Of a stretch of DNA of 25,008 nt, positions 1 to 25,008 are shown piece by piece. Below the pieces are notes generated by a model that saw nothing but the letters and a program-made list of their open reading frames with translations, had not been told where the DNA came from and made no database searches. The stretch's first letter is position 1. Every line of letters starts with the position of its first letter. This DNA comes from an uncultured virus (IMG/VR IMGVR_UViG_3300011567_000001). Lineage: Duplodnaviria; Heunggongvirae; Uroviricota; Caudoviricetes. Where the stretch lies: positions 62,001 through 87,008 of IMG/VR virus record IMGVR_UViG_3300011567_000001; one strand, given 5' to 3'. A program made the translations under genes and the position numbers.

Positions 1-60
1 TAAAGATGACAATCTAAAGGAAGTTAAGTGTACAGACTTTGAACGAGGAGAAGATAGGAA

Positions 61-285
61 ATGAACACAAAACAAATCAAGATTCTAATTAGCAACGGCA
101 AGACTGAACTCTATCATTCAAACTTTCAGATCATTAGTAGCTTGAGCATGGTGGAAGTGGATTCAGCGCTCTATACCGTTTTAAAGGACCAGGGAGGCTT
201 TTATATTCCATCATCTGGTAGCTCGGGTAATCGATATATTCAGAAGATGGTAGAGTCTGGAGAGAAGGTTTACTTTGTGAGTTGA
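61..285 (+). CDS. hypothetical phage protein (74 aa)
   Basis: ORF with purine-rich SD (GAGGAG/TAGGA) upstream; no recognisable motif. Confidence 0.7.
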   Translation: MNTKQIKILISNGKTELYHSNFQIISSLSMVEVDSALYTVLKDQGGFYIPSSGSSGNRYIQKMVESGEKVYFVS

Positions 286-310
286 TTAAGATGAATAAGG
301 GAGTAACAAA

Positions 311-514
311 GTGAGTAGACTAATTTATAGTGTGATGATACAAGAGGGTTTTCCTACACAGGATGTTATCTTTCTTGATAAGAGTTTTACTGATGAAAAC
401 AAGGCTAACACCTACTGCGAGTTTAGGAACTCTTCGCTTACAGCTGACATGTTAGAGATTTATGAGTGTGATTATATCCATTGGTTTGTTCAAGTGAGTG
501 TGCTGGAAGACTAA
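311..514 (+). CDS. hypothetical phage protein (67 aa)
   Basis: GTG start after AAGGGAG; follows the previous ORF. Confidence 0.7.
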   Translation: MSRLIYSVMIQEGFPTQDVIFLDKSFTDENKANTYCEFRNSSLTADMLEIYECDYIHWFVQVSVLED

Positions 515-550
515 CCCAAAACCCCGGAAAATAGACTTGCATAAATCTGA

Positions 551-568
551 ATACTCAAGGATGAGTAT
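551..568 (+). promoter_or_regulatory. RsmA/CsrA-consensus hairpin (ATACTC-AAGGAT-GAGTAT)
   Basis: 6-bp stem with AAGGAT loop; matches the (A/U)CANGGANG(U/A) consensus. Confidence 0.5.
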
Positions 569-677
569 GGGAGAAAAAATATCTAGGAAGGTAGGAATTG
601 ATTTGTGTAATTTGACCAGATATAGCTCAAGACGGTTTAACGATACCCCAAATTCAAATCGCAGTCAACATTTATGA
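567..677 (+). CDS. possible 36-aa small ORF
   Basis: ATG preceded by AAGGA inside the 551-568 hairpin; read manually; weak support. Confidence 0.25.
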   Translation: MGEKISRKVGIDLCNLTRYSSRRFNDTPNSNRSQHL

Positions 678-786
678 TTATAAAATATTTGAATGAAGGC
701 TTCTCACCCAATAGCTATAAACAATAAGCTATCCATACTAATCCATGATAAACTGTTAGCAGCATATCTTCTATAAACCATCTAGG

Positions 787-835
787 CAAAAGAAAGCCTC
801 CTGGCTACATCCTTGTTAGGGAGATAGAGGAGGCT
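787..835 (-). terminator. intrinsic terminator for the leftward early genes
   Basis: AGCCTCCT (795-802) / AGGAGGCT (828-835) stem followed on the minus strand by TTCTTTTG; unusually large 25-nt loop. Confidence 0.6.
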
Positions 836-850
836 GTTGTATTGATTGGA

Positions 851-1114
851 TTACTTCATATTCTTGGCATAATGGTTGCTAAGGGAACGAGCTTCACTGC
901 TGATATTGTGGAGGCGGTCAGTAGTGTCTTTGTATGCCTTCTGAGCATGGTCCACAACCATTTTAAAGTCAGCCTCCATCTTAGTACCTACTGCACACTC
1001 AAACATCCACTGGGCAGCTTCCAGAGAGGCCTTAGCGTTGTCACGCTCCTCTTCAAGCTTAGAGACCATGTTCCACTGGTTGGCTGCTTGCTTGATCATT
1101 TGGGAGTAGGACAT
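851..1114 (-). CDS. hypothetical early protein (87 aa, helical/coiled-coil-like)
   Basis: Start moved to the ATG at 1114 (MSYSQ...), which follows AAGGTG; the ORF-track start lies inside a promoter. Confidence 0.75.
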   Translation of the reverse strand: MSYSQMIKQAANQWNMVSKLEEERDNAKASLEAAQWMFECAVGTKMEADFKMVVDHAQKAYKDTTDRLHNISSEARSLSNHYAKNMK

Positions 1115-1148
1115 TTTGATCACCTTGGTGTTTGTCTTTGATGTGTTT

Positions 1149-1177
1149 ATTTTAATCTTGTGTGGATATGTCGTCAA
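1149..1177 (-). promoter_or_regulatory. sigma70 promoter
   Basis: TTGACG-N17-TAAAAT. Confidence 0.75.
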
Positions 1178-1397
1178 GCTTTTTCTTTAAGAAATTCTTA
1201 TCTTGTTCAGAAAGAAATTTGGAGAAGGCAAGCTCTGGGGTAAGTTCCCAAGGTCCAATCTTCAATTTGCTGATAAATCTGTAGTAAGGGGGAATACCAT
1301 TCCAAGGTTCACCTATGTTACAGTCTAAACTGATACCACTAATACTCCTTCTAGCTTCTCTAGCAAGCTCTAAGAGAACTTTAGAGTCTTCCATCAT
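1152..1397 (-). CDS. hypothetical early protein (~80 aa)
   Basis: AGGAG SD supplied by repeat copy 1. Confidence 0.7.
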   Translation of the reverse strand: MMEDSKVLLELAREARRSISGISLDCNIGEPWNGIPPYYRFISKLKIGPWELTPELAFSKFLSEQDKNFLKKKLDDISTQD

Positions 1398-1486
1398 CTA
1401 TCTCCTATTTAATTAACGTACACAACGTTTCTGGTTAGCTTCTTTATTCCAAGTATAAGGCTTAGCAAGGCTATTGTAAACCTCTT
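1396..1486. repeat. 91-bp direct repeat copy 1 (promoter-leader-RBS cassette)
   Basis: First 48 nt identical to 1891-1938; the remainder conserves the -10 and -35 boxes. Confidence 0.95.
1452..1480 (-). promoter_or_regulatory. sigma70 promoter
   Basis: TTTACA-N17-TATACT. Confidence 0.75.
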
Positions 1487-1622
1487 AACGAACCAAGCTA
1501 GCTGACTGCCACCAGTCAAGGAAGGCTTGCCTACGAGCTTCATGCAGGCTTGTAGCAGACACTACCGCAGTGAACACTTCATTGGTGATGTTATCGATCA
1601 TGGGGATGTAGTAAGTGGTCAT
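1485..1622 (-). CDS. small early protein (45 aa, MTTYYIPMID...)
   Basis: Read manually; directly downstream of promoter 1655-1683. Confidence 0.65.
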   Translation of the reverse strand: MTTYYIPMIDNITNEVFTAVVSATSLHEARRQAFLDWWQSASLVR

Positions 1623-1654
1623 GGCTTTAATCTCTGTTTGGTTTGTGTAGGTGT

Positions 1655-1683
1655 ATCTTAGCTAGGTTATCTTGCTCAGTCAA
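1655..1683 (-). promoter_or_regulatory. sigma70 promoter
   Basis: TTGACT-N17-TAAGAT. Confidence 0.75.
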
Positions 1684-1693
1684 GCTTTATATT

Positions 1694-1888
1694 TTATTGG
1701 CTTACGTAGGAACCTAGGTGGTTTGGAGTACCATCGTCTCTAGCGAAGCCTAGAATGTTACCCAAGTGATCTGTCCAGGCATAGACACCTTTATCAGCGT
1801 CATCGAGTTCTCCTTTAAAGCACTTCTCGTGTTTAATCTTACCCTTACGATTACCACCGAAGTTGAAGGTGTATTCTTTCTTAGTCAT
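1694..1888 (-). CDS. hypothetical early protein (64 aa)
   Basis: AGGAG SD supplied by repeat copy 2. Confidence 0.7.
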   Translation of the reverse strand: MTKKEYTFNFGGNRKGKIKHEKCFKGELDDADKGVYAWTDHLGNILGFARDDGTPNHLGSYVSQ

Positions 1889-1890
1889 TT

Positions 1891-1981
1891 ATCTATCTCC
1901 TATTTAATTAACGTACACAACGTTTCTGGTTAGCTTCTCTATCCCAAGTATAGAGCTTACTCAATCCGTTGTAAACCTCTT
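1891..1981. repeat. 91-bp direct repeat copy 2
   Basis: Matches 1396-1486. Confidence 0.95.
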
Positions 1982-2030
1982 TAGCAGGGGCTTTGTCTAG
2001 AGCTTGTTGCAAGCGTTCTTGGAATGACAT
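1908..2030 (-). CDS. small early protein (40 aa, MSFQERLQQA...RCVR)
   Basis: Read manually; TAGGT SD; downstream of promoter 2075-2103; runs through repeat copy 2. Confidence 0.55.
   Translation of the reverse strand: MSFQERLQQALDKAPAKEVYNGLSKLYTWDREANQKRCVR
1947..1975 (-). promoter_or_regulatory. sigma70 promoter
   Basis: TTTACA-N17-TATACT. Confidence 0.75.
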
Positions 2031-2074
2031 GGTAGTTACCTACTGGTGAGAGACGTTGTGTCTCTGATGAATTG

Positions 2075-2103
2075 AGTATAAGAGATTGCACACAGTAGGT
2101 CAA
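2075..2103 (-). promoter_or_regulatory. sigma70 promoter
   Basis: TTGACC-N17-TATACT. Confidence 0.8.
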
Positions 2104-2119
2104 GGATTATTTGATATTT

Positions 2120-2314
2120 CTACCAATTATTATCAAGACCAAGAATCTTTCTCAGGTATTCAATCTCTCTTGTGTTTACAGACTCATCCCTACCAACCTC
2201 TTCGACACTATCAATTACACCTTCAAGCTTCAGACAAAGTGCTTTAGCAACTTCACACTGACCATTGAGAAGAGTGTTCATTAGTTCTTTGATAGTCATG
2301 TTGTTAGCATTCAT
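2120..2314 (-). CDS. hypothetical early protein (64 aa)
   Basis: ATG after TAGGTG SD; promoter 2353-2381 upstream. Confidence 0.7.
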   Translation of the reverse strand: MNANNMTIKELMNTLLNGQCEVAKALCLKLEGVIDSVEEVGRDESVNTREIEYLRKILGLDNNW

Positions 2315-2352
2315 CTTAATCACCTATTAGCTTGTTTGCTTCTGATGTGTCT

Positions 2353-2381
2353 ATCTTACTAACAGCCACCTAGCATGTCAA
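2353..2381 (-). promoter_or_regulatory. sigma70 promoter
   Basis: TTGACA-N17-TAAGAT. Confidence 0.8.
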
Positions 2382-2389
2382 CATCTTTC

Positions 2390-2946
2390 TCAATTGAATT
2401 TACCTATCACTCTTCCTCTTGTAATAACCTCACTCTTCATTGTATTATTCTATCACTATCTGTTGTTCGATTGAGATATTGTATTGATTAGTGTGATTGA
2501 GAGAGTTAATCGTGCAGAGTTAGTGCATTGATTTTGGCTATATTTGTTGACAAATGAGTGATTAGGAGGAATTTATCACGTGATTTGAGTTAATAGCGGG
2601 AGTTAATCGTGCTTAACCAATCACGATAACACTGGGAGAAACATTAGGGAGAGACACTGATTACATCAATTTTACCTCAATCTCAGCATAAATGTCTTGA
2701 CAACACAAAAGTAGCTAGAAGTATTGATTTAGGTATACTCACAGAGGTTTTGATAGTGTTAATTTGACTACATAATAGTCAAAACATGTAGTCAAAATAA
2801 TGACATAAAAGAGTAGTTATTTTAAGGTTTAGATTAATTTTCTCTTAATAAATACTAAACATATCCCTCCTAAGGACTAACCCTCCCAAACCATTGATTT
2901 AGAAGGGTTTTTTATTAAATTTAGAACATTTTTTTAGAAATTCGTA
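2390..2946. other. AT-rich non-coding block with repeats (candidate replication origin or genome-end/packaging region)
   Basis: No ORF of 60 aa or more; GAGTTAATCGTGC x2; 11-bp inverted repeat; IHF-consensus match at 2887-2899. Confidence 0.45.
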
Positions 2947-4266
2947 TTAAGGGTTCATAACCACACTTCCAGACATCCAATCAATAAGTAAATTTCTCAT
3001 TCTACTACTAGGAATGTACAGGTTAATAGGTTCTTGTTTACGTACTCTGCTACGATAAATCCACTGAAGCATTTCACTGACAGAGTATCTTGTCATGTCT
3101 GGTGCAAACTGTTCTCCTCTATCTTTCATGTATTTATAAGGTTCAGGATGCATAAATGAGTTGAACACATAGGCAAGATGATAAGTATCTGAATAGCTAT
3201 TTACTGCTTTAGTATTAACTGCAATGTGTCGTTTAGAATAACCTCTACCCTTGAATGTGTTAGAGCACTCCATCAAGCAAGTCCATAGTCTGTCATTAAC
3301 AGATGACTTACAGTATGTAGCATTATTAAAGTAGTTGTGAAGGTTATTCCTCACATCCTTAGACATAGCAGAGTCTTTAGAATACCTCTTTTGATCAGCT
3401 ACTGAAAAGGCAAACTCACTCCTTCCTACTCGATTCATTTTGTCATTATCAACAATCATAATCAAGTCATAAGGATTACTTGGTAGCTGAATTCCAAGTT
3501 CTGTTCTATGACTTACTCCATAGAAATCAAGATACTTTTCAAACATACTGCCTGCAAACATGTAGGTTAGAATCTGAATCTCATCGAATGCCTTAAGAAA
3601 CTCGATAGGGTATTCCCACATGAATAGGTCACGACTACCCTTCTCATCCTCGATCAGTACAAGGCTTCCATTATCACATAAAGCTTTAATCTGCATATCC
3701 CAGCTATAACCGTTTGAGTCTGCATCTTCTCTATCATCATCTACTTGAAAGCCTTCATCCCAGTGCAACACACCACGTTCATCAGGCCAGATAGCACCAG
3801 AGTTTAGTAGTAGCTTACGTCGGTGTGATTTGACATGTAGAGGCTTGATTGCTTCAAGCTCCTCATCAATAACAAGCTTATAGCCGGAATCTTTTAGATT
3901 CTTGATAGTGTCAGGAGTAAATAGCTTAAGTGCTGCATGTGTAGTGACGATATCACGACCCTTCTGGATAAGATCAGAGATATGTTCAACCTTCGTTCTA
4001 TAGCCCTTTTGAGGATGTATAAAGCGTCTTCCTGAGGCATTACAACCTGTACCTTTATAGATTACTTCTCCCTTGTCATCACGTAGTGGAAGCTGGCTGT
4101 CTCCGCTGTCAGGGTCAATTAGAGTGCCCGCGTAACGATGAGCCTCAGCCAAGAACGGCGATACTACAATCCAGCGATCATCTGGACTGCTATTGTTAAT
4201 CTGTTCAATCATTCGACTACTCTTGCCGTTCCCTGGCAGGCAATCATGTACAATTACTTTAGTCAT
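2947..4266 (-). CDS. P-loop NTPase / SF2-like helicase (possible origin-binding protein)
   Basis: Walker A PGNGKS, Ia VVSPF, Ib TTH, Walker B LVIDEE, motif VI-like QWIYRSRVR. Confidence 0.8.
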   Translation of the reverse strand: MTKVIVHDCLPGNGKSSRMIEQINNSSPDDRWIVVSPFLAEAHRYAGTLIDPDSGDSQLPLRDDKGEVIYKGTGCNASGRRFIHPQKGYRTKVEHISDLIQKGRDIVTTHAALKLFTPDTIKNLKDSGYKLVIDEELEAIKPLHVKSHRRKLLLNSGAIWPDERGVLHWDEGFQVDDDREDADSNGYSWDMQIKALCDNGSLVLIEDEKGSRDLFMWEYPIEFLKAFDEIQILTYMFAGSMFEKYLDFYGVSHRTELGIQLPSNPYDLIMIVDNDKMNRVGRSEFAFSVADQKRYSKDSAMSKDVRNNLHNYFNNATYCKSSVNDRLWTCLMECSNTFKGRGYSKRHIAVNTKAVNSYSDTYHLAYVFNSFMHPEPYKYMKDRGEQFAPDMTRYSVSEMLQWIYRSRVRKQEPINLYIPSSRMRNLLIDWMSGSVVMNP

Positions 4267-4573
4267 CCTCTACCTCAAATTCACTAGCCCAGTTATCAGC
4301 ATCATAAGTCAAAGCACTCTTTAGAAAACTATTCCTAATGTCCTGATCAATCCCGACAAAAGTTCCAAGCCTTACAATGTCATAACCAAAGCACTGTTCA
4401 TCCCACCAAGTCTCAGCCATACTCTCTGTATAACTATCAACCATCTCTTGCTGTTCAGATTTACTCAAGTCATCGAATTGGTCCACAGTATCTTGCCAAT
4501 CTCTCTTAATGTCTTCAAAAGTGATCATGTAGATACTCCCTTCAGCCATAATACATTTCTTAGGAAACATCAC
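4259..4573 (-). CDS. hypothetical acidic protein
   Basis: Overlaps both neighbours in an operon-like arrangement. Confidence 0.7.
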   Translation of the reverse strand: MMFPKKCIMAEGSIYMITFEDIKRDWQDTVDQFDDLSKSEQQEMVDSYTESMAETWWDEQCFGYDIVRLGTFVGIDQDIRNSFLKSALTYDADNWASEFEVEDD

Positions 4574-4989
4574 TCCACCTCCATAACACTTCGATCAAAG
4601 TCTTTCCATTCATTGATAAACAGCAGTAAATAACTAGTAGCATAGACATCATGATTACCACTTTTAATAATCTGGTTGGCCTCACAAGCGTGTTCATACC
4701 AACCTTTAAAGTTGTATAAGATTTCATCTTGTGCCTGTGTTGAAACAGAGTCTAATGTCCACTCAACTCGGTCTCTACCAACTTCGGCTAAAAGTTTTTC
4801 ATAGTTAGTTTTATTCCGAGTTCTCAACTTGAAGAAGAAATTCTTTTTAGGATATTCCAATTCTACCCATTTATCACAAAGCTTATTAATCATTTTACTA
4901 TAACTCAGTTTCACATATCTGTAATTTTCATGTGCCGTGTATAATTCTTCAAGACTATCAAGCTTAATAAGCGATGATGGTTTGTTCAT
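4570..4989 (-). CDS. hypothetical protein (139 aa)
   Basis: Strong GGAGGAGGT SD. Confidence 0.8.
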   Translation of the reverse strand: MNKPSSLIKLDSLEELYTAHENYRYVKLSYSKMINKLCDKWVELEYPKKNFFFKLRTRNKTNYEKLLAEVGRDRVEWTLDSVSTQAQDEILYNFKGWYEHACEANQIIKSGNHDVYATSYLLLFINEWKDFDRSVMEVE

Positions 4990-5041
4990 CTTTTACCTCC
5001 TCCAAATTATACAGAATTATAGCTAATCCATAATTTACAAT

Positions 5042-5068
5042 AAAACAAAAGCCCTCACTTAAGAGGGC
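5042..5068 (-). terminator. intrinsic terminator
   Basis: GCCCTC/GAGGGC stem followed by TTTTGTTTT on the minus strand. Confidence 0.7.
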
Positions 5069-5076
5069 GACATATC

Positions 5077-5217
5077 CTAGCTATAGCAATAAGCCACAGC
5101 TTCAGACAATGATCCTTTGCAAGCATAGAGCATCCTGCTCCCTTTCATATAGACAAGATAGCAACTCTCACCACGTTCTTTGACAACCCAACCACCCAGA
5201 TTGAATACAGTTTTCAT
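5077..5217 (-). CDS. small protein (46 aa, MKTVFNLGGW...)
   Basis: AGGAG SD; start moved downstream of promoter 5251-5279. Confidence 0.7.
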   Translation of the reverse strand: MKTVFNLGGWVVKERGESCYLVYMKGSRMLYACKGSLSEAVAYCYS

Positions 5218-5250
5218 ATCAAAGCTCCTGCTCTTTCTTTGTATGTGAGG

Positions 5251-5279
5251 AGTATAGGGTGCTTGGGATAGCTTGTCAA
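5251..5279 (-). promoter_or_regulatory. sigma70 promoter
   Basis: TTGACA-N17-TATACT. Confidence 0.85.
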
Positions 5280-5288
5280 CTCCCTTCT

Positions 5289-5453
5289 CTAACAAATAAT
5301 CAACACAATCAGCACATAAGGCACAATCACAGCCAAAGCTCCTACAAGGATAGCTACAGACGTATGTGACCAGTAATGCTTCTGCCAGTGTTTGCTTGCC
5401 TGGATAGTCTTGTCTGTGTCATCTAAGAGAGCTTTGTGGTGTTGTTTGTTCAT
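5289..5453 (-). CDS. small membrane protein
   Basis: C-terminal hydrophobic helix VAILVGALAVIVPYVLIVLII; start uncertain. Confidence 0.65.
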   Translation of the reverse strand: MNKQHHKALLDDTDKTIQASKHWQKHYWSHTSVAILVGALAVIVPYVLIVLIIC

Positions 5454-5454
5454 T

Positions 5455-5667
5455 CTAGGAATTGCTCCCTGCCAGAGGTCCACTAGGCTCAAGGTCTTTA
5501 CCTCTTTGAGCAGCCACCTTCATCATTTTACGCTGAGACTCTGTCATAGGAATGGACTGTTGCACATACCAAACTAGCAGATTGAGGTATTTCTCCTCAT
5601 CGTCTGTCTTGTCAACCTTCTTACGAAGTCGTCCGATATCTTCAATAATCCATTGTTCAGGTTTCAT
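5455..5667 (-). CDS. hypothetical protein (70 aa)
   Basis: AGGAGGT SD; ATGA overlap with the upstream gene. Confidence 0.7.
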   Translation of the reverse strand: MKPEQWIIEDIGRLRKKVDKTDDEEKYLNLLVWYVQQSIPMTESQRKMMKVAAQRGKDLEPSGPLAGSNS

Positions 5668-5951
5668 CCCAACACCTCCTTAACCAAACCCTTACCAGCC
5701 TCTTCAAGCTCAATGACAGCAACACCTGTCTCACCTGCTTGTTGGACAATGATAATCTTGCCAGAAGGCATTGTATGGACGTATACAGGTAATGTACCTG
5801 CTTGCACAGTAGCTTTGAGAGTAGAACCTTGCAGGATAAGGCTATCATTCATTTCTAGGGTTGCTTGGTTGGTAGTGGACATGTTGGGATCTCCTGGGTC
5901 AGTGGTTGATTGTTGTGAGCCGTAGTTGATGCCGTATCCGTTCTCAGTCAT
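5664..5951 (-). CDS. hypothetical protein (95 aa)
   Basis: Tight operon packing. Confidence 0.7.
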   Translation of the reverse strand: MTENGYGINYGSQQSTTDPGDPNMSTTNQATLEMNDSLILQGSTLKATVQAGTLPVYVHTMPSGKIIIVQQAGETGVAVIELEEAGKGLVKEVLG

Positions 5952-6135
5952 TCTTATTCATACCTTCTAATGATACAGCTATGTTCCTACCATCTATATA
6001 GTAGATACCTGCTATTTCATCTTTTTTTGAATTGAACTTTGTGTTAGCTTTGAACCAATTAAAGATTGCAAAGGCTTCAAACTCAGTTTCTGGTAAAAAT
6101 AGTATGCAGCCATTTTCATTAAATTCTGTTTTCAT
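5944..6135 (-). CDS. hypothetical protein
   Basis: GAGGT SD before MKTEF; AT-rich. Confidence 0.6.
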   Translation of the reverse strand: MKTEFNENGCILFLPETEFEAFAIFNWFKANTKFNSKKDEIAGIYYIDGRNIAVSLEGMNKND

Positions 6136-6183
6136 TCCATTACAACCTCTATCCAAAGAATAATTTTCAAAGCCAAACTCATC

Positions 6184-6390
6184 TCACCTCTCCTTAACCA
6201 ATTTCTTAATCTTCTTATCTACACTCTGATTGTGTAGGCTCCTGAAACCAAAATACAATCCCATTGGCACAAGCCACAATCCTGCACTCAGGATTCCAAG
6301 GATCAAGTGGAATAAAATCTCTCCACCAGATGCCTTCTTTTTAGATTCCTTGAGACGATTGAGCTCCCAAAGCTTATCTTCACTGTTCAT
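6184..6390 (-). CDS. small membrane protein
   Basis: HLILGILSAGLWLVP hydrophobic segment; AGGAG SD. Confidence 0.7.
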   Translation of the reverse strand: MNSEDKLWELNRLKESKKKASGGEILFHLILGILSAGLWLVPMGLYFGFRSLHNQSVDKKIKKLVKER

Positions 6391-6521
6391 TTGTAATCTC
6401 CTGCAATTAGCATGCTAGCAAACTTCTTAATGTAAAACAATTCCCTAACATCTTTAGTCTGTTTGTATTTATTAAGTGCAAATGTAAAATCTAGAGCTAG
6501 GGTGCTGGTTGAGCGGCTCAT
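6387..6521 (-). CDS. small protein (44 aa, MSRSTSTLAL...)
   Basis: Read manually; ATGA overlaps at both ends. Confidence 0.6.
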   Translation of the reverse strand: MSRSTSTLALDFTFALNKYKQTKDVRELFYIKKFASMLIAGDYK

Positions 6522-6718
6522 AGATAAGCCTTCTGGCAAAGTTCTTCAATACTTTCCCTGAGCTTGAAGTAAAGTTCTTCATAAGCTTGGGCCTCTTCTG
6601 TAGCCAGCTTAAGTTCTGCTTCAGCTTTACGAGCACGTTTATAATAGTGAATAGCCAGTTCACGGCATTCTTCATCGGTTTTTTCTTTAAAGAATTTAGT
6701 ATCTATTTTCTTAGACAT
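6518..6718 (-). CDS. hypothetical coiled-coil protein (66 aa)
   Basis: AGGA SD; downstream of promoter 6753-6781. Confidence 0.7.
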   Translation of the reverse strand: MSKKIDTKFFKEKTDEECRELAIHYYKRARKAEAELKLATEEAQAYEELYFKLRESIEELCQKAYL

Positions 6719-6752
6719 TTTCTGAATTCCTGTGTGCTTGGTTGGTAGGGTT

Positions 6753-6781
6753 ATTATTCATTAGATAGAGGTTTTAGTCAA
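6753..6781 (-). promoter_or_regulatory. sigma70 promoter
   Basis: TTGACT-N17-AATAAT. Confidence 0.6.
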
Positions 6782-6797
6782 CAGCCGTTGGTCGGTC

Positions 6798-7292
6798 TTA
6801 TGCACCAAATCCGAAGCAGTTCAACACGCCAGCCCCAACCATAATCGAAGCTACAAGAAAGGCAAAAGGATGCTTCGCAGCAAAACCCTTAGCAGCATCC
6901 TCTACAGCATTCATGATAGAAGGCTTGGTGGAAGGTTTGGGCGAGGTGGGTTGTTCTTCTTCTTTGACAATGCCCATACGCTTTTCCAAGCGAGCCATAC
7001 ATTTTTCCCACTCAGTCAGCAAGAGATTGTATTGATCAAAGCTAATCTCGCCATTCTCAAAAGCTTTTTCAAAGGCTACACGCTTCTTGTCTAGGGTATC
7101 CTCACGCTTCTGGTCCAAAGTTCTATAGTCGGGGTCTTTGATTTTCTTAGCCTTCTTCTCCACAGGCTTAGGGTCAGCGTAGTTCTCGATTGCGGCAGAA
7201 CCGTTTGCTCTGAAATGCTTATTGACCTGATAACCGGTGTACGAATCGGCTGCTGCGTTAGACCATTCTTGCAAAATGAATTGACGGGACAT
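6798..7292 (-). CDS. hypothetical protein with C-terminal membrane anchor (164 aa)
   Basis: GAGGAG SD; hydrophobic C-terminus. Confidence 0.8.
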   Translation of the reverse strand: MSRQFILQEWSNAAADSYTGYQVNKHFRANGSAAIENYADPKPVEKKAKKIKDPDYRTLDQKREDTLDKKRVAFEKAFENGEISFDQYNLLLTEWEKCMARLEKRMGIVKEEEQPTSPKPSTKPSIMNAVEDAAKGFAAKHPFAFLVASIMVGAGVLNCFGFGA

Positions 7293-7319
7293 GATGCTTG
7301 CTCCTCATTTGTTGAGGTC

Positions 7320-7348
7320 AGAATAGCAAGCATCACCCACCAAGTCAA
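7320..7348 (-). promoter_or_regulatory. sigma70 promoter
   Basis: TTGACT-N17-TATTCT. Confidence 0.7.
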
Positions 7349-8226
7349 TCAGTTTTTAAAAAGAAATCCCAAGATTTTATCGATTGTAAAACTCTATCAT
7401 CTACTTGATCTTGATAGTCTTTGCATATCATATCAATGACATAAGATTTTTCCTTGTTATACCAATCATAACCCTCTTGCTCTGAATCAAAGCGCCCGCA
7501 CTTTTTAACACCTTCATAGCTTCTCAGAGATATATTGAACTTGTTCCATTTGTCCCAAAACCCTTTAGGTGGTTTTATGAGCAGACTATTAACCCTTGGT
7601 GGTATAAAAGCACAGACATCAGGACCATATTCTTTATTACCTCGTTTAATAATGTCCTTATCTAACTGCCAAGATTTCATATTAAAACCTTTTTGATCTA
7701 AACACCATTCAGCAAAGTTTTGAAAATTATGCCAGTTCTTGTCAACTGATTTATCAAAATAGTTTATAAATTCCGGGTCAATGTCGTAGCAACGACGGAT
7801 CATAGGACACCAATGTTTATACTGCTTTTTAGCATTAGCACTATTGTAATCACCAACACCCATGAATCCTACTCCACAAAACATAGGAAGATTATAATCT
7901 TGAATACGGCCTGTTTTTATATTAAAAGCGGGAAAGCAGTCAACAGTTCCTGTATTTAGGAACTTTACCATTACCTTTTCTGTATTAAAGTATTCCAGTA
8001 TTCGAACTGGGCCATAATTTATTGTATCAAATAACTCTCCTACTTTATTTTTCATAGAGTTAGTCCAATCTTTTACCTGACCTCTACGGAACTCAGTTGA
8101 GCGAATTTCAGTGGTATAACCTGTATTTAAAAATCTGACAGTGCAACGCTTACCGTTTAGCTCTATAAGTTCATAAGAGCCAAAGTTAGTAGTGTGTGCA
8201 ATCTCTCCTAGCATAAGTCTTTTCAA
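7345..8226 (-). CDS. free-standing HNH-type homing endonuclease with two N-terminal repeats
   Basis: W-x-N-F-x-N-F-x-x-W...LDKDII-x-x-GNKEYGP-x-x-C-x-FIP motif; tandem T-x-N-[FY]-G...V-[RK]-FLNTG repeats; AT-rich. Confidence 0.8.
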   Translation of the reverse strand: MKRLMLGEIAHTTNFGSYELIELNGKRCTVRFLNTGYTTEIRSTEFRRGQVKDWTNSMKNKVGELFDTINYGPVRILEYFNTEKVMVKFLNTGTVDCFPAFNIKTGRIQDYNLPMFCGVGFMGVGDYNSANAKKQYKHWCPMIRRCYDIDPEFINYFDKSVDKNWHNFQNFAEWCLDQKGFNMKSWQLDKDIIKRGNKEYGPDVCAFIPPRVNSLLIKPPKGFWDKWNKFNISLRSYEGVKKCGRFDSEQEGYDWYNKEKSYVIDMICKDYQDQVDDRVLQSIKSWDFFLKTD

Positions 8227-8253
8227 AATTAAATCTCCTAAATTTAAAAATTA

Positions 8254-8282
8254 AGAATACGACAAAGCCCCTATTGCGTCAA
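8254..8282 (-). promoter_or_regulatory. sigma70 promoter overlapping a terminator-like hairpin
   Basis: TTGACG-N17-TATTCT; AGCCCCTAT/ATAGGGGCT stem at 8266-8294. Confidence 0.65.
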
Positions 8283-8314
8283 CAGATAGGGGCTAGTATT
8301 TTCAATTGAATTTA

Positions 8315-8446
8315 TTAATCAGCAATCACCCACCGATTAGTTTTTCCTCGACGCTGATTACGAAGTTGTTTCGTTTGCTTCTTTTCCTGGCTACGTTCAG
8401 CACGATATTCAAAGTCCTTCATGCTACTAGCTTTTACAGTTTTCAT
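8315..8446 (-). CDS. small basic protein (43 aa, MKTVKASSMK...)
   Basis: Read manually; TAATG overlap with the upstream gene. Confidence 0.6.
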   Translation of the reverse strand: MKTVKASSMKDFEYRAERSQEKKQTKQLRNQRRGKTNRWVIAD

Positions 8447-8640
8447 TATTCAGATACCTTCTTAAACGGTTGAATCATGTAGTTCCAATCACCCAACTCA
8501 GGAGAGTAAAACTTCTTACCATCAATACTCATCTGAGTCACTTGGATAATGGAACCTTTACGCAGTCCGAAGCTGCTATTAGAAGTCGTGTAACGTTTGT
8601 CTTCTGTAAGTTCGTACTTACCACACGCAATCACGTTCAT
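8446..8640 (-). CDS. hypothetical protein (64 aa)
   Basis: Operon packing. Confidence 0.7.
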   Translation of the reverse strand: MNVIACGKYELTEDKRYTTSNSSFGLRKGSIIQVTQMSIDGKKFYSPELGDWNYMIQPFKKVSE

Positions 8641-8753
8641 TTCTTACTTCCTTCTACAGTGACAAACCATTGACCATTCTGTTTGAACAACTTGTGTTTC
8701 TGCCCAGCTTTGAAAAGATTGTAGCTGGTTTCGAAGGCTTGTTGAACACTCAT
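8637..8753 (-). CDS. small protein (38 aa, MSVQQAFETS...)
   Basis: Read manually; GAGGA SD; ATGA overlaps. Confidence 0.6.
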   Translation of the reverse strand: MSVQQAFETSYNLFKAGQKHKLFKQNGQWFVTVEGSKK

Positions 8754-8923
8754 TTCTGATTATCCTCGTGATTCAAGTAAACTTCAATAGCAGCTTTTAG
8801 GCAAGATTTTAGGTTGTTAAACAGTGTGGCGTTTACCTCTTGGTACTCAGAAATTTTATCAAGAAGTTCCCATGCGGCATCATTCAAGGAATCTGAGCCA
8901 AGGTCAATCTCTTTGTTTTCCAT
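8750..8923 (-). CDS. small protein (57 aa, MENKEIDLGS...)
   Basis: Read manually; GAGGTG SD. Confidence 0.65.
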   Translation of the reverse strand: MENKEIDLGSDSLNDAAWELLDKISEYQEVNATLFNNLKSCLKAAIEVYLNHEDNQK

Positions 8924-8924
8924 C

Positions 8925-9152
8925 TTAAGCCACCTCTTTTATTTGCTCTTTAACAAAACGATCAAGCATTTCAATCCCCATGAAGTTAATTACATCCTCA
9001 AGAGCTTCTTCGTCGTAGCTTACGTATACGTTACCGTTATAAATCTGAACCATTTTCTCTACAGCATAGCTATCTTCGTGACCTTTAATGTAGCTTACAG
9101 TTACGATTACGTCCAGGCAGTTAATGACGATTTCTTTCTTAAGAATGTTCAT
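8925..9152 (-). CDS. hypothetical protein (75 aa)
   Basis: Downstream of promoter 9202-9230. Confidence 0.7.
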   Translation of the reverse strand: MNILKKEIVINCLDVIVTVSYIKGHEDSYAVEKMVQIYNGNVYVSYDEEALEDVINFMGIEMLDRFVKEQIKEVA

Positions 9153-9201
9153 AATCTCTATCTCTTCATTTGTGAGCTGCTGTCTGCTGCTCTGTGATGT
9201 C

Positions 9202-9230
9202 AGTATCGTCTAATCAGAACTACCTGTCTA
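9202..9230 (-). promoter_or_regulatory. sigma70-like promoter
   Basis: TAGACA-N17-GATACT, followed by an A/C-rich leader like the other early promoters. Confidence 0.55.
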
Positions 9231-9275
9231 CTACCGTTCGTCGCCTTCAACCTAGGCCAACAACTGCATTCCTCA

Positions 9276-9542
9276 TCAGGCTTGTGACATCTTGGACAGA
9301 TTAGAAGAAGCATGGCTATCTCCTTGAGCATATTCTAGCAAAAGGTTCTTGATGTCTTCATAACGGATGACAGGTCCGGTTGGTTCTGATGCATCAAGCA
9401 AGAGATCGACAGCCCTACCTAGCTTGACTTTTAGATCATTGATCTTTTTCCTTTGTTCAGAATCATGCTCTGCAATTACTGCACGATATTTGACAGGAAA
9501 GTCCTCTTTTAAAATCGTTGAATAGAACTCATATTTGTTCAC
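9276..9542 (-). CDS. hypothetical protein (88 aa)
   Basis: GAGGAG SD; GTG start. Confidence 0.7.
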   Translation of the reverse strand: MNKYEFYSTILKEDFPVKYRAVIAEHDSEQRKKINDLKVKLGRAVDLLLDASEPTGPVIRYEDIKNLLLEYAQGDSHASSNLSKMSQA

Positions 9543-9553
9543 TTATATCTCCT

Positions 9554-9745
9554 CTAATTCACTCTAGCAATCAATTCATCCAACAACAACATCTGAAAAT
9601 CCATCAACGCTTGAGCTGCAATAGCATCAGCTTCCATCCCGTCTTGTTTGAACAGCTTTACATTCAAGCTGTTCACGTCGATTAGGATTTGCAAAGCGTC
9701 TTCTAAGTCATCGGCGCATAGCTTATAGGTGAATTCTCGGTTCAT
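9554..9745 (-). CDS. hypothetical protein (63 aa)
   Basis: TAATG overlap with the upstream gene. Confidence 0.7.
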   Translation of the reverse strand: MNREFTYKLCADDLEDALQILIDVNSLNVKLFKQDGMEADAIAAQALMDFQMLLLDELIARVN

Positions 9746-9936
9746 TATTGACCCCCTTCGCCGGCCTGGGCGCGCATGGCGGCGTCGATGGCTGCATCAT
9801 CCCAATCAGCCGGGTGCGCATCGTTCTCCCGCAGCCACCGATACCGCCCCGCATCCTTCCGCACCGCCTCCACCCGCGCCAGGGTTTCTTTAAGCTTAGC
9901 ATTCTCTTCCATCAGATCATCAATCTTCTTACACAT
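9745..9936 (-). CDS. chimeric small protein with a DAxRYRWLR...AIDAAM C-terminal module
   Basis: GGAGG SD before MCKKID; motif common in proteobacterial temperate-phage proteins; 3' part 72% GC. Confidence 0.75.
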   Translation of the reverse strand: MCKKIDDLMEENAKLKETLARVEAVRKDAGRYRWLRENDAHPADWDDAAIDAAMRAQAGEGGQ

Positions 9937-9937
9937 A

Positions 9938-10189
9938 TCAAATTCCTCCAATTGATTTAACAACTTTATTCACCAAATCACCAAGACTCTTAGATGAGTC
10001 TATCACTTGACCAGATTCTTTGCAGTGCCAAATGTCTGTCTTGTTGAATGTGTAGCCTAGGTCTTTGAGGATGCGTTGGGAGTTGGCTGTGTTTGTCTTC
10101 CAATTGTTACTATATTGCATGTCTATCAATCCAACCATGTCAATTTTGCGACACGGCAATCTTTTCCTTACATAGTAAACATGTTCCAA
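9938..10189 (-). CDS. hypothetical protein (83 aa)
   Basis: GAGGT SD; TTG start. Confidence 0.6.
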   Translation of the reverse strand: MEHVYYVRKRLPCRKIDMVGLIDMQYSNNWKTNTANSQRILKDLGYTFNKTDIWHCKESGQVIDSSKSLGDLVNKVVKSIGGI

Positions 10190-10270
10190 TACTCTAGCGC
10201 TACCTCATAAACAAAAGGTCCTTCAACTTCGTATGCACCGTAAAATTCTTGGACCACTACAAACAAGCCT

Positions 10271-10525
10271 TCAATTTTGTCCATCATAAATCTCCTTAAA
10301 CTCTAGAATGAATTGTCGGTATGCCTTGTCTTCTGCACTCATCTTAGCTAAGTCAGATTCTGATGCCAACACCCAAGGATTGATAAAGTTTTCTATCACA
10401 TTCTTAGAATCGATAGCTATTGCATATCGTAGATCGTCTTTTGCCATCAGACGGTCAGGGGACTCTTTGGTTGGGATTGAGTTGAGGAGGTTCATCAGAT
10501 CACTCACAGAAAATCCTCTATCCAC
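10271..10525 (-). CDS. hypothetical protein (84 aa)
   Basis: Operon packing. Confidence 0.65.
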   Translation of the reverse strand: MDRGFSVSDLMNLLNSIPTKESPDRLMAKDDLRYAIAIDSKNVIENFINPWVLASESDLAKMSAEDKAYRQFILEFKEIYDGQN

Positions 10526-10695
10526 ATATCAGAATCTTTCTTTGCCACGTACTCAGGATTTGACTCCCAATACTTTTGATAATTTGCCTTACGCCAAGCC
10601 AAAGTATCTTTAGCAAAGCGATAATTCCAACTCTTGTAGCCAAACTCCTCAAAGAACCACAAGATGTACCTGACCTGCCAAATTAATTTTTTCAT
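10504..10695 (-). CDS. hypothetical aromatic-rich protein (63 aa)
   Basis: GGAG SD; ATGA overlap. Confidence 0.65.
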   Translation of the reverse strand: MKKLIWQVRYILWFFEEFGYKSWNYRFAKDTLAWRKANYQKYWESNPEYVAKKDSDMWIEDFL

Positions 10696-11051
10696 ACCGT
10701 ATACTCCACAGATTTAATGTTAGAGAATTCCTGTATTGCTAGCGTGCAGGCAGCACAAGGCATAGCTAAACAAGGAACTCCTTTGCTGTCAACACGGGCG
10801 ACAATTAATTTCACACCACGCCGCTTCCGATCCTTTAGCAATGCCGCCACTTCGCTGTGGAGGTAGCATTTCTGTGGATTGCCAGTCCTACGACCATAGT
10901 TAAACATGCTTGTGTGGGTCTTAGAATAGCTGTTAGATGCTTCCGATACCATCCTACCTTTAGCATCCAATACAACGCACCAGAGGCGTTTCTGACCCCT
11001 TATAAACGGGATTTGAGATGCCTTCTCTATGCAGTAGTCAAGATTGCTCAT
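10692..11051 (-). CDS. Zn-dependent cytidine/dCMP-type deaminase-fold protein
   Basis: HSE...PCAAC (HxE / PCxxC) motifs. Confidence 0.8.
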   Translation of the reverse strand: MSNLDYCIEKASQIPFIRGQKRLWCVVLDAKGRMVSEASNSYSKTHTSMFNYGRRTGNPQKCYLHSEVAALLKDRKRRGVKLIVARVDSKGVPCLAMPCAACTLAIQEFSNIKSVEYTV

Positions 11052-11265
11052 TTTCCCTGCTCTTCAAATAGCTTACCAAATCGTTATACTGATCAAACAT
11101 ATCAGAATAAAGCTCAGCCGACACAGGCATGTGAGCAACAGCAGAGATGAACCCTCTTAGCTCACTTAGCAGAGTATCACGAATGATGAAGAACTCAGGC
11201 TGGCGAGCTTGGTTGATACGAAATTCTAGCTCACGGAGTAGACGGGTTTGGTTTTCGATGTTCAT
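11038..11265 (-). CDS. hypothetical protein (75 aa)
   Basis: AAGGGGA SD. Confidence 0.7.
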   Translation of the reverse strand: MNIENQTRLLRELEFRINQARQPEFFIIRDTLLSELRGFISAVAHMPVSAELYSDMFDQYNDLVSYLKSRENEQS

Positions 11266-11267
11266 GG

Positions 11268-11510
11268 CTATTCCCCTTTATTGTCATAATCAATAAACAT
11301 ATCACGCTGTCTCAACAGCTGGTCAGCATACAGATATGCAACACCACAGACAGCCTCTTCAGCACGGCTAGCATTAGGACCTACAGTAGCGATCAAAGCT
11401 TGCATAGCCTTAGCTGCGAAGTAATCACGAAGGCTCATTCCATTAGAGGGACGAAGGGAGTGTGTACCTTCAAATGGAAAAGCATTGCCACCAGTTTCAT
11501 TTTTACTCAT
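11268..11510 (-). CDS. conserved phage protein (GGxAFP...GMSLRDYFAAKAMQ family)
   Basis: Recognisable widespread phage motif of unknown function. Confidence 0.8.
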   Translation of the reverse strand: MSKNETGGNAFPFEGTHSLRPSNGMSLRDYFAAKAMQALIATVGPNASRAEEAVCGVAYLYADQLLRQRDMFIDYDNKGE

Positions 11511-11911
11511 ATCTTTTTACCCCTGTACTTATAGAAATCAGGCTTTGCATTGATCCTTTCGGCAATTCTGTCTCGGTTGATAAGGATTGCTTCTGGTGTT
11601 GGTGTGCAGTCTAGCAAGCTCCAGTCAGGAAGGCAAGCATAGCGACGTGACCATTCGTCGATGTCAAAGCTGTAGTTGAAACCCCTGTCATACCACTCTG
11701 CTAACAGGTCAAGTGCTCTGCCGTAGATGTATGTGGCTTTATCTAGAAAGAATTTGCAGTGACCCGTACCCAGGACGTATTGACTTGGTATGTCTTTTGG
11801 TTTTCTTGCACACTTCTCAATCAGCATAAAGATTCTAGTTATCTCCCGTAGCTCAGCCAAGCAGTGGGCATCGGTCAGTTCGGTAACAGGCACGCAATTC
11901 ACTCTAGTCAT
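11507..11911 (-). CDS. denV: pyrimidine-dimer DNA glycosylase / endonuclease V
   Basis: MTRVN...AELREITR aligns with the T4 DenV N-terminus (Thr2, Arg22, Glu23, Arg26); LGTGH-x-KFF motif; start moved to the ATG at 11911. Confidence 0.9.
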   Translation of the reverse strand: MTRVNCVPVTELTDAHCLAELREITRIFMLIEKCARKPKDIPSQYVLGTGHCKFFLDKATYIYGRALDLLAEWYDRGFNYSFDIDEWSRRYACLPDWSLLDCTPTPEAILINRDRIAERINAKPDFYKYRGKKI

Positions 11912-11958
11912 ATCAATACCTTCAATAATCACTATCAATGAAAACAATAATCCATTTG

Positions 11959-11987
11959 TTGCAGATTAGAGCTTTCCGTTATACAAT
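11959..11987 (+). promoter_or_regulatory. sigma70 promoter firing into the non-coding structured region
   Basis: TTGCAG-N17-TACAAT. Confidence 0.55.
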
Positions 11988-11993
11988 GGTTGT

Positions 11994-12445
11994 TGGATTA
12001 TTTCCATGGGCGTTTACCACGGTTTCCCCAGCCTTAGCAGGTAGAAGCAAAACCCGCCATAACTGGTTTGTTGAGGTCAGTATAGTTGATGCTGACCGAT
12101 GATGCAAGACCTTTTAAAACAAAGTGGAGGCTCTGAATAGCCGCAACCTCCGATGCTGCCCAACGAGCCCGGCACCTGTACAACTGAATGAGAAGGTACG
12201 ATGCTTTCTCTGGCATGTCAAGGACTGATGTGCTTCCTGCGATAGTCGTAGGTTGTATGGCCCTAGAGGGTTAAATCTAGGGAGATGACATGTTCCATGG
12301 GAAAGGACATGAAGCTTGATTAGCTGTCAGGCTTAGGTATACTGGATTCTGTATAGACCCTCACTAAGGTCTAGCTTGTAGCTGTGATGAACCCCTCTGG
12401 TTCGGAGCTATGGGCAGCAGATGAAGGTGATCTTGTGCACCCTAA
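11994..12445 (+). ncRNA. putative large structured non-coding RNA (unassigned class)
   Basis: No credible ORF; more than 10 helices including nested long-range pairs; G-U wobbles favour the plus strand; ends are approximate. Confidence 0.6.
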
Positions 12446-12450
12446 AGAAA

Positions 12451-12479
12451 AGTATAAAGCTATCACTCATCCCTTTCTA
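12451..12479 (-). promoter_or_regulatory. sigma70-like promoter (leftward)
   Basis: TAGAAA-N17-TATACT. Confidence 0.45.
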
Positions 12480-12505
12480 ATAAAATCTTTCAATCCATAA
12501 ATCCC

Positions 12506-12533
12506 TTGCATCCTCATCAGATCGTGGTAATCT
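12506..12533 (+). promoter_or_regulatory. sigma70 promoter for the rightward operon
   Basis: TTGCAT-N16-TAATCT with extended -10 TG; A/C-rich leader. Confidence 0.65.
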
Positions 12534-12572
12534 AGACCTATCGAAAGCAAACACACCAATGAGGTGAGCGAG

Positions 12573-12953
12573 ATGATTATTGTTAAAGTAGATAGTGAGT
12601 TTGGTAGCTATCACAAATTTGTAAACCAAGGCTTTGATGTTCACTCAGCTTACCATCACATTGATTCTTATGCAGAGCCGATAAATTCCAAAGACTGGTC
12701 GGCATGCCCTTGCTGCAAGCTTAAGCCTAGGGTATGGATATTCGACAATGGTCGTTCTACAGCTTGTGGGTGCTGGAACAGTCGTTACGAAATCTTCTCT
12801 GTCAAGGCCGAGTCAATCATGTCTGTTTACAAACGTACCGGTATGACTGCCGAGTACGATGCGGATGCACTACGCAGGAACTGGAACGAATACTGCGCTA
12901 CAGAAATTAACCCTTGCAACCATGCAGACCTTTTGCTAGAATCTAAATGGTAA
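12573..12953 (+). CDS. Cys-rich putative Zn-binding protein (weak Lar-like pattern)
   Basis: CPCC...CGC...RNWN; GAGGTG SD. Confidence 0.7.
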   Translation: MIIVKVDSEFGSYHKFVNQGFDVHSAYHHIDSYAEPINSKDWSACPCCKLKPRVWIFDNGRSTACGCWNSRYEIFSVKAESIMSVYKRTGMTAEYDADALRRNWNEYCATEINPCNHADLLLESKW

Positions 12954-12974
12954 ATCTACCAGTGGGTAAGTATC

Positions 12975-13253
12975 ATGAACTGCCAAGAAAAACGCAAAGC
13001 AATCCGTGACTACATCAGCAACATTGTGGACCAAGATTTTTATACGGTCGTATTCACCAAGAAGACCACTGGTGAGGTTCGGACCATGAATGCCCGCCAG
13101 AACGTTAAAAAGCACAGTCACGGTGGTGTCAACCCTTGTGCAGGTAAAGATGATCTGCTCCCTACCTTTGATGTAAAGATTGGTCAGTATCGCACGGTAT
13201 GGGTTGACGGGATTCAAGAGATTCGACATAATGGTTCTGTGATTCGATTCTGA
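12975..13253 (+). CDS. WYL-like / Sm-like SH3 beta-barrel protein
   Basis: V-x-F-T-K-K-x-x-GE-x-R-x-M...F-D-x-x-x-x-x-Y-R pattern typical of phage WYL_2-like proteins. Confidence 0.65.
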   Translation: MNCQEKRKAIRDYISNIVDQDFYTVVFTKKTTGEVRTMNARQNVKKHSHGGVNPCAGKDDLLPTFDVKIGQYRTVWVDGIQEIRHNGSVIRF

Positions 13254-13266
13254 TAGGAGATTTTCG

Positions 13267-13521
13267 ATGAGTTTTGTAACTATTAAAAGGAAAAATGGTA
13301 CATTTAGGTATTGGAATTCACCCGTTAAAAACGACAACACCTCTTTACAAACAGATTATCAAACAGCAGAACGATATATTCTGTCAAGCTACCTTCCGAT
13401 TCATTGGAATATTTGTCAGAAAGTGCTCGATGGATATGAGCTAAAGTATCCTCTTGATATTTATGGAATTGCCCATCTAAGACTGATTCTTGAAGATAAG
13501 ATGACCGGAGAATTTAAATGA
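13267..13521 (+). CDS. hypothetical protein (84 aa)
   Basis: AGGAG SD. Confidence 0.7.
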   Translation: MSFVTIKRKNGTFRYWNSPVKNDNTSLQTDYQTAERYILSSYLPIHWNICQKVLDGYELKYPLDIYGIAHLRLILEDKMTGEFK

Positions 13522-13718
13522 CTCTTAACCAGCTTGACATGTTGAATGCAGAAGAACTCTTGGAACTTGCTCGTGATAATGTCTTGGCCGTTGATGGGTA
13601 TAACATGAGCGAGATTGTCATGAAGGTTGCTGATTGGAAATACAAAGAAGGGTGGGAAGAAGGCTCTCAGGACGGTTATCGTAGGGGTAAGCTATATGGT
13701 TTCCGAGATAACTATTGA
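13518..13718 (+). CDS. hypothetical protein (66 aa)
   Basis: GGAG SD; ATGA overlap. Confidence 0.7.
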   Translation: MTLNQLDMLNAEELLELARDNVLAVDGYNMSEIVMKVADWKYKEGWEEGSQDGYRRGKLYGFRDNY

Positions 13719-13902
13719 ACAATCTCACCAAGAGCTATATGATGCTTGCAAATCTATCCTGGTGATGTTAGACTTTTACGAAGAACTACAGCTTGAGGTG
13801 GAATGGTTTAGGATAGATAGTCCTAGGCTGATTGTGATTAGGCAAGCTGTGTTAAATGCTGAGAGATTATTAGAGGAGATGAGTGATGGTAAATCAATTT
13901 GA
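13696..13902 (+). CDS. hypothetical protein (68 aa)
   Basis: AGGGGT SD before MVSEI. Confidence 0.65.
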   Translation: MVSEITIEQSHQELYDACKSILVMLDFYEELQLEVEWFRIDSPRLIVIRQAVLNAERLLEEMSDGKSI

Positions 13903-14077
13903 TGCACAATGTCAGCTATTCTATGATGCTTTAGAAAGCATGCCTATTAGCTTCTTGAATGAGCTTGCGGAGAATCTTCCTGTCTATGTTCAACAGCGAA
14001 AGCTTAAAGCGGCTGATGCTTTGATTGAGGGGAAGCAGAGGATGTTGAAACGGGCACATTTAAAGGTGGTGAAATAA
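13886..14077 (+). CDS. hypothetical protein
   Basis: GAGGAG SD. Confidence 0.7.
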   Translation: MVNQFDAQCQLFYDALESMPISFLNELAENLPVYVQQRKLKAADALIEGKQRMLKRAHLKVVK

Positions 14078-14268
14078 TGGCTAAGGAAATGATTTGGACA
14101 GGCGGCTTTGCTATTTGGATGTTCTTGTGCGGATATATCACAGGCATTCCTTTTAAGGCAGATCAGCGACTACTTGATGAGGCTAAGACTGTATTGGCTG
14201 AATGTCAAAAGAACTTACCTCGTAGTCAAGTATGCGAACTGACGGCTAAAGTGAAGGAGAGCAAGTGA
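14077..14268 (+). CDS. small N-terminally membrane-anchored protein
   Basis: Hydrophobic N-terminus; C-x-x-x-LPR-x-Q-x-C motif. Confidence 0.7.
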   Translation: MAKEMIWTGGFAIWMFLCGYITGIPFKADQRLLDEAKTVLAECQKNLPRSQVCELTAKVKESK

Positions 14269-14426
14269 TGAATATGAAAAATGCTATTGTGGCTGCTTAC
14301 GTATACGCCTATGAAGCAGGTATTATTAACTCTCGTGAAGAAATGCTTGAGAAGCTTGTTATTGAGCTAACCAAACAGCTTGAGCGCATGGAACAGCAGG
14401 AAGCTCTGCGAGTAAGTAAAAAATGA
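14268..14426 (+). CDS. small protein (52 aa)
   Basis: Read manually; AAGGAG SD; TGATG overlap. Confidence 0.65.
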   Translation: MNMKNAIVAAYVYAYEAGIINSREEMLEKLVIELTKQLERMEQQEALRVSKK

Positions 14427-14542
14427 TCACTATCGCCAGCTATATTTTGCTGAACTATTATGTGGGGACAACCTGGAGCGGGTGGTTGATGGTATTGCCT
14501 GTATTGCTGGATTTGGCGCTGATTGATAGGATTAGTAAATGA
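14423..14542 (+). CDS. small hydrophobic protein (39 aa)
   Basis: Read manually; ATGA overlaps at both ends. Confidence 0.55.
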   Translation: MITIASYILLNYYVGTTWSGWLMVLPVLLDLALIDRISK

Positions 14543-14820
14543 ACAAAGGATTTGAAATTACTTCGCTTAAACAAAAAGATATAGCTGAGTATTTCAAAAG
14601 TGCACCTGAATGGGCACAGTGGTTAGCAAAGGACAGAGATGGGATTTGCTATTGGTTTGAAAACCAACCAAAGTATAATAAACGAGGAAATTGGAAGGAT
14701 ATAACCCCAGACGGTAAGGTTAAGCTTTGTGGTAAAACTTCTTTGAATACAGGTAAGTATCTTTGGAGCAGAGATGGTAAAATGGTCCAAGGTGAATCAT
14801 ACGGGAGGGCCAGTAAATGA
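14539..14820 (+). CDS. hypothetical phage protein (APEWA-x-W-x-A-x-D-x-DG motif)
   Basis: Common phage motif; ATGA overlap with the primase gene. Confidence 0.7.
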   Translation: MNKGFEITSLKQKDIAEYFKSAPEWAQWLAKDRDGICYWFENQPKYNKRGNWKDITPDGKVKLCGKTSLNTGKYLWSRDGKMVQGESYGRASK

Positions 14821-16550
14821 AAGAAGGTACTCTGCTGTTTCATACAAGCTGCCTAGAGTGTGAATCTTCTGACGGCATGGCTGTATATGAGAAAGAAAAA
14901 GAAGACGGAACCACGGTTGTAGATTGCTGGTGCTTTGTCTGTAATAAATACTTTGGTCCAGAAATTGCTAAGGAGGCTAAGTTGGAACCTGCTGAGAACT
15001 ATAAAGCGCGTGAGCATGTAGAAACTGATTTTAGTGATATTGAAGCTATCCCATTTCGGGGTTGGAAAGCTCGTGGTATTGGTCAACCTGTATCGGCTAA
15101 GTATGGTGTGCATACTGAGGTTGAGGGTGAATTTGATGTAAAGGCTCGATACTACCCTTCGACTAAAGATGGTAAGATTGTAGGATTTAAGAAGCGCTCA
15201 ACACCTAAAAGTTTTACTGGAATCGGTAGTACCAAAGCCACTAACGAACTCTTTGGGCAATCTGTATTTGAAGCTGGTCAGAAATATCTTGTGATTACCA
15301 CAGGCGAGGAAGACGCCCTCAGTTTTGCCCAAGCACTATACAGCAAGAAAGATAGTGCAGAGTATTGGACGCCTTGTGTTAGCGTGACTTGTGGTGATGG
15401 TAGTATTATCAAACAATTCAAGGCTAACTTTGAATACCTGAATAGCTTTGAAAAGGTTATCTTGGCATTTGATAATGATGACAATGCACAACAGTATGTA
15501 GAACAAGCAGCACGACTACTGAGCCCTGGTAAAGTCTTTATTGCTAAGTTCCCTGCTGGCGTTAAAGATGCTTCGGATATGGTTAAAGCTGGCCGTTCCG
15601 CTGAACTTAAACAAATCTTCTGGAAGGCGGTGCCTTTTAGTCGCGTAGACGTTCTGCACCTTAGTCAGATGTGGGATGATTTCGAGAGCGAAGATAACAA
15701 TGTAAAGATTCCTCTTCCTAGCTCTTGGTCTCATCTGAATGAGATGATGGGTGGTGGTATGGAAAAGGGTGAGATTACAATCATCGGAGCTTTGACCAGT
15801 ATTGGTAAGTCAACTATTGTAAATAATGTGGTATTCCACTTGATTGAGAATACACGGTTTAAGGTTGGTGCTATGTATCTTGAAGGCACTAAGCGTGAAG
15901 TAGTGCGGGATTTGCTATCGCTTGATGCCGGTGTAAACCTTCGGACCACTGATCGTTCAATGATCAATATTCAAGCTCTGAAGACTCGGTTCTTTGACAA
16001 TTTGGTTAAGAAAGATCAGTTCGTTTATGTGGATCACCAAGGTAGTATCTCTACTACGGAGATTTTCGATAAGCTGAACTATCTGGCTAAGGCTGAAAGC
16101 TGTGATGTCATTATTATTGACCCTGTCCAAGCAGGTGTGAACAGTAGTGATAACGGAGCAATCATTGAATTCATGGACACGCTGCTTAAGTTTGCTAAGG
16201 AGACAGACACTTGTGTGATCGCGGTTAGCCACATGAAGAAACCTTCAGAGGAAAACCCACATGCTGTAACGGAATACCAGCTCATGGGCTCATCCAGCTT
16301 GAATCAAATTGCGTTTAATACGATCTTGATCAGTCGCGATAAGATGAACCCTGATCCTATTAAACGGTCAGCAACCAAGCTTCAGCTAGTAAAATGTCGT
16401 CGCACTGGTAACACAGGTGATGCAGGGTGGCTGCGATACGATAACGCTACTACGCACATGTTTGCTACACCTGATCCATATGTTGAGCAATCTCTTGATC
16501 CGCAGCCTCAAGACTATGGTAGTCGTGAAGAAGTTGTGGTAGACTTTTAA
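14817..16550 (+). CDS. bifunctional DNA primase-helicase (T7 gp4-like)
   Basis: N-terminal Cys4 Zn finger; TOPRIM (GEEDA, FDND, KDASD); DnaB-like helicase (SIGKST, YLE, IIIDP, VSH, KCRRTG). Confidence 0.95.
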   Translation: MKEGTLLFHTSCLECESSDGMAVYEKEKEDGTTVVDCWCFVCNKYFGPEIAKEAKLEPAENYKAREHVETDFSDIEAIPFRGWKARGIGQPVSAKYGVHTEVEGEFDVKARYYPSTKDGKIVGFKKRSTPKSFTGIGSTKATNELFGQSVFEAGQKYLVITTGEEDALSFAQALYSKKDSAEYWTPCVSVTCGDGSIIKQFKANFEYLNSFEKVILAFDNDDNAQQYVEQAARLLSPGKVFIAKFPAGVKDASDMVKAGRSAELKQIFWKAVPFSRVDVLHLSQMWDDFESEDNNVKIPLPSSWSHLNEMMGGGMEKGEITIIGALTSIGKSTIVNNVVFHLIENTRFKVGAMYLEGTKREVVRDLLSLDAGVNLRTTDRSMINIQALKTRFFDNLVKKDQFVYVDHQGSISTTEIFDKLNYLAKAESCDVIIIDPVQAGVNSSDNGAIIEFMDTLLKFAKETDTCVIAVSHMKKPSEENPHAVTEYQLMGSSSLNQIAFNTILISRDKMNPDPIKRSATKLQLVKCRRTGNTGDAGWLRYDNATTHMFATPDPYVEQSLDPQPQDYGSREEVVVDF

Positions 16551-16551
16551 T

Positions 16552-16569
16552 GGAGGGGTAATTCCCTCC
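16552..16569 (+). promoter_or_regulatory. hairpin immediately upstream of the polymerase SD
   Basis: GGAGGG-GTAATT-CCCTCC; no U-tract. Confidence 0.4.
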
Positions 16570-16587
16570 TACATTTAAGGAGGATAA

Positions 16588-18720
16588 ATGACTGACTTTA
16601 TTAAGGGTGATTGGATTTTTGATATTGAAACTTACCCCAACGTGTTCACTTTCTGCGCCGTTTACGCTAATGGCAAGGGTGTTCGAGTATTTGAGGTAAG
16701 TGATCGTAAGAATGAAATTGAGCAAGTTCTGGATTTTCTACGCAAAGTTGTATCTAACAAGCATCGCCTAGTCGGCTTTAACAACGTAGGTTTTGATTAT
16801 CCAGTTCTGCATCACATTCTTGAGAAAGCACGCAAGGCATTTAAAGCAGGAAAGAAAGTAAAGATCACTGCTACTGAAATCTATGATGTGGCAATGAATC
16901 TTATTAACTCACAGAGAGATGAGAAGTTTGGTAATGCAATCAAACCTAAGGATGTAATAATTCCGCAGGTTGATTTGTATAAGGTTCATCATTTTGATAA
17001 CAAGGCTCGGGCAACTTCTCTTAAGATGCTTGAGTTTAATATGCGGTCAGAGACAATTGAGGATTTACCTTTTCCAGTGGGAACAGAGCTAAACTCAATT
17101 CAGATTGATACTCTGATTCACTATAACAAACACGATGTCATGGAAACCCTGCGTTTCTACCATCACTCAGTTAAAGCTTTGAAGTTTCGTGAAGAACTAA
17201 CACAGAAGTATGGGTTTGATTGCACTAACTTTAATGACACCAAGATTGGTAAGCAGTATTTTATCAATCGTCTTGAAAGTGAAATGCCAGGAAGCTGCTA
17301 CAAGGTTGGTAAATATGGTCGTACAATCAATCAAACTAAGCGGGACGTGATCCATCTAAAGGATGCGATCCTACCTTACATTAAATACGAACGACCAGAG
17401 TTTAACGCTCTGCTAAATTGGTTCAAAAAGCAGAGTATCACTGAGACCAAAGGTGTCTTCACTGACATTTTGGAAAGCGATCTTGGTCCAGACCTTGCAA
17501 AGTATGCACAGCTACACACCAAGCGAAAGAAGCTATTTAAAGCTCCTACAGAGGCTCAGATTGAAGAGTTTAAGAAAGACAAGCCTCTATGCTGGGTTGA
17601 GGAAATTGAGCTTAAAGGAAAGGAAACAAAGGCTAATGGGGGCGGTCAGAAGAAAACTTACTGGCTGTATTGGAATGTAGCAGAAACATTGAACGTGGTT
17701 GTAGATGGGTTTCGACTAGATTTTGGTACTGGTGGTATTCACGGTAGCGTAGAGTCAAGAATTGTGCGTTCTGATGAGCGTCAAGTTATTGACGATCGAG
17801 ATGTTGCCAGCTACTACCCCAACCTTGCAATCTCGAATGATGTTTACCCTAAGCACTTGGGTAAGAACTTCTGTAAGATTTATAAGGACGTTTATGATGA
17901 GCGCAAGAGTTTTCCGAAAGGTAGCCCAGAAAATGCGGTAATGAAATTGGCACTCAATGGGGTATATGGCGATAGCAACAGTGAGTTCAGTCCGTTCTTC
18001 GACGCACTCTACACAATGACTATCACCATTTCAGGACAGCTTTCGCTTTGTATGTTGATTGAAAAGCTTTTGAAAGTTAAAGACTTAACCATGGTTCAGG
18101 CGAATACGGACGGTATTACTTTCAAGCACAATCGAAGCGATGATCCAGTAGTTGACAAGATCGTAAAAGAATGGGAAAATGTTACCAAGCTTGAAATGGA
18201 ACGGAATGATTATTCAATGATGGCAATTCGGGATGTAAATTCTTACTTAGCTATTTATGAAAAAGATGGCTCAGTAAAGCGCAAGGGCGCCTATGAATAT
18301 GCTGGTTTGGACTGGAACAAGAATCATAGCTCTCTTGTCATTCCTATGGCGGCTGAGCATGAGATTCTAGGTAAAGGTAAGGCTGAAGACTTCATCAAAG
18401 CACACAAAATCAAGTGGGATTTTCTCCTGCGTACTAAGGTTCCTCGGAATTCCAGTCTTGTGCTCGTTATGGACGATGGCGAGGAACTAAAGCAGCAAAA
18501 TATTTGTCGATACTATCCGTCTGAGGAAGGTGGTAAGCTTGTCAAACTAATGCCGGCACTTGCTGGTAAAGAAGCTGAAGGTGATCGCAGGCTTTCTATT
18601 GATACAGACTGGAAGGTTAAGACTTGCAACAAAATTGAACAGTTTGATTGGGATGATCTAAACTACGATTACTATATTAAGGAAGCTCGAAAACTTATTG
18701 ACCCATTGATTAAGGATTAA
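16588..18720 (+). CDS. DNA polymerase, family-B-like, with 3'-5' exonuclease
   Basis: Exo DIETY, GFNNVGFDY, YNKHD; polymerase DVASYYPN, KLALNGVYG, NTDG. Confidence 0.93.
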   Translation: MTDFIKGDWIFDIETYPNVFTFCAVYANGKGVRVFEVSDRKNEIEQVLDFLRKVVSNKHRLVGFNNVGFDYPVLHHILEKARKAFKAGKKVKITATEIYDVAMNLINSQRDEKFGNAIKPKDVIIPQVDLYKVHHFDNKARATSLKMLEFNMRSETIEDLPFPVGTELNSIQIDTLIHYNKHDVMETLRFYHHSVKALKFREELTQKYGFDCTNFNDTKIGKQYFINRLESEMPGSCYKVGKYGRTINQTKRDVIHLKDAILPYIKYERPEFNALLNWFKKQSITETKGVFTDILESDLGPDLAKYAQLHTKRKKLFKAPTEAQIEEFKKDKPLCWVEEIELKGKETKANGGGQKKTYWLYWNVAETLNVVVDGFRLDFGTGGIHGSVESRIVRSDERQVIDDRDVASYYPNLAISNDVYPKHLGKNFCKIYKDVYDERKSFPKGSPENAVMKLALNGVYGDSNSEFSPFFDALYTMTITISGQLSLCMLIEKLLKVKDLTMVQANTDGITFKHNRSDDPVVDKIVKEWENVTKLEMERNDYSMMAIRDVNSYLAIYEKDGSVKRKGAYEYAGLDWNKNHSSLVIPMAAEHEILGKGKAEDFIKAHKIKWDFLLRTKVPRNSSLVLVMDDGEELKQQNICRYYPSEEGGKLVKLMPALAGKEAEGDRRLSIDTDWKVKTCNKIEQFDWDDLNYDYYIKEARKLIDPLIKD

Positions 18721-18722
18721 TT

Positions 18723-19391
18723 GTGCAGGAAATTTGGAAAGACATTAAAGAATATGAAGGCATTTATCAGGTTAGCAATTTAGGTAGAGTTAAACGACTA
18801 AAGGTTTTACGGTTGATGAGTAATCAGGTAACCTCTTGGGAACAAATCTTTGAAGAATACATTTTCAAACCAAGCAATGATACAAGAGGTTATCCACAAG
18901 TTTTACTTACCATGGGTAAAAGAAAAAGGGTAGCAAGAGTGCATAGACTGGTAGCCGAATGTTTCTTGCAAGAACCCAGTGAAGAACTTGTCAATACTTG
19001 TAAATTAGCAGGTTTGGACTATGTTCTTGTTAATCACAAAGACAATGACCCAATGAACAATGCTTATACAAATCTTGAGTGGTGTAGTCCTAAATTTAAC
19101 TGTGATTGGTGCGTGACGTCCGGTACTCACAATACAGATACAATAAAAGGATCAAAAAATTATAATTCTGAGTTGACAGAAGAAAATGTTTCTGACATAG
19201 TTAAACTTCTAAAGGAAAGAACTCTTAGTCAACAGAAAATCGCAGACATGTATGGGGTTAAACAGATAACTATTTCAAACATATGGACAGGTAGGAGCTG
19301 GTCATGGTTTACTGGAATCCCTTGGAAACCGAGGAGTCGAAAGAAAGGTAAAATTTCTGAGTCACTATCGGAATCACTAAAAACCCGTTGA
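18723..19391 (+). CDS. NUMOD4-HNH homing endonuclease with C-terminal HTH
   Basis: EIWKDI..YEG.YQVSNLGRVK (NUMOD4); VHRLVA...VNHKD...NN...NLEW; SQQKIADMYGV. Confidence 0.9.
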   Translation: MQEIWKDIKEYEGIYQVSNLGRVKRLKVLRLMSNQVTSWEQIFEEYIFKPSNDTRGYPQVLLTMGKRKRVARVHRLVAECFLQEPSEELVNTCKLAGLDYVLVNHKDNDPMNNAYTNLEWCSPKFNCDWCVTSGTHNTDTIKGSKNYNSELTEENVSDIVKLLKERTLSQQKIADMYGVKQITISNIWTGRSWSWFTGIPWKPRSRKKGKISESLSESLKTR

Positions 19392-19415
19392 CATCGCTGT
19401 AGAATAGTCTATAAT
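19388..19415 (+). promoter_or_regulatory. sigma70 promoter
   Basis: TTGACA-N16-TATAAT. Confidence 0.8.
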
Positions 19416-19446
19416 GGTTGTACCCAAATTAATCTGAAAGGGGAGT

Positions 19447-19650
19447 GTGATGATTGTAAAACGTGATAGCAAGAAATTTGAACCGGTGACTATCACCATT
19501 GAGAGTCAGGCTGAGCTTAATATTCTTTATGCAGCCCTTAGTAATTCAAACAAAAATCTACAAGAGCTTTGGGAAGATATGGGTTACGAAACAAATTTGT
19601 CTCTTGAACTAGACAATGATATGTTTATGCAAATTAATTCACTATATTGA
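19447..19650 (+). CDS. hypothetical protein (KFEPVTITIES motif)
   Basis: GGGAG SD. Confidence 0.75.
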   Translation: MMIVKRDSKKFEPVTITIESQAELNILYAALSNSNKNLQELWEDMGYETNLSLELDNDMFMQINSLY

Positions 19651-19668
19651 TTAAAGGAGAATAACCAA

Positions 19669-19830
19669 ATGACCAATTTCGTATACGCAATCGTAAGCAA
19701 AACCAACGGCTACATTGTTGACGTAGCTTTCTCACGCGACTCTGCCCGAGAAGTAAAACGTCAGCTTGAACAGGAATACACTGGCAAGTTTCATATCCAC
19801 CAAATGGCTAAGACTAAGCGGGTTCGGTAA
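19669..19830 (+). CDS. small protein (53 aa, MTNFVYAIVS...)
   Basis: Read manually; AAGGAG SD. Confidence 0.7.
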   Translation: MTNFVYAIVSKTNGYIVDVAFSRDSAREVKRQLEQEYTGKFHIHQMAKTKRVR

Positions 19831-19841
19831 GGAGGGTGATC

Positions 19842-20057
19842 ATGACCAAGACCGTTAAATTCCTGATTGACGAGGAATGTGAAATGCTCCAAGTTCTCGT
19901 TGACGGTAAAGTATTTGGAGAGGGTAACTTCTGGGACTTCAACTTCCAGAACGATGCTCAAGAGCTTCTGCAAGCTTGTGGTATTACTGTTGAAGAGGGT
20001 GAGTATTCATACGATGACGTTACTGACGAAGATGACTTTGATGAGGATGAACAATAA
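19842..20057 (+). CDS. highly acidic small protein
   Basis: AAGGAGG SD; D/E-rich tail. Confidence 0.75.
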   Translation: MTKTVKFLIDEECEMLQVLVDGKVFGEGNFWDFNFQNDAQELLQACGITVEEGEYSYDDVTDEDDFDEDEQ

Positions 20058-20362
20058 TGGGCTACGTTACTGTAACTGAATCCGTTGGTGAGGTGATGAA
20101 AACCTATCACTTCTCATCTTACGAGGACTTCAAGGATTGGGAGAATAAGATTAGTGGTGTTGTGGTGAGTGCTGATCACTTGAATTTTGGTGGTGATATT
20201 TGGATTAAGAATATCGGGAAACAACCTAGTATTGATGGTAAAACTTATGTTGAAGTTGAATTTTTAGACGGGGGAACTTGCGTTGATTGTGTAGATGCGT
20301 GGATTTGGGAGAAGCGTGGTGGCTGCTCGGACATTGTTAAATATCGAGTGGTGAGCAAATAA
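20057..20362 (+). CDS. hypothetical phage protein (C-terminal P...VEV.F.DG...W...DIVKYR module)
   Basis: TAATG overlap; common phage motif. Confidence 0.75.
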   Translation: MGYVTVTESVGEVMKTYHFSSYEDFKDWENKISGVVVSADHLNFGGDIWIKNIGKQPSIDGKTYVEVEFLDGGTCVDCVDAWIWEKRGGCSDIVKYRVVSK

Positions 20363-20586
20363 TGCAAGCCCTTACAGCAGCCCTAGGCTTTCTAGGAATC
20401 TTCGTACTACTCTTGGTAATCTCAGTATCACCATTCTTGTTCGTGTACACTGTCTATTGCCTAGTAGTGTGGGAATTTTATCTACTCTCAAGCTTGCTTT
20501 ACACTTGGCTATTTAGTATCATTGCAAGTGTGTTGCTGATGGTTGTGAGCAATGTCGGTTTGAAGAAAAAGTTTAAGATTAAATAG
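20362..20586 (+). CDS. membrane protein (about two TM helices)
   Basis: Hydrophobic throughout with a basic C-terminus. Confidence 0.7.
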   Translation: MQALTAALGFLGIFVLLLVISVSPFLFVYTVYCLVVWEFYLLSSLLYTWLFSIIASVLLMVVSNVGLKKKFKIK

Positions 20587-20604
20587 GAGAGAGAGAGAGA
20601 GAGA
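20587..20604 (+). repeat. (GA)9 microsatellite in the RBS spacer
   Basis: AG(GA)9AAATG. Confidence 0.9.
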
Positions 20605-20606
20605 AA

Positions 20607-20921
20607 ATGGCAATCTTTATTAATCTAGAAGATGCACGTGAAATGGCAGGGATTGGCGTAGGAACCAAAACTATAGACTGGGAAGGATTTGATTATAATT
20701 TAGAGTGCGTCCACGAAGAGATTATCGGAACTAGTCGGTGGTCAGTTCAACATCAATCTGTATGGAAAGATTTGGACAGTGGTGCCTTTTATGAAACCAC
20801 GTATCAAGTTGGAGCTACAGAATGTCAAGATGAAGGACCGTATGAGTGGGAAGATGGTCCTATTGAGTTCACAGAGGTAAAAGCTGTACAGAAAACCACT
20901 ACTGTCTACGAAGCAATCTAA
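20607..20921 (+). CDS. conserved acidic phage protein (SRW...GATECQ)
   Basis: Recurrent phage motif. Confidence 0.75.
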   Translation: MAIFINLEDAREMAGIGVGTKTIDWEGFDYNLECVHEEIIGTSRWSVQHQSVWKDLDSGAFYETTYQVGATECQDEGPYEWEDGPIEFTEVKAVQKTTTVYEAI

Positions 20922-20946
20922 CTAAACCAAACAGGAGAAATACTAT

Positions 20947-21678
20947 ATGACTAAGCAAGCTTCCAACGTTATCGTCAAAGCTCTACCAAAGAAAGGTAGC
21001 CTAGAGAACTTTCACGTATACATTACTGACGCTGTTGTCTTCTTTGCCTCTGTTCACGAACCTAAGCTTAAATATCAGTCTCAGGATAAAGAGTTTGGCG
21101 CTACTGTGTTTGTGAACGAAGAAGTTAAAGACAAGCTTCTAGATGAAGTGATGTTGAACAAGACCTTTTCTGAAGTAGGTGTAACCAAGACTTCTAAGCC
21201 ACCTCGTAAGATTAAGTTTCCGCTGTCCAGTCAGGTTGAGGAAGGTAAAGCAAACTACGATCTTGTCAAAGGTCTGTGGGGCTTCACTGTAGCTAAGCCT
21301 GAGTTTAGCAAGGCTGGCAATCGTCAAGCTGTGAACGTGATTGACACTGAAGGTAATGCGTTTACTGAGAATGTTGGTAATGGTTCTGTCTGTACGCTAA
21401 AACTGTTCGGCTACAAAAACCAAGATGGTCAGCTAGTGGTAACCCTTGACACTCTACAAGTTGTTGAACACGTTCCTTATGAGGGTCGTTCCGGCAGTTC
21501 AGATAGCGTAGAAGATGAAGTGCTGGGCAGCTACAAGGTGAAGAAGGTTGAGGCTAAACCTGCTGAGGAAGAACAAGCACCAGCACGTAAGCCAACACCA
21601 CAGGCTGAACCAGAGTTTGACAGCAACGAAGATTTGCCGTTTATGCGCATCAGTGATCGTCTGCTGATGATTATCTAA
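20947..21678 (+). CDS. single-stranded DNA-binding protein (T7 gp2.5-like)
   Basis: VGNGS motif, LQVVEHVPYEG, acidic tail with EDLPF; located in the replication module. Confidence 0.75.
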   Translation: MTKQASNVIVKALPKKGSLENFHVYITDAVVFFASVHEPKLKYQSQDKEFGATVFVNEEVKDKLLDEVMLNKTFSEVGVTKTSKPPRKIKFPLSSQVEEGKANYDLVKGLWGFTVAKPEFSKAGNRQAVNVIDTEGNAFTENVGNGSVCTLKLFGYKNQDGQLVVTLDTLQVVEHVPYEGRSGSSDSVEDEVLGSYKVKKVEAKPAEEEQAPARKPTPQAEPEFDSNEDLPFMRISDRLLMII

Positions 21679-21687
21679 ACTGACATA

Positions 21688-21703
21688 GGCTCAAGGATGA
21701 GCT
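21688..21703 (+). promoter_or_regulatory. RsmA/CsrA-consensus hairpin
   Basis: GGCTC-AAGGAT-GAGCT; its GGA lies 18 nt before the GGA of the next SD. Confidence 0.5.
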
Positions 21704-21722
21704 AATATTAAAGGAGAGAGAA

Positions 21723-21998
21723 ATGAAAAACATTCTGTACGTAAGCAAGAACAACCAGCATTCGCGGCAAGCCATGGATTTCTTTGCCAAAGTTAACAAC
21801 GTACCCGTAGAAGGCTTTAATTCGGCCACAGGTAAAGTCACTCACGGTGGTATTAACTACTTCTTTAAAACGATTCAAGATGAATCTGATCTTTACAAAG
21901 TTATGGGTGTTAAATACGATAGCGTGGTGAAATCACCATACTATGAAGAGATTGATCTTAACGTTTACAACTACCTAACCACCAAATCAGGAGAATAA
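21723..21998 (+). CDS. hypothetical protein (91 aa)
   Basis: AAGGAG SD. Confidence 0.75.
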   Translation: MKNILYVSKNNQHSRQAMDFFAKVNNVPVEGFNSATGKVTHGGINYFFKTIQDESDLYKVMGVKYDSVVKSPYYEEIDLNVYNYLTTKSGE

Positions 21999-22001
21999 AC
22001 A

Positions 22002-22253
22002 ATGCTAAACCAAACCGAACTATTCCAAAACCTAGCCCGCCTTGAAGGTCAGAAGCTAACCCTGTCAGAAGACATTCGCCAACTAAAGGCTGACAGCAAA
22101 GTGTCTGAAGACAATCCTTCTGGTATTAGTCCTGAAGAGATTAAGCTGATTGCTGCGGCTGCAAAGCTCTATGCTAAAAAGGATTTCTTTGAGAAGAAAG
22201 AACAAGCTGAGGCGGTGTTTCGTAAATATCAAGAGCTTTCGGGCGAAGAGTAA
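22002..22253 (+). CDS. GapR/DUF2312- or T4 DsbA-like small DNA-binding protein
   Basis: RLEGQK..L.EDIRQLK.D.K...G pattern; helical. Confidence 0.6.
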   Translation: MLNQTELFQNLARLEGQKLTLSEDIRQLKADSKVSEDNPSGISPEEIKLIAAAAKLYAKKDFFEKKEQAEAVFRKYQELSGEE

Positions 22254-22265
22254 TTAAAATAGTTT

Positions 22266-22292
22266 GGAGGATGAAAGTCCTCCTTTTCTTTT
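22266..22292 (+). terminator. intrinsic terminator
   Basis: GGAGGA/TCCTCC stem followed by TTTTCTTTT. Confidence 0.75.
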
Positions 22293-22303
22293 GAGGGCTT
22301 TAT

Positions 22304-22897
22304 GTGAAACTTGTTTTCGGTGTTGGCATTAATGATGCTGATTATAATGTCTACAAAACAGACAGTTCAGACGGAAAGTGGAAAATTATTTGGAAATGCC
22401 CTTTCTACGTGACTTGGACAAATATGTTAAATAGGTGTTACGGTAAGAAGTACAAAGAAAAACAACCGACCTATGCGGGCTGTTATGTCCAAGAGTCTTG
22501 GAAGTACTTTATGACGTTCAGGGCTTGGATGATTCATCAAAATTGGGAGGATAAACAATTAGATAAAGATATACTGTTCCCCGGCAATAGGGAATATGGC
22601 GTTGACAGTTGTGTCTTTGTTGATCGCAAAGTAAATTCTTTTATGAATGAACACAAAAACTCTAGCGGTGAGTGGCCTGTCGGCGTTAATTTCAACAAAG
22701 GAAAGGGTAAATTCCAAGCAGCTTGCTGTAATGTAATTACTGGAAAGCAGCAACACCTTGGTTATTTTGCCTGCCCAGAAGTAGCACATAAAGCATGGTT
22801 ATCTTTTAAGCTAGAACAAGCTAAGATTCTGGCAAGTGAACAAACCGACCCACGAGTAGCTAAAGCCCTTATTGGCAGGTATGAAAATTATGGCTAA
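22304..22897 (+). CDS. HNH-type homing endonuclease with AP2-like C-terminus
   Basis: GVGIND...W..ML.RCY...LDKDIL.PGNREY...C.FV; PVGV.F.K..GKF.A...HLGYF...AH.AW. Confidence 0.85.
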   Translation: MKLVFGVGINDADYNVYKTDSSDGKWKIIWKCPFYVTWTNMLNRCYGKKYKEKQPTYAGCYVQESWKYFMTFRAWMIHQNWEDKQLDKDILFPGNREYGVDSCVFVDRKVNSFMNEHKNSSGEWPVGVNFNKGKGKFQAACCNVITGKQQHLGYFACPEVAHKAWLSFKLEQAKILASEQTDPRVAKALIGRYENYG

Positions 22898-23126
22898 CCA
22901 AGAAACACTAGCCTTCTTTAAGGCTCTACAAGCTCACTACAGCGACGATGGTACTATTCTAAGTATCTCATCAGGGGTTAACGAATCAACGTCGTCAGAA
23001 GGCGCTTACAGAGCTTTAATCAAGGCTTTGATGAATGACAAGCAAACTTTGCAGAAAGAGCTTAATGTAAGCAATGCTATATTGAAAGATGCTAACCTTT
23101 ATCACCTGACTATTGTGGAGAATTAA
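22890..23126 (+). CDS. hypothetical protein (78 aa)
   Basis: AGGT SD before MANQE. Confidence 0.7.
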   Translation: MANQETLAFFKALQAHYSDDGTILSISSGVNESTSSEGAYRALIKALMNDKQTLQKELNVSNAILKDANLYHLTIVEN

Positions 23127-23127
23127 A

Positions 23128-23400
23128 ATGACTGTTAAGAAAAGTACTAATGAAAAACTAATTGAAGAAGCTGTAGCTAAAGCTAAAGAAGAGCTTTCTG
23201 GAACTTCAGTACAATGTTGTACCTTTAATGGTGTACAATTTGATGCCAAGGCTGTTGAAGCCATCAACCTTATAGCCGAAGGTCTTGGTAAAAACGCTGA
23301 GTCTCAGATGGAAACAGCTAAAGGTTTTCAGACTCTAGCTCAAGTATTGAAAGCATCCAATGTCGAGATTGAGTCAATGCTTAAACTTATCGGTAAGTGA
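23128..23400 (+). CDS. hypothetical protein (90 aa)
   Basis: GGAG SD before MTVKK. Confidence 0.75.
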   Translation: MTVKKSTNEKLIEEAVAKAKEELSGTSVQCCTFNGVQFDAKAVEAINLIAEGLGKNAESQMETAKGFQTLAQVLKASNVEIESMLKLIGK

Positions 23401-23403
23401 GAT

Positions 23404-23592
23404 ATGAACTCTATAGAAATTAAATTATCCTACCCTGACTGCAAGATTACTTATCAAATTGATTTGGTTAAACTTAAGGCTAATGTTGTGAGCAGCATTG
23501 GGGATAAGGTGTTTTTGGGGACCGTGGAGTATGGGAAGTTGCCTGAAAAGGTTAAGATGATGGTTGAATGCATGCGAGGTGAATGTGAGTGA
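23404..23592 (+). CDS. hypothetical protein (62 aa)
   Basis: Operon packing. Confidence 0.65.
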   Translation: MNSIEIKLSYPDCKITYQIDLVKLKANVVSSIGDKVFLGTVEYGKLPEKVKMMVECMRGECE

Positions 23593-24109
23593 ATTGGTAG
23601 ATGAACTAACTCCAGAGACGCACAGAGTTGCTCACAATAGAAAGCGATTTATTGTAGATAATAAGGTATTCTGTAACTGCTGTGAACTTTGGAAAGAATT
23701 AGATGAGTTTGGCAAATCACCCAAACAGGTCTATGGGTTAAGTTTTTATTGTAAAGAGTGTGGAAACGCAAAAGCTAGAGAGCAACACAAGAAAGTAAGA
23801 GCTAAAGGAGCAGATAGGTGGGAAAAACATCGAAGAGGGTACAGGAATAGGTATTATAAACTTAAGTATGGAATAACCCTAGAAGAGTTTGAGGATAAAC
23901 TGGCTGGGCAGGGTGGTCGTTGTGAGATATGCGAAATGGAACTTGGTGTAGACAATGATTCTAGAAAGGCGCACTTAGATCACTGCCACACGACCAATCA
24001 AATTCGAGGGATTCTCTGTGTAGGTTGCAATCAAGGCATTGGCTCAATGAGGGAAGATATCGAAATTATGAAGAAAGCAATTGCATACCTGGAAAAATAT
24101 AATGAGTAG
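23585..24109 (+). CDS. endonuclease VII-family (His-Me) endonuclease with N-terminal Zn ribbon
   Basis: KYGITLEE...QGGRCEIC...HLDHCHTT..IRGILC..CN; GTG start after GAGGT. Confidence 0.88.
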   Translation: MSELVDELTPETHRVAHNRKRFIVDNKVFCNCCELWKELDEFGKSPKQVYGLSFYCKECGNAKAREQHKKVRAKGADRWEKHRRGYRNRYYKLKYGITLEEFEDKLAGQGGRCEICEMELGVDNDSRKAHLDHCHTTNQIRGILCVGCNQGIGSMREDIEIMKKAIAYLEKYNE

Positions 24110-25008
24110 TGTAATTTGTGCGATTGACGGGGACATTTTGGCGTTCAAGTGTGCGGCTGCTAATGAAGTGAGGAGTATCAAAGCACTGCACATCCCAAGC
24201 GGTAGGAGTAAAACCTTTAAACACCGAACCGAGCTTAAAGAAATTATCGGTGATAAGTTTCCATACACTGATTTTGAAATCACGGATATTCAAGAAGCTG
24301 ACCAGATTGCTTATGCACTATACAGCGCTAAGCATATGATCAAGAATATTACTGAGAAGTGTGGTGCGGATAAATACGAAATCTATTTCAGTGGTAAGGA
24401 TAACTTCAGGGATAAGCTAGCACTACCGACACGTTACAAAGGGAATCGAGAGGGTTTGATGCGACCCCTTCAGCTGCGAGAGGTAAAGGAATATTTGACA
24501 GAGCAGCACGGAGCTATTACAGTCGTAGGTGAGGCAGACGACATGCTATCTCGGCGACAATGGGATGGCCTCCAGGGCAGTGAAAAAATTATTGGATGCT
24601 CCACAGACAAGGATTCTTACGGGACGGTAGGTGTCATCTTCAACTGGGATAAGATGGATAAACCCTTCTTGGTTCAAGGTGTAGGTAAGCTGTGGGAAAA
24701 GGATGCTAAGGTTTGGGGAGTAGGATACAAATGGAAAGCTCTCCAGTGGCTCTGTGGAGACACGATTGACGGACTAAAGCCTACCTATTTAGCTGGAGTT
24801 AAGTACGGCGAGAAGAGCGCTTACAAGGCTTTAAAAGACCTTGAGAAAGAAGAGCAAGTGAACAAGGTAGTTCATGACATTTATCTGAAGTGGTATCCTC
24901 AAAATAAGCAGTTTGTAGATCAGTGTGGTATTGAAAGAGATTTGAACTATATTCAGATTGCTCAGGTCTATATGGATGGTATTCACATGGAACGATGGGA
25001 AGGGGACA
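24102..25008 (+). CDS. 5'-3' exonuclease (T7 gp6 / T5 D15-like), truncated by the window end
   Basis: Read manually: MSSVICAIDGDIL...NFR...YKGNR...EADD...DKD...GDTIDG; no stop seen before 25008. Confidence 0.88.
   Translation, partial: MSSVICAIDGDILAFKCAAANEVRSIKALHIPSGRSKTFKHRTELKEIIGDKFPYTDFEITDIQEADQIAYALYSAKHMIKNITEKCGADKYEIYFSGKDNFRDKLALPTRYKGNREGLMRPLQLREVKEYLTEQHGAITVVGEADDMLSRRQWDGLQGSEKIIGCSTDKDSYGTVGVIFNWDKMDKPFLVQGVGKLWEKDAKVWGVGYKWKALQWLCGDTIDGLKPTYLAGVKYGEKSAYKALKDLEKEEQVNKVVHDIYLKWYPQNKQFVDQCGIERDLNYIQIAQVYMDGIHMERWEGD

Follow-up and report, generated by a model that had tools for sequence, protein, structure and literature searches.

The phi29 pRNA is a structured RNA of about 174 nt with a simple fold, which is transcribed from an early promoter bordering the early region and acts in trans as a folded particle. 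The put RNAs of HK022 are two stem-loops of ~70 nt that immediately follow an early promoter and precede a mixed-gene operon; ColE1 RNA II is ~550 nt long and its fold matters; and HEARO, the IscB omega RNA, requires an adjacent IscB gene. A recent report describes ROOL and GOLLD as phage and prophage RNAs that are often encoded close to tRNA islands (10.1101/2024.12.08.627333).

We analyzed a window of 25,008 nucleotides, the whole stretch of DNA considered here, and its comparison with related sequences indicates that a new family of large (~460–480 nt), intricately folded phage RNA very probably exists (probability about 0.9). This RNA resembles ROOL and GOLLD in being phage-encoded and several hundred nucleotides long, with many covarying helices and no protein partner or known function. 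It differs from them in having no Rfam 15 match and tRNA neighbors in only 1 of 21 loci (a tRNA-array neighborhood being a tendency of ROOL and GOLLD and no strict criterion), in being preceded by an early-type promoter where the coding strand switches in lytic-looking 80–90 kb phages, and in not being found in bacterial genomes by a motif scan of 185,579 species genomes. Like the phi29 pRNA, it is a structured phage RNA whose early promoter borders an early region, but it has no Rfam match, the phage group is unrelated, and nothing ties it to packaging. It shares with the put RNAs the position directly behind an early promoter and ahead of mixed genes, but is six times larger, has long-range helices, and is followed by no excess of terminators. 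ColE1 RNA II and the T4 and T7 origin transcripts are likewise promoter-driven non-coding RNAs at a potential replication start; however, there is no sequence or family match, and close relatives of our phage do without the element. Finally, HEARO is also a large structured RNA adjoining HNH-domain ORFs, but such ORFs here measure 246–277 aa, occur in 2 of 15 scanned homolog loci, and lack RuvC, and no Rfam match links the two; an adjacent IscB ORF (RuvC plus HNH, at least 400 aa) was absent from all 15 homolog loci with scanned neighbors.

Rfam 15 returned no match for the window at the gathering score, for positions 11800–12700 at E values up to 10, or for nine loci of other lineages at E values up to 5, and the same held, over the same sequences and thresholds, for the covariance models of ROOL and GOLLD, which we take to be RF03087 and RF01998. 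There was no Rfam match to group I or group II introns, and the RNA lies between genes, without exons; self-cleaving ribozymes (hammerhead, twister, pistol, hatchet, and HDV-like) gave no Rfam match either. Neither ARAGORN nor Rfam detected a tRNA, tmRNA, RNase P RNA, 6S RNA, or SRP RNA, in agreement with a preliminary description of the window that had seen no signature of tRNA, tmRNA, RNase P, group I/II intron, or hammerhead. ARAGORN found tRNAs in 1 of 21 loci (Gly, Arg, and Met in L219, all upstream of the RNA and sharing its strand); the window has none. Of the marks of a riboswitch or leader, we found no common downstream pathway, no terminator-like site, and no supported pairing that hides a Shine-Dalgarno sequence. 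A loop-to-tail pseudoknot between the CCUCU-type loop of the CAA stem-loop (see below) and the purine-rich 3′ tail was not supported, as shuffled tails equaled the duplex length in 240–991 of 1000 trials. Also set aside were a CsrA/RsmA sponge with GGA in its loops (by eye, several lineages no longer have GGA in the AYGGGRAA loop) and a likeness of GGGUUAAGUC and AGUCGUAAC to 16S rRNA, which they presumably resemble, but only as short strings in a different structural context. A limited literature search found no description of the present RNA.

The RNA gene belongs to an 87-kb phage record with terminal repeats, which encodes a T7-type primase-helicase, a DNA polymerase, and a gp2.5-like single-strand binding protein. 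It occupies a strand switch between divergent gene blocks, as had been proposed, with an endonuclease V-like gene on the minus strand (11507–11947) and ORF129 on the plus strand (12564–12953). The locus contains:

11994 to 12455, plus strand: the whole RNA gene (~460 nt), supported by low column variation and by nhmmer and covariance-model homologs.
11959 to 11987, plus strand: sigma-70-like promoter, with TTGCAG at 11959–11964, a 17-nt spacer, and TACAAT at 11982–11987.
12506 to 12534, plus strand: second promoter-like site, outside the RNA and ahead of ORF129, with TTGCAT, a 17-nt spacer, and TAATCT.

The TTGCAG-N17-TACAAT promoter was already part of the preliminary description, and clades A and B have both hexamers in common. 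Transcription is predicted to start at ~11994–11997, and the RNA gene begins ~7 nt behind the −10 box; in other lineages we saw, by eye, a −10-like hexamer at a similar distance ahead of the motif GGCGUUU. A generic promoter scan did not list the 11959–11987 site because no more than 3 of the 6 letters in its first hexamer agree with the consensus. The promoter type, TTGCA-N17-TAnnnT, also heads the next early genes, at 12506, 12914, and 13746. In this clade A window, the RNA is followed by an A+T-rich stretch (12446–12505) and then the second promoter, and the minimum of the cumulative GC skew coincides with the RNA element and the strand switch. Inside the RNA segment, a minus-strand promoter-like match runs from 12107 down to 12079; it is 1 of 21 loose promoter matches in the genome. 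The generic scan found no terminator-like site behind the RNA, and terminator-like sites are not enriched in the surrounding region (3 observed versus 6.7 expected in 8000–17000). The ORFs that overlap the segment are all short (at most 60 aa), consistent with the earlier view that it holds no credible ORF, and none keeps its position or strand across lineages. The window also carries three HNH genes.

The RNA is conserved as a unit. Among three near relatives in clade A, 10 of 462 columns vary inside the RNA, versus 23 of 59 upstream and 35 of 105 downstream; the flanking endonuclease V proteins are 53–57% identical and the helicases 98–100%. A motif scan revealed the RNA in phage contigs from about eight lineages. 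The full architecture is present in six of these (one, F, is represented by only its first 400 nt, at a contig end), so independent lineages with full architecture number only about six, and two have the 5′ domain only: clades A, B, B′, C, and E possess the full feature set and clades D and G the 5′ domain. All the features that delimit the family occur in the window: a 5′ domain of the form GGCGUUU-N4–8-GGUUYCC-hairpin-AAGCAAAACC behind a −10 box, the CAA stem-loop, a long-range helix, GAYAGUCGUA, and hairpins with GGGUUAAR, AYGGGRAA, and YUYACURR loops. The motifs GGCGUUU, GGUUYCC, AAGCAAAACC, and GAYAGUCGUA and these three loops are invariant and unpaired (GAYAGUCGUA probably so).

Profile searches agreed with this motif in all 14 pattern loci of a viral-contig scan, and among 25 loci from a metagenome scan, 12 matched the profile at E ≤2e-9, 1 at E 0.15, and 12 not at all. 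The covariance model R1, for which clades B and B′ were the only source, recovered three others with scores of 25.3–25.8 bits (A), 27.8 bits (C), and 33.7 bits (E) but did not find L219 and L240, which are RNA carriers by other criteria. A nucleotide search of the INPHARED cultured phages with the clade A, B, and C elements found no match, in a search that short motifs would escape. Acinetobacter phage vB_AbaM_B9, whose polymerase is 51% identical to that of our phage, was examined and rejected, as it lacks the 5′-domain motif and has another gene order. The scan of 185,579 species genomes gave eight matches in unrelated phyla, which we take as chance because none of the eight has the adjacent P1 pairing. 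Two looser motif scans produced mostly chance hits among the matches listed (in one, 21 of 27 loci had no profile match). Twenty listed public sequencing runs each contained at most 0.43 of the sampled words; four of them, X1, X11, X18, and X19, were compared with the window. Contigs of two metatranscriptome runs fall inside the RNA element (X18, 12196–12346, and X19, 12130–12370) and show neither transcription, strand, nor ends, and contigs of run X11, an RNA library only by guess, span 11981 to 12559.

The plus-strand fold, deduced by comparing sequences, comprises at least ten helices that covary between lineages. On the R1 alignment of clades A, B, B′, C, and E, which the model itself fits to the structure and which so favors pairing, 97.4% of cells pair and 21 of 25 pairs have changed on both sides; 0 of 500 shuffles reached these values, and slid controls gave 26–47% paired cells and 3–5 pairs. 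The per-pair table has 29 G-U or U-G cells and only 7 unpaired cells in 265, which upholds the argument from G-U pairs for a plus-strand transcript. Six further helices were recovered lineage by lineage, with sequences that differ between lineages. Two loop-anchored hairpins have stems of 4–8 bp in 14 of 14 cases from seven lineage representatives, against a background in which only 2.6% of arbitrary 8-nt windows have flanks of at least 4 bp. An excess of folding was present but modest, and it did not tell the strands apart (z of −2.28 for plus and −3.38 for minus). Together, the lack of an Rfam family, the many compensatory changes in homologs, and the G-U pairs support the original proposal of a large plus-strand structured phage RNA of an unrecognized class with its own promoter. 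The parts of the RNA are:

12007 to 12054, plus strand: 5′ domain, the most conserved module, with P1, P2, and then AAGCAAAACC at 12045–12054.
12007 to 12010 with 12027 to 12030, plus strand: P1, enclosing CGUUU-N5-GGUUUC.
12031 to 12034 with 12039 to 12042, plus strand: P2, within the 5′ domain.
12067 to 12123, plus strand: variable domain, closed by UUUGUU (12067–12072) with AACAAA (12118–12123), from folds of clade A and other clades.
12125 to 12152, plus strand: CAA stem-loop, UGGAGG (12125–12130) with CCUCCG (12147–12152).
12154 to 12162, plus strand: 5′ strand of the long-range helix, UGCUGCCCA, partner of 12411–12419 in the minimum-energy fold.
12190 to 12210, plus strand: hairpin of GAGAAGGUA and UGCUUUCUC, from the fold.
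12241 to 12250, plus strand: conserved GAUAGUCGUA (consensus GAYAGUCGUA), present in A, B, B′, E, C, and F.
12261 to 12282, plus strand: hairpin HpG, CCCUAGA with UCUAGGG, loop GGGUUAAA.
12289 to 12311, plus strand: hairpin HpY, which contains a bulged U and has the loop AUGGGAAA, also seen in folds.
12312 to 12334, plus strand: hairpin Hp3, AAGCUUGAU with GUCAGGCUU.
12338 to 12355, plus strand: small hairpin Hp4, UAUAC with GUAUA, overlapping Hp5 by two bases.
12354 to 12373, plus strand: hairpin Hp5, UAGACC with GGUCUA, loop CUCACUAA (consensus YUYACURR).
12381 to 12409, plus strand: helix of AGCUGUGAUGAACC and GGUUCGGAGCU with two facing G-A mismatches, from folds of A and B.
12411 to 12436, plus strand: 3′ strand of the long-range helix (12411–12419), then the purine-rich tail GAAGG..UCUUGU (12423–12436).

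Within the 5′ domain, P1 (3–4 bp) and P2 (2–4 bp) form in 10 of 10 lineage representatives with differing sequences. On a sequence-only alignment, 76.5% of their cells pair and the covariation score was matched by 0 of 500 shuffles, but the number of pairs changed on both sides was matched by 142 of 500; this only moderate support in the formal count arises because sequence-only MAFFT alignments put helices out of place between clades. A GGUU/AACC pseudoknot in this domain is possible on the basis of its letters, which are invariant. The variable domain contains the hairpin 12075–12097, where C12096U in relatives turns a G-C into a G-U pair, and the strand GCAAGACCUUU (12104–12114); it is missing in clade B′ and has, by eye, equivalents in B, E, and C. 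The CAA stem-loop shows seven stem sequences among ten representatives while keeping its interior C..UG...CAA. The long-range helix varies in sequence and in length (A, 9 bp; E, 8 bp; B′ and C-L219, 7 bp each; by eye, 6 bp in B and 5 bp in C-L104), and DNA run X1 carries one-base deletions at 12156 and 12417, the two partners of one pair. For clades A and E, the sequence can also be read as a local hairpin that uses the 5′ strand of this helix (12157–12160 with 12171–12174). At the place of hairpin 12190–12210, clade B has, by eye, a purine-rich hairpin of other sequence, and L249 and L037 differ on both sides of one pair.

HpG has 6–8 bp in 7 of 7 lineage representatives, among which its stem takes at least six different sequences, and Hp5 has 4–8 bp in 7 of 7, with seven different stems. 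On the R1 alignment, pairs changed on both sides number 5 of 6 in HpG (helix 1), 6 of 7 in HpY (helix 2), 7 of 7 in Hp3 (helix 3), and 3 of 5 in Hp4 (helix 4). The GAYAGUCGUA segment at 12241–12250 is probably unpaired. In the helix 12381–12409, A12391G in L064 yields a G-U pair, and the clade B equivalent is, comparing A and B by eye, an uninterrupted helix with a two-hairpin insertion.

The secondary structure drawn in the preliminary description needs correction in about three places. Most of its helices stand: the pair 12154–12162/12411–12419 is in the minimum-energy fold, covaries across clades, and has the paired deletions in X1, and the hairpins 12075–12097, 12126–12151, 12190–12210, 12261–12282, 12312–12334, and 12354–12373 are all in the fold, with equivalents of other sequence in other clades. 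The proposed pair 12104–12114/12423–12436 does form in the clade A fold, bringing the purine-rich tail to the variable domain, but it is found in clade A only, and its sole support is a one-sided change from G-U to G-C (T12436C in L064 and run X1). A hairpin placed at 12395–12407 has a helix nearby but imprecise coordinates, since the fold pairs 12388–12393 with 12399–12404. The pair 12173–12183/12376–12386 is absent from the minimum-energy fold. We rejected the pair 12212–12220/12286–12294 because bases 12289–12311 form their own covarying hairpin, and the hairpin 12236–12252 is not kept in B′, E, and C, where the sequence GAYAGUCGUA is conserved and its flanking letters are not.

The RNA was found in only 8 of 26 related phage records, with no copy shown in the other 18; part of this patchiness may reflect the limits of R1, since that model missed L219 and L240. 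In L003, the closest relative without the RNA (helicase 98% identical), and in relatives, the slot is taken by another conserved non-coding element (L003, 903–1485); L003 shares only 12477–12551 of the region. In every locus with enough flank, the RNA lies directly behind a promoter-like site, with following genes on the same strand and preceding genes divergent. The flanks are a mosaic. Downstream genes vary by lineage (HNH endonucleases, a cell-wall hydrolase, an HD-domain protein, and unknowns), and no conserved partner protein was seen beside the RNA in 15 homolog loci with scanned neighbors. HNH ORFs follow directly in L213 (246 aa) and L211 (277 aa), and in L212 an ORF that looks like GIY-YIG by eye, with no Pfam hit. 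The orientation of the RNA differs between two clades: it is directed toward the helicase in clade A but away from that gene in clade B. No more than ~20 nt separate the conserved 3′ end from the start of an ORF in clade B, where neither a terminator nor an A+T-rich spacer is visible, and in L079 a start codon, by eye, directly follows the purine-rich tail.

We tentatively favor, at somewhat less than even odds, an early, accessory RNA particle that acts in trans. It would open a single early transcript made by the host RNA polymerase, and the folded RNA, either freed or still attached to the messenger, would act in trans by binding a host or phage macromolecule, serving as a decoy or scaffold in host takeover or anti-defense rather than as a regulator of the following gene. 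We lean this way because downstream genes differ between lineages, clade A has a second promoter between the RNA and the next ORF, the orientation to the helicase differs between clades A and B, and 8 of 26 records carry the RNA while L003 fills the slot with another element. The number of helices and invariant loops also matches known ornate RNAs rather than short leader elements. A cis-acting or an origin role would be just as compatible with a location behind a promoter where the genes diverge. The RNA is probably co-transcribed with genes, like a leader, because the clade B ORF lies ~20 nt downstream with no terminator between. A leader acting in cis on an early operon, either by terminator resistance as in HK022 put or as a ligand gate like a very large riboswitch, is a rather doubtful but serious alternative. 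It would account for the promoter-like site in front and same-strand genes behind at every locus with enough flank, for the short distance to the next ORF in clade B, and for the L079 start codon seen by eye, and the alternative hairpin 12157–12160/12171–12174 of clades A and E would permit a switch. However, the downstream genes share no function, which argues against a metabolite sensor; clade A has its own promoter ahead of the next ORF; terminator-like sites are fewer than expected (3 versus 6.7 in 8000–17000); known antiterminator RNAs are far smaller; and the loop-to-tail pairing that might hide the Shine-Dalgarno-like tail is no better than with shuffled tails.

An origin transcript, forming a persistent hybrid or a primer for a T7-like replisome in the manner of ColE1 RNA II, T4 oriF/oriG, or the T7 primary origin, seems to us unlikely. 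The GC-skew minimum at the element would suit an origin, but the change of coding strand explains it equally well, and while the T7-type primase-helicase, DNA polymerase, and gp2.5-like protein are encoded and an A+T-rich stretch (12446–12505) and second promoter follow in clade A, clade B has no such spacer and its ORF comes immediately after. Replaceable origins would explain another non-coding element in the slot of relatives, and an orientation flip is irrelevant to a two-way origin; against this, 18 of 26 related records show no copy, and ten covarying helices with invariant loops go beyond what origins of the T7 and T4 types require, namely a promoter and an unwinding region. We consider it quite improbable that the RNA is a selfish ribozyme or intron-like element moving with homing endonuclease genes and conserved by gene conversion at cut sites. 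The HNH ORFs directly behind it in L213 and L211, the GIY-YIG-looking ORF of L212 (by eye, no Pfam hit), the three HNH genes of the window, and the mosaic flanks invite that idea, but most lineages lack an adjoining endonuclease, no group I, group II, or self-cleaving ribozyme matched at E up to 10, and covariation between distant clades reflects long-term selection on the fold; moreover, the element follows a promoter by a few bases and does not split a gene, which leaves no exons for joining. That there is no RNA at all, and the segment is a conserved double-stranded DNA control region (operators, divergent promoters) or a set of small-protein genes, we regard as scarcely credible: the location between divergent gene blocks, the minus-strand promoter-like site at 12107–12079, and the overlapping ORFs of up to 60 aa would fit, but changes on both sides of pairs and G-U pairs are meaningless for double-stranded DNA or a reading frame, no ORF has a constant position or strand across lineages, and the minus-strand promoter is one of 21 loose genome matches.

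To our knowledge, only a few bacterial or phage RNAs are so large and complex beyond ribosomal RNA, RNase P, tmRNA, and introns, and, as far as we know, each of them opened new biology or a new RNA architecture. It is conceivable, although we would not bet on it, that this is a new ornate phage RNA that works alone (as a ribozyme, a multimeric assembly, or a decoy for a host defense or host factor) and belongs to a set of at least two unrelated large RNAs exchanged among close lytic relatives in one slot behind the divergent early promoters; as part of that same joint and doubtful reading, the slot might be an exchangeable RNA cassette comparable, by analogy, to the protein anti-defense cassettes of other phages. 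The clear borders, promoter, comparative support, and compact size of the RNA suit it to chemical probing and cryo-EM, and it provides a useful marker and annotation for a family of 80–90 kb uncultured phages. The RNA appears to be early, accessory, and exchangeable with another non-coding element, and if it does serve host takeover or counter-defense, it would illustrate a principle, the use of RNA for this purpose, that is barely documented in lytic phages.

We fetched 60 loci encoding relatives of the window's helicase, of which only three contained the 661-base query region spanning the candidate RNA. Two of them carry the entire element at 93.5 to 95.7% identity; in these carriers, the helicase is 98 to 100% identical, the adjoining endonuclease V gene is just 53 to 57% identical in protein, and ORF129 is missing. 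In relatives more broadly, endonuclease V-type versions are only 39 to 57% identical or are located elsewhere. The third locus (L003) shares only 75 downstream bases (12477-12551). As the column counts below indicate, the borders proposed in the preliminary description coincide with a block far more constrained than the adjoining protein genes. The promoter-like TTGCAG-N17-TACAAT ahead of it (11959-11987) is present as claimed.

Variable columns in the three-way alignment.
11900-11958: 23 of 59
11959-11993: 5 of 35
11994-12455 (the RNA): 10 of 462
12456-12560: 35 of 105

The virus record holding this DNA is 87,008 bp long with direct terminal repeats, and the window covers its positions 62001-87008. 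The gene content of the window is that of a phage, including an exonuclease, a gp2.5-like single-strand binding protein, and, within 25 kb, three HNH endonucleases. Even the closest cultured phages are only distantly related: the polymerase shares 50 to 56% identity with its counterparts in Pseudomonas, Nitrincola, and Acinetobacter phages, and the helicase ∼32% with T7-like phages.

7345-8226 (-): HNH homing-endonuclease-like gene
11507-11947 (-): endonuclease V-like gene (pyrimidine-dimer DNA glycosylase, T4 endonuclease V type), first in the leftward block
12564-12953 (+): ORF129, where the rightward genes begin
14817-16550: T7-type primase-helicase
16588-18720: family A DNA polymerase
18723-19391 (+): HNH homing-endonuclease-like gene, directly 3' of the polymerase gene
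22304-22897 (+): HNH homing-endonuclease-like gene

A profile of the element recovered a divergent homolog in L037, where its strand is reversed with respect to the helicase, and motifs common to two clades were then used for scanning. The most specific pattern, GGCGTTT-N4-8-GGTTYCC-N8-30-A(A)GCAAAACC, matched 14 loci in viral contigs, all 14 confirmed by the profile, and 25 loci in metagenome contigs, of which 12 were confirmed at E ≤2e-9, one was weak, and the remaining 12, mostly G+C-rich, were unconfirmed. Eight matches in 185,579 species genomes look like chance. Removing duplicates left 36 distinct sequences, and those confirmed make up about eight lineages.

Lineages of RNA homologs.
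A: the window, L002, L046, L064
B: L037, L134, L227, L238, L242, L246, L249, L079
B': L220
C: L104, L219
E: L245
F: L240, cut at the contig end
D (L218, L223) and G (L224): common part is the 5' domain only

Lineage representatives folded singly gave the same succession of hairpins with differing stem sequences. For the central domain, we used only clade B and B' sequences to build a covariance model (R1) of its four hairpins. R1 found clade E (33.7 bits), L104 of clade C (27.8), and all four clade A sequences (25.3-25.8), for a total of 15 matches in 29 sources; L219 and L240 were missed. In the resulting alignment, which the model fits to the structure so that pairing is favored but in which the clades supplying the changes are absent from the seed, 97.4% of 265 cells hold standard pairs and 21 of 25 pairs changed on both sides. 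The covariation score was 0.618 versus 0.174 in shuffles (0 of 500 reached 0.618). As a control, sliding the 3' partners by one to three columns left 26 to 47% of cells paired and three to five pairs altered on both sides.

Outside the central domain, scripts extended pairs from conserved anchors. Hairpins with the loops GGGUUAAR (6-8 bp) and YUYACURR (4-8 bp) formed in seven of seven representatives; by comparison, just 2.6% of 8-nt windows chosen arbitrarily have flanks that pair over at least 4 bp. The CAA stem-loop (12125-12152) has seven differing stem sequences. Helices P1 and P2 of the 5' domain (12007-12054) formed in 10 of 10 representatives, and their formal support in a sequence-only MAFFT alignment was moderate: 76.5% of cells paired and no shuffle of 500 matched the covariation score, while 142 of 500 matched the count of pairs changed on both sides.

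The preliminary description had also expected a folding excess over shuffles and a plus-strand molecule. The excess is present but modest (plus strand, -153 kcal/mol, z = -2.28, equaled or bettered by 1 of 100 shuffles), and energy does not pick the strand (minus strand, -143.7 kcal/mol, z = -3.38). Its G-U argument holds: the R1 alignment contains 29 G-U or U-G cells, summed from the per-pair table, which would be mismatches on the opposite strand; it is therefore the plus strand that folds.

Of the individual helices proposed, some hold and others needed revision. The proposed long-range pairing of 12154-12162 with 12411-12419 has counterparts of differing sequence (9 bp in A, 7 in B', 8 in E, 7 in L219 of clade C); in B and L104, an unconstrained search chose other duplexes, and homologous 6-bp and 5-bp helices were found by eye. 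A variant in a DNA run has single-base deletions at 12156 and 12417, which are partners in this helix, and its T12436C turns a G-U of the proposed outer helix (12104-12114/12423-12436) into G-C; that outer pair is plausible in clade A only. UGCC (12157-12160) can instead pair locally with GGCA (12171-12174), excluding the long-range helix; clade E has the same local alternative (CUGCC/GGCAG), clade B lacks it, and it could act as a switch or be coincidental. Pairing of 12212-12220 with 12286-12294 is ruled out because 12289-12311 forms its own covarying hairpin. A hairpin at 12236-12252 is present in clades A and B; in B', E, and C, uncompensated changes affect its 5' strand while GAYAGUCGUA is retained. 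The proposed pair 12173-12183/12376-12386 is absent from the minimum-energy fold.

At all loci with enough flank, upstream genes lie on the opposite strand and downstream genes on that of the RNA, beginning 445 to 577 nt past the conserved GGCGUUU anchor near its 5' end. The downstream genes vary by lineage, encoding HNH endonucleases (L213, L211), a cell-wall hydrolase (L219), an HD-domain protein (L246), and several proteins without any family. tRNA genes adjoin the RNA at 1 of 21 loci: three (Met, Arg, Gly) at L219:1922-2184, on the minus strand of the locus, which share the strand of the clade C RNA and precede it by ∼350 nt. Among 26 related virus records, R1 found the RNA in eight, all of them identified before, and not in the other 18 (17 with an estimated completeness of 95% or more); this negative falls short of proving absence, as R1 fails to detect some genuine members.

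At the place of the RNA, L003, whose helicase is 98% identical to that of the window, has a 583-base noncoding gap carrying a different conserved element common to three further contigs, with no Rfam family match. This second element (∼450-580 nt) occupies the strand-switch slot in relatives without the RNA, at L003:903-1485 (also L269), L030:5080-5400 (also L267), L268, and L270. Its common blocks include TTTCGACNAGACT.TGCTTTGTG and GTTGCATTTCTGACCCCA, and RNAalifold showed compensatory change at 16 of 41 pairs among five sequences, one of which (L266) looks unrelated.

By eye, a -10-like hexamer lies at a similar distance ahead of the anchor in most lineages. Clade A has an additional TTGCAT-N17-TAATCT site (12506-12534) between the RNA and ORF129. 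Rightward promoter-like CTTGCA-N17-TA(A/G)nnT sites (12506-12534, 12914-12942, 13746-13774) match the RNA's promoter in type and precede successive small early ORFs. Inside the RNA gene, a minus-strand TTGCAT-N17-TATACT (12107 down to 12079) could drive leftward transcription, which would run antisense to the RNA's first 100 nt and on into the endonuclease V operon, or may be chance, being 1 of 21 loose genome matches. In one clade B member (L079/L217), the conserved part stops at GAGAGAGGGUAGG and the AUG of a 130-aa ORF follows one base on; the RNA's purine-rich tail could thus be that ORF's ribosome-binding site. Contigs from two metatranscriptome runs fall inside the element (12196-12346, 1 difference; 12130-12370, 6 differences); they reveal neither strand nor ends, and such libraries can hold DNA, so they are only a hint of transcription.

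Rfam 15 returned nothing at gathering score for the whole window and only chance-level snoRNA and miRNA matches for 11800-12700 at E up to 10, so the claimed novelty stands against that release. ARAGORN found nothing, and neither nucleotide search of cultured phage genomes nor full-text literature search gave a match. That this is a family of large structured phage RNA is well supported and very probable, and the family is new as far as we could check (Rfam 15, cultured phages, literature).

ROOL and GOLLD are outlined as ornate phage RNAs in 10.1101/2024.12.08.627333; our RNA resembles them, and differs from short leader elements, in its size, number of covarying helices, and invariant unpaired motifs. 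A cis-acting leader, working by antitermination or as a switch, is somewhat unlikely; the downstream genes lie on its strand, and no terminator-like site was found 3' of the RNA. A transcript of a replication origin seems less likely still. The minimum of cumulative GC skew falls between the leftward and rightward genes. The RNA points toward the replication genes in clade A and away from them in clade B. HNH genes and one GIY-YIG-looking ORF lie directly behind the RNA in related loci, and a selfish RNA tied to homing endonucleases would fit such neighbors; these genes, there and in the window, are in accord with strongly mosaic early regions. We consider such a selfish element improbable. 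A DNA-level or coding element is highly improbable: as originally described, the segment has no credible ORF (none >60 aa overlaps it), and the G-U cells point to a folded transcript.

The unrelated downstream genes, the extra promoter of clade A, and the flipped orientation, together with the patchy distribution and replacement by another element, argue instead for action in trans. We therefore tentatively favor, at a probability of roughly 40%, an accessory early RNA that would work as a folded particle, perhaps on a host factor or defense system.
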